A stretch of DNA of 64,000 nt from Selaginella moellendorffii (lineage: Eukaryota; Plantae; Lycopodiophyta), in NCBI RefSeq assembly GCF_000143415.4, contig NW_003314287.1, positions 890,203 through 954,202 on the forward strand, given 5' to 3'. This document shows, one piece after another, positions 1-64,000 of the stretch. Under the pieces are notes generated by a model that was not told where the DNA came from, did not search any database, and was given only the letters and a program-made list of their open reading frames with translations. The position numbers were made by a program, and so were the translations under genes. Every line of letters begins with the position of its first letter. The stretch's first letter is position 1.

Positions 1-548
1 CCATTCTGTTTGAACAAGCTGTATATATCCGGGTTGATATACTTGGATGCTGTGCGGACAAGGTTCGTCTGCTGCAAACGGCAAAGGGGGATTTCTCTGA
101 TCAAGTCACAAGGGCCTGGCCACTTGAGCGCCTCAAGTGTTTGGTGAACTGCTTTTTCCCTTGTTTGCATAATAGTCTCTTGGAAGCGCTTGTCCACCAC
201 GTTGTTAGGAAGGTCTGCAACTCTTTCAGCTCCAGGCTGTTTCTCAGGTTCCCTATCGTGAACACCACTAGATTGCCCAACTTCAGGGATTTGCGTTGGT
301 GGTGGTGGCAGTGGTGGCAGGGGCAGAGGCAATAGTGGTAGTGGTGGTGGCAATGGTGGTGGTGGCAGTGGCGATGGAGGTCGTGGAGGTGGTGATGGCG
401 ATAGTGGAGGTGGTGATGGTGGAGGTGATGGTGGTGGAGGTGGTGAATCTCTAACTAAATGTGTCTCTGTTGTGCCAATGGACATGTCGATTGTGATGTC
501 ATCGTCAGTGCCAAATTGAACTTCTCGTGTCTTCTTGGCTCCAACAAC
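1..548 (-). CDS. Partial proline-rich protein running off the left edge; possible start of a ParB/sulfiredoxin-like domain; probably TE cargo
   Basis: Manual translation gives a stop-free frame from 548 to 1: VVGAKKTREVQFGTDDDITIDMSIG...PPPPPSPPPSPPPLSP...REIPLCRLQQTNLVRTASKYINPDIYSLFKQN. It is absent from the ORF track because no stop lies in the window. The (GGT)n tract at 296-445 encodes the poly-Pro. Confidence 0.6.
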
Positions 549-669
549 CTTTTTATGTGTTACAATTTTTCTTTTTTGCAAGAGAAAAAGTTTTATTAGT
601 CAAACTAAATAAAGATAATGAGAAATTTAAACAGTCAAAGAGAAAAAAAAAATCAAGTGGGCCTAGACT

Positions 670-960
670 CCACCTCGGGCACTTTGGTTGCCCAGGGGGG
701 CGTGGCGATGCGAATAACCTCGGGCCCCTGAGCAGCCAAAGTGCCCGAGGTGGCCGGCCCGAGCTCGAGCTTGAGTAGTTTTTCTCGCCGAGGAGCCGAG
801 GTTATTCAACTAACCTCGGCCCCTCGGCAAGCAAAACTGCCCAAAAACTACCCGAGATGGCCGGCCCGAGCTCGACCTCGGGCAGTTTTGCTCGCCAAGG
901 GGCCACGGTTATTTCAATAACCTCGGCCCCTCGGCAAGCAAAACTGCCCGAGGTGGCTAG
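670..960. repeat. Array of alternately inverted ~40-bp GC-rich units (tandem hairpins, period ~100 bp)
   Basis: Unit AACCTCGGCCCCTCGGCAAGCAAAACTGCCCGAGGTGG at ~713, ~811 and ~916; degenerate reverse complements at ~670, ~770 and ~876. Confidence 0.85.
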
Positions 961-1124
961 CCCAAGCTTAACCTTGGCCAGCAAAGAAGAAATCAAGAAA
1001 AAAAAAGGGAAGCAATGGAATGGAAGCAATGGACTCAAAAAATGGAAGTGGAAGCAATCAAATCGAAACTCACCCTTGATGGCATCTTTCCTCTCGATTT
1101 CTTGATCGTGCTAGATTTCTTGTG

Positions 1125-1380
1125 TGCTCAATCTCTCCTGCTTGTGCACTCAATCTCTCCGGCTCGCACACTCAATCTCTCCCGCTCGCATGCTCAATCT
1201 CTCCCGCTCGCGCGCTCAATCTCTCCCACTCGCGCGCTCAAACTCTCCCGCTCGCGCGCTCAATCTCTCCCGCTCATGCGCTCAATCTCTCGATCTCTTG
1301 CATGCTCAATCCCTCGATCTCCTTCGCACTCAATCCCTCGATCTCCTTCGCACTCAATCTCTCGATCTCTCGCGCGCTCC
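1125..1380. repeat. Minisatellite (22-bp unit grading into a 24-bp variant)
   Basis: About 7 copies of CAATCTCTCCCGCTCGCGCGCT, then about 4 of CAATCCCTCGATCTCCTTCGCACT. It explains the repetitive ORFs at 1015-1464. Confidence 0.9.
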
Positions 1381-2465
1381 ACTCACAATGCGAACAGTAA
1401 CCTAATCTTGGCAGCTACCCTAACCCTAATCCTGATGGCTGCCCTAACCCTAACCAATCTCTAATCCTGGCAGTTCATTCCGAATAACCTAAATCTCAAC
1501 CATCACAATATCTTTGATCTTATTTTATCTTATCATTATTATTATATGTAAATTATGCTTCTTTATTTTGTATATTTTAATGATGGTATAACTAGCACCT
1601 ATCAACATTTCTGTTATTAGAGATATGATATTTTATTTTACAAATTATCTAGAAAGGATGCATTCTCATAAATATTTTGTACATATTTTGGAATCGTTAC
1701 AAGAACTTTAAAGAGTATAAATAAGGCATGTTAAAATATGTTGTACTATATCCATCTATGAATGGATGAATCCTCATCCAGAAATTTATTTTGTGTTGTA
1801 TAAGATCCTAAACAATAGGCACGTGCTTTAAATGTCATTGAGCAGTGTTCACAATTATGGATAAAACTTGAGTTGTACTATGAATCAAATTTGTCATTGA
1901 AGAATAAGATTTGACAAGATTTATTATCATCTACCACTTAAAATTTGACAACTTGACATATCACATGTGCTGATAGTTAGATTGGATCTCTTGGTTTGAC
2001 ACGTTATAGCATAATGTCATTACTGGTATCATTATTAACTATCAAACTTCACGTGCTGAAAATCTTTCCTTGGATCTATATGTATACATGCATCAGACAT
2101 CATAATAGATGACAGTAATATTAATACTGTCACACTTACACATGTTAAATTTGTTATAGAATTTAAATTCGTTGTCTTCTTATTACTCTATTTAAATTTC
2201 AATTATGTTTCACTATAGATTTTTACAAGTAACATAAAGAGAGAGAACTCCAAAACCTATTGAGAAGGATGGGGAGGTTTCTTCTTCATTTTCGAGATCA
2301 CCCACCTTTTTCATTCTCTCAGAGTATTGTTTTTGAAAGTTTTTTATGTCGGCGTTTTGATCTTCGTTTTGGCTCTATTTCTTTAGAGGCTGTGATCTGC
2401 AACGACACCAGTATAGTTGCATACTCGGAGTTTCTTCTTTCTGGTGTGGGCGAGGGTGGACAACA

Positions 2466-5400
2466 ATGGGATTTACAAAATTCCAAGTCGAAAGAAAATG
2501 CGCTCCAACGAAAGTGAATGTGAAGCAAGAGTCAGTCGTTATCCTCTCGTCCTCTTCTAGTTCAAGTGGAGATGTTATGCTAGTGTCGGCGCCAAATTCA
2601 CCAGCTCCAACTCCAACTCCAACTTCAACAATATTCAAAGCCGTTAGCAATGCTTTCCAATTTTCACGCCTCTCAATCAATGTGAATTTGTTTTTGTATA
2701 GGCCTATGAGTGAGCTTCCATCCTCTTACAATAGCAACATTTTCTTCGAGCTACCACCTCTTGTCAGCAGCACAGGTTCCAAATGGAAGGGGATGGAAAC
2801 CAAGCAGGATGTCCACAATTGGTGCAAGATCAAGACCACACACTTCCAACATTTTGAAGGCATAGTGTCTATAGTTCATTGTGGCGGGCATTTAGATTGT
2901 GTGGATGAAGCATGCAATTGAGACCGCTCTAGAAACTCTATATTTTTCGAAGGGTCTACAATCAATCCTCCAGCCTGTGACACCATTGCTGTTGGATTCA
3001 AATGTCGATTCTGCAAAAATGCTCCTTTATGTCGTGCTATCTGCAAAGCCAAGATGTACTACTTTCTTCCACGGGATGGAGTGGCTAGAAGAGCTACAGT
3101 GCATGTTGGCACACATATGCATCCAATGCAGAAAGGGATACAAAGGAGTTCTCTCAACCGTTTCAAAGATGTTGTACAGGAAGAGACTATGAGAAATTCA
3201 TCTGCAACTCCGAAGCATGTTCAGAAAACCGTCCTCAAGGATTTTATCGCAAATACCTTACTCAATCCAGGTTGCCAAAAGACTCAACTAAATGAGGCTA
3301 GCTTGCCGGACTTACTACGAGGAGTACAACTTGCTACTAGCCTAAGGAGGTACATCTGTTATTTTTCATATGTTATAATAATAATTTTTTTTACATTATA
3401 TTGTTTAGGATAAAATCTTGGATGTGTGAATCTCGAGAGGGGAAGTTGCAATCAAAAATTGACTCCATCCTTGAATTAAAACGGACCTGTCCATATGAGT
3501 TTATCCACGGAAGTTTGTTTCAAGACCAAGTTGTGAATGAGCAAGAGCGCCCCTTCGTCTTCAAAATGTCTACTATGGGCCCTGCCTCTGGTGTAGATCT
3601 TGTCTCCCGAATGGACATGTTTGGGTCCAGTGACCTTGCAAATGCATGGGTACATTTTGACCATATGGAGCGTGTATCCGATTGGACAACCATGGGAACT
3701 CATGTGTATGATCCAAGGTAATTTTTATTCTCATTATATTGAAATTGTTATAATATTTATGTTTTCATAGGCTACATTGTAACTTAACAATTGCAACAGC
3801 AGAGTTTAAAGTACAAGACCAGACAGCACAGGAAATATTTTGGAAGTCCCTCTCTGATATTGTCCTAAAGTAGACTGGTAAGCCTGCAAACCTTCGTGGT
3901 TTCATGGCAGATGGGGCTGGTGCAAACTGGAATGGTATCTGAGCAGTTTTTGGGAATGGTCAACCATTGGAAGGTCGTGAGAGGACTTGTGAGTTCCATT
4001 GGGCTCAAAGCCTAAACCAGCACTGCCACCTTATCAAGCCAGAGTTTCAATCAATATTTAAGGAGTTGTGCAAAGAATGGCAGATTGCACCTTCTGAAGA
4101 AGAGTATGAGGCAAAAGCAAACGAGATCCGAATGTGGTGGCATAAAGATGGCCATACAGACGTAAGTTGCCTACCACAACTTGAGTCATGGTTAGGATGG
4201 TGGGAAGTTAGGATGTTCCAATGGGGATATCACTCTTTTCAGGTTGGTTTATATTTTTTCTTCTCCTTTTATTACCTTTTAATATTGCCTTTTCCATTAG
4301 GATCAACCACTTGAGGACCTCGCATACACCCCAACTGTGAATCTCTCTGAAAGTAAGCATTGGAGTTGGCGTTCCTTTGAGGTAGGGAAAGGGAAGATGA
4401 GTCTATACGAAGCCTATCTATCAGATTTGATACGTGCTATAGAGCAATCTTCAAAAGCACTGGCATTCGAGGAAGGAAGATACATAGGAACAGGGCCTTC
4501 TGTTGAGACGTTACATGATAGGATGAAGAGAAAATTAACTCCACCCACCCGAACAGTGGCAATTACAGTTGAAAAAGTGGTCCGTGGCACATCTATAGAG
4601 TACACTCCCCGAGCTTCTATTGGTGATATAAAGACTGTCCGCTCAAAGCGTCATTTTTCCTTTGCTGGGGAAGATGTTGGTACGGACCTTGAAGCAAAAA
4701 GCTCTCACAGGCCTGATGTCGAGTACCATTCTGCTCCAAGACACCGCTCTCGGACCGAGCCACCTCAAGTGGCTGATGAAGAGAGTGCATTGCAATAGGT
4801 TGAAATTGCTTACCGTAGCGTAGAGCCGAAGCAATGGGCAATCCGACGCGTGCCAGCAAAATCGAATGTAAGGTGTGTGGGGATGCTTCCGAGGGGCAAG
4901 TGTTGGGCTTGGATTTGTGGTGAAAAATCTGCTTCTGTTCCAGCCCCATGTTTCTATGGGGAACGAAAGCAAGCAGGATTTTCAAGATGGTGTTGGCTAT
5001 ATTGTTGCAACACCGACGCCAACCATACGAAGCGGCTTGAAGACACTATAGTGACTAAACTTGATGCAGTACCTAAAGAATGGCCGGTTGCTAATGGGGT
5101 TGCACTCACCTCGGATGAGATTGAAAACCTTGAGAAATCTGGTTTTAATCTTGAGAGGAGAGTTGGAGACATGAGTGACAGGAGCAGGACTATTCCTACA
5201 GAGATGCACAGGAGGCCAGCATGAAAAGGTAAGGTAGTTAAATTTATTGGTACCGTCTCCAAGCAGAAGCAAGGTAAAATAAACTTGGCTCAAACACTTG
5301 AGTGTGAGATTCTCTCCACGAAGTACATCACTGCGCTTGCAAGGGAGTACATAGTCAAAACAGAAGGTGGAGAGTACACAATTGCCATTCATGACTTTCC

Positions 5401-5578
5401 TTCTTGCACATGTCCAAACTTTACGAAGCGCGAGGAACATGGGAAGGCATATGCTCCTTGCAAGCATATGTACTACATCTTCATCAACATCTTGCACCAG
5501 GATCCTAAAGTGGATATTCATATACACCAAGCAAGCCTTACTATTGCTGAGTTGCAGAAAACTTTTGGAGCTAATTAG
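2466..5578 (+). pseudogene. Mutator-like (MULE) DDE transposase with N-terminal GCM/WRKY-like Zn domain and C-terminal SWIM finger, inactivated by 5 in-frame stops
   Basis: Motifs: CGGHLDC...CRFC...VGTHMHP; VHFDH (D1); FMADGAGANWNGI (D2); RTCEFHW (CxxH); NLSESKH (E); CTCPNF...CKH (SWIM). GT-AG introns at ~3350-3408, 3718-3770 and 4243-4300. Stops at 2919, 3871, 3940, 4796 and 5222. Confidence 0.85.
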
Positions 5579-5669
5579 ATTTCTCCAACACTATCGATGT
5601 TTATTCTCTATCAATAAAACTTATTATACTTTATATAATTAATAAAAATATGCTTTTTCATTTCACTTT

Positions 5670-5970
5670 TCATTTTATATGCTTTCGAGTGTTCTTCTCG
5701 CAATACTACCCATAGTACTCGTGTGTCTCCATTTCTGTCTTTACCATCTCAAAAAGGATTTCATGGTAGTCTTTCGGGTGCATGATGTTGCAGTGTGTCG
5801 CAAGAGCATATATACCATCATACTAATCATTGCCATTGTTTCCACCAGACGCTAGAAAACATATGGGGCACTTCTTGAAAGTGGCAAAATTGCACTTTTC
5901 TAAAACAAGTAAGAGGGCATTTTTTTCACCTAATTTGTTGCACCCTCTGTCATTGCGTTTATCTCCAACT
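5670..5970 (-). pseudogene. Decayed ORF convergent with the transposase, with a CPxC...H...H zinc finger (zf-XS-like)
   Basis: Manual translation: ...LEKCNFATFKKCPICFLASGGNNGND*YDGIYALATHCNIMHPKDYHEILFEMVKTEMETHEYYG*YCEK. Internal TAGs at 5823 and 5706. Confidence 0.45.
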
Positions 5971-6659
5971 CATGATCACTATCCTCACTATCTTCTCTTT
6001 CATTCTCTTGTGTGATTTGGTTATGCTATACAATGGGATAGTTATTGCATCTCCTAGCCCTTGAACCCTAGGAAGAAAGATTGTGAGAGTTAAAATTACC
6101 AACACTAGAACCCATAGACATTTGTGGGTGTATTTCTCTTTTTTCGAATGAGAGTGTGAATGAAGATCTATAAATTCTAGACAGTATGCTACGACAAACC
6201 CCTCAAGAATGTATTCTACAAAGAACCAAGTCTTTCTTTTATATGCAATAAGCTTACATCAACAGTTATTTTTTTTCCTTTCAAACGGTTATATGGCTTT
6301 ATATATAATCTTATTTCAAATTTAATAATTTTTTAATTCTAACAAACCTAACATTTACTAGCTAAAAAGGATAGAGTAAAAATTTAAAGAAATGACAAGA
6401 ATACTCTTTTTGCAAACATTTTATTTTATGTTCTAACAAATGTCCCTATCATTGCATGTAGTAAATATTTAAATTATTAGAACAAAAAGTGTTCTTTAGA
6501 ACATTTTTATCTATATAATATATAGAGAGTTATTAAATTATTAGGTTCGCCATAACCTTAAAATTTTAAAATTTATAATGTTTGTACTAAATTACAATTG
6601 AAAATTGAGCTCAACTCGTGAGCTCAACTCTTCAACTCGTGAGCTCAACTATGGTCTGC

Positions 6660-7100
6660 GCCCTATACTCCCAATCCAAGCATGGGTGGCACTATCTACT
6701 TGGATACCTAGCGTGGTTCATAAAACCTCGTTTTAGCCCCATGGCTACAGCACCTAAAGGCAGAAGGTGGGGAGAGTACCCATGAGACATACATAGGGCT
6801 ATAGTGTTCCGAAATAGTGTCCCAGAGTCCCAGATGGTGGAAAAGAAGAGGAGCAATCCTCTAGTGTAGTGACCAAGGATGTGGTCACATGGTGAGGAAG
6901 TCTCAGAGAACAAAGGGACTTCATGGTCAGGCTTGTGGGCCCTTATCCAATAGTAGTGTTAGCGAACGCGGCCATGGACAGAAAGGGACTTAGTGGGGAC
7001 CGAATAAGGGATATTGGGGAAGGCTATTCCCCATGTCTGCAAGCATCCTAAGGATGCTAAGGAGTGGATCTAGGATGACCACTCATAGATAGATGGCCCA
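6660..7100 (-). mobile_element. Possible degraded non-LTR retrotransposon (LINE) 3' fragment, zf-RVT-like
   Basis: One frame reads WGIAFPNIP...LLPLG...R*CHPC, loosely like the zinc-binding region after LINE reverse transcriptase. It contains several stops. Confidence 0.3.
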
Positions 7101-7103
7101 GTC

Positions 7104-7917
7104 TTTGAGAAATGGGACTGTGATATAAGTGGTGTTGGATAACTAGTGTGACAAAAGTGAATAAGCATGGCATTAACATAATAGGCTGATATGTCAGTGG
7201 TACCTTTGGGTGTTGGTTATGAGATCAGACACGTGGAGCACTTGGACCAAGTGCAAAGGTTGAGTCACATGGATGCCATTCTCGGGACTAGCAAGCCCCA
7301 AGTCTTGAATTAGACTTATAGAGGTTATGAATGAGACTTCTCCAAGTGGTTGGAGGTGTGATTAAATTATTAAAGTAAAATGAAAAAATTAATCACTTAC
7401 AAAGGAGTATTATGAATTTGGCACCAATACAACTATATATATACTATTACCAAATGACATTATGTTGTATCTCTGGTCAATAAAAAGACTTATGTAACTT
7501 TTTAATCACTATTTGAGATATGGGACTGTAATGTAAGTGGTATTAAATCACCAATGTGAGAAAGGTGAATAGGCATAGCCTTCGCATAATAGGCTGATAT
7601 GTCAGTGGTACCTTTGGGTGTTGGTCATGGGATCGGGCATGTGAAGCACTTGGACCAAGTGCAAAGGTTAAGTGGCATGGATGCCATTCTCAGGACTAAT
7701 AAGCCCCAAGTCATGAATTGGACTTATAAAGGTTGTGAATGAGACTCCTCTAAGTGGTCGGAGGTATAATTAAATTATTAAAGTAGAATGGAAAAATTAA
7801 TCACTTACACAAGAGTATTATGAATTTGGCACCAATACAACTATGTATATACCATTACCAGATGACATTATGTTATATCTCTGGCCAATAAAAAGACTTA
7901 TATAACTTTTTAATCAC
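7104..7917. repeat. Diverged tandem duplication, 2 x ~408 bp
   Basis: 7104-7509 and 7512-7917 share long identical blocks, e.g. CATAATAGGCTGATATGTCAGTGGTACCTTTGGGTGTTGG and GAGTATTATGAATTTGGCACCAATACAACTAT. A ~40-bp related piece recurs at ~14087-14125. Confidence 0.92.
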
Positions 7918-9651
7918 ATAATAATGTTCTATATACCCATTTAGAATAGGAGGGTCCTAGTAAATATGGAGAAAGCATGGAATAAAAACCAACCACAAAT
8001 GGTTATTATGATCAATTATAATAAAGTAAATAAAGTCATTCTTAAGGTGATATTGAGAATGTAAATGTTAAAACAAAAAAATCATTATTGAGTGATGCAA
8101 GATTCTCAAATCCATGATGAAATCTTTAAATCCATAGCTCAACCTTTTGGGAAAATTAATAACATAAAGTAATACTAAGTCATCTATTTTATATTTTGAA
8201 GTGGATGATAATAAGAGTTGTAATGCCATTATTATACAGCACTTGAACTAATAGAAGACTACTAGTTAATACAGATCCTTAGACCTAACATTAGCAACTT
8301 ATGGCAATTATAAAGGTAAACTTAACTTTGTTGGCGATATAGGATCGTGACTAACCAATGGAACTATTATATGATATAGTGTCATGAATATGATTACAAC
8401 ACCTCTTGGCAAGTCCTTTTATATATTCTTTCCTTATTACCATGATGGCAAGAGGTCAATATTGCTAAATCTTTTTTCAGTCTCTACCCAAGCTAGTTGA
8501 GAAATTAGTCTTCATATGTGCACTTGGCTAGAAGAGCATAAGTACAAAATTCTTAAATGTTATTAATCAAAAAATATACTTGACCTAGTTAGAGAAATTT
8601 ATTCATTAGCTTGCACTTACTAATTTTGAGAACCTTTGTAGTATTGACCTTAGTCCCTCAATACTCGCTAAGTGATAGTTTACCATATCATGCCTTATAT
8701 GTTAGTCCCATTTGGTTCTAATAACAAATTATGGAAAGTGTTTAAATTTTTTATTTGGCATATTTATAAAATTTAGAGATTATTCTGAATATAATGGTAT
8801 TTGTCCCATGTCCAAATTCGCAATCTTGCATTATTCTATATTTAATAAGTTTCAAGCTTGTCCTAGAGACTAACTCCTAATACTAAAGGTGAAAGACTAA
8901 AGCATATATTCCTTAAGGGCAAAGCGAGAGGTTGTAAAGGGGTTCCAAATGTATAGTAGGGATGGTGGGTAGGTCGTGCATGGCTAATCAACCTGAGACA
9001 TAGTTTAGCTCCCACTTGCATGTTTATCCTTGTTTGCATCAGCTTAGGTCTAAGCCCAAATTCCATACTATGCTAACTAGTGAAGTACCTATATCCTCGT
9101 GTTAGGCCATTGGTATGCTGAAATAACACTAAACTTTATTTTGCTCCTTTTTGCATATTGGTTTTGACATTGAGATGTTAGAAGCTCTAGGATTGTTCTA
9201 ATATTACTCTATACTCCTATCATTTTACTCTTTGGACTAAACACTCAAAAGTCACTTTGTGTTTTAGTTCCTTTGCTCTTTGGTTGCAAACTTGGCAATT
9301 TAGCTCTATTCTTTCATTTAGTGGCTCAATGCTCTAAAACTTGGGTTCCACTCTACTGTCCTTGGACATATGGCATATGGCCTGTAGCATGTGATATATG
9401 GCATATGGAAGGTTTAAGTTTTGCTCCATGGTTATCCTATGGTAAATCACCATAGAATAAAGGGTGAAAACTACATATGCTATAGATATGCATACTAGAT
9501 AAATGGTAAATAATCATCTCAATTCAAATGCTAAAAGTTCATGTACTTTACAATTATCCTCTTAAAGGTCTAAATGAACTATTTTACTACTGCCACAATG
9601 ATCCGGTTGGAGCCGAGTCAAGAGAAATCGAGAGAAAACCTCAAAGGCCAC

Positions 9652-9800
9652 TTCTTTGAGGTTTGCTGCGCTAGAGCGTTCCAGGAGACTGTGTTTGGAG
9701 CCATGATCTTCTCAAAAGCTCTGTGAACATCGGCCATCCCACACTTAGTGTACATATCCACCAACATGTTTCTGACAAAAACATCACTAGATCGATGCTC
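9652..9800 (-). pseudogene. Isolated PPR gene fragment
   Basis: Translates to SDVFVRNMLVDMYTKCGMADVHRAFEKIMAPNTVSWNAL, a typical PLS-PPR S/P junction, with no surrounding ORF. Confidence 0.75.
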
Positions 9801-11362
9801 TCGAGCTACTGGGAAGAAATTTTTGGAATCCTCTTGCGGAAGCTCGCTTACCTGATTTCAAGAGAAATCTGGCGGCTGGATGGCAAATGCTAGAAAGCTC
9901 TGCACTGCTCGAAGAACCCTAAACAATTCTAGCGATGCCATTGCCCGAGAGCAAGAAGAGAAGGAGCGCCCGAGCGGTATCTTCTTTGTATTCCCCTTAG
10001 CTATCTTTAAGAGAGAATGCATGTGTTTCAGGAATCGACATATTCGTGTTGCTGAAAATCTATCACAAGAATTTTTCCATTTTAAGGCTCTAAACGTCTC
10101 TCAGAGAACTCAGTAGTTTCATCGTCAAACAAAGTCGTTTGGCCCTGTAGAAGACAATGACAATTGTAAGAAACCTCACATGATCAGTCGGCTTATCAAG
10201 AAAGACTCAAATCTGAATGGTTCCATGGCGATCCAACACCCGAGCCCACCACACAACCTACTTCGTTCATTTGCCACCATTCGGTTCTGCTGCTATCGGG
10301 CGCAGCAAACCTAAGGCTTCCAACCGCTTCTACGAGTGATCAGGAGATACCGCGAGTGCATGGGCGCAGTCCGGATCAAACGAGCCTCGGCAGCCTGGTC
10401 GAGCTCGAGAAATCTGGCAAGCACAGGCAAACAAACACGAAGCAAACAAGGTGAATACCGTTACCTTATGACAGTGCCTTAACACCGGCATTCTAAGGAT
10501 GAGGATCGTGTTGGAGGCGTGTAGAACGGCGTCCGAGTTTATCCCGAGAGAAAGATCGCAACAAATGTATGCTGGTCAGTTTCTTTCCATCGGTGGAGAT
10601 GGCAAATGGCAAGGGCATCCATGGGAAGGTACCGTTTTAATCGTCAAGCCAAGCATTCCACTCGGGCTCCATGCTGAATTTGTGTAAGGGAGACTCAGCC
10701 CTGAAAAAATTCAAGGCATGGCGAATGACTCATCCAGCTCGTTTTCGAGATTCTCCCTATCCATCCTTGATCGCGTGATTCTTCCTTCTTTCTAGCCTCC
10801 ACCGCCATCGACGCGCAACGCCCTCGGCCCTGGAGCGAACTAGTTTCTGATGTGCCAGCATTCAGGATGGATATTTGGGCGCGGCCGAGCGATTGTTCTT
10901 CGGAGCGCCAGATGGCGGATCTCCAATCCGAGGAGAGATTCCCTGTCCCAGCATTGGACGAGGCGGCGGTGGAAGGAAGAGCATTGAAAGGTGACAGAGA
11001 TCTAAACAACCTGGAATTTTCTAGCATAGAAAGGTTAGCCTAGGGTATAGAATGGGCCTATGGATAATAAGCACTTGCAAAAGTGTGGCGTATCCCTAAC
11101 AATTATTAAACAAGAAACCATTGTTCAAGAGAATTTGATATGGATAAGAATGTTGAAACACCACTCAATTGAGGAAAAAGTATCAAAAAATGGTCACAGA
11201 TGCATTAACAAAAGCATCAACTTACAATCAATGAGCTAGGTAATATTAGAAATAACATTGTGCTAGCCAATGAGTGTTGTCAAGGGTTCTTGGAGCAAGC
11301 GCATGTATAAACCCCACAAAATCTTAATAAAGTGCTAGCCACTTGATCACATAAAGCAAGAG

Positions 11363-14003
11363 TTGCATAACTAACTTAAATAGCCTTTGATAAAAACAAT
11401 GCAATTGTTGGAAAGCATTGTCACAATCCCTTGTATGTTCAAAAAACTTCTAGAAGAATGCTCAAATCCTCACAAGTTGTTGCATTCAAACCATTATATA
11501 ATTGCAACACCATCCTTTGAAGATAGATGGGAAACTTATGCAAATACCAGGTGTTGTCCCATGAATAAAATGATCAAACTAATGATATATATCATCCCCA
11601 AGATTCCTTCGGAAGAAATTTGGCTAGACTCAAAGATTGGCATGAAGAATTGAACTACATATTATGAACGTTGCTATCAACTAAGTTTAATCATTTACAT
11701 AGATTGAATATACACAAACTGCTACTCCATAATTAGAGGAGGAGGAGGAAGTAGCAACTGCTGCAAAGGAGGAGATGACTAATGTATGGATGTCAAAGAA
11801 GATAAGAAAGAGGAGGCTTTAAGCAATTCAAGAAGACCTAAGCAAATAACTTGTGGCCTCACACTATCTAGGAATGAGAAAGGAACAAATGGTGTATGGC
11901 CTCATACCATTTTAGATACCAGCATGCAAGTATAATCTCTTTAACCTAGATTTTTGGCACATACTTATAGCAACATATTGTCTAATGTTATTAACTTGAG
12001 CCATTATCATGTTACCTCTTTTCCAATTTCCTATATTGTTGCATGGAACTCTTTGTTCTATTTCACCAGCTTCCCTTTTACAACCATTTTCATGTTGACC
12101 AGATAGAGGGAAATATTTGGGAAATTGTGGGGATAGATCCCTATAGCAAGTAGCAGCTGGAGCTAGATTTCACTATGAGCAGTGGCCAGAAGACAAAAAG
12201 GAGGAGGCAAATACTATTAATACTTTCACTTATCAATCATTTATCTATCTTGCCATGTGTTTAACATTGCAAACTAATAAATCTACATGTGTTTCCTTTT
12301 CAAAATCCACTTTCTCCATTGTTGAAAGCTTGAGCTAGTGCTAGTCATTCCATCCTCACCAAGGACAGAACAAATGATAATTGAATCAGCCATAGATAAG
12401 CTCACCAACTTGCTGAGAAGAAAAGGCAGCCTATTGGAAAACTCCTTACTAAGAAATTAATATTTTTGCCTGTAAAGGTTTTTAAAAAAAAGGTTTAAGA
12501 TTATAAATATTCAAATGTTTATAGATGCCATTAGTCATTGTTATAACATTGAATCTTAATGATAGAAAGATATTATATTATGAATATTCTAAAACAGTTT
12601 CATATATAACAGCTTTTCTTACCAAAAATTTAGATATATATACTAATAATTTGATAAAACAAAAATATTAAAGAAATTAAATCTTATCTCTTGTTTTATC
12701 ATCTCAGTTTGACTAGAAGTGATTTGGAGATAATAACATGAGATTTAAAGACAAGAAAAACAATCAAGATTTAGGATATAGTCTATAGATTAGATTAAAA
12801 TGATGACGATGCTTTGATTTGCTGGAAGTATTTTTTGGATTTCATCAAGGAGGAAGCTTGAGCATCAAAATATTAAAAAAAGATTAAACAGGAATATTTA
12901 AACTATTCTAGAGGATATAAATGGAAAAATGTCAATATTTCTATGATAATGTCATTTGATATTTATATTTTTAAAAATATATTCATTTTCTTGATATTAC
13001 CACCTGATACACTTTTACCCTTTGCAGTAAACATAGAGAGATAATGTGGGAGATATGTTTTTACTAAATTAATCTCAAGTGTAGTGTCTTAGTAGTTCAT
13101 CAAGAATTTAATTGAATTGTTTTTGCATGTACTTCTTTATTGTAATCAAAATTTAGCATATAATAAAAAATTATAGTTATAATATTTATAAATATTATAT
13201 TAATAAATCAATAAATTCATAAATTCATAATATGGTTGAATATTATTGTATTTTATAAATATTTTATAAAATCATTTTTAATAAGTTATTAATATAATTC
13301 TACAAGTAATTATTTTTTATGTTAAAATTATTTAACTATTATTTTTTTGTATGAGGTCAGGTGTACAAATACTATTATTAGATAGCTGTCACATTAGATT
13401 TAATCTGGACCAATTACTCTTATATATAAAGTAGAGTTTTAGGCTAATGTAAATATGTATATTTTTATATTTTAGACTCTCATATTCATAGAGTTGAAGG
13501 GCAACTCTAACTATCCTAGAGTGCTTAAATTTATACCTTTCCTCTTTCATTTCAAATTTAGTTTTCCCAGGTTGTCCATTTCTTTTCATTCATTCCTTTA
13601 TCCATAGAGGTGAAATTTATGCAGTTTTTAATGGCATGTGAGTGTAGTTAAACAATCAATCTTAATTGATGGTGATACTTATGGTCCTCTTGCTCTTGTT
13701 GCCAATCTTTGAGTCTAGCCATATTTCTTCCATAAGAATCTTGGGATGATGTGTATCATTAGCTTGATCACTTTATAGTGATCACACTTTATCATTTTTA
13801 GGGCAACACTTCATGCTTGTGTAAGTTTCCCATTTGTCTTTAAGGGAGTTGTAATGGTACAATGGTTTAAATGTGGCAACTTATGGGGATTAGAGCATTT
13901 TTTAAAAGCTTTCATTTGTATATTTAAACATGTTGACATTGTGATAATGTTTTCTAACAATTACATCGTCTTTGTCATGGGCTATATGAGTCAGTTTTGC
14001 AAC
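11363..14003. repeat. Diverged inverted repeat pair (~330 bp each) at 11363-11690 and 13660-14003
   Basis: GGAAGAAATTTGGCTAGACTCAAAGATTGGCA (~11611) matches the reverse complement of TGCCAATCTTTGAGTCTAGCCATATTTCTTCC (~13700). Similarity continues through ATGGGAAACTTA and ATGCTCAAATCCTCACAAGTTG. Confidence 0.8.
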
Positions 14004-17000
14004 TTAATATTTATTTATAAAGCTTTTTGCTTTGTACAAAGTTAGATATATATCAAAACAAATCAAGTTGTTGAAAAGTGTTGATAAATTATCAAAGTAG
14101 AATGAAAAATTTAATCGCTTACAAGAATTTATATCAAACTATGGCCAACACTTTCTCTTGAATTTGAGTCATACTATAGCCAACACTTTTTCCTGAATTT
14201 GAGTGAACTGAGAATCATAATCTCACTACAATCTTTCCTTTTCCTATCTAGAAATATAAAAAGTTTACCATCAATATTGCCATGGTTGTGGCTGTATATA
14301 CATTATGGGCTCTCATAACAATTTTTTTTCAAGCTCTTGAGATTGCAACTTCAACATTCACTAAGAAAGCACTCATTTGCCTTGAATTCCAAGCATCATG
14401 ATTAGCTGCAACTTGGTTTGGATGAAATCCATTCCAAGAATTGGGGAGATCATTGATAAATAATGTTGGAACAAAATCAAACAAGTTAATGAGATATTCT
14501 GCCAAGTTACATGAATGCAACGGTTAGCTATAAGATCATGCAAATAATCTATATCTCTACAAGCTCAACTTTAAGACCAACTGCAAGATGAATGAATGGA
14601 AGAAATTTTGTGTTTTTCTTTCCTCTCTCCAATCTGGCATTCAAGGTTTTGTGAGAAGATAGTAACAGCCACTGAGTGGCAGCAAACATAAAAACATTGG
14701 TAACTCACGAAAAAAGTACATAAACATGTATATGCCAAGAAAAAGAAAGAAAACAATAAAAAAAGGAAGTTTTTGAAATCAATTTATGAGGCTAATTTTG
14801 CAATGGTGCAAGAGAGGGATTTCTCTATATTGTCTTGTGTAGCTTGTAATCCTCATACTCAAAGTATAGATCAACTTGGCTTGGTGCCATGGCCATGCTA
14901 ACTAATAGGATCCCAAGGCACCTCTAGACTCTATACTAGAGGTTGCTCTACATTGGCAGTTGCCATGGCAACCACACACCACTCAGCCACAACCAATGCG
15001 GAGGGCTATATAACACTATGGATCTACCTATCTAGAAGATGAAGGATGAGAACTTGGCATTGCCATGGCAGCCATTGCTAAGGCTTGGCATTCCTTAGTG
15101 TCACTATGGCAGCTGAGTCATTGAGCCATTGTGTGGGAGTTTTACTAGCCATAACCCTAATAAATGGAAATTTTTGTAAGTGTTAAATTTGTAAGTATTG
15201 AATGCCTTGCAGATAAATAGCTAATATATATTTAAAAAATGTATATCTAGATTTTAAAAGAATTGAATGATTTTTCTGAACTATAACTAATGTACACATA
15301 GTTTCTAAACTTGTAGTATATACCTCTTAAACTACTTTTATTACTTTAAACTATGATATTTATAGATAGTAAAGATTGATAAAGTTTAGTGAAACTAGAT
15401 ATTTAAATATGAGAAAAATCTATTAGAATTTAAAAATAGAGGGAAATAATCTAGGAACAAGTTTTTTTTTTAAAAATAATTTCAAATTTGACCAAATGTC
15501 AATGTGCTGTGATTCCCTTAGCCAATCAACAAAGTCAAATCTGATATAATCTCTTTAGTTTGGACTTCCAAATATACCACCCATCTCAATACTATTTCAA
15601 AATTGAATAACATTTAACTTTAGTGCACTCTAATAAATTTTGTCTCAAAAGTGTTCCCTTTAGTTAATTACAAATATCTAGTAGTCCAATTTTACTTTTG
15701 CTCGGCTAAACCCAAAGTGTAAAGTGCTAAGAGAGAGTAACGCTTAGCATAAAAGATTATAAGTAATCAAAAAGAACAACTTATAAAACATTATTCAAAA
15801 ATAAAGTGAATGGCCTATGTATAACATGTACTTTATTTCTTGATTGGTCAAAGATTAAAACTTAATCATCTTTAAGTTTGAAAAGTGGACCTCCCAAAAG
15901 TTTAAACTGAGGAACTTTACAATTCAATTATAGAAGGAAAGGTGTTAAGTGTGCCTAAATAAAAACTGAATATTAATTTTTCTTGGGTTTGAATAGTACA
16001 ACTTACAATTTATAACTATAAAAATGCAAGTAAAATTTTTATTAATAATTTGGTTCTATACTTAATATTTCAAACTGCTCTTTATGTTCCAATCTAGATA
16101 CTCCAAAATCAAAATTGGAACTTCACCTCAAAATTGGAACTCTACTGAGCAAAGAGGACTTTATTGGGTCAGCTAAACCATGTTACTCTTTAACATTTCC
16201 ACTGTCACGCACCATGGAAACTTCGACTAGCTTTGGTCTTTAGCCTCAGGCTGAGGAATCATTGGATGGCCTGGCAGATGAGCCCGGCAGAGTGCAAATA
16301 TAGACGCCAGAAAAGCGGGTGCTCCATAGGGTGCACCTCCAGAAGTACGCACTCGGGGTGTGGTAGGTTATGTACTTGTTCCAACCAGGGATTTGAGGTG
16401 GGCGATGTGCTTGCTCGTCAAGTTTGCGGACAAGTGGAATGAATCCTATGGTGTCATCGCACAAGATGCCCAGTTGAGCAAACACTCCCAAGCGAAGCAC
16501 GTCACTTGAATGATGAGAGGCATGCGGTTCCTTCCATCGCCCAACTACAGCGTCAACGAGCCAACGAGATACTTGACATGGTTGCGGCACTTGTCCAGGC
16601 AGCCCCTCGGACCTGCACACAGATTGAGATCAGCCCGACCAGATATTATTATTTTACCCACACTTCCTTATAATAAGATAATTCGGTTGTGAATGCTTAA
16701 CTCTTGGATTACTCCACCAGGTTCATTTTCTTGTGAATTCAAACACTTATAGGTTGACCAGATTATACCAAATTGATTTTCACAACAGTGACTGTTATGA
16801 CAACACCATATATGAAGTAAGAAATACGTCCTGATTGCCCGATAATTGAGCCGGCCAGCTAGCCAGCCATTTGATCACGACCCAAGCGTCGGTGCAATGA
16901 CGAGTTAACAATTCCCATGGGTATGAATAAGAAAATGATCCGGGCAGACATCATCATACTGGTAAACGATAAACAAAGAGGACTTTTTCTTTGAATTCTT

Positions 17001-17686
17001 TATTTCCTTCTCTTGCTTTTGGGTGTTCTTGAAAGCAACACCTTCCTTCGTCACCCTCAGTTGGATAAACACACACCCCAACTAGGTAGAACAAATGAAA
17101 GTGGCGCATTGTTTCCTAGGCCAACATTTGACCCCAAATTTTATACTCCTCCATCTGATCATCTCATTCCATTTTGCGGCGAAACGTGCGAAAACAAAGA
17201 AAAAACTGGCATACTACCACATCGTGAATATAAACAAAACAAATTTCCAGCCAAATCTTATCATAACAAACCACTTGTGCTCAACTTACCATGCCATCCA
17301 TTTGAGAGTAAGACGTTGTAGCCAATCAGCGAAGTTGAAGTTGAAACTTTCTTAGGAGAGCCTGACAAGTCACAAGAAAGATAGAAAAATTCAATCCAAG
17401 CTACCCCAAAATCTTGTCGTCTGAAAAGGGACGGCGATCGATCATCAATCCAACCATGTTTATTCTCCAAAATTTTTCCTTTTCCAACACATTACTGAAA
17501 GCTAGCTTTCCCTCTTGTGTGTCTACCATCTTTTTTTACAACACACTCACGATGCACACGAACACAAATCTCCCCCTCCTTCGATCGTACAAGTCATGTT
17601 GTGTGAAAATCCCTCCAGCAAATGCCCAGCCTGGGAAAATGCCGCATGTGTCTTTGTCAGTTGTGCCTAGTCGTTATACTTTCTGC

Positions 17687-19828
17687 TCAGATCCAAGCCC
17701 CAACGCCATTGAGCGGCATTCCCCGCCACCCTAGGATCAAGAACCCCTCCTGGTTCGTCAGCGTATATCCATCCGAGTAGTAGAGCTTGAGAAGAAGGCT
17801 GGCCTGGTTGATCGCCTTGTGGCTCATGGACACGGCTCGGAAGCCCACGCCCTCCATCCTGGCGTTCCACGCCCGCATCGACTCGTGCCGCTCCACGCGC
17901 TCGCTACCCTCGCACGCGATCATGTTGCGCAGCTTCTGCGCCGCGATGAGCTCCTCGAGTTTCTTCCGCCCGGGGAGCGTCCCAGGCATGTGTAGCGACG
18001 CATCGAACGCGTCAAACACGGCCGAGTAGTAGTGGAGGCAGGCCATGAAGCGGTGCATGAAATCGGGGCTGTTGTGATCCGCGTCGTTCTCGGCCATCAC
18101 CACCAGCCTCGGCCGCAGCGAGCGCAGCCCCTGCAGGAACTGGTCGAGGTCACGCTTGAGGAACCGGTGGAACTGGCACAGGCTGTTGACGAGCACCGCC
18201 TCGCCATCGCGGAGCTCCACCATCCCGGCGTGGAAGTCCTCGAGCTCCACTCTGAGAATGCAGTACTCGAAGGGCACCCCCAGCGATCGGGCGCAGTCTA
18301 GAAGCTTGCTCCCGGCCTCCTGGAGGTCGCGCAGCGAGGAGCCAACGGCGGTCATGCGCACGACGGGCGGGCCGCCGGGGCGCATGGCCAGCGACTGGAG
18401 GAAGGAGGGCCACTGCGCGCCATACCAGACCTGGAAGTCGACGACGTGGATGGCGCGCTCGCGGTCGGCGGCCTCGAGCAGGATCTGGTTCATGGTGAGG
18501 TGCGTGAACTTGCCGATGGGGATGTACTCGTAGAAGACCCAAAAGGCCTCGAGCATGTCGCTGCGCGTGGCGCTGCTCAGCTGCTGGAGGCTGTGGTCGG
18601 CGATGAGGCCCTGGAAGTGGGAGGAGCGGGTGTTGCGGCTGAGGCGCGCCACCAGGGCCTCGGTCACGTACGAGGCCAGCCGCTGCATGGGGCTGCCATG
18701 GGGGACGACGAGCGCGCGGAGCTGGACGAGAATGGCGCGGGCGAGGTCGAGGTTGTCGATGGCCACAGCGCCGGCGCAGCTGAGGAGCATCCGGACGAGG
18801 CGGAGCTGCTGGTCCACGGGCTCGAATTTGGGAAAGTTGTTGCTATGGTGTCGCTGCTGCTGCTGCTGCTGCTGCTGTTGACCAAGGTGGTGGTGGTGAT
18901 TGCTGTTGTAATCTCCTCCTCCTGCCCTGGAAACCCCCCCGCCACCCAATGCCACCATCTCTTGCTTCATGGGTTGGATCACTAGCTGCTGATGTTCTTG
19001 GTGATGTTCTTGGGGGTGGTGGTGACGGTGGTGATGGTAATCGAGTTCTTCCAGCTTTGGGTTGATGAAAGCCCGCTGCTCCGACTGGACGCAGACGCTA
19101 GTGGTGGTGGAGCCCGGGCTGAGCTGCGGAGTCCTTGGGTGAGGGGGAGGAGTCCTAGGATTGAAACACGAACCTTGGGAGATGCTGGACAGCCGGGGGT
19201 TTGCCACCGGCAAGGAAATGCCCTGTTGCGGGACCTGCGCCCGTGCCGAGACTGGTGTCAGGGGTGGTAAAGAGCTTGACGACATCTGTCCCGGGGGGCT
19301 GGCGGCACTGCTGCTGCTGCTGCTGTCGATCTCGCCGGCCAGCTCGCCGGCCAGGCGCTCGATCTCCAATTCGCCTGGCGCCCGCTTGGGCAATTGTATC
19401 ATGCCATGGCCCTGCTGCGTGAAACCCGCCAGGAGCTCCTGAATCTCCATAGCGTCGTCCTGATCCCTCTCAAAGAACCCACTATCGAAATCACTGCTGT
19501 GGTAGTGCAGCTGCTGCTGCTCGTGGACGTAATCCAGCACCGAAATCGGCGTTGTCTGGAGTCCATTGCCGCCGAACACGTCCCCGAAATCGCAGCACGG
19601 GTCGATGTAGAGGTGGTGGTCCTGCGCCTGCGAATTGATGGATCCCCAATCCTTGCAGTCGAAGATGGATTGCTGCTGCTGTTGCTGCTGCTGCCAGTCG
19701 GCGATTGGGTCGGCGAGGAAGAGATCGCTCTCGATGAACATGGTTGACGCTAGCTCCTCCGCCACTCCACCGCACTCACCTCTCGTCGATCCACCCCCGC
19801 CGTAGACCACTGCTCCTAGAGATCCCAT
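17687..19828 (-). CDS. GRAS-family transcriptional regulator (DLT/SCL28- or RAM1-related), intronless
   Basis: 713-aa ORF with a disordered poly-Q/H N-terminus, LHRI (LLSCAGAV...PMQRLASYVTEAL), IHVVDF (VHIID), QWPSFLQSLA, PFEY, RVERHE and terminal GW...GAW. Confidence 0.96.
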   Translation of the reverse strand: MGSLGAVVYGGGGSTRGECGGVAEELASTMFIESDLFLADPIADWQQQQQQQQSIFDCKDWGSINSQAQDHHLYIDPCCDFGDVFGGNGLQTTPISVLDYVHEQQQLHYHSSDFDSGFFERDQDDAMEIQELLAGFTQQGHGMIQLPKRAPGELEIERLAGELAGEIDSSSSSSAASPPGQMSSSSLPPLTPVSARAQVPQQGISLPVANPRLSSISQGSCFNPRTPPPHPRTPQLSPGSTTTSVCVQSEQRAFINPKLEELDYHHHRHHHPQEHHQEHQQLVIQPMKQEMVALGGGGVSRAGGGDYNSNHHHHLGQQQQQQQQQRHHSNNFPKFEPVDQQLRLVRMLLSCAGAVAIDNLDLARAILVQLRALVVPHGSPMQRLASYVTEALVARLSRNTRSSHFQGLIADHSLQQLSSATRSDMLEAFWVFYEYIPIGKFTHLTMNQILLEAADRERAIHVVDFQVWYGAQWPSFLQSLAMRPGGPPVVRMTAVGSSLRDLQEAGSKLLDCARSLGVPFEYCILRVELEDFHAGMVELRDGEAVLVNSLCQFHRFLKRDLDQFLQGLRSLRPRLVVMAENDADHNSPDFMHRFMACLHYYSAVFDAFDASLHMPGTLPGRKKLEELIAAQKLRNMIACEGSERVERHESMRAWNARMEGVGFRAVSMSHKAINQASLLLKLYYSDGYTLTNQEGFLILGWRGMPLNGVGAWI

Positions 19829-21299
19829 TGCCGGACGAGGAACAGTGGCACCATCATGTAGAGCCTTCCTCGATCGCGATCATCAAGCGGTGACCTTGGT
19901 GGTCGGCGAGATCACGACGCTCCTTGCCGGCAAAGTACCCCTTGTTGAACAACACTTGGAAGCCTTCCACTCCTTCCTCCTCTTCTTCTTTTTCTTCTTC
20001 TACTCGTACCCGTGCTGTTGCTGGCCACCACATTCCAAGGAAGAAAGCGAAGTGAGTAGACAAGTAGAACGGCTCGATCCAATTCCCTGCCAAACAATCT
20101 AAAACGTGTAGCCGGGGCACACCCAACAGAGAAGGAACACTTCGATCAGCTGACAACTCACAAGGATTGGAGAACAGCGAACTAGAACTTCGCGGAGACA
20201 AAGAATTGCCAGTTACCCTCTTTCACCCTCCCTCTTCCTTCTGGGTATTTGGCTAAATGTTGTGGATAGAGCAGCAGATGGTGGACTGGATCCTAGCCAT
20301 TACTTACACGGAAGGAACTGGACGTGTATGATTTGTCCGTACGGAACTTTCTATGGGTAAGTGTGAGAGTATGTATGTGTTTGTATTCTTCTCTGGCTCT
20401 TGTGTGCACCAGGACAGACACAAGAAGCTGATTGATTGACAATAAACTAGCTAGGACCAAAAAAACTTGTTCTTGCTTATCCTCTTGCACACTCCTTCGT
20501 TTGTCCCCCTCAATGAGAGCTGGAGGAGAGAGAGCTTTGGACTTTTTTTCACTCACTGGGGCAGCTAGAAATTTTATGTGTGCAAGCCACCTATAGATTT
20601 GGGAGACGAGGAGAAACGCTCAAGACCTCTGGACTATGGTGCTCAAGGCAAGGCAAGGAAGGAGGAAGGGGATGGTGTTTGGGATAGGAGGGCTTAAATG
20701 GGGGCAAGGAATGGGATTGAGATGAGTGAATAGAGACTTCCACTAACAACAAACAGTGGCAATTCCTTCTGGTTCTGTTTCTACTTCTTTTTCTCCTTCC
20801 TGCCCCTTGCTTTGTTTTTGTTCTCATCTATCATCCCAAAGGCCCACAGCCCAACATATTAAAGAAGATGGTATAGTATGATTTGTTAAGTCTGTGTTAG
20901 TGTAAGTGAGTGAGTGATTGATGGATTGACCTGTTTCTGCATAGTGTGGTGTCTTGGGAGAAAAATCAAAACAAATAGGGGCAATGTGCATGCATGTCAT
21001 TGACAGTGAAAGTAAAAAAGAAGACAATAGGGAAGTGGATAAGCATTGCAAGAGGGGATGGTGTGGCCAACAACAGGAGGAAAAGAAGGGGTTGGATATA
21101 TCAACAAGTGTTGGTTGAGTCAACAACAAGGGCTTTTTTTGGTGGGGCAGGGTACAAGATTAATTGTTGAAGTGGGCAGAATTCTACTACTTTTCCATTT
21201 AATTCATCTCTAACAATTAAAAAAGCACACAGTGGACTCTAAAAACTATTCATTGACCAATCAACATGGGATGGATTGGGATTCAAAGGTAGAATCATG

Positions 21300-21412
21300 A
21301 CACGTTGACATCGGACGGTCCTGTTTGAAAATAGAATATTCCGCCCATCGGACGGTGGTAGGCCACCCGGCACGTGCCGCGCGCGAGCGATGGGCGTTTG
21401 ATTGGGCGGGTC
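21300..21412. promoter_or_regulatory. GC-rich cis-element cluster upstream of the GRAS gene
   Basis: ATCGGACGGT twice (21310, 21347), G-box CACGTG (21371), reverse CCAAT (21401) and GC box GGGCGGG, inside otherwise AT-rich sequence. Confidence 0.45.
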
Positions 21413-22460
21413 TGATACGCCCTCACGCCCTCCTTTTCGTGTAGATTGGGGGGGAGGGGGGGCGCCGGGGGATTTTTTGTTTCTTTGTTTGCTGTTGAAT
21501 CGCCAACAAGTGATATTGTGCCATGGACAGAAAAATGACGGAAAAAAAGATTAAACTAGATTGATTTATTTTTCAACGTGGGGCCTCTCTTGTGGTTTTT
21601 AGTATGGGTGCTCCAATTTGTTTTTTCCTTCTTTCATTTCTTTTGGCTGTAAAGCAATTCCACAACCCCATCTCTCTTTCTTGATTCGAAGAGCCGCTTG
21701 TGTGTATGGAGTGGACATCGTAGGAGCTCGCCACCTCGCATCCCATAAAGCTCATAAAATTTTGCTCGAATTTGATGCACCTAAAGGTTAAATTGTACAC
21801 GAAAGGTACCGTGTGGGAGATCTCCTTATTATAATGTTTTTTTAGCTTTATGAAATCAAAGAACTCAGATAGATAGATATGTTTTAAGTCCCGTTTAGGC
21901 CTGGGACCATACTAAAATTTGCTAATGTTTTCTGATAAAAAGCAAAAAGATTCATCCAAAACCAAATCCACAGAGAAGTTCCCTTTTCCATTTTTTTTAA
22001 TTTTCTTTCCCTCCGAGAGCGACTTTGTTATGGATGACGCACCACCAAAGCACGCGAAGGTCTCGTATATATTTTTCTCTATGTATATATATTCTTCTAT
22101 ATTTTTCATGTCATAACATTAGAGCTCGTCTCAGCTCATTCATCAGTGTGTTGTCCTTGTCTCGTCGATTTATACTGTGTGATCTTCATCGAATAGACGA
22201 GGGACGCGGCAACAACTCGGATAATAAAAAGCGATATTAACAAAGTACCTCTCTTTTCTTTTCTCGTGAGAAACATCCATAATCACGCAATCTTTCAAGA
22301 GCATCCCTTCTCTCTTTTATAAATCTCCACAATCATCTCAATTTCCGGAATCTTTCTCTCAGTGGTCTGCAAGTAGATTGATTAAGCTGGTTAGTGGAAC
22401 AACACAAGAATCATATGCTTACCAGTGCCAAGTGAAAGGAAAATAAAAACTGTAGCGGAT

Positions 22461-24234
22461 TTACTTGAGTAGCATGCCGATTTGATCCTTTAGACTGCTC
22501 TTCTTCTTTGGTTTTGGCTGGATGGACCTTGTTTCCTCGATTGACTGTGGTGCCTCGACTGCCACTCTCGCCGGTGCTTCCATCACATCCCTTGGAACTA
22601 TTGCTGGCCTTGGAACTACTTCTGGCTCGGGCCTTTGCAAGTTAGCTTCCATCGCTTGAGGGGGAGCCGGAGCCTTCTTTGGGACGTAGCCTCCAAAGAG
22701 CATCCCGAGCATCTCATCCTCGAGAGTGTCAGTTGACACGAGCCTCGCAGCACCTGAAACAGTTTGCTCCTCTTGAGCTCGATCGCTTCCCGCGAACCCG
22801 GCCTCATCCCTTCCAACAGTGCTGACTCTTTCATGCTCGTAGCTTTCCCTGGTCGGTGCTTTACTACTCGAGCTTCCCGACTCATTCTCTGCTGCAGTAG
22901 CAGCTGACTTGCTTTTCCACCCGCTCAAAGCAAACATGGAATCGTTCAGCTTCGCTTTTTTCTTTGCTGGCTGGGTGGAAGTTCCGTTCACGTTGCCGGC
23001 GGCTAATGGCTTGGGGCTGTACTGTTTGTCTTCCACATTGGTCGTGAGGATAGCCTCAGGGCTGTCCTCGTGGTCAAGATTCTTTTAAAAAGGAAAGAGG
23101 CCACAGTTATCCGAGAGAAAACGAGAAAAAAAAGAGAGAGTACAATACCTGGTGAGCTATGCACATAAGTTCGTCCAGTGTCGCGTCTGTAGCCTCCTCG
23201 TCCTCCACGACTTTCTTTAGTTTCCGCTTGCTTTTCTTGGTGGCCTGGTCCTTTCCCACCTCGGGGGCCGGAGCTCGCTTGCAAAAAGCCTCGAAAGCTC
23301 CCTTCATGTCCACCCCACCGCTGGTATTTTCTGGCAAAGCCTCGTCACTCTCGGCTTTTCTCGATCTCCGCTGCGCTGCTTTAACAGCATCTGCACCTGG
23401 AGCTTCGTCAGCTGCTTTGTTCGCGGGTTTGTCTTTGCCTTGGTCGCTATCATCTCCCCTGTTCCTGGTTTGACGAGCGGTTGCTTTCTTAGCAGGTTTC
23501 ACTGGCTCCTCGTCATCTATAACTTCTTCCTCCGCGTCGTCAACTTTTTGCTTGCCTTTGGAACTCTTGGCTTTCCTGGCAGCGGGAGCTTTTCTCCCGG
23601 CGGAAGTCTGGGGCTCGTCGCCATCCTCCTCTTCCACCTTTTGCTTCTTTGATGCTCGCGCCTTCTTCGGCTTTTCGACGGCGGCAGCAGTCATCCATGC
23701 CGGCAGAGCTCGCCGTGCCCCCGGATCCGGAGTTACCTTCACTGGATTTCTCACCCATTCGATCGTTGGTAGTGTCTCTAGATCCTCCTCTTCCTCTCCT
23801 TTGATCTCGCTAGACGAAGCACCGTTTTTCAAGCAATGGAGCTGCACGGAAAAGAGTCTAGAACACTTTCAACCAAGAGGAAGAAACTAACGTGATTCGC
23901 GCGGTGAAGTAGCAAAGCTATGACGTGCTTACACATTCCCCTTCCAGCGGGACAGGAGCAGCGATACGTTGGTTGCTTGGATGCATCTGATGGATCGATG
24001 CTAATGCTCACATAGTAGCTATCCCCTGGACCGGAGCCTAGAAGCGACAGGAAAAGCGATCGATCACATCACCAGCGAAAAAAAAAAAACCTCACCTTCA
24101 CAGACAGCCGACGCCTTCTCGCAATCCTCCCCTACAAATTCCACCTCGTGGAGCTTCTTGGCCTTGATCAGCTCTTTCCCGCGCTTGAAAGCCGCATCGT
24201 TCACGAGCGCCTTGACGGAGGCCTCGTCTTCCAT
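22461..24234 (-). CDS. SWIM zinc-finger protein with a long disordered tail carrying an R-x-x-P-x-W Ku-binding-like motif (MRI/CYREN-like)
   Basis: Four in-frame exons 24234-24096, 24037-23892, 23841-23149 and 23081-22461 with GT-AG introns. Motifs: CSCPAGRGMCKH (SWIM), RRALPAWM, ATLDELMCIA, C-terminal KKKSSLKDQIGMLLK. Confidence 0.85.
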
Positions 24235-24293
24235 CGCCCCAGAGCTTCTTCCCTTCTGCCCTAATGTAATCGTCAAGGGTTTATAAGAACAAC

Positions 24294-24304
24294 ATCCAAC
24301 GGTC
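24294..24304. promoter_or_regulatory. MSA (mitosis-specific activator) element in a 161-bp bidirectional promoter
   Basis: ATCCAACGGTC matches the YCYAACGGYY consensus. It lies 60 bp from the SWIM gene ATG, next to a TATA-like TTATAAA. Confidence 0.55.
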
Positions 24305-24395
24305 ACGGTCGGAGGGGAATATTCCGCTAGATCTTGCTTAAATATTTAGGTAGCGAGGAAGGGCTTTTTTGTGGATCCAAGAGGGCGGCGAGACA

Positions 24396-25294
24396 ATGCA
24401 GGAGATCAAGAATGTGTCGCTGCTCGTCGTGATCTCCACCACCGTGCTCTTCCTCGTCGCGTTTGGCCTGGCGGTCGGAGCCGAATCGAAGCGCAGCACG
24501 GTATGTAGTGTGAAATTCTAGCCTTTCCGCTCCAAATCCTTGCCTAGAATGGGGAATTCTAGCCTCCCCGATGCCGCATTCTTCGCTGGCATCGCGAAAT
24601 ATCGCCAGAGATCCAGGAAATCGCTGATGATTCTTGGCTGTCGATCGATTTCCAGGCGGCCGTGGGGCACGATGACACTGGGACGCTCACCTATTGCGCC
24701 TACGGCAAGGATATCTCCACCGGGCTGGGAGCCGGCGCCTTCTTGTTCGTGCTGCTCGCTCAGGGGATTATAATGGGCGCTACCAAGTGTCTGTGCTGTG
24801 GAGCGCCTCTCAGCGACGGCAAACCAAGAACTCTAGCGATCTTCTTTTTCATATTCTCATGGTAAGCCATCTTTGTCTACTTTGTCCTTGCTTGGTTTTC
24901 TTACGAGCTCTCTTTTTTTCCCAGGATTTGCTTCTGCATTGCACAGATCTGCCTTGCCGGAGCCTCCGCTCGCAACTCCATCCACACGAATGGATTCGCG
25001 ACTCCAAACGAGCCTCTGGATTGCGTGGAGCTCCGGAGGGGGGTGTTTGGCGCCGCCGCCGCCTTCATCTTCTTCACCATGCTGCTCAGCGAGGCGTACT
25101 ACGTTTTCATCGTCAAGGCCAGAGAGGGCTCGTGGCAAGCTTTCGATGTCCGGGACTCGTTCAACTTCCGAGACTCTTTCAAGTTCAGTCGCAACTTCAA
25201 CCTCCGCGACTCCTTCAATTTCCGGGGTGGTGGATCCGTCGGCATGACTCCAACGGGAACTTCAGCCGGGCCTGGAACTGGAACTGCAAGCTAG
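24396..25294 (+). CDS. DUF1218 (MWL-like) multi-pass membrane protein
   Basis: Exons ~24396-24500, ~24656-24861 and ~24925-25294. Motifs: AFGLAVGAESKRST, YCAY...TGLG, TKCLCCG, C..LRRGVFGAAAAF. Confidence 0.88.
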
Positions 25295-26127
25295 CGTACC
25301 AATTCCTTCTTTTTCTCTTCTTCTTTTTACCCGGAGCCTGTTTTTTCCAGGAGCGGGGAGCTCCATATTCGATCTAGCTTGTCTATACGTACTATCGTCT
25401 ATCGTGTTAGTTGCTCAATCTCCTTCATGGTGTTGGTGGGAGGTTGGTCGATTCTGTAAGTTTCTTCCAGCTTCCAGTTTTCTATGCTTTATTCATTGTG
25501 AAGGAAGAAGCTTCGCTTTCCTACTGTTTGACAAAGCTGTGCTGCCATTTCACGTTGTTTATTTCCCTTCGCAATTGTTTAACGACATTGTTTCGTGATC
25601 GTAGCCGACGACTTTTAGACCAGCGTTCCACCAGAGCTCGAGAGAAACAATGAATGCTCCTGGTGTCACTCCTGTTGGTCAGTAGAGCTTAGAAATCACT
25701 CTCTCTGTTTCGAATTTGTCACTGATTAGCGGATGTTTGGCTTCCAGATCGACGAGACTGGCTCGTGTTTTGCCACCATCTTACATCTCAGCTCCAACCG
25801 AGACTTCACACATAAATCAACCGGTTGGGCCCCGTGAGATTTCTCGAGATGATACGCTCGTATTTCTCTTCGGCAGAAAAGTGATGCTCACACTATCAGG
25901 GATCTCAGGCGATTTCTTTGCTCTGGTGGTTGCCAAAGATTAAATGGAAAAATAAAAGTGCTTTTTTTCCTAATACCTTTGTCAACATCTTTTACAAAGT
26001 TTCGTGAATGCTGCCAGCAGTGATAATTCGATCGCTTGCTTTTGTTGACTTTCTTTTGGCGCACGATCCCTTATAAAAACCACGATTTATCTCGCAAGAC
26101 CGAGAGAGACGCGAAGCAAACAAACGA

Positions 26128-26411
26128 ATGGGGATGGAGGCGAAGCGAATGATCCTGTTGGCGATCGTCTCGTTATTCATCCTCCTTCCTTCGGTGAATG
26201 GCCGAGCTAGGCACACTCTCGTGGTAAAAACCATTTTTGTTTTCTGTTTGATTGACAAAGAATTGTATTTCAGCATGACGAAGATAATCATCCAAGCTTC
26301 TTCGCCAGGATTTCATATCTCCTGGGCGATGGCCGAGAGCCCCCGAGCTCCAACCGTTTCTTCAGGCCGAAATACGGCCCAAATGTTCCTATCCGCGGCT
26401 CAAACCCGTAA
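26128..26411 (+). CDS. Small secreted peptide precursor (77 aa)
   Basis: TATA box at ~26072; exons 26128-26223 and 26274-26411. Product MGMEAKRMILLAIVSLFILLPSVNG-RARHTLVHDEDNHPSFFARISYLLGDGREPPSSNRFFRPKYGPNVPIRGSNP has a clear signal peptide. Confidence 0.72.
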
Positions 26412-26476
26412 GAAATTCCCAGCTCTTACAAATGAAGAAAGACAATGTCGTCAATGCTTGTAGTAGATCTTCCTTC

Positions 26477-27022
26477 CTAGGCTGCTGGTTTAGTAGCACT
26501 GTGTTCTTCGTTTTGCTCGCCACCATTCTTGGCATCAGCGTCTAGCGATGGTGCTATTGCCAATCCAGCAGGATAAGAATCAGGCGGGACGGGATCGAGC
26601 GTCGAGGTCACGAGCAGCAGCTTCTCAAACGCGAGCTCAAACTTGTCGATGGTCGAGTAGATCTGGCCGGGCTCCAGCAGCAGCTCGCAGATTCTCTGGA
26701 GCGTGAAGGGCGCCGCGTCCTCGAACGAGGCGAGCTGGGTCGCGAGCCTCTTGAGGACACTGTAGACGGCCTTCTCGCCGTCGGCGCCATTTGCCTCATT
26801 GCTGGTGGGGGGAGCGCTGCTCGCGGTGTCGAGGTAGAGCCTCTTGACGACTTGGTTCAATCGAAACTGGAGGAGCTGCCTTAGGTGATGCCAATCGTGC
26901 CAGTACTTACCGCTCGTGGCGCTCATCGACACGATCCGCCGGAGCTCCGGAGTGAAGTCCATGGAGGATCCATCGGTGCCGCTGCACAACGCGGCCAGTG
27001 AGGCATTATCGTCCTCCCACAT
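26477..27022 (-). CDS. Protein phosphatase 4 regulatory subunit 2-like (PP4R2), intronless
   Basis: TSGKYWHDW..LR.LL..RL..V and F..AAPFTLQRICELLLEP...Y....K...AFEKLLLVTST form the PPP4R2 signature. Confidence 0.88.
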   Translation of the reverse strand: MWEDDNASLAALCSGTDGSSMDFTPELRRIVSMSATSGKYWHDWHHLRQLLQFRLNQVVKRLYLDTASSAPPTSNEANGADGEKAVYSVLKRLATQLASFEDAAPFTLQRICELLLEPGQIYSTIDKFELAFEKLLLVTSTLDPVPPDSYPAGLAIAPSLDADAKNGGEQNEEHSATKPAA

Positions 27023-28255
27023 TGCTCAATCTTTAGGGTTCTTGGCCATGTTAATATGCAGTTAAGCTCTGAGACAGTGATTAAATTTTTTAAAAAAGGT
27101 TCATTTGAAGTGCAAATTATGGATTATGAATTATTAATATTATTACTAATTTGTAAAGTGATTAAGATCTAAGATGATGCTAATTCACTAATACTGATTG
27201 CATCAGCGAAAGAAGCTCCTGTCCACCATCTATATTTATCTATGTTTTAAAGCATCAACTTGATAAATTTCATCCAAAAAACAAATTTGGCTCTATTAGA
27301 ATAAATTTTTGCTCCAAGATTGCAATCCACGGTGTGATTCTTGAGGGTAACAGGCACCACTAAAATCAATAAATCCTGTTTATAGAAAAACTTAAAAAAT
27401 AATTTAAAATATTTATTTAAAACACTCACTATAAGATTGTAGATCATTATGAACATTCAAGTCCAAAACAATTTGAGTAACAAATGCACATTGTCCTTCA
27501 ATAATATTCAATTGAATACATCCCAACACTTAATCCAACAGTAACAATTTTTCTAGCACCCAAATTATATAACATCTATTTATTATACAAATCACAAAAA
27601 TATATTATTATATTTACCTGAAGTTCATCAATAAAACTATCAATAATAGTTCATTCATAAAAATACAAGAATTTTAAAATACTTATAATACATTTGTGAA
27701 AGAATTCCAGACCCATCTAAACCAAAATTAACACCTTGGAAGAATACTATTTCCAATTTAAAAATAAGCTTGTGGAAGTAGTTAAAAAAATATAAAATAA
27801 AAATATTGAAGTAATAAAATTAAAATCACTTACCCATATAGTCAACAAGCAAATAACCATTACCAAATCTAATCACTTGACCACATGAATCACTAGCATC
27901 AACAAAAGAATCTCCAAATGCAAATAATTCTCGAACTGAGGAATTTGTTTGCTGGGAAAACACAAAGTGCTGAAAAGCTTAGAAATAAGAATGTAAAAGC
28001 CATTTCTTAGAATATATAAAATGAAATTGTGGTCTGCCTTTTATACTACAAAAACTTATAATTTTAGTGATCTAAACATAAAAGAATCAATGGTGATAAG
28101 TCAATGGTTGGTGGTGGTGACGCTGCCACCTCCCAGTCAATAACAAGTGCATGCATTTTCTTCGAAGACACTCCGAGAACTTGTCAACACGGATCCTGCC
28201 AGAATTTAAATAAATATGTAAATCAAGAGAGGAGGCAGCAAGAAGAGCAAGTACA

Positions 28256-28564
28256 ATGAAATTGATCCTCAAGCTCGTTCTTGTTTGCATTTTGTCAGGT
28301 AAGTTGTTGATGATTTGTTTGGTAACTTTGTGGAAATTCATGATATTGGTTGGATCAGCTGCTACTGCAGTGGAAATGGTAAGTTTTTGATCTTGTATTT
28401 CTCTTCCTGTCTCAGGAATGCTTGCTCCTCTGAAGCAGGCTAGATTGGGAATTGAAACATCACAATGTCTGGAGTGCACGCCACCAGCTCATATTGAAAC
28501 AGCACAATGCCCGGAGTGCAGGCCACCAGTTAGACCCCCTCCAGGACCTGGAATCAATCCATGA
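28256..28564 (+). CDS. Small secreted Cys/Pro-rich peptide precursor (62 aa)
   Basis: Exons 28256-28298, 28359-28378 and 28439-28564, with two 60-nt GTAAG...AG introns. Product MKLILKLVLVCILSAATAVEMARLGIETSQCLECTPPAHIETAQCPECRPPVRPPPGPGINP. Confidence 0.7.
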
Positions 28565-28631
28565 AACTTTCAAGAGAAAAAAACTTATCTTTGTAGAAAA
28601 CTCTGAGCTTTTGTTTATGCGAACTCTCTAG

Positions 28632-29339
28632 CTAGAGACGAAACAAAGCGGCCAAAGTCGTAAATAGCAAAATGAAGGTACGACTGGTAGGAGGAGCGCG
28701 ATACTCAACTGAGGAGAAGCTTGCAGAGGATGATGTCGAATTCGTCGTCGTGGTGTCGCTCGAGCTGGAGTTGGAGTGCGTCGGGGTGCTGTCGTTCTTG
28801 GCGGCCCCGGCAGCGTCGCGCAGTGCGTAGGCCTGGTTGAGCACCCGGTCGATGCTGATAACACCCAGCGTCCCCGGGCTCTGGACGTTTCCCTGGATGA
28901 TAGCAGGCTTCGTGAGCGAGCTCCGATTTGAGTCGATGATCCTCATGTCTCCTCTCGTGTCCACCGTTATGAGAAAGCTCCGGCGGGGCAGCAGCGTCTC
29001 GACACGGGTCGTGGAGTTGGACTTGAAGCGCTGGAGGTCAAGATAGTCGCTGGTGGCGTGAAACTTGCAAAGGTCGGACATGAGGTCCATCATCGACGGG
29101 TCCACTCTGAGCTGGAAGATAAGGTCCCGCAGGAGCTTGCTGTTGTCCGGCACAAACAGGGTCGCGGACTCCATGTTGTCGATCACCTCCGCGACAGACG
29201 TCTCCGTGAGGAGCGTGTTGAAGTTGCTAAACTCGGGATAGTGGCTTAGAATGGTGGTGAGGTTGCGTGGTAAGGCCACAACTTTGCTGCTGCTCCACAC
29301 GGCACAGACGTAGGCGATGACGACGAGAATGGCAGCCAT
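28632..29339 (-). CDS. Fasciclin-like arabinogalactan-type protein, likely GPI-anchored
   Basis: Signal peptide; NLTTILS..PEFSNFN.LL; TLFVPDNS (H1); VISIDRVL (H2); Ser/Thr-rich linker; hydrophobic C-terminus. Confidence 0.9.
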   Translation of the reverse strand: MAAILVVIAYVCAVWSSSKVVALPRNLTTILSHYPEFSNFNTLLTETSVAEVIDNMESATLFVPDNSKLLRDLIFQLRVDPSMMDLMSDLCKFHATSDYLDLQRFKSNSTTRVETLLPRRSFLITVDTRGDMRIIDSNRSSLTKPAIIQGNVQSPGTLGVISIDRVLNQAYALRDAAGAAKNDSTPTHSNSSSSDTTTTNSTSSSASFSSVEYRAPPTSRTFILLFTTLAALFRL

Positions 29340-29699
29340 GGTGCACCAGAGACCTGTTTCTTTTTGTTGTTTTGTCAGGTAACGACGAAATCGAGAAACT
29401 TACTTGAAGCATTCGCAAGCGGCACCGTCTCTGGATTCTCTGGGTCTGGAATTTATAAGTTTGTATTTGGCGGCAGATGGAAGGCCAAACATTGAGCTTC
29501 ACCACGCCTCAACTTCTCGTGTGGCGACTCTATAGCTTACTTGCCGAGAATATTGGAGCCAGTCTCACCTATGCTTGACGCAGTTGCTAACTCCCACAAA
29601 AATACCACGCGTTCCTCCAACCAAGACAAGCTACCTGATAAAAACAGCATATCAGAACAAATGACATAAGCAAAGATGAATGAAAAACATACCCAGCTC

Positions 29700-31556
29700 T
29701 TATATAGTGACAGCACCGACTCTACTCTCCAGTTCGTCAGTATCTCCAACCTCTTCGTTCGGGCCGTCGTTCTCATCAATTTCTTCTGCTTCGTCTTCTT
29801 CATCACCCAGCTCGTTATCTTCCAAGGGAGCTAGCACTGAAGTTCCGACTCCGCTTGCAAGCACTGACCTGACAGAGGCCAATCCCTTCGCAGAGATATG
29901 GTTGGACTCCAGAATGAGTAGCTTAAAGCGCGGCTTGGTTGTCACGGCCTTGGCAGCAGCAATGGCACCATCACTTCCAACGTCATTTAGCGTGAAGTCC
30001 AGCTCCTCTAAGTCATCGTGGCCTTGTCTCAGAGCGTTCGAAACAAGAATCACACCTTTGTCTTTCAGTTCGTTCTCTGCTAGGCTCAGCTTCTTCAGTG
30101 CGGCCTTCTTCTCCAAGAAGCGCACGAGATGCGGTGCACAGCTCGTACTTATGTCGTTGTTTCCCAGGTCCAAAACGCTTAGCTTTGGAGCCGTGGTCTC
30201 TAGAGCCTCCAGCACTGCTTGCACCCCGGCATTTTGCAATCCCAAATCACTTAAGTAGAGCTCCTCGAGTAAAGGCTGCGTCCTAAAAGCTTTTCCGAGA
30301 GCAAAACCTCCCTCCTCCCCAAAGATGTTGTCTCTCAAGTCGAGTTTCTTCAAGCTCGAACAAGCCTGGAGAGCCTCCGCCAATGCTACTGCTCCCTTGG
30401 TACCCACTCTACTGGAGGAGAGCTTGAAGTCCTCCAAGGCAGTAGCCTGACGGACGAGGCTGGCAATCCTTTCGGCCCCGAGATCACCACTCATGTTGTT
30501 GTGGAAGTGAAGAGTCCGGAGCTTGCTGCCTGAAACAAGCTCCACGATTGCCTTTGCAGCATCCGATGAAATCCCGTTGTTCTCAAAGCGAAGGTCCTCG
30601 AGATGCTTCTGGGACTTCAGCAATGACCCAAACGCCCGGACACCTTTCTCCCCGAGAGCGTTGTTGGAGAGATAGAGAAACCTCAAGTCGCTGCCTTCCA
30701 GAGCCGCCGAGAAGATAGACATCACGTCCAAAGCCTCGGGCTCTGGTCTTCCAGCCACGATATCCGAGAGATCAGCCCCGACCAGCCTCTCCTTACACCT
30801 CGAGAGCAGTCTTCCAGCAAACTCCGCAGCTTCCTTCGTGAATGCCCGATTGCTCAAACGAACTTTCGTGAAGCCATGATCAGGATCAACCAGCAGCTGG
30901 AACACCTCCTCGGCTTTTTCTCGATCGAGCACGTCCCTGCTTCCACCGGAGATATCGAAGAGCTGGGGATCAACTTTAGTAGCTAGCGGGGGAGTGGAAG
31001 CAGAATCTCCAGTATCTTCCATCACCTCTTTCACGGCAGTCGTCACGGAAGAGGCATCTTTTTCTTGCCCAGTACTATCGATGGCGGTTTGAGCTTCCTC
31101 GGCCTTTTCCTTCTCTTTCTCTGGAAGCTTACCCGTCTTGAGAACCTCGAGCATCATCCGGCTCGCTTGCTTGGCGTAGATCCTCACGGCAGAGCTACCA
31201 TTGTTCCTGCCGCTCCCAGAAACCCCGGATACTTCTTGATCCTCCCTCTCTCCCTCCTCGAAGGCGCGCTCCTCCACCAATGCCGCTACCCGGGCGGCCT
31301 CTTGCGGCTCCACCGGCTGATAGAATGTCGACAGAGACTTGAGATTCTCGGCCATGCGATTCACGACATGCGATCTTGTGCGCGCGCCCGGCGGCCATAG
31401 CCGTATCGAGACCTCGCTCGCCGCTCCTCCGGCTGCATTTTCTTGGAAATAAATCTCTGGCAAGAAGAATCGATCATCAAACTTACGCGATGGCTTGCTG
31501 CGCAGATCGCTGGAGGACGCTTCCTTGGATGCCGGCACAACCGCCGGAGAGACCAT
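29700..31556 (-). CDS. RANGAP: Ran GTPase-activating protein (WPP domain + LRR + acidic tail)
   Basis: SIRLWPP...TR..VVNRM..NL; DLSDIVAGRPE; LSNNALGEKGVRAF; LHFHNNMSGD; acidic C-terminus. First ATG at 31556. Confidence 0.96.
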   Translation of the reverse strand: MVSPAVVPASKEASSSDLRSKPSRKFDDRFFLPEIYFQENAAGGAASEVSIRLWPPGARTRSHVVNRMAENLKSLSTFYQPVEPQEAARVAALVEERAFEEGEREDQEVSGVSGSGRNNGSSAVRIYAKQASRMMLEVLKTGKLPEKEKEKAEEAQTAIDSTGQEKDASSVTTAVKEVMEDTGDSASTPPLATKVDPQLFDISGGSRDVLDREKAEEVFQLLVDPDHGFTKVRLSNRAFTKEAAEFAGRLLSRCKERLVGADLSDIVAGRPEPEALDVMSIFSAALEGSDLRFLYLSNNALGEKGVRAFGSLLKSQKHLEDLRFENNGISSDAAKAIVELVSGSKLRTLHFHNNMSGDLGAERIASLVRQATALEDFKLSSSRVGTKGAVALAEALQACSSLKKLDLRDNIFGEEGGFALGKAFRTQPLLEELYLSDLGLQNAGVQAVLEALETTAPKLSVLDLGNNDISTSCAPHLVRFLEKKAALKKLSLAENELKDKGVILVSNALRQGHDDLEELDFTLNDVGSDGAIAAAKAVTTKPRFKLLILESNHISAKGLASVRSVLASGVGTSVLAPLEDNELGDEEDEAEEIDENDGPNEEVGDTDELESRVGAVTI

Positions 31557-31643
31557 CGCCAAGGCCCTAGAAGGAGAAAGCGCTCCCGCCGATAGAAATC
31601 TTAGGGCTCTTGGTGCAATTTTAGGGTTCTTGGGTCAAAATTT

Positions 31644-32078
31644 TTATACAAACAAACTATCAAACTCGTCCAAGCTGGGAGCTTCTTTCTTGTAATCATA
31701 GATGACAACCGCTCTTCCCACCGGAGCTCTACCTAGAACTGGCTGAAATCCAGCGTCTGGTAAATCCCCCATAGCCCATTGGCACTGAATTCTCACCGCC
31801 CGCCATATCTTGCCCCGATCACTCGTGTTGCGGAGATGGAATACCTCGTCTGGCGCTTCCGGGCACCGGACGCATCCTGGAGCAGCAGCAACCATCGCAT
31901 TGACGATCGCAATCTTGGTTTGCCCTTGCTGCGGGTTTCGTGCTTGTAATCCAGCGTCGTCCCAGAGAACCACAAGGATCAAATCGTCGCGAAGAGCACG
32001 CCCCATTGCAACAAGGACGTGATCCCTGAGCTCTCCACGAATTCCATACCTCTCCAGCTCATCGCGCAAAGCAAGCAT
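31644..32078 (-). CDS. Hypothetical 144-aa protein, no recognised family
   Basis: ATG-initiated ORF fills the gap between RanGAP and a PPR gene. Composition looks globular, and telobox-like motifs lie upstream. Confidence 0.55.
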   Translation of the reverse strand: MLALRDELERYGIRGELRDHVLVAMGRALRDDLILVVLWDDAGLQARNPQQGQTKIAIVNAMVAAAPGCVRCPEAPDEVFHLRNTSDRGKIWRAVRIQCQWAMGDLPDAGFQPVLGRAPVGRAVVIYDYKKEAPSLDEFDSLFV

Positions 32079-32128
32079 AAACCCTGAGCGAAGAACCCTA
32101 AAAATCCAAATTTTAGGGTTCTTGAGGC

Positions 32129-34132
32129 ATGGCGACGCTGGAGGATTCGCTCGCCGCGCAGATCCGCTCCTGCCGCCGCGGAGCTGGCTTAAACCAAGGC
32201 AAGTTGCTGCATTCTCGGATTTCCACCACAGGCCTTGATCGCCAGACTTACATTGGCAATCTTCTCGTCCAGATGTACGGGCGGCTGGGCAGCACCCGCG
32301 ACGCGAGGACGGCGTTCGATGCGATCTACCGGCGCAACGTTTTCTCCTGGAATCTCTTGATCGGCGCCTACTGCAGCAATGGCCGCCATGGCGAGGCGCT
32401 CGATCTCTTCCAGGCGATGATCCGCGAGGCGGCAGTGGATCCCAATCACATCACCTACATCGGGGTCGTGAGCGCGTGCTCCTGGCTGGGTGATCTTGCG
32501 CGGGGTCGGGAGATCCACGCGAGGATCGTCGCGGATGGGCTCGGCGATTCTCATGTGTTCTTGGAAAATTCTCTCATCACCATGTATGGGAGGTGTGGGA
32601 GCTTGGAGGAGGCCAGGGGGATTTTCCAGAGGATGGCGAAGAAGGATACCGGGTCTTGGAATGCCCTCATGGCCGCTTGCGTGGAGAATGGGAGAGAGGC
32701 CGAGGCTGTGGAGCTTTACAGGGAGATGGACGTAGCAGCGGATGGAATCACTCTCACCACTGTTCTTGGCGCTTGCTCCAGATCGATCACCGATGGACGA
32801 GACATCCACAGGGACATCTGGGCGACGACGTTTCGATCGGATACGTCGGTGACTACCGCGCTGGTGACGATGTATGGGAGGAATGGAAGCTTGGCCGAGG
32901 CAAGGGAGGTGTTTGAGAGGATCCGGGACAAGAATGTGGTGGCCTGGACGTCCATGATCGTGGCTTGCGTCCACAATGGAGCGTATGTGGAGGCGCTCAC
33001 GCTCAAGAGACGGATGGACCTGGAAGGGGTGAAAGCAAACTCCGTCACCTTTGCGTCCGCGCTTGATGCTTGCTCCGGGGCTGGCTCGCTGGCCGATGGA
33101 AGGCTTCTCGAAAGTAGTTTAAGCGCTCAAGGACTCGAACGTGATCTCGTGCTCGGGACCGCTCTCATCGACATGTATGGGAAGTGCGGGAAGCCGGACG
33201 ATGCAGCGGCGGTGTTCGCGAAGCTCAAGTTCAAGAGTTTGATCGCGTGGAACGCGATGATCGGTGCGTGGTCTCACAACGTCCGCGGGAGAGAGGCGAT
33301 GCAGTTGTTCTGTAGAATGGACCAGGAAGGGATTGAAAAGGATAGGATCACTTATCTCAACATCCTCGAAGCTCTTGGTCACGGATCGTTTCTACGCGAA
33401 GCAAAGGTCATCCACGCTCGGATAGTTGCCTCGGGTCTAGACTCCGAGGTAGCCATCGGCAACGCGATCGTCAACATGTATGGCAAGGCCGGCAGCCTCG
33501 CCGCTGCGAAGCTCGCGTTTGATGGACTCAAGCTCCGCGACGTGGTTTCATGGACAAGTATCATCGCAGCTTACTCGCGACAGGGGAGGCACAGAGAAGT
33601 TCCAGCGCTGTCCTGGGAAATGCATCTAGAAGGAGTGAAAGCAAACGGGATTACGTTCGTGCACATCCTGCACGCCTTCAGCCATTCGGGACTCGTCAGA
33701 GAAGGCTGCCTTTGCTTTGCCTCGATGATGGTGGATCACGGACTTCATGCGACTCGTGAGCTCTGCGGCTGCATGGTCGATCTGCTGGGGAAAGCGGGAT
33801 GGATTCTGGAGGCCCAGGACATGATCAACGCTATGCCTTTCCAGCCTGACGCTGTTTCCTGGACGAGCTTGCTCAACGCTTGTGTCATCCACTCGGAAGT
33901 TCCGGATCGAGCTCGACACGCCGCAGCCGGTGCATACAAGCTGGAAGACAAGGACTTTGGTGCTCCTTATATCGCGCTTTCCAATCTCTACTTCACTCAG
34001 TCTTCATCTCAAGGTACTTCTCTATCGTGTTCTTTTCTCTCTTTAACTTCTTCTTGCAGGATCATCGTGAAATTCGCGCTATCCAGTCTCTACTTCACTC
34101 AGCCATGGATTCTCCACTTAGACCTCAGGTAA
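32129..34132 (+). CDS. PLS-class PPR protein with E domain, no DYW
   Basis: P-L-S triplets (NSLITMYGRCGSLEEAR, VVAWTSMI); CMVDLLGKAG...MPFQPDAVSWTSLL...PYIALSNLY. The 3' end is rearranged. Confidence 0.93.
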   Translation: MATLEDSLAAQIRSCRRGAGLNQGKLLHSRISTTGLDRQTYIGNLLVQMYGRLGSTRDARTAFDAIYRRNVFSWNLLIGAYCSNGRHGEALDLFQAMIREAAVDPNHITYIGVVSACSWLGDLARGREIHARIVADGLGDSHVFLENSLITMYGRCGSLEEARGIFQRMAKKDTGSWNALMAACVENGREAEAVELYREMDVAADGITLTTVLGACSRSITDGRDIHRDIWATTFRSDTSVTTALVTMYGRNGSLAEAREVFERIRDKNVVAWTSMIVACVHNGAYVEALTLKRRMDLEGVKANSVTFASALDACSGAGSLADGRLLESSLSAQGLERDLVLGTALIDMYGKCGKPDDAAAVFAKLKFKSLIAWNAMIGAWSHNVRGREAMQLFCRMDQEGIEKDRITYLNILEALGHGSFLREAKVIHARIVASGLDSEVAIGNAIVNMYGKAGSLAAAKLAFDGLKLRDVVSWTSIIAAYSRQGRHREVPALSWEMHLEGVKANGITFVHILHAFSHSGLVREGCLCFASMMVDHGLHATRELCGCMVDLLGKAGWILEAQDMINAMPFQPDAVSWTSLLNACVIHSEVPDRARHAAAGAYKLEDKDFGAPYIALSNLYFTQSSSQGTSLSCSFLSLTSSCRIIVKFALSSLYFTQPWILHLDLR

Positions 34133-34278
34133 GAGTGATCCTGGGTCTCTCTCTCCTCAGTGGTCACGCTTGGGAAGTTCGATGCTCTACACATTGGCGA
34201 AAGCTTCACGAATGGGGCCTCCGGTTCTTCTCTCTTTCACGGGAATGGGAGAAATCCTTGGCTGGGACAAGAGGTAAC
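34101..34278 (+). pseudogene. Partial, deleted duplicate of FAD synthetase exons 1-2
   Basis: Near-identical to ~35936-36210 (GCCATGGATTCTCCAC...CAGGTAAGAG; GGGAATGGGAGAAATCCTTGGCTGGGACAAGAGGTAAC). A deletion destroys the HxGH motif. Confidence 0.9.
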
Positions 34279-34299
34279 GCGTTTAAATTTTTCTAGTTC

Positions 34300-35110
34300 T
34301 TACACAAGCGGGGCCATGACCAAGAGAAAGAAAGCGTTTCATGAAAAAGAGAATTTCATGACCAGGAGATGGAAAAGAAAAGAAAAAACGTACCAGAGGA
34401 GTATAAATACAATGATGTGGTTCTCACGACTTCTCAATTTAAGCACCAAATCTCTTTTAACCAGTAAAGATGATTTCTTTGTCCTGTGGAAAGGTATATA
34501 ACGAATCTTTGCAATCTTTTGAGAGAGTCGTGGCCTGGGTGAACCCCGATTTGCTCCAAAAAAAACAAATGAAAAACTTAGTGCTACTTGGTTTTAATTT
34601 TTGTGGGAGTACCTCCGTAAGGAGGCGTTCCAAAAATTTTGATATGCCGATATTATGTGGCCAGCACACGGTATTCTTTAGTAAAAGGCGAAAGAATAGT
34701 TCGCTCTGCGCTGACCACACGGCCTGTGTGATTCAATCCACTTCTTCGATCGCTTTATATACTCATCCATAGGCTTGAAGCTAAGCTCCGGCATGTGGGA
34801 TAACTCCACAAGCCCTAGGTCATCGTACACCCTAGAAGCATATTCTCCGAATGGTTTTTTCAAACATAATAGTGTTTTTAGTTTGTTTTTTTATAAAGAG
34901 GTGCATCTGTAATTCGCATCCACTTGAGAACATCTTTCGGATGAAGATTTTCAACGGTTCACAATAATGGAGATCAAAATAGTCAGATTCTTTGGCCTGG
35001 AGAAGAGCCTCCACTGAACTGGGGACCCAGCCAGTCTTCCACAGGATGCTTTCTTTCGTCACACTGGCCTCTTGGTCCTCGAGATCTAGGAAATAATTTC
35101 TTTTTCCTGC
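34300..35110 (-). pseudogene. Frameshifted coding relic, possibly a Crinkler (CRN)-like restriction-endonuclease-fold protein
   Basis: Three overlapping ORF pieces (34832-35122, 34678-34863, 34457-34720) join into one protein-like sequence with LKIFIRKMF...LFIKK..KKPFGEY..V...GL and KSGFTQAT. Confidence 0.35.
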
Positions 35111-35226
35111 AAAAGGAAACAAGAAGAGTTGAATGCTGTACCACAGAAAACGACGAGCTTACGCTGAGCTGAATGCGGCCTCCCGTTAAACACCATCCTG
35201 TTTCACTCTCTCCCCGCTTACCTGCC

Positions 35227-35373
35227 GATGACGTGGCATCAGGCCCTCTTTTTGTTTTATCTCCAGCGCACTCCCTCTCCCGTCTGTCGCCGCTGCGCAC
35301 TCCCGCCCGCACTCCCACCCGCCCCCGCACGTCCGCCCGCGCCCAGCGTGCGCCCTAATTACTTCCACGTGGC
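35227..35373. promoter_or_regulatory. G-box/ABRE-containing GC-rich promoter-like segment
   Basis: TGACGTGGCA (~35229), CCACGTGGCC (~35365) and three CGCACTCCC repeats. Confidence 0.4.
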
Positions 35374-35788
35374 CACAGCCCCAACTCTTGGCCAAATTTT
35401 AATCAGCGCGCCCTGTTCCACCATAATTGACCTAAAAACGTTTTTGTTTCTTTTATGATCGTTTATGTTTCCGGCAGGCTGGTCTTGTGCTTCGCTGCTA
35501 CTGAGAAAGGAAACTGTGATCAGGAAGGAATAACGAAAGACAAAACTATCTTCCTTAAAACTCTTAACACCTCATTTTTACAATGTTTACTAAGCTCTGG
35601 CACCCCGGATTGTGTGCTGTTCATAGGGATAAATTAAAGCTCGAAGGATTGGTTCCGTGTAAAATCTTCCACTTAGATTTTGGCATGTGGAAAGCAATAA
35701 AACTTAGATCTTGTAATAAATCCCTTTATCCCCCTAATATCCACATAGAAATTAGGGTTTAGGGCCACCGTCCTCTTCTTTTAGGGCA

Positions 35789-37099
35789 ATGCAGTCCACT
35801 GCAAGGTGGAACGCGCCAAGCAGCCACCATATCCTCCTCACTGGAATTCTCGCCACAGGCACCGCCGCCATCTCCAGCAAGCGCCTAAAGCTTCGCGTTG
35901 TCACCTCCCAAGCGCCAGCTTCTCCTTCCTCGCAAGCCATGGATTCTCCACATAGACCTCAAGCCATGGATTCTCCACAGAGACGTCAGGTAAGAGCTCT
36001 CTCACTGATCCTCTCTCTCTTTTGTTTCTTATTGCCATTGGATCTTAACAGGAGTCTGGCAAATTGGCAGGCTCAGTGGTCGCGCTTGGGAAGTTCGATG
36101 CCTTACACATTGGCCACCGATCTCTGGCCGAGCAAGCTTCACGAATGGGGCCTCCGGTTGTTCTCTCTTTCACGGGAATGGGAGAAATCCTTGGCTGGGA
36201 CAAGAGGTAACTTGTTGCTGGAAATTCTTGTTGGTCCATATCAAGCTTTGAGTTTTTCTCTTCTCGCGCAGATTGCCAGTCGTTGCTCCTTGTGATCGAG
36301 CGCGAGTCATGCTCTTGTGGAGCGCTCAATGCTCGGGTCTAACTCCGGATGAATTCTCGCTCGAGTTTGGCAAAGTTCGTCATCTGAGTCCACAACAGTT
36401 TGTGGAGAAGCTGGCAGTGGAGCTCCGAGTGAAAGGCGTCGTCGCTGGTAAATAGCACTTGTCAGTTCTTCCATCTCCGGAAAAATGAGATTCTTACCTG
36501 GTGCGTGCAAATTCACGACGTTGTTCGCAGGCGAGAACTACCGCTTTGGATACAAGGCAGCAGGGGACTCATCAGAGCTCAAGAAACTTTGCAAGGAATG
36601 GGGGCTGGACGTCTTTGTGGTGGAAGCTGTGATGGACAAGTTCGACCAAGCGCCATCGTCAGTGCAAGGCGATGCCAGAGACCGGGGTCAGGTGTCGTCG
36701 ACCAGGGTAAGAAAAGCTCTAGCTGATGGTAACATGAAGAGAGTCACAAACTTGCTCGGGAGGAACCACCGGTTGTTCATGACACTTGACAATGCAACGA
36801 GGATACAGATCGAGAGCGAAGAACAAGACCATGAAGAACAAAGAGAGAAACGAGTGCTCTACAAGGTACCTCTCTCAGACTCATGCAACCAGTATCCAGC
36901 ACAGGGATCGTATCGGTGCAAGGTAGCGTTTCAGGGGCTGGGACAGCAACAACAGACTTGGAATGGAAATGGTGGTGCGCTTGAGCGCTCCTGGGAATGC
37001 GATGTCGAGATAACAGAGGACGAAGCTAGAATCTGGGACTTGGAAACGCCAGAGAGCCTGGAACGGCGACAGGGATTTGTGAGTATAGAATTCCGGTAG
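35789..37099 (+). CDS. RIBF: FAD synthetase (FMN adenylyltransferase, plant RibF-type), probably plastid-targeted
   Basis: [14 protein letters not shown]; [10 protein letters not shown]; [16 protein letters not shown]; [10 protein letters not shown]. Introns start at ~35990, ~36207 and ~36448; the N-terminus is transit-peptide-like. Confidence 0.9.
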
Positions 37100-37191
37100 T
37101 AAAGTGACACTCTTACAAACTCTGGCGGTCCAGCGTGGCGGTGGGTTGTCCAGAGTGGCACTTCTAGTGGCACAGAGGCTCCACCATATCC

Positions 37192-38094
37192 ATGCAAACG
37201 TTGGCTAGCCCCCAAAATCTGAGCTCCTATTGGCCTCTCCATCTCCTTATCTTTTCCTGTGAACTCCGCCAAGTTAGTAGCAGTAGCAGCAAGGTTGCGG
37301 GCTTACCATTCTCAAGGTTTGGAGCTCAGGAGCTCCCCCTTTCTCCTCAAGAGATGTCGACCAGTATCTCCTCCAGCCAGTGTCATTCAATGCTGGATCC
37401 CAGGCAGAGGTACGCAGTCGACTTCTATGGTGGCTCCTCCAGATTTGCTCGCAGTAGCCACAGCAGCCGGGTGTGTAGCTATAACCGGCCTTGTTATTCC
37501 TCCATAGCTTCATCCTCCACCCGGCTTGCAGCCGCTTCGTCGTTGCGAGCAACAGCGGTCGACCAGGAAGAGCTCTCGCTGGATTCGTCGGGTGTCTCGT
37601 ACCAAGTGCTGAAACAAAGATTGGAAGCCGGTGAGTGGGAAGCAGCAGACGAGGAAACTCGACGACTTCTCTACGTTTTAGCCGGTGAAGCTGCCGCCAA
37701 GCGGAAGTGGGTCTACTTTTCCGAAGCAAAGTTCATCCCGGCCAGGGACCTTCAAACGCTCGACAGTCTCTGGAGGCAGTACAGCGGCAACAAGTTTGGA
37801 TACAGCGTCCAGCGGCGGATCTGGAAGAGCGTCGCGTCGAACTGGAGCTTGTTCTTCCGGAAAGTCGGGTGGACGAGGCCACTGGACGAGAAGAACGACG
37901 CTTACAGGAAGTTCCCTGTCGAGTTCATGTGGGACGTTGCAAAGCCGACTCCGGATGGTCACTTGCCCCTGACGAACTGCTTGCGGGGAACGCAGCTACT
38001 TCAGGCGATTCTCTTGCATCCTGCATTTGATGAAATCGAGAAGCAGGAAGGAATGACCAGCAATCTCACCGGTTCTTCTTCCACTCTCTTGTGA
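37192..38094 (+). CDS. GUN4: GUN4 tetrapyrrole-binding Mg-chelatase activator
   Basis: ADEETRRLL..LAGEAA.KR..VYFSE; DL.TLD.LW..YS..KFGYSVQRRIW; P.GHLPLTN.LRGTQLL..IL.HPAF. The likely start is ATG 37354. Confidence 0.96.
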   Translation: MQTLASPQNLSSYWPLHLLIFSCELRQVSSSSSKVAGLPFSRFGAQELPLSPQEMSTSISSSQCHSMLDPRQRYAVDFYGGSSRFARSSHSSRVCSYNRPCYSSIASSSTRLAAASSLRATAVDQEELSLDSSGVSYQVLKQRLEAGEWEAADEETRRLLYVLAGEAAAKRKWVYFSEAKFIPARDLQTLDSLWRQYSGNKFGYSVQRRIWKSVASNWSLFFRKVGWTRPLDEKNDAYRKFPVEFMWDVAKPTPDGHLPLTNCLRGTQLLQAILLHPAFDEIEKQEGMTSNLTGSSSTLL

Positions 38095-38257
38095 CCATTA
38101 TCCTCTTCCGGCGAGCGTATGGCTGTCACGTAATCGCCATTGATTATTTATGCTGATAGAGTTTTACTTCCATCTTTGCACCGAAGCGAGCGAGCAAAAG
38201 ACGAATAAAGACGTGACATAAACTTACAAATGTTCTTAAACCAAAGCGTTGTTCTTA

Positions 38258-39091
38258 TCAAGGGTCGCTTCGTGAAGGCTTCAAGGACTTGGTAAACACC
38301 TGCGTAGAAGATAAGAACATTGACAAAGTCCAGATATGGAAAATGGAAGTTTACCATCCCTGGGCTCGGCTCCCAGTCATTTGTAGCTGGATTGCTTTTG
38401 TAGCAGGGTCTGGAGCGATTCACTACCACCCTATGAGCATCAAGAACTTCAGGAGAAGTGCCACCATTTTTCTCGATAGCAATGAAACCATTGCCAGTCT
38501 AGAGAGGAAAGAATCAGATGACAAACTCTTGGAAAACACTCGGAAAACTTGGAACGTACGGTGTAGTGTTGAGAATCGCAGCCAACAGAGTTGAGCCCCT
38601 TGTAGTACTCGTTCTCTGCATAATCGTCGCTGCTCAGAACACCCATGCCATTCGGAAGACGCTGCACAAAACCACGAACAGCATCAAGACAAAGAGAAAA
38701 AATCCACGGCCTCCGGAAGATTGCATTAGCTACTCCTAAGAAATGCGAATCAAAGCTAGCAAACAAACAATCGCGCACAAACATTTTCAAAAACCCCAAC
38801 CGGAAGGAATCGATCGAAATATCGCACCTCGGATGCGGCCAGTAGCTGCCGCAAGCGCTGCTCCTCGGGACTGATCACCGGCCCTCCATCGCAGCTCCAA
38901 GGCTGATCCGATCCTCCCTCGCTCCGCGCAGGCTTTGGCGCTCGCCTCGGCGCCGATGAATCGAAATGCTCGCGGACTAGCGCCGCCAGGCGCGATTGCT
39001 CCTCGGGCGACAAGAGATCATCACTCCGGCTGGGCTTGCCAGACTCCATCACTCGGCCCTTTCCAACCCTTTTAGAATAACTATTTTCCAT
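38258..39091 (-). CDS. MEE59-like small conserved plant protein
   Basis: Four exons; KPSRSD..LS, APRRAPKPARSE, ENEYYKGLNS....HYTTGNGFI, YKSNPATNDW, C-terminal KPSRSDP. Confidence 0.8.
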
Positions 39092-39259
39092 TCTTTTAGT
39101 ACTACCTAGAAGGCTGGTTTTCCAATTGGACTACAGTACCTCTGTAAGAACAGACTATTACATTACTATTACATTGGCAAGAACAAATCTTACATTGGCT
39201 CAGCAGCTTTTTAGACAAGCTCTCAAAATCTGAGCGGCGCTCACAGTGACCCTCGACTC

Positions 39260-42200
39260 TCACTTGTTCTTGAGATCCGTGAGTGCCTCTTTGGTTGCGG
39301 CGGACACTACCGCGTCGGAAGCGTTTGGAAGATAGTAGTACTTTCCTGAAAGAACAAGTTCCAAGGTTTCCTTGTTGCTACTACATGTAACTCGAGATCT
39401 CTCACCTTGAGCAAGTCGCGCAATCTCTTTAGCAAACCCAGTGGAGATGAACTTGTTCTCTGTGTCGATCACCAGCAGTGACATCCCTGTTTTGTAAATC
39501 TTTCCAGCGATGTCTTTGATCTCATCCTGTGAAGAAGTAGCGTTAATGCTTGATGTAAGTTGGACTCAAGCTTATGTATGCTGTGTACCTTGAGTTCCTG
39601 CTGCGATGGCCTGGGAGCGTCTGGAGCAATAGCTTCCGGGTCTCCGGTAGACTTTTTCAGCGAGACATTTGCCCGGCCGTCAGTGATGGCAACGATCATT
39701 ATCCGTCCAACATCTCCACTCTTTTCAGCATTTAGGCCCACTCTCACAGCCTGCAATGAAAGGGAAGTCCAAACTTATCATCGACAAAACTCTACAAGCT
39801 TTTAGTTACCGTGCTCAGACCATGAGCCAAAGGAGAACCACCACCGCAGGGCAACCTCTCTAGCCTCTTTCTTGCCATGGCAATCGAGCGCGATGGTGGA
39901 AGTAAGACTTCAGCGGCATCGCCTCGGAAAGGGATGATAGAAACCTGTTACAAATGCTTCCATGAAAATGAAGAAATCTCGATCTTGTAACTTAGTACCT
40001 GATCCCGGCTCGTATAGCTGTCAGCAAGTAATTGCATTGCCGCTCCTTTAGCATTGTTCATACGATTCAGCGCCATACTTCCACTTGCATCCACCACGAA
40101 AATCACCTGTAGGATAAAACTGAGCATCGAGTTGTTTGCTTTGCATGGGACGTACCAAAGCACCAGCCTTGCGGGCCATTCGTTTTGCACGCATGTCTGA
40201 CTGCTCTACGTAAACTTTCCTGGAGACACCCTGCTCGAGTGCTCTTTGCTTGCGTAGCTTTTGATATGGAGCAGCAGCTCTCAACGTTGCATCCACGGCC
40301 AGCCGCCTGACGGGACCCTGGACGAATGCGTCAAGTAAGTGCAACAATGAAAATCCACGCCTACCTTAGGAAGCATTGGTTTGATATAGCGGCCTCTATC
40401 CTCCGAGAAGATGACATTCTTTGCACGTCCGGCTTTTCCTTTTCGACGCTGGGCTTGCTGTGCAAAGAAAAGCAGCTGGGAGTCTACAAGCCCCCCTTCA
40501 GCATCGAAAATGAACTCTTCAGGAACTTGCTCCTGTTGTTGCTCATCACTCTCGTCATCGTCCTCCTGTCATTTACTTTCAGAATAAAAGTCAGGAATCA
40601 CTTGTTATTGTTGTGGCCTTACTTCTTCGTCGTCTTCCTCGTCTTTATCCTGATCTTCCTGTTGATTCTGTGGAGGCGGGGGAGGCGGTGGCGGAGGTGA
40701 CTGATTGTTCGGCTGCTCTGGTGCGTCTTGCAATGTGGAGCGAGGAATGATCACAAGTTCGACCTGCAGTGTCAACATTGGTTATTTGACAATATCATGC
40801 TGCATATGAAACGTACAGCTTTTTTCAAGTCGTCGACGCCAACTTTGTCTCGGCCATCTAAGGCCGCCAATGCCTTGGCGACTCTGACAGCACCAATTTC
40901 CGCACGATGCCCCTGTGAGCAGTTCAACTACTTTTCAATTGCAGGAAAAACAGGGACTACCTGACAGCCGCCACGAATGGCTTCCATGACGAGATACTTC
41001 GTTTGCTCTCTACCTATTGTTACATCTTTGAGCCACTCCCTAGCATATATTATCTGACAAAAACAAAAAATGAAATCAGGAACATTTCCAAGAGGTTTGG
41101 CGAACCTGTGTTCTTGCGGACTCAGTTGCTTCTGCGGAGTTTGACATAACCAGTCTCGAACTCTCTTGAAACTGAGTTGCAATATCGACTGCTGAAACTC
41201 GGTCCTCAAACTCAAGTGCGGCATCAGCACTGCAGTGAAAACTACTTTAGAAAGAAAGGAAACAGCAAACTATATAGGTACCTGAGATTTATAGAAATAC
41301 GATCTAGCAGATGCTCCCTAACAGCGCCTTCCTCCGGGTTGTAAGTTGCAATGAGGAGCGGCTTACAAGGGTGGCGAAAGCTCACACCCTCCCTCTCGAC
41401 CACGTTGACCCCTTCAGTCAGCACGTTGAGCAGAAGATTGCTAATGCCTTCGTCCAAAAGATTGATCTCGTCCACGTAAAGTACTCCGCGATGAGCCTGA
41501 GCAAGCAGCCCCGGCTGAAAGACAGTGGTTCCCTGCTTGATCGACTCCTCCACGTCCACCGAGCCCAGCAAACGATCCTCTGTAACACCGAGTGGCACCT
41601 GAAAGATCAAATAAGAGGAACTCCTCCAAAAACTCGCGAGTTACCTGCACGAAAGGTGCTTTGACAACTTCGACCACGGGCTTGCCATCGCTGCCTAGAG
41701 CGATTTTCTCTTCCAGACCATCTTCCCATCTGCAACAACGAGAAAAACAAACAATGACAAGAATTTTTTTCGAGCTCGCAGAGAAAAAACTTACTCCTCG
41801 CTATGAGATGGATCGGCATTCGCGATGGAGCCAGCGACAATCTCTATAGGCGGAAGTAGTGCGTGTAGGCCGCGAGCTAAGACAGTCTTGGCAGTCCCGC
41901 GTCGACCAGCAACCGCAATTCCGCCAATGCCATTGTCCACAGCTCCCAGAAGCAATGCGGCCTTGATAGCTTCCTGCCAAGAATCCATCCGGACGGCTTG
42001 AAAATCTACATCCTCGCGCAGGAAAGGAAGAAAGAAGGACCTACTTGGCCGACGACCGCTGCCAGGGGAAAATACTGTCGTCCATAGCTCGGCGCCGCAT
42101 CGTCTTTGTCAAGAACGACAGTGGCGGCTCCATTTCCTCCCGCTGCTGCTCGTACACGCCAGGACCGGGGCCGTGGATTTACCTCCCTGCGCTGCATTCT

Positions 42201-42266
42201 TCCATTCCACTCGATCCTCGCGCAGGATCTTGCGTGCGCGGGCGCCATTGCCATGGCCAAGGCCAT
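39260..42266 (-). CDS. CHLD: Magnesium chelatase subunit D
   Basis: Multi-exon; [29 protein letters not shown], poly-Pro/acidic linker, v[28 protein letters not shown]. Confidence 0.98.
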
Positions 42267-42441
42267 CCTCTTTGAAATTTAAACCTAGTTTAAACCTTCA
42301 CGTTACGATATAAAGATAGAATTTTGGTGGATTTTATAAATAGAGGCTTTTACTTGGAATAGTTGTCTAAGATTATAGTGATCTGAAGTATAAAAGGCAG
42401 GGCATTTGTTTTACGAATATTGGTGTTTGGAAGCAAGGGCG

Positions 42442-43707
42442 ATGGCAGCTTTTCTTATCATTTTCTTTGTGGCGTTTGCTGCGAGTTTGTTTGTGCCTTC
42501 TCAGCAAGCAAATTCTTCAGTTCAAGCTTCATCCGTTCCAGCGTTGTTTGCATTTGGAGACTCTCTAGTGGATTCTGGTGATAATGCCCATGTTGGGTAT
42601 CCATATGGTATTGATTTTCCTGGAGGCCAAGCAAGCAGATTTTGTAATGGGCGTTTGTTAGTTGAATATATTGGTAAGTAATCATTAATTTCCTGTTATT
42701 TTAACATTGTTTCTTTTCTATTTTCTTTTTATCCAGCATCACATCTGGGACTACCAATCCCACCTGCTTATCTTCAATCTGGAAACAATATTCTTAAAGG
42801 AGCTAATTTTGGTTCTGCTGGATCTGGAATTCTTCCACAAACAGTAATGGTAAATGTTTTTTATTTTTAATATTTTATTAGTTTATTTGTAATCTTAATC
42901 TGTTGGTAATTTTAAAGGGAGGAGGGCAAGCTCTTGGAAGTCAGATTAATGACTTTCAAAGCTTGAAACAGAAAATGGTTCAAATGATTGGATCATCTAA
43001 TGCAAGTGATGTGGTTGCAAAATCTATATTTTATATCTGCTCTGGAAATAATGATATAAATAATATGTATCAACGAACAAAGAGAATTCTTCAATCAGAT
43101 GAGCAAATAGTTATTAATACTTTTATTAATGAACTTCAGGTATATATATTATAGTTATTCCTTTTCTAATTTTTCTTAATAATATTTTAATTGCAGACAT
43201 TATATAATTTGGGTGCTAGAAAATTTGTTATAGTTGGATTAAGTGCTGTTGGATGCATTCCATTAAATATAGTTGGAGGACAGTGTGCATCTATTGCTCA
43301 ACAAGGTGCACAAACCTATAATAATTTGCTTCAATCAGCTCTTCAAAACTTGAGAAATTCTTTGAAAGATGCTCAATTTGTGATGACAAATTTTTATGGA
43401 CTTATGGTGGATGTTCACAATAATCCACAATCTTATGGTAAAGTTTATTATTTATTTATTATTATTTTTAATGCTTTTTTGATCAACAGGTTTTACTGAT
43501 TCAAGCAGTGCTTGTTGCCCTCAAGGATCACATACCTTGAATTGCCGCCCTGGAGCAACAATTTGTGGAGATAGAACAAAATATGCTTTTTGGGATGGAA
43601 TTCATCAAACTGATGCATTTAATAGTATGGCTGCACAGAGATGGTGGACTGGAGGCACTTCTGGTGATGTTTCTCCCATTAGTATTAGCGAACTAGCATC
43701 ATCGTGA
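42442..43707 (+). CDS. GDSL esterase/lipase, secreted
   Basis: Signal peptide; FGDSLVDSG; RFCNG; GANFGSAGSG; SGNND; FWDGIH; five exons. Confidence 0.95.
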
Positions 43708-43825
43708 TGAGATCTTGATCACTTTATTATGTTCGGCAATTTATTTTTTAATAAGCATTTGATTTGATTGATTTCGAAAATTCAAAGTGATTTTGACATA
43801 GGATGGCAGAATGAATATATATGTA

Positions 43826-45176
43826 TTAAACTTCATAGCCAGGATTTACAACTTGTTGTACATCTCCGTAGGTTTCTAGCTCCAGCACATCTTCACTACT
43901 TCCTAGGAAAAGAGGCAATCGCTGGTGAAGTTCAACTGGCTGGATGTCTAAAATTCTTCTCTTTCCATCACATGCTTTACCACCAGCATCTTCCATCAAA
44001 AAACCCAATGGATTCCCTTCATACACTAGTCTCAAATGGCTGCGAGGATTCATAGCAATACCACCGTAGAGAATTGTCCTATGGACGTCTGCTACCAGTG
44101 AGCATACATACCTTGCCGAGTACTTCTTTGGAAACTGGCCTTTGCCTCTTCTAATATCATCAATGTAGCGTCGGAGTCCTTGAGGCCAATCGAAATACCT
44201 TGCATCGTTCACGGAATAGATTTGTCCTGAGAGAGGATAGCCTCAAAGTTAGCAAGCTTTTCTCCAAGGAACGAGGAAGAGAACTTCTAACGTACCTCTC
44301 TCGGGAACTTTAACGTCGGGCTTGACAAGCTTGAATTCTCCGCAAGATCTGTCCAGCATGAAGATCTGAGTTCCCTGGCCGACCGTCAAGCACAAAATGG
44401 TTGCCGACGAGTAGAGAGCGTATCCCGACGCTACAAGCCTCGAGCCACACTGGAGGACGTTAAGCTGTGCCTTTTCTTCCACTGGCAGCTTATCAGCCTC
44501 TTCCAGGCGCCTGTAGATCCCAAAGATGGTTCCAGTTGGAATGGAGGCATCGATGTTCCTGGAGCCGTCCAAAGGATCAAACACCGCCACGAACGGGCCA
44601 TGGTCGTCGATCCACACCGGGAAATCCTCTTCCTCGGACGCCACCACTGCCACCTTTCGGGAGCTCTCGAGAGATTTCTTGAGGAGCTCGTTCTGGAACA
44701 AGGAAGTCAGTCCAATAAGGAAAAAAAAACGAACGATAGAAACTTGCCGAGATTATGTCGAGTGGCTTGGGAGCGTCTCGTCCGGACGAAGGAGCTACCG
44801 AGGGAGAAGAAGAGAAAGAAGTAGAATCACTGGAAAGAATGGCCTCTGGAGAAGCCAGGAGCGCGGCGATTTCCTTGACAGCCCCCTGGAGATGGAGTAT
44901 CACAATGGCCAGATTCTCGTCCAGGCCGCTGCTCGATCCGAGATACGCCATCAAGCTCTGACACCGATTCTCGCCAAGAGCAGGAGTAGCGGATTCGTCC
45001 ACCCAGGAAGGGCTGCTCATTGTAGCAGCGATACTCACCATTCGCGAAGAAATTCCAGCTCCTCGCGACCCACAGAGAATGCGGCTCCTTCCGATCGTGG
45101 GCCTGGATTTCGCCGATCGATGCGTGCACGCGGCCGGAGGAGCGCCAAGAACGAGAGATTTAACGCAGCATTCCAT
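43826..45176 (-). CDS. Plastid fructose-1,6-bisphosphatase, redox-independent cpFBPase II-like
   Basis: ASEEED; FDPLDGSRNIDASIPTGTIFG; SARYVCSLVADVHRT; LRLVYEGNP; LHQRLPLFLGS. The 170s loop lacks the canonical regulatory Cys set. Confidence 0.93.
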
Positions 45177-45233
45177 CCGGCATTCCCCTAATGCTCTGTT
45201 TTCTAGGGTTTAAGTAGAGCTTTAGGGTTCTTC

Positions 45234-46948
45234 ATGGCAATGGAGAAGCGATCGGGGCAGGGCGGGCCGGCATTCCAGGAAGATGAGGAGATGGAGGAAG
45301 AGGACAAGGCACCGGACATGGAGGCCTGGGAGCGTGCGTACGCGGACGATCGGTCGTGGGAGTCGCTGATCGAGGATGAGTCGGGGCTGCTCAAGGCCGG
45401 GGACGATGTCCAACAGCAAAGGCAGCACCGGCGGAGGCTGATTCAAGCGTCGGGGCCTCGGATCCAGCGCGGCATCATCAGATATCTCTGCCTCATCCTC
45501 GATTTCTCCCGGGTAGGCGCCAATGCTGATACTTTCTCGTTGAGTGTGATGGAGAGGAAAGAAATATAGGCAAAATGTGTGATGCTTGGGTCATAGAATG
45601 CATCGTAGTGTGAAGTTCATCTAGTTTCCATCGTTTCTTACGGAGAAGAAGTGGTTTTTCTTTGAGTTTCTTCTTTGTTTTCATTCTTGTTTCCAGGATT
45701 TTTCCTGCTGTTCATTGGTTTACATTGAGTTTCTTCTTCGTTTCCGTTCGTGTTCAAACGCATCCAGGAGTTTTCTCGCTGTTGATTGTCTTCCGTCGTT
45801 TCTCTTTGGGAAAACTTATAGTGACTTAAGTAGTGTTTGCTTCCAGGCAGCGGGAGAGATCGATTTCCGGCCCTCGCGCATGGCAGTCGTCGCGAAAGCC
45901 GTCGAGGACTTCGTGCGGGAATACTTTGACCAAAATCCTCTCAGCCAGCTTGGGATCATAGTGATGAAGAACGGCATCGCCAGCGTGGTCACGGAACTAA
46001 GTGGCAGTCCTGAGGCACACATCCGCGCCTTGAAGTCCAACCTTGAGTCCTTTGGAGAAGCATCGCTACAAAACGGGCTCGAGCTGGCGCACACATACGT
46101 CCAGCACATCCCGTCTTACGGACACAGGGAGGTGGTGATCGTTTTCTCGGCGCTGAGCACTTGCGACCCCGGCAACATCCTCGAGACTGTCAAGAAGTGC
46201 AAGGCCGCCAGGATGAAATGCTCCGTCGTTGGCCTCACGGCAGAGATCTACATCTGCAAGCACATAAGTCAGGAAACCGGAGGATCATACGCAGTTGCTA
46301 TGAACGAGGTTCGTGTTCTTGCCTCTTTGCCTCGTCCTTCTCTAGACTTACGCGTTCATTCCAGGGACATCTCAAAGAAATACTTCTGGAGCACGTCCCT
46401 CCGCCAGCGGCAATGCCAGACGCCTCGTCTGCGAGCCTGGTGCGCATGGGATTCCCTCAGCGGGGCTCCGAAGGAGCAGTAGCGATCTGTGCGTGCCACA
46501 AGGAGCTGAGGATCGGCGGTGGCTACATCTGTCCTCGCTGCCGGGCTCGGGTGTGCGAGCTCCCGACCGAGTGTAGCCTGTGTGGCCTGGCGCTGGTTTC
46601 CTCGGCTCACTTGGCACGCTCCTACCACCATCTCTTTCCCATTCCCACCTTCGACGAGCTCCTGGTGGACGCGTCGCTCAGAGGCAAGTCGAGCTTTGCG
46701 GGGTCTTGCTTTGGATGTAGAATCCAGCTCTCTGGTAAGCTTTCCTTGTTCTTCGTTTTGCAAGCTTTCTTTCTTTCTTTTCTATGGAGGAGTGAGCTAG
46801 AAGTTTTGACAATGCAGGGGGTGGAAGCTTGAGACTGCGGTGCCCTCGCTGCAAGAGGGATTTTTGCTTCGACTGCGATGTTTACATTCACGAATCGCTA
46901 CACAATTGCCCGGGGTGCGAGACGCTGCAAGAAGAGGCCGTCACGTAG
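45234..46948 (+). CDS. GTF2H2: TFIIH subunit p44 (Ssl1)
   Basis: RGIIRYL..ILDFS; [10 protein letters not shown]; SLQNGL; TCDPG; YICPRC...CELP..C..C; [10 protein letters not shown]; C-terminal [18 protein letters not shown]. Confidence 0.96.
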
Positions 46949-47117
46949 CCAGTGGAGAGCAAAAGGAGGTGAGCTTCGTCACCTTTTGCAAAAATTTTGT
47001 AGGTGTAAAGGACTCTTGGGGGAAATGGTCGTCATCTTTCTTTATATATTACATTGTCAATTCTTGTCTTTGATCAATCTAGCAAACCTATGATCATGGC
47101 TTTCACAATCTAATATA

Positions 47118-47735
47118 TCAAAACCCTTGTTCTCGCTTCCTTTTCATGAGCATGGCTTTTATCTCCCTGTGCTTTCGCAGCTTCCCTCCCTCCGTGAAGC
47201 GATTCTTACAGTCGTAGCAGCGGTACCTCTTTTGTTTCACATTGTTGTTGTTATACCCTTCGCACTTGGTGTTGAAAGACTCGCAGAAAACGCATCGAAC
47301 TGGCTGCTCGTCACTGGGCTTCATGGCAGTGGTGGTGGTGATTGGAGAACAAACCCTAACACCGCTTGGAGAAGAGGGACGAGGAGCGCTCGCCAAGGAT
47401 CTAGCCCGAGTTGTAACAGTCAGAGGTGGATTGGAAACCCTGGCTTGGGTCGCGGGAACTTGAGAAGCTGGAGCTACCGGATGATCCGGGGCGAGGGCGA
47501 GCCTCCTCGTGAACCCACGGAGATCGACGCCATAAGCTGACGTGAAAGGATCCATGGCCGCCGACGCCTCCTCCGCCACTTTGTTTTGGAGCTGCTGGAC
47601 GTAGAACTCCCTGGCCGCCATCTTTTGCTGGTAGAGCGCGAGGCCCTCCTCCTCGTCCGTGGCGTAGTAGAACGTCCGGGGCTCCCACGAATCAATCGCG
47701 CGGTAGTGGTCAAGCATGTAGTAGTCCATCGCCAT
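47118..47735 (-). CDS. Divergent Dof-like zinc-finger protein with C-terminal domain
   Basis: CVFC-x21-CYDC followed by FTEGGKLR. A TATA box at ~47764-47771 precedes ATG 47735. Confidence 0.75.
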   Translation of the reverse strand: MAMDYYMLDHYRAIDSWEPRTFYYATDEEEGLALYQQKMAAREFYVQQLQNKVAEEASAAMDPFTSAYGVDLRGFTRRLALAPDHPVAPASQVPATQARVSNPPLTVTTRARSLASAPRPSSPSGVRVCSPITTTTAMKPSDEQPVRCVFCESFNTKCEGYNNNNVKQKRYRCYDCKNRFTEGGKLRKHREIKAMLMKRKREQGF

Positions 47736-47863
47736 AAGATACCCTAAAGGCTGTGAGATAGCGTATTTATAAGGTTTGGGATGATTAATATCTTTGGACA
47801 ACGCCAGATTCTCTTAGGGCTAGCTATAAATGTGGCCGCCACCTTTTTTGGATCACCATTTGC

Positions 47864-49903
47864 ATGGAGAGGCAAGAATGTATCAGGCAATTGGAGTCAT
47901 GTACCACACTTTCTCGTGCATCCCAGCTGAGATCGCTAGTGGAGCGCACCAGCGATTCGAGAGATACGTTCGTGTGGAACAAACTCATCGAAGTTTTCGG
48001 GAGGTGCGGCGGCATCTCCCAGGCTCGAGAGGTTTTTGATTCTCTGAGGCAATGGAAGAATTGCTACTCGTGGGTTTTCATGATCTCTGCTTACTCCAGG
48101 AACGGGCTTGTGGAAGAGGCCAGGCGGACTTTCGATGAGATGCCGGAGAAGAATCTGGTCTCCTGGAACACCATCGCTGTGACTTATGCCCAAAACGGGC
48201 ATCTTGCGGATGCGAAGCGGATCTTTGATTCCATGCCGGCTAGGAATATGGTATCTTTTTCTTCGATGCTGACCGCGTTTGCTCAAAACGGGCAGCTGGA
48301 AGCCGCCCGGAGAATCTTTGACAGGATGCCCGCAAAGAATCTCATCTCCCAGACAGCGATGTTATCGGCATATGCCCAAAACGGGTCTCTCGAGCATGCA
48401 AAGCAAGTATTTGACTCGATGCCGCAGCACAATCTTGTCTCTTGGAACTCAATCCTTACCGCATTTGCACAAAACGGAAAACTAATCGATGCTCAAGATA
48501 CATTCAATCAAATGCCCGAGCAAGACTTGATTTCCTGGAACGCAATGCTAACAGCAATCGCCCAAAAGGGAAAACTGGAGGATGCCAAGAGATTCTTTGA
48601 CGAGATGGCTTGCCGCAACCTTGTATCTTGGAACTCCTTGATCTCGTCCTTCTCCCAAAATGGACACGTGGCAGAGGCCAAGAGGTTGTACGAGAATATG
48701 CCAGAGAGGGACCAAGTCTCTGCCACTGCAATGCTCACGGCATATTCCCAGCTTGGGAATCTCCGGGATGCTGAGGCAGTGTTTAGCGAGATGCAGTTCC
48801 AAAACTCCATCTCCGCCACCGCAATGCTGAATGCGTATGCCCAAAACGGGAATATCCAGGAGGCCAGAAATGTATTCGACCAGATCCCCCAAAAGAACGT
48901 CATTACCTGGAACTCTATGCTCACAGCCTATACAGAGAACGAGAATCTTGTAGAGGCAGAATGCTTGTTTGACAAAATGCCGGAGTTGGATCTTGTTTCA
49001 TGGACTACCATGCTATCGACATATGCCCAAGAAGGGCATATCCAGAAAGCTAAGCATATATTCGATAAAATGCCCGAGAAGGACAGGGTTGCATGGACAG
49101 CAATGCTGAGGACATATGCCCTGTGTGGGGATCTGGAGTATGCTAGGTGGATTTTAGAGAGTATGCCTGAGTGGGACACGGTAGCCTTGACTACCATGCT
49201 AGCTGCATATGCCCAAAGTGATCACTTAGAACAAGCAGAATGTTTGTACGCAAGGGTTGACGAAAAGAATCCGGTGCTACAAACTGCAATGCTAAGTGCG
49301 TACAATATCAATGGAAACTTGATCGAGGCAAAGAGTGTGTTTGATGAAATGGGTCAGAGGAGTATGGTCTCGTGGAACTCGATGCTCTCGGCATATGCCC
49401 AGCACGGGAATGTCAAAGCTGCGAAACGAATCTTTGATGAGATACACGAGAGGAGTGCCGTGACATGGATTGCTATGATGTCGGCATATGCGCAGAATGG
49501 GCATTTCCGAGAAGCCCTGTTCTTGTTCCGCGAGATGAATAGCTTCCAGATCTTCCTCGACGATGTTTGCTTCATCTGTGCGTTGCACGCTTGCAATCAC
49601 GTCGGCAAGACGAACGCCGCCAAGTCGTGCTTCGTTTCGATGAGCTTCGACTTTGGTGTCTCTCCGACGAAGCGCCACTACTGCTGCCTCGCGGATCTCA
49701 TCGCCCGCGCGGGCCACCTCCGCGACGCCGAAGATCTCGTGCTAAACATGCCATTCGTGCCGGATAAGTCCGACTGGAGATCTCTCCTGGGCGCTTCCAA
49801 GTCTCACAGTAGCGCCAAGCTTGGAGCTCGAGCGGCGCATCGAGTGCTTGATATGGATCCCTGCGACGCGCCCTCTTACGTCCTCCTTTCGACCATAAGC
49901 TAG
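47864..49903 (+). CDS. PPR protein with a long run of 31-aa (SS-type) motifs and E domain
   Basis: Repeats of VSWN.ML.AYAQNG...A...FD.MP; HYCCLADLIARAG...MPFVPD...W.SLL; no DYW. Confidence 0.96.
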   Translation: MERQECIRQLESCTTLSRASQLRSLVERTSDSRDTFVWNKLIEVFGRCGGISQAREVFDSLRQWKNCYSWVFMISAYSRNGLVEEARRTFDEMPEKNLVSWNTIAVTYAQNGHLADAKRIFDSMPARNMVSFSSMLTAFAQNGQLEAARRIFDRMPAKNLISQTAMLSAYAQNGSLEHAKQVFDSMPQHNLVSWNSILTAFAQNGKLIDAQDTFNQMPEQDLISWNAMLTAIAQKGKLEDAKRFFDEMACRNLVSWNSLISSFSQNGHVAEAKRLYENMPERDQVSATAMLTAYSQLGNLRDAEAVFSEMQFQNSISATAMLNAYAQNGNIQEARNVFDQIPQKNVITWNSMLTAYTENENLVEAECLFDKMPELDLVSWTTMLSTYAQEGHIQKAKHIFDKMPEKDRVAWTAMLRTYALCGDLEYARWILESMPEWDTVALTTMLAAYAQSDHLEQAECLYARVDEKNPVLQTAMLSAYNINGNLIEAKSVFDEMGQRSMVSWNSMLSAYAQHGNVKAAKRIFDEIHERSAVTWIAMMSAYAQNGHFREALFLFREMNSFQIFLDDVCFICALHACNHVGKTNAAKSCFVSMSFDFGVSPTKRHYCCLADLIARAGHLRDAEDLVLNMPFVPDKSDWRSLLGASKSHSSAKLGARAAHRVLDMDPCDAPSYVLLSTIS

Positions 49904-49908
49904 AAACT

Positions 49909-50003
49909 TCGCCAAAGCACAATGCTCCAATCCAATTCGATGCAAGCGCAGATCCAGAACGATCCAGCATTCTATGCTCAAGAATTGTAGGATCTCGCCC
50001 ATG
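49909..50003 (+). pseudogene. Truncated duplicate of the 5' end of the PPR gene at 51109
   Basis: TCGCCAAAG...TCCAATCCAATT.GATGCAAGCGCA..TCCA.AACGATCCAGCAT...GGATCTCGCCCATG matches ~51081-51184 with small deletions. Confidence 0.88.
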
Positions 50004-51108
50004 AGACACGACCATTTTAGTCTTCGGAAGCAGTGGATTGAGGAAGAAACAAAAGCAACTGTTGAGCTCAGTCAATGGTCTCTACAAAGTTGGCAGTAGA
50101 GTTTCTTACATAGTCTTCCGTGGGTACAGGCTCGCAATTGGTGTCTACCTCTCCACTATGATACGCAAGAGGATGAGGTTCTGGAGCTTGTCACCATTTC
50201 GAAGAGCCTCGATGAATCTGAGGCCTGTTGCTCGTTTGACGGGAAGAGTTTTGCCAGTGTCTCTAGCCTACGCGACGCTATCTGATGCAAAATAACAGGT
50301 CCGATGCTATGGCTTGAAGAAAGGGAACGTAGACGAGTTTCTCTTGCTCTGCCCGTTTTGGAAGTTGAAAGTGGGCAAGGCCTCAACACTGTGATCCTAG
50401 CGTTCGAGATTGGGGAGAGACACGAGGAGCCGGGGTGGCGCAAACTTGGTGGAGTTCTAGGTTTGATGCCGCAAATCCTTGAAGTGGTTCTTTTCACTCG
50501 CCAAGGGACGCGGAAATGCAATGACCCTGACTTTGAGCTGTTGAGTGGCTTTCGGATGGGAATTCTGGCCAACACTCCGAAGTAAGTGTTGCCATCTTTG
50601 CCTCAAGTTTACCTCACTTGTTTCTAGAGATGATCTCTGGGCAAAATAAAGAATCATCAATTGACATAAAATTTATTTTTATCATTATTATTTTTAATGA
50701 TAAGATAAAATAAGCATTCTTGTAGAAGACCATATACCGCCTGCTACTTTCACCGTGATCCAGTTGGAGAAACTGAAACAGTGTGTAGCTTTCGTACCCC
50801 AGTAGATTCTCTCTTTTGCTTACTTCACATCTTTCTTTTGTTTGAATAATCCAGTGCTTAAAGTATCCTGATAAGAGCGATTCATTACTTCGAGAGGTCA
50901 AAGCCACGCTAATGGTAGAAGATGGATGAATCACAGATGGTAGATATGTCCAATTGCCGAGAATGCTTAATATCATACAGGCGATGGATCGATTGACAAG
51001 GGTACGGGAATGCCAATCTTTTATCTTTAGAGAGAATGGAGAAGATTTTATTTTGTAGCACTATATAATTCCAAAGATGATCGCCAAAGAACTGTCTTCC
51101 AATCCAAT

Positions 51109-52890
51109 TTGATGCAAGCGCAAGTCCAAAACGATCCAGCATCCTATGCTCGAGCTCTCAAGAACTGTAAGGATCTCGCCCATGGCAGAGCCCTCCACAC
51201 GCAAATCCTCGCCAGCGCGCACCGGGAGAGCGTCTTCTTGGGCAACCACCTTGTGGAGATGTACGGAGAATGTGGCAGCGTTGTGGACGCGCGAAGTGTC
51301 TTCGATGAGATCCAGCCGCCCAATGTGCACACGTGGACGATCATGCTCAAGGCGTATGCCCGCAATGGGCACCTGGCCCAGGCCAAATCCCTCTTCGACG
51401 ATATGCCCGTACGGAATGTTGTGTCCTGGACGTCCATGCTGGCGGCGTACGTGCAGGGTGGCCAAATTGACGACGCGAGACGAATATTCGACTCCATTGC
51501 CAGAAAGAATGTTGTGACTTGGAATGTTATGTTATCAGCATATGCCGTTGAGGGGCATTTTTGCGAAGCGAAAGAATTGTTTGACCAAATCAAGGACAAA
51601 AACGTGGTTACTTGGACTATTATGTTGTCAGCTTACATACACTGTCAGCCATTGGGTGATGCGAGAATATTCTTTTGTTCCATGCCCAAGCGCAATGTGG
51701 TGTCTTGGAACTCGATGCTTAGTGCATATGCCCGTAATGGGGATTTAGAAGAGTTAAGACTTCTGTTTAAGGAAATGCCTCACCGCGATGACGTATCGTG
51801 GAATATTTTGCTTAAAACGTACTGTTTGCGTGGTGATTTGCATGAGGCTAAGAAATGTTTCGATAAAATGCCGAGAAGAGACGTGGTGTCTTGGACTACC
51901 TTACTTGCAGCATATGCCCGCCAGGGGCATATGCTGGAAGCGTTAGAAATGTTTGAAAAGATGCCACTTCGCGATACAGCGGCATGGAACTGCATGATAA
52001 ACCTTTGTGTTGAGAATAAATTTCTACCGCGTGCAAGATCTATCTTTGAGAAGATGGAAAGACGAGATCTCGTTTCGTGGAAGACGATGATCGGAGCTTA
52101 CACTGCGAGTGGCAATCTCGACCAAGCGAAGGATCTCCTGGATCAAAACCCATTCCAGGACGTGGTTTCGTGGACCTCTTTGATCTCGGCCTGGTCCCAG
52201 AGGGGCGATGCTACATCGGCGTTTAGAATCTTTCAAGGAATGACTATGGAGGGAGTGACGCCCAACGCGATCACCTTCTTGGTCGTGATCGATGCCTGTG
52301 CCGGGAGCGCCGATCTCGCCAGAGGCCGAGTAGTCCACCAGATCATCCTGGAGGAGCAGCCCAGCATCGTGCTCCACGATATCGCGCTGGGGAACTCGCT
52401 GCTCAATCTCTACAGCAAATCCGGGAGCGCGGACGATGCGAGGGAGATCTTCGAGCGCATGAAGCAGCGCGATGAGATCAGCTGGAACTCGATGGTCGCG
52501 GCGTATGCTCGATCGAAGAAACCATCGCTGGCCATGGAGGTCTTCCGCACCATGAATCTGGAAGGCATCGCAGTGACCGAGGCGACGCTAATTCACATCA
52601 TGGCGATGTCCAGCCATGCCGGATCTCTGATCAGCGCGAGGGATTGCTTTGTTTCCACGTCCCAGGATTTTGGAATCGATCACAAGCTGGATCACTACAG
52701 CTGCATGGTGGATCATTTGAGCCGAGCTGGGAAATCTCGCGAGGCGGAGGAGCTGCTAAGATCCATGCCATTCGAGCCCGATTTGATCGCATGGAAATCT
52801 CTCTTGGGCGCTCGAGAGGATAATTTACAGCGGGTAGATTCTAAAACTTCCTATGTTCTAGTCAGTAATAACTTCTACATTTTCACTTGA
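51109..52890 (+). CDS. PPR protein (SS-rich PLS class) with truncated E domain
   Basis: 593-aa intronless ORF; NVVSWTSMLAAY repeats; HYSCMVDHLSRAG...MPFEPD..AWKSLL. First ATG at 51112. Confidence 0.95.
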   Translation: MMQAQVQNDPASYARALKNCKDLAHGRALHTQILASAHRESVFLGNHLVEMYGECGSVVDARSVFDEIQPPNVHTWTIMLKAYARNGHLAQAKSLFDDMPVRNVVSWTSMLAAYVQGGQIDDARRIFDSIARKNVVTWNVMLSAYAVEGHFCEAKELFDQIKDKNVVTWTIMLSAYIHCQPLGDARIFFCSMPKRNVVSWNSMLSAYARNGDLEELRLLFKEMPHRDDVSWNILLKTYCLRGDLHEAKKCFDKMPRRDVVSWTTLLAAYARQGHMLEALEMFEKMPLRDTAAWNCMINLCVENKFLPRARSIFEKMERRDLVSWKTMIGAYTASGNLDQAKDLLDQNPFQDVVSWTSLISAWSQRGDATSAFRIFQGMTMEGVTPNAITFLVVIDACAGSADLARGRVVHQIILEEQPSIVLHDIALGNSLLNLYSKSGSADDAREIFERMKQRDEISWNSMVAAYARSKKPSLAMEVFRTMNLEGIAVTEATLIHIMAMSSHAGSLISARDCFVSTSQDFGIDHKLDHYSCMVDHLSRAGKSREAEELLRSMPFEPDLIAWKSLLGAREDNLQRVDSKTSYVLVSNNFYIFT

Positions 52891-52936
52891 GCCACTCTAT
52901 ATAAGCGATTTTAGGGCTCGTCACTAGGTCAAGCCA

Positions 52937-53767
52937 ATGGAGAGCTTGGTGGGAGTGGGGCAAAGCATTGGTGGTCGCGATTACATGGAGGACTATTGTA
53001 GCTATCTGGATCTAGAGCATAGTCTCCTGGCCGGGGTGTTTGATGGGCACGGCGGCGATCAAATCGCAAGGTTTTGCTCGGAGAATTTCCTCCCTCACGT
53101 AGCTGGGAAGCTGGAGGAAATGGGCGAGGACGATCACTGCTATCGCGAGGCTTTGCACGACGCGTTCCTGGAGATGGACGATAAGTGTTTGAAGGAGTGT
53201 GAGTACACCAAGTTGGACGACAAAGGCTATGAGATCGTGTCCGGCAGCACGGCGGTGGTGGCACTCGTCCAGCCTCGGGAAAAAATCCTCACGGTCGCAA
53301 GCGTCGGAGACTCGCGGGCGATCCTCTCCTGGAACAAGATGGCGGTGGATCTGGCCATCGCTCACGAGCCCGAGATCCCCGAGGAGCAGTCCAGGATCGA
53401 GGCCGCGGGGGGGAAAATCCAGCCCAACGGCAGCGTCACGGGCAAGGACGAGCGGGGAATGCTGGCGATGTCGCGATCGATCGGCGACTTCGATTTCAAG
53501 CTGGATCCGGAGCTGGCGCTGGACGAGCAGATCGTGATCGCGGTGCCCGAGGTTGTGGAGGAGGAGCTCAAGGGCGACGAGGATTTCCTGGTGCTATCGT
53601 CGGATGGGATCTGGATGGACAGCCAGCAGGTCGTGGATCTGGTGGGAGGGATGATGGGGAGAAAGGTTCCACTGGGCGAGATATGCCAGAAGCTCATCGA
53701 GAAGGCTGATTCTGACGACAACATGACGGTGGTCATTGTAGATCTCGCGAAACTGAAACAAAGGTGA
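52937..53767 (+). CDS. Protein phosphatase 2C, intronless minimal catalytic domain
   Basis: GGRDYMED; FDGHGG; GSTA; SVGDSRA; SRSIGD; SSDGIW; DDNMTV. Confidence 0.95.
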   Translation: MESLVGVGQSIGGRDYMEDYCSYLDLEHSLLAGVFDGHGGDQIARFCSENFLPHVAGKLEEMGEDDHCYREALHDAFLEMDDKCLKECEYTKLDDKGYEIVSGSTAVVALVQPREKILTVASVGDSRAILSWNKMAVDLAIAHEPEIPEEQSRIEAAGGKIQPNGSVTGKDERGMLAMSRSIGDFDFKLDPELALDEQIVIAVPEVVEEELKGDEDFLVLSSDGIWMDSQQVVDLVGGMMGRKVPLGEICQKLIEKADSDDNMTVVIVDLAKLKQR

Positions 53768-54031
53768 GATGAATTGGAGAGAGAGAGCATTTCTAAGAAC
53801 CCTAATCTGCCCTAAAATGTTAAACAAAGATTTACTTTACTTTTTTAATCTTTTATGTGCTCTAAAATGTACCAGCTTACATTGAAGGGCTTAGGGTTTT
53901 TCAAAAAAGTAGTTAATTTTAAAGAACCCTAAACCAGTTACGTTAATTTACTTTACTTTTGGCAAAGGCAGGCAACAAGATTGTGTTTGAGTGAAACGAA
54001 GAAAGACGAAGAACAAGGAAGGCACAGAGGC

Positions 54032-54759
54032 ATGAGCCGCGCATACCTGGCTTTATTCTTCCTTGCGCGCCTCTTGCTCGAGATCCGCAATGCCGAATCG
54101 CAGTGCGCCGAGCTCCAGAAATACGTCGAGCTCTCGCAGGCCTGCGACTTCTACTTCGATGGCTACCACCATCTTCCTCCCATCCTGGAGCTCAAGAACA
54201 ACGAGAGTCTCACGCCTTCCATCTCCACCAGGTAAAGAGCTCTCTCTCACCTCCAAGAGCTCACGCAGCGTGATTTCTTTCCTCCAGGGACGGGAAGAAA
54301 GTGCTGAGGATCGGGGAGATCGCGCGCTGCAAAGCTTATTTCGCTGCGTCCTTCACGTTCGTCGGCGTTGGAGGAACTGGAGACTGTCACAACCAGTTTA
54401 GGATCAACAAGAACAATCAAGTAGAGCTGGCTCACTTTGGTCAGCAGCAGGGAGCTCTCGTCGATCCGTTGCAAGCCAGTGCCATTATCCTGTTCCTGGA
54501 TCAGCTGGAGCTCGAGGATGGGACCTGCTTAACCGATGGAGATCACGACACCAAGTACATCGAGAGCCGGAGGTGTGTCTCGTTTCTTACCATGCCTCAC
54601 CTCCACGCCGAGGTCGCAGCTCCAGTGGTGGTGATGAAGGAGTTCGTGCTCTTTCGCGAGAAGATCATGCTCGAGTTTATCCAGACGATGAGGAAGATCC
54701 AAATGAACCTGAGGCAGATGATCCAGGAGCGCCTTCTTCAGCAGTTGCCGACGTATTGA
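54032..54759 (+). CDS. Secreted protein of unknown family (~223 aa)
   Basis: TATA not evident. Signal peptide MSRAYLALFFLARLLLEIRNAES; intron 54232-54287 joins the two ORF pieces in frame; six Cys. Confidence 0.75.
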
Positions 54760-55057
54760 AGGCTCGAGGTCGTGGTATCCATCGGACCGGTCTTTTGTTG
54801 TTATTCTACCACCGGCCTGAAACGACAAGATAATTCTTAAGAAACAGAACAAAAAGAATAAACCATACTCTCTCGGTCGGCTGTCCTTTAGGAGATTATC
54901 GCGTTTGACGTTGGAAGTCGCATCTTTGCTACAAGCGAGACAAGTGAAACACGCAATGCTGCCGGCCTGAAAAATAAAAATCAAGTGCAGTCTCGTTCCT
55001 GTTCATTAAGGTCCTCTATAAGTTGCAGAAAGAAATTCCGAAATCAATCACCTGGCA

Positions 55058-57882
<2,825 letters not shown>

Positions 57883-58399
57883 ACCGAGCCGCAAGAGGAG
57901 TCACAAGTCCCGGAGGCTAAGGTTTATAAGAACAAAAACTAGCACACTTCATGATATTTCTCGAAAAAAATTCACTGTTCTCGAATAGAACAACACAACG
58001 AAGCTTCATAAGCCAGCGATAGATGATCTAATTCATATCTACACAGGAAATCACTCGAAATTTGCACTTAGCAAAGAGGACAAAGACTTCACGAGAATGC
58101 CTGACAACGAAGCGATCTATCTAAGGATAGCACGATCGACACAATCACAGCAAAGAGAGCAGTATCGAGGCCAAAATCACACAAAAGACGCATTGGTGCC
58201 TGCATTCCTACGCGATCTTACCGGGCCGCGCATTCTCCCGCCTATAACCCATCCAAGAACCCTAGGATCTAAACCTTTGAATCGTTTTTATTGTTACTAT
58301 TAACATGGGAAGAATACAAACTATCTTATAATCGTGCTACTGTCAAATGGATACATTTATGTACATTTGCCAAAGAATATGGTACTCTTTTCTCGTCAC

Positions 58400-58651
58400 T
58401 CACGAGCATTGCCAAGCTTCTTTCTTGAGTGTGAGTTTCGCGAATCCAGCGTTGAGTAGAACACATCGTTGCTGTTGCTGTTGCTGCTGATGCTGGTAAT
58501 AAGCCGCTGCCATTCTCTGGACTATCGACGCTTGCTGGTGGAGACCGCAGCTCATCGTCACCGGCTGGGAAGCCATCACCGGACCACACGAGGCCATGTA
58601 AAATCCTCCGCTTCCATTCTGGGTTCCAGCAGCTTCGCTCGCTCGATCCAT
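58400..58651 (-). CDS. Possible 83-aa poly-Q microprotein
   Basis: ATG ORF with a CAG tract, preceded by a TTTGCAG acceptor (~58690) and several GTAA donors on the same strand. It could instead be spliced 3' UTR of the SAMHD1-like gene. Confidence 0.3.
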   Translation of the reverse strand: MDRASEAAGTQNGSGGFYMASCGPVMASQPVTMSCGLHQQASIVQRMAAAYYQHQQQQQQQRCVLLNAGFAKLTLKKEAWQCS

Positions 58652-59197
58652 AGCTGCGAATATCAGCTTCGTTGGTCGATGCTTCTCCCTGCAAAGATCG
58701 ATCGAATTACCTTGAGACTCTCGTTATATCATCCACTTAAGAGCTTTCGGCCTGCCGGTTCTCGGCCTTCCACAAACTTTCTGAAACAAAGAATCATATT
58801 AGAAGCTGCGCATAGTGAAGTTACCGACCTTTGAGCAGGAGAGTAGAGCAGAAACTAGTAAAGCTACAGACCTCTTCTCTAGATTTTGAGAGCTGGATTT
58901 TGCGGTTCTTGGCGTCCAGTCCAGCTACTTAAGGGGACAGCCGAAGGACGTAGACAAATTTCCTAGCATCGCTGTTCCACCTGCGCCAGCTTACCTTCAG
59001 TTACTCCGTCTCACACCAGCCATCGATACTCTGTCTCACGGCATGTTATGTCGAAATGGAAAAGTCCAGAGCAAGAGTACGACACCATGTCAGAAAAACA
59101 AAACATCAAAAAACTCCAGCGGGGAAGTTACCTATAAGAAGTGGAAATTCCTCACTGAAGCTATCCATTGGATTCGATACCTCGACAAATGATGCTT

Positions 59198-61522
59198 TTA
59201 CGTAGATATGAGGCCGCTTTTCCTCCTCTTTTTCCCGTCGGGAGTACCATGGAGCTGGGGCTTGCAGTCGTAGGTGCGCAGTTGGAACGCCTCAAAAGCT
59301 TCGGACACTGCTTCGACCTGTACGTGGACACAGTAAGTCATGTATTGGGCTGAGCGATCACGTAAACTTACGAGCTCTGGTTTTTTGGCATATACGCGAA
59401 CAATCCTGTCCACGCAGTGATCAGAATAAAACCCGCTCAAGTTCTGTCTGTCCACCGTAAACTTGACAGAGTCATCAAACTCCTGTTTGAAAAACGTCAA
59501 AATAGCCCTTGCAATTCAGTAGCCATTGTCTGTTACCTTGAAAAAGTGCACCCTGTATACAGAGCCACACCAAGTAAGTACGAGGCCTACGGAGAAAAAT
59601 AAGTTACTAGTTTTACCCAGATAAAGGATCGGGCTTTCCACAAGCAAGGTCTATCTTCACGTTGCTAACGACAATGTCATCTTCACAAATTTTTGCCCCA
59701 GATTTCTGCATAGAAAGTAAATTATGACAAGTGGCATACAAGCTACGTACCGCGCAGCAAACAATGTCTTTGGCGGTGACGTCTTTGAAATGTTCAGTTT
59801 TTTCCTTTGGAACAAGGTACTCGTTACAAAACTACACGTTAAAAGAACTTAGGGGGAACAAAGCACGAAAGTTTTTGGAACCTGATAGAGTCCTTGACCA
59901 CATCTCTTCATTCGCCAGACCAGTTCTCTCGCTTCCTTGAGCTCATCCACATCTGAAGTTTCGATCGCTTTCAGAAGAGAGTCGTCCATCTGAAACTCAA
60001 AGCCAAGCCTAAGCAAATGCAAAAGACGGATAAGTTTACCTTCCAGAATTGTTCTGGGTCAAAAACTCCTGCCGATATTCCCAGATAGTCGTCAGAGAGT
60101 ACCAGCACATCCGCGAGCATAAGCTCTAAAGCCTGTCAAAAAGAAGGATAAACTGTCGGAGATGGACCAGACAAAACCGATGTACCTTGACTTTCCGATG
60201 AGTATAGATTTTTCGGAAAAGATCTGCTCTCGTTCGAAACAGATTCCACACTTCCATGGCTGGAATAAACGTGTAAGACAAACATAGCTGGGTTGCTTCC
60301 CTCACCATCAGTTGCAAGGTAGCAAATCTCGTTGTCGATGACTTTAATATTGTCCATCAGCCTGGAAAAGAAAGTAAAATTCGCCTCACCAAGACAGCCA
60401 GTGAAAATGAAATGCGACAATTTACCTGCCGAGCGTAAAGTTCGAAGTTATACCGCATGCACGAGAGTCTCGAAGAATGTAGTCAAACCTACACAGAAAC
60501 TATAAACAATGCGGAGATGATAAAATACTCATATACTTATCCACGTCAATGGAGTTGCGTCCGTTAGCCACGATGTCAAAGAGAAAGGTCTTCTCGTTGT
60601 ATTCCTGACGGACACACGCGCAAAGATACAAGTCAGGCCTTGGTTTAAGAACTTTTCAAACCTCAATCAGCGAAGGGTTCTTGCTGGATAAGATCATATC
60701 CTGCAAAATGTGATCGAACGCCGTGTGAGTAAGCAAGAAAAAAAACTTGGTCTGTTACCTTGACTCGCTTAAGATCAGTGGAACTAATGTCGATGTGATT
60801 CACATCCACTATGTAGTCGATCATCCTCGTTGACATGTCCTCGTGAGACCTGCATCGCCCTTATATATCACCATGTTAACAGACCGAAGTTCTCGCACCA
60901 CTTGTGTCCTGGCATAATCCGAGGAAGGAACTCGTTGTCAAAGACATGACTAAAGGGACCATGTCCAACATCGTGAAGTAGGCCTGCGAGGAAGCTTTTA
61001 GCCGTTCGTAAGTTTTGGAAAAGAGATTACCTGCCAAGCTCACGGTCGTGATATCAGAGGCGGTGATCCCCAACTCTGGCTGACAAAAACTCGGTTATCA
61101 CGGGGAAAAACTAGAGCACGGAAAAAGATAACGGGTACGTTCTTCGCGAGATTTTCGACTGTCATGCGAGCGAGCTTGTAAACACCCAAAGAATGCTCAA
61201 ACCTCGAATGCGATGCGCCAGGGTAGACCAAGTAGCAAAGTCCTGAGAGACAAAATAATAGAGAAAGTGAAGAAGAAAGATTTAGCCCCGATCCATACCA
61301 AGTTGCTTGATATCACGCAGCCTCTGGAATTGTAGCGAATCCACGAATTTCAAGCTTAGCTACGAGAGAAAGAAAGGGAAATAGTAGCAATCGATCAATG
61401 AGCTTTCTGGAAATTCTTACCGGATCCACGTAAGTGTTACCGTGGAGATTATCGAGAATCACCTTGTCGCGACGCCTCGGCTGCATTGATCGCGGGAGCG
61501 CATCTTCATTCAATGCGCCCAT
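59198..61522 (-). CDS. SAMHD1-like HD-domain dNTP triphosphohydrolase (VENOSA4 family)
   Basis: Multi-exon; DNLHG; [11 protein letters not shown]; [15 protein letters not shown]; [13 protein letters not shown]; [12 protein letters not shown]; [14 protein letters not shown]; IVRVYAK. Confidence 0.95.
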
Positions 61523-61819
61523 TTTCTTGGTAGAATCACCAGAAACTCCAGAAGAACCCTACTTTTTCTACATTCCAGCAACAGCAAAAGGCGATCGATT
61601 GCAGCGCCAGCGATTCATCCGATCCAGCTTCAAATATTTTCTGGTAATCGATCGATCCAGCGCAGCTGATCGCGACGAGCAACAAAGAAGAATAATCTCA
61701 AGGCGGACCGTCCGGTCTAGGGCGTCCACGTGGTCGAATCCGGGAGCTGCTATTATCCGCTTTGCCTTCCCGTTCTTGTGAAGGATGAAGCCGGGGCAGT
61801 TTTTCTAGGGCTCCAGAGG

Positions 61820-64000
61820 ATGGACGATGGCGCCCAGCAGGCGCCGTCGTGGCTCTCGATCGTCGCGGCGGCATTTCTAGGCGCTGGATCCGTGGCGATT
61901 TCGGCGCTATGGATGCACAGGCGCGTCGTGGAGCGAGTGCTGGAGCAGCGATTGCGCAAGATCACGGAAGGTATGGAGAGGGAAATCATAGAAGAAAAGG
62001 GAAATAGGAGGAGCAAGCTAAAGAAGCCGCCGCTCTTGCGAAGGGGCCATTCCGTGCCGCCTCACCAGGACGTGAGGCATGCCAGTCCTGTGGAGATTTG
62101 GTGGTCCGAGAATGGGAAGGCTTCCGGGGAGGAGGAGAAGCTAGTGCCTGGTAGCAGCTCGCAGGCTGCGGAGATCCAGCAGGAGGAAAGCGCGGCTCCA
62201 GTAGAAAATGCGAAGAACTTGAAGGATTCAGCTGCTAGTGAAGCTGGAAAGACTGTGGAAAGTGGAAGAACATCGTCACTGAGTTGCAAGTCGAGATCCA
62301 AGTCGACTTCTTTGTCTTCTGATCGTGACCAGGAGGACGATAAATCGCAAGTGTTTCCTGTCTTGCCGAAAGTTCGCACTCGTCTCGAAGGTGATATTCA
62401 TCTGCTCGAATTTATAATTTTCTGGGATTTTCTAGCAGAAAGTGGCCAAACTTTCAATCATTCCGCATCAAACAGGAGAACTGCACACTTGAGACCATCC
62501 TCTCCTCCTAAGTCTGGACTTTTTGATTTGGATGGATCGGATGAGGATTTGGATATGTTGAATGACAAAGAAGACGCTGTTCTTGTCGATGAAATTTGTG
62601 CAATCGAGGAAGCTGTAGCCAATGAATGCTTTGAGGAGCCATTGTTGAGGATGGTACGTTACAGTGGCTGATGACATGAAAATTCTGGTATGCTTTGCTC
62701 TTGTTTGTGTGTTCTGATTGGTCGAATGAGTGTCATCGTTTTGCAGGATGACGATCCAAAAAACTTTGGACTATCACATTCTCCGAGCTTGGAATGCTTG
62801 GTCGCATCATTAGAGCAACAAACTGAGAAGTCTGAGACACATTCAGCTAGGCCGCATAGTCTTGCAGACGAGCTTCTCGGAGCGCCTGATCCTGTGGCTG
62901 CTGACATTCTAAGAAAGGAGCCACAACAAGAAACGTTTGTTCGCATGAAAGTCACACCCTATGGTACGTATAATCCTCATCATCGTTTCTGACTCCTCCT
63001 CTCACATATTTTATGTATCAGATCCGCCTACAGCCGAAGAAGAGGAAGTTTGCATTGTGCTACAGCAGTGTTTGGCTCTAAGAGAAAAATATTTATTTGT
63101 GGAAAAGGATCCACCATGGCGGAAAGGAATGTTTTGTGCATCAGGATTTAATCCAGATCCTTTCCACTACGAACCAGAACCTCGATCGCAGGTTTGCTCT
63201 TTTTTAAATGAGCTTTGACTAACTAACATAGCTAACGTCCAGCATGTTTTTAAAGAGATAGATGGTGTTATACATGTTTATGCAAATTCAGAAGGTATGT
63301 CCTTGCTACCATGAAAACTTCTAAAGTGGTGTTTTCAGCAAAGGAGGAGTTGTTTCCCGTTCCTGACGCAACTACATTCTTTACGGACATGCACCGAATA
63401 CTTAGACTTACAGGACTAGGAAATGTGCGAACCTTCTGTTACCATCGGTTACATCTTCTGGAACAGGTAGATCGTATCCTTGCACTTAGAAACATCTAAC
63501 ATCTGAATCTCCTTACTGCAGAAATTTAGCCTTCATCTCATGCTTAATGCGGACAGAGAGTTTCTTGCTCAGAAGAGTGCCCCCCATCGAGATTTTTACA
63601 ACGTCAGGAAGGTTGACACTCACGTGCATCATTCATCTTGTATGAACCAAAAGCATCTTTTGCGATTTATCAAGTCAAAGCTGAGAAATGAACCCGACGA
63701 GGTGACTTACAATCTAAAAGCTTTTATATGGATACACTCAACTGTTTCTTGCCAAGTCAGGTTGTTATCTTTCGGGATGGCCAATATCTTACTCTTAAGG
63801 AGGTCTTCGAAAGCTTGGACTTAACAGGGTATGTTTTAGCGGCGATACATTGCAGAAGAATTGGTGTAATTTTGGTATTGCTAGGTACGACCTGAATGTG
63901 GATTTGCTTGACGTCCATGCTGATAAAAATACGTTTCATCGCTTCGACAAATTCAATCTTAAGTACAATCCTTGTGGTCAAAGCCGGCTTAGAGAGATCT
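61820..64000 (+). CDS. AMPD: AMP deaminase, 5' part (continues past the window)
   Basis: N-terminal TM anchor [19 protein letters not shown]; [19 protein letters not shown]; [30 protein letters not shown]; [21 protein letters not shown]. Confidence 0.97.

What the first reader, a model, noticed from the sequence alone, without database searches (positions are those of the whole stretch)
22461..24304. Candidate plant MRI/CYREN-like NHEJ regulator fused to a SWIM domain, with an MSA promoter element
Seen: after an N-terminal SWIM module, the disordered tail carries short motifs in order: RRALPAWM (23692-23715), the helix ATLDELMCIAHQNL, DEMLGMLFG and a terminal basic-hydrophobic KKKSSLKDQIGMLLK. 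Known: R-x-x-P-x-W is the APLF-type Ku80-binding motif (APLF, WRN, MRI/CYREN). Animal MRI/CYREN is a disordered protein with this motif, a central helix (MNEAEIVDVALGIL) and a C-terminal XLF-like motif. The SWIM module (FKRG..L...V.......A..EG...Y.VSI...CSCP...CKHVIALLL) resembles the bacterial SWIM/SNF2-N type more than MULE SWIMs. Inference: this is an unannotated plant Ku adaptor that gained a Zn-binding module. The perfect MSA element 60 bp upstream suggests G2/M control, paralleling the cell-cycle role of CYREN.
Basis: partly seen in the sequence, partly recalled or inferred. Interest (0 to 1): 0.82.

Follow-up and report, generated by a model that had tools for sequence, protein, structure and literature searches.

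The report
Spikemoss SWIM protein with Ku-binding-like motif
A real, expressed but already catalogued gene of the spikemoss Selaginella moellendorffii encodes a zinc-finger head and a long floppy tail; the tail carries a very good copy of the short peptide that animal DNA-repair helpers use to grip the Ku protein, but no relatives were found, so Ku binding remains an untested idea.

Summary
A four-exon minus-strand gene (CDS 24234..22461) encodes 532 aa. Spliced contigs from four studies confirm all three coding introns and link the SWIM exons to the tail.

The gene is not unannotated. It is S. moellendorffii SELMODRAFT_415181 (XP_002975138.1), filed as a hypothetical SWIM-domain protein. The second haplotype carries a 97% identical allele, which the scan noted separately (s1-410816).

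- **Head:** residues 1-105 form a SWIM module. It scores above the Pfam threshold, and its predicted fold matches bacterial stand-alone and SNF2-associated SWIM units.
- **Tail:** the rest is predicted disordered.
- **Motif:** RRALPAWM fits the strict APLF-type Ku-binding pattern R-x-[LIC]-P-x-W-[ML], not only R-x-x-P-x-W. By chance this occurs in about 2 of 10,000 shuffles of the tail, yet several chance copies are expected per proteome.
- **Promoter:** a full MSA element lies 10 nt upstream of the TATA box, in a 163-bp promoter shared with a divergent gene.

MRI/CYREN kinship is not supported:
- No sequence relatives were found anywhere.
- The C-terminus lacks the defining Phe.
- The protein is large and has a folded head.

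Motif conservation could not be tested. I put Ku80 binding at about 0.3.

The parts
24295..24305 (+). MSA (mitosis-specific activator) consensus TCCAACGGTCA, inverted relative to the gene, in the 163-bp divergent promoter
   Evidence: It is the only match in the window against 0.11 expected. It is retained in haplotype 2. The consensus is as given in PMC5405339.
24280..24285 (-). TATAAA box, about 20-30 nt upstream of the contig 5' ends
   Evidence: Regex scan. Contigs end at 24250-24263.
24096..24234 (-). CDS exon 1 (ATG 24234-24232), covering residues 1-46 plus the first base of codon 47: the N-terminal helices and first strand of the SWIM module
23892..24037 (-). CDS exon 2, residues 47-95: SWIM strands, the CxCx6CxH core (C73, C75, C82, H84 at 23960-23925) and the start of the helix
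   Evidence: Pfam PF04434 at E 3.6e-7. Junctions are confirmed.
23149..23841 (-). CDS exon 3, residues 96-326: end of the SWIM helix, then a disordered K/E/A-rich tail
23692..23715 (-). RRALPAWM (residues 138-145), an APLF-type Ku-binding-motif-like peptide
   Evidence: It matches the strict pattern. Published KBM peptides for comparison are in PMC4831024. It is identical in both haplotypes.
23149..23178 (-). Predicted short helix LDELMCIAHQ (residues 317-326)
   Evidence: AF2 single-sequence helix 317-326 with pLDDT about 50.
22461..23081 (-). CDS exon 4, residues 327-532 plus the TAA stop (22463-22461): disordered tail
22692..22718 (-). DEMLGMLFG (residues 448-456), containing G-M-L-F
22464..22508 (-). 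C-terminal basic patch plus amphipathic helix KKKSSLKDQIGMLLK (residues 518-532)
   Evidence: AF2 helix 523-531, the best-scored part of the model at pLDDT 73-79. It lacks the Phe of XLF-like motifs.
22367..22422 (-). 56-nt intron in the 3' UTR; the transcript runs on to about 22185
   Evidence: The joint 22366/23423-type skip of 56 nt with CT..AC ends is seen in 4 runs.

Best explanation
This is an expressed, lineage-restricted Selaginella moellendorffii gene for a tethering protein.

**Architecture.** A folded ~105-residue SWIM zinc-finger head, of the bacterial stand-alone/SNF2-associated type, is joined to a ~430-residue disordered, lysine/glutamate/alanine-rich tail. The tail carries nuclear-localisation-like basic clusters and a few hydrophobic short linear motifs.

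**Proposed mechanism.**
- The internal peptide R139-A-L-P-A-W-M145 docks into the alpha4-alpha5 groove of the Ku80 von Willebrand A domain, folding on binding as the A-KBMs of APLF, WRN and MRI do.
- The SWIM head then brings a second partner (DNA or a protein) to Ku-bound ends.
- The other tail motifs could add avidity or self-association. These are the helix at 317-326, the two G-M-L-[FL] elements and the C-terminal basic-amphipathic helix.
- The MSA element beside the TATA box suggests MYB3R-driven G2/M transcription.

**Shown:** the gene, its transcript, the SWIM domain, predicted tail disorder, the motif match and the promoter element.

**Inferred:** nuclear location, Ku80 binding, the role of the SWIM head and the cell-cycle timing.

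The general picture of a SWIM head with a motif-bearing tether I hold at about 0.6. The specific Ku80 link I hold at about 0.3, and that is the confidence given.
For: - **Motif fit.** The motif satisfies R-x-[LIC]-P-x-W-[ML], derived from experimentally validated peptides: WRN-nA ..QQRKCPEWMNVQ, WRN-cA ..RKRRLPVWFAK and MRI-A ..KTRVLPSWLTA (PMC4831024).
- **Contact residues.** The WRN contacts R13, C15, W18 and M19 (PMC13377182) all have counterparts here.
- **Met after Trp.** This residue is present in APLF and in MRI of most species and raises affinity more than 30-fold.
- **Following residues.** T-A-A-A-V is helix-prone, in line with the short helix MRI forms on binding.
- **Rarity.** The strict motif occurs in 1.75e-4 of tail shuffles, and it uses one of only three Trp in the protein.
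- **Context.** It lies in a stretch with pLDDT<50, 43 residues after the SWIM module, and is followed by basic clusters at 154-163.
- **Alleles and runs.** It is unchanged between the haplotypes, and no variant was seen at 23692-23715 in four runs.
- **Expression.** The gene is expressed and correctly spliced in 4 studies.
- **Promoter.** The MSA full consensus is unique in 64 kb. The whole 163-bp promoter is identical between haplotypes that differ by 1.9% overall.
- **Plant precedent.** Arabidopsis Ku is reported to interact with the WRN-like exonuclease WEX (review PMC7761550). A peptide-binding role of Ku in plants is therefore plausible.
Against: - **Weak specificity.** R-x-x-P-x-W occurs in more than 600 human proteins (PMC4831024).
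- **Look-elsewhere effect.** From amino-acid frequencies I estimate about 1e-6 per residue for the strict pattern. That gives several chance copies per plant proteome, and the scan read thousands of windows of this genome.
- **No conservation test.** No homologue exists in the searches made, so the motif has no conservation support.
- **Weak constraint.** dN/dS between the two haplotypes is about 0.5 (14 non-synonymous against 8 synonymous changes).
- **No plant precedent for the motif.** No A-KBM protein is known in plants, and APLF is reported as not identified there.
- **Ku80 unexamined.** Selaginella Ku80 could not be fetched, so conservation of the groove is unknown.
- **Sparse repair signals.** There is only one S/T-Q site and no other repair-related domain.
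- **Promoter ambiguity.** The MSA may belong to the divergent DUF1218 gene.
Confidence: 0.3

Rival explanations
1. The Ku-like peptide is a chance match. The protein is a lineage-specific SWIM-domain nuclear or chromatin protein whose disordered tail binds other, unknown partners. The SWIM head could, for example, serve as a protein-recognition module, as in ZSWIM8-type ubiquitin-ligase receptors, or as a nucleic-acid binder.
For: - Several chance copies of the strict pattern are expected per proteome (estimate built and amino-acid frequencies).
- More than 600 human proteins carry the core motif.
- No relatives were found, so there is no conservation evidence.
- dN/dS is about 0.5.
- The SWIM head aligns with the human ZSWIM8 SWIM region at E 0.05.
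- Nothing else in the protein points to DNA repair.
Against: - The match extends beyond the core to W+1 through W+3 and to a second basic residue.
- The motif sits in a disordered, basic context, where such motifs work.
- Trp is rare in this tail.
Confidence: 0.45
2. It is a mitotic (G2/M) protein. Transcription is driven by MYB3R through the MSA element, and RRAL (138-141) acts as an APC/C destruction-box core that removes the protein at mitotic exit. On this reading there is no link to Ku.
For: - The MSA full consensus lies next to the TATA box.
- RRAL is the only RxxL in the protein. From memory, it resembles the start of plant B-type cyclin D-boxes.
Against: - The usual D-box pattern R..L..[LIVM] is not met, because position 7 is Trp.
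- There is no KEN box and no CDK consensus site.
- The MSA may serve the neighbouring gene.
Confidence: 0.1
3. It is a young, weakly constrained gene. An old SWIM module was joined to a fast-drifting low-complexity tail that has no specific motif-based function.
For: - No homologue of the tail was found among 1.84 billion representatives.
- dN/dS is about 0.5.
- The two alleles received different composition-driven names in RefSeq.
Against: - The gene is expressed in every one of four studies, with four precisely spliced introns.
- The reading frame is intact in both haplotypes.
- The promoter is invariant between haplotypes.
- The few hydrophobic islands in the tail are untouched by the 14 allelic substitutions, although about one hit would be expected by chance.
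Confidence: 0.15

Closest known systems
APLF-type Ku-binding motifs (A-KBM) of APLF, WRN and MRI/CYREN
   Same: It has one or two basic residues, R at W-5, an aliphatic residue at W-3, Pro at W-2, an invariant Trp and Met at W+1, and it lies in a disordered region. Six of nine positions are identical to the published MRI-A peptide.
   Different: The motif is in a plant, in a protein with no relatives, and its binding is untested. It is internal rather than N-terminal as in MRI and WRN-nA, and it is attached to a SWIM head, a combination no known KBM protein has.
MRI/CYREN (vertebrate NHEJ modulator)
   Same: Both are largely disordered. Both show the order A-KBM-like motif, then a hydrophobic helix, then a basic C-terminal motif. 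MRI is itself poorly conserved.
   Different: No sequence similarity was detected. This protein is 532 aa against 157 aa and has a folded SWIM domain. The C-terminus lacks the conserved Phe of XLF-like motifs (GMLLK against GLFS/IFFS). No equivalent of the beta-strand plus helix multimerisation domain has been shown.
Bacterial stand-alone SWIM proteins and the SWIM/SNF2_assoc N-terminal module of bacterial SNF2 helicases
   Same: The predicted fold matches over residues 1-105 at TM 0.76-0.82. The layout is the same: two helices, four strands, CxCxnCxH, then a long helix.
   Different: This gene is eukaryotic, with two spliceosomal introns inside the module. There is no helicase, and the head is followed by a long disordered tail. 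The comparison is between predicted models only.
ZSWIM8-type eukaryotic SWIM domains
   Same: phmmer aligns residues 12-97 with ZSWIM8 residues 128-212, including the F-x-R-G..L lead-in.
   Different: The match is weak (E 0.05). ZSWIM8 is an 1866-aa ubiquitin-ligase receptor, and no other part is shared.

Membership tests
APLF-type Ku-binding motif (A-KBM) | Basic patch, then R-x-[LIC]-P-x-W-[MLF] | tested here: met
   R138-R139-A-L-P-A-W144-M145, compared with validated peptides in PMC4831024 and contact residues in PMC13377182.
APLF-type Ku-binding motif (A-KBM) | Located in an intrinsically disordered segment | tested here: met
   AF2 gives pLDDT<50 over residues 102-159. The Atlas model has mean pLDDT 0.44. 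These are predictions only.
APLF-type Ku-binding motif (A-KBM) | Motif conserved among orthologues while the flanks drift | tested here: inconclusive
   No orthologue was found. Only the second haplotype was available, and the motif is identical there.
APLF-type Ku-binding motif (A-KBM) | Trp-dependent binding to the Ku80 vWA groove | not testable with these tools
MRI/CYREN | Detectable sequence homology to the family | tested here: not met
   A Pfam scan at E<=10 gives only SWIM. The exhaustive search of 1.84 billion representatives returned only the protein itself.
MRI/CYREN | C-terminal XLF-like motif: basic patch followed by a conserved Phe at the extreme C-terminus | tested here: not met
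   The protein ends KPKKKSSLKDQIGMLLK. The basic patch is present but there is no Phe. Published motifs end GLFS or IFFS.
MRI/CYREN | Central multimerisation domain (beta-strand plus helix, residues 49-81 of MRI1) | tested here: inconclusive
   Only a short helix at 317-326 is predicted, at pLDDT about 50. No similarity could be measured. The domain is described in preprint 10.64898/2026.07.22.740027.
MRI/CYREN | Small, fully disordered microprotein with the A-KBM at the N-terminus | tested here: not met
   The protein is 532 aa with a folded SWIM head, and the motif is at residues 138-145.
SWIM zinc finger (PF04434) | CxCxnCxH signature and a Pfam score above the gathering threshold | tested here: met
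   The ligands are C73, C75, C82 and H84. The score is 27.7-30 bits against a cut-off of 19.6.
SWIM zinc finger (PF04434) | Strands followed by a helix carrying the last two ligands | tested here: met
   AF2 predicts strands 31-33, 41-46, 53-59 and 70-74, then helix 79-102. The Atlas gives TM 0.76-0.82 to SWIM clusters. These are predicted models.
MSA-controlled (MYB3R target) G2/M gene | Full consensus (T/C)C(T/C)AACGG(T/C)(T/C)A close to the transcription start | tested here: met
   The element lies at 24295-24305, is unique in the window, and sits 10 nt from the TATA box. The consensus is from PMC5405339.
MSA-controlled (MYB3R target) G2/M gene | G2/M-phase peak of mRNA | not testable with these tools
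   The runs are kept as contigs, and depth is not informative.

The most novel reading that the evidence does not exclude
This would be the first APLF-type Ku80 ligand outside animals. On this reading a lineage-specific, G2/M-transcribed adaptor uses RALPAWM to dock on the plant Ku80 vWA groove, and its bacterial-type SWIM head brings a second partner to DNA ends. That would show that the Ku peptide-docking system is older and more widely reused than the animal NHEJ accessory factors suggest.
Probability: 0.25. Interest if true: 0.7.

Novelty: new variant of a known kind. Interest (0 to 1): 0.4.

Why it matters
In plants only the core end-joining factors, and recently PAXX, are characterised. 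Reviews state that APLF and similar accessory factors have not been identified there.

A plant protein that grips Ku80 through the APLF-type peptide would give a handle on how plant end joining is regulated. That bears on genome editing and on transgene integration.

The claim is cheap to test with one peptide and one Trp-to-Ala control. If it fails, what remains is an ordinary orphan SWIM-domain protein. The lesson would then be that even the strict Ku-binding pattern turns up by chance in a proteome-wide reading.

Tried and rejected
- **Word search, exon 3 alone.** No hit; only 127-404-aa candidates were visible.
- **Exhaustive HMMER search, exon 3.** It returned the protein itself and one 37-bit hit, P0002. 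That hit is a Cys-rich repeat protein matching only the low-complexity part, so I rejected it as spurious.
- **Word searches, full length and residues 1-160.** Only the protein itself was found.
- **ESM Atlas search of the tail.** No feature hit, and all structural rows had TM<0.2. Rejected.
- **PDB sequence searches.**
  - The motif region gave only a chance hit at E 1.3.
  - The C-terminus gave nothing.
I took the KBM sequences from the Methods of PMC4831024 instead.
- **Foldseek of the AF2 model against the PDB.** Nothing at E<=0.001. The model is too poor (mean pLDDT 44), so these rows are not used.
- **NCBIfam scan of the head.** Noise only.
- **Pattern scans.** No D-box, KEN, PIP-box, APIM or CDK site in the protein, and no E2F, SOG1, telo-box or site II element in the promoter.
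- **Literature.** Searches for SWIM together with Ku gave no paper. The Arabidopsis WEX-Ku paper (PMC1310904) is not held.
- **Bacterial promoter/terminator scan.** Irrelevant for a plant gene.
Full report
**1. What is there**

Reading the minus strand and assembling the exons gives a four-exon CDS: 24234-24096, 24037-23892, 23841-23149 and 23081-22461. Its introns are canonical GT..AG, of 58, 50 and 67 nt, and the product is 532 aa.

The short introns and 46% G+C suggested a lycophyte. The exhaustive protein search returned a 532-aa database protein identical to the model. It is named SELMODRAFT_415181 / XP_002975138.1 / UniRef D8RVA4 of Selaginella moellendorffii, and UniRef calls it a 'SWIM-type domain-containing protein'. 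The gene model is therefore already in the databases, and only its function is unassigned.

A second cluster member, P0003 (SELMODRAFT_417371), lies on scaffold GL377599.1 between the same neighbours: PPP4R2, DUF1218 and GRAS. It is the allele on the other haplotype of this assembly. The scan's note s1-410816, on 'another piece' of 1771 letters, is the same reading made on that allele. It is not independent support.

**2. Transcript**

I laid contigs of four runs from four studies on 21900-24700.

- They show all three coding junctions with CT..AC ends on the + strand.
- One contig joins exon 1, exon 2 and 43 nt of exon 3.
- Another, of 1245 nt, joins exons 3 and 4.
- There is an additional 56-nt intron in the 3' UTR (22367-22422), 38 nt after the stop codon.
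- The contigs break only where the two alleles differ (23736-23798).
- The 5' ends lie at 24250-24263 and the 3' end at about 22185.

**3. The head**

Pfam finds only SWIM (PF04434; 27.7-30 bits against a cut-off of 19.6). The ligands are C73, C75, C82 and H84.

AF2 without an alignment is poor overall (mean pLDDT 44). It still gives the expected layout: helices 4-11 and 14-25, four strands between 31 and 74, and helix 79-102.

The ESM Atlas model of residues 1-105 superposes at TM 0.76-0.82 on bacterial SWIM family proteins and on the SWIM/SNF2_assoc N-terminal module of bacterial SNF2 helicases. The nearest clusters by language-model features are 93-109-aa bacterial SWIM proteins at score 0.90.

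The comparison is between predicted models, and only clusters of 50 or more members are searched. A weak phmmer hit to the SWIM region of human ZSWIM8 (E 0.05) shows that the F-x-R-G lead-in is not exclusive to bacteria.

**4. The tail**

Residues ~105-532 are rich in A, K, E, S, P and D. They are predicted disordered, with a few exceptions:

| Helix | pLDDT |
|---|---|
| 274-284, 295-308, 317-326 | about 50 |
| C-terminal 523-531 | 73-79, the best part of the model |

The tail contains five K-K/R-x-K/R clusters, three Trp, one T-Q site, and no KEN, PIP, APIM or CDK consensus.

**5. The Ku-like motif**

RRALPAWM is residues 138-145 (23715-23692). The Methods of Grundy et al. list the validated peptides (PMC4831024):

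| Peptide | Sequence |
|---|---|
| WRN-nA | LETTAAQQRKCPEWMNVQ |
| WRN-cA | TSSAERKRRLPVWFAK |
| MRI-A | SETKTRVLPSWLTA |

Aligned on P-x-W, the Selaginella peptide has R at W-5 like all three. It has L at W-3 like MRI and WRN-cA, Pro at W-2, Trp, Met at W+1 like WRN-nA, and T-A at W+2/+3 like MRI. That makes 6 of 9 positions identical to human MRI.

Structural and NMR work names the contact residues. These are R13, C15, W18 and M19 of WRN against Ku80 D106/D109, I112 and Q119 (PMC13377182). Met after the Trp is found in APLF and in MRI of most species, and it raises affinity more than 30-fold (preprint 10.64898/2026.07.22.740027).

**6. How much is chance**

In 200,000 shuffles of the tail the frequencies were as follows:

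| Pattern | Frequency |
|---|---|
| Core motif | 1.2% |
| Strict pattern | 0.0175% |
| Strict pattern with a second basic residue | 0.006% |

The six-frame translation of the whole window has nine core matches but only this one strict match.

For this protein alone the match is therefore unlikely to be chance. Two points cut the other way:
- Grundy et al. found the core pattern in more than 600 human proteins.
- From ordinary amino-acid frequencies, the strict pattern has about 1e-6 probability per residue. That gives several chance copies in a proteome of 20-35 thousand proteins. This is my estimate and was not measured on the Selaginella proteome.

Since the scan has read thousands of windows of this genome, finding one such copy somewhere is expected. 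The context raises the odds: a disordered basic region, a probable nuclear protein, and a rare Trp. It does not settle the matter.

**7. Conservation**

This is the weak point.

- The exhaustive HMMER search of 1.84 billion representatives with the motif-bearing exon returned only the protein itself and one spurious 37-bit hit.
- Word searches with exon 3, the full length and residues 1-160 found only the protein itself.
- The Atlas found nothing for the tail.

The two haplotypes differ at 14 of 532 residues and at 8 synonymous codons, giving dN/dS of about 0.5. None of the 14 changes falls in the proposed motifs. About one would be expected there by chance, so this says little.

**8. MRI/CYREN likeness**

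As kinship it fails:
- There is no detectable similarity.
- The size is three times larger, and the head is folded.
- The C-terminus, KPKKKSSLKDQIGMLLK, has a basic patch and a confident helix but lacks the phenylalanine that defines XLF-like motifs. Those end GLFS in XLF and WRN-X and IFFS in MRI-X.

The MRI multimerisation domain is a beta-strand plus helix at residues 49-81. Here there is only a weakly predicted helix at 317-326.

What survives is an analogy of layout: Ku-type motif, then a hydrophobic helix, then a basic C-terminal helix.

**9. Promoter**

TCCAACGGTCA at 24295-24305 matches the whole MSA consensus (T/C)C(T/C)AACGG(T/C)(T/C)A (PMC5405339).

- It is the only match in 64 kb against 0.11 expected.
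- It lies 10 nt upstream of TATAAA (24285-24280) and about 35-45 nt from the transcript 5' ends.
- It is retained in haplotype 2.
- The 163 bp between the two divergent start codons are identical between haplotypes that differ by 1.9% overall. About three differences would be expected, so this is a modest signal.

The element is inverted relative to this gene, and the promoter is shared with a DUF1218 gene starting at 24398. Either gene, or both, may be the target. I could not test G2/M expression.

MSA genes are repressed after DNA damage by repressor MYB3Rs (PMC5608833, abstract). That is not what one expects of an induced repair gene, though it is compatible with a cell-cycle-gated modulator.

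**10. Verdict**

The gene, the single transcript, the SWIM type, the motif and the MSA are real, and the motif is a very good A-KBM look-alike. Membership of MRI/CYREN is not supported, 'unannotated' is wrong, and Ku binding, conservation and cell-cycle control remain untested.

My odds:

| Reading | Probability |
|---|---|
| Ku80 tether | about 0.3 |
| Chance motif in a SWIM-headed protein with other partners | about 0.45 |
| Mitotic protein with a degron | about 0.1 |
| Weakly constrained young gene | about 0.15 |

The first decisive step is a look at Selaginella Ku80, plus a peptide-binding test with a W144A control.

Noticed in passing
window 22367-22422 (minus strand): A 56-nt GT..AG intron lies in the 3' UTR, 38 nt after the stop codon. 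It is spliced out in all four runs laid.
   Followed up: partly
window 24235-24397: A 163-bp bidirectional promoter is shared with a divergent DUF1218-family gene. That gene's ATG is at 24398 on the + strand, and it has a 155-nt intron at 24500-24654 that is confirmed by contigs. The promoter is 100% identical between the two haplotypes, although the region differs by 1.9% overall.
   Followed up: partly
window 22695-22706 and 22467-22478 (residues 452-455 and 528-531): The rare tetrapeptide G-M-L-[F/L] occurs twice in the tail, as LGMLFG and as IGMLLK at the C-terminus. The first copy resembles the G-x-L-F of XLF-like motifs but is internal and sits in an acidic context.
   Followed up: no
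P0001 / P0003 (database records): RefSeq gives the two alleles of this gene different product names, 'ABC transporter F family member 4' and 'protein IWS1 homolog'. Both names apparently come from the K/E-rich composition. Neither is supported by any domain hit.
   Followed up: partly
window 23736-23798: A cluster of five allelic differences splits the transcript assemblies of all four runs into two parallel 123-nt contigs. Both haplotypes are therefore transcribed.
   Followed up: partly
window 17687-19828 (minus strand): A 713-aa intronless ORF lies downstream of the gene. It corresponds to the GRAS-family gene called at the same relative place in haplotype 2 (L001 8359-9771). A PPP4R2-family gene lies beyond the DUF1218 gene.
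   Followed up: no
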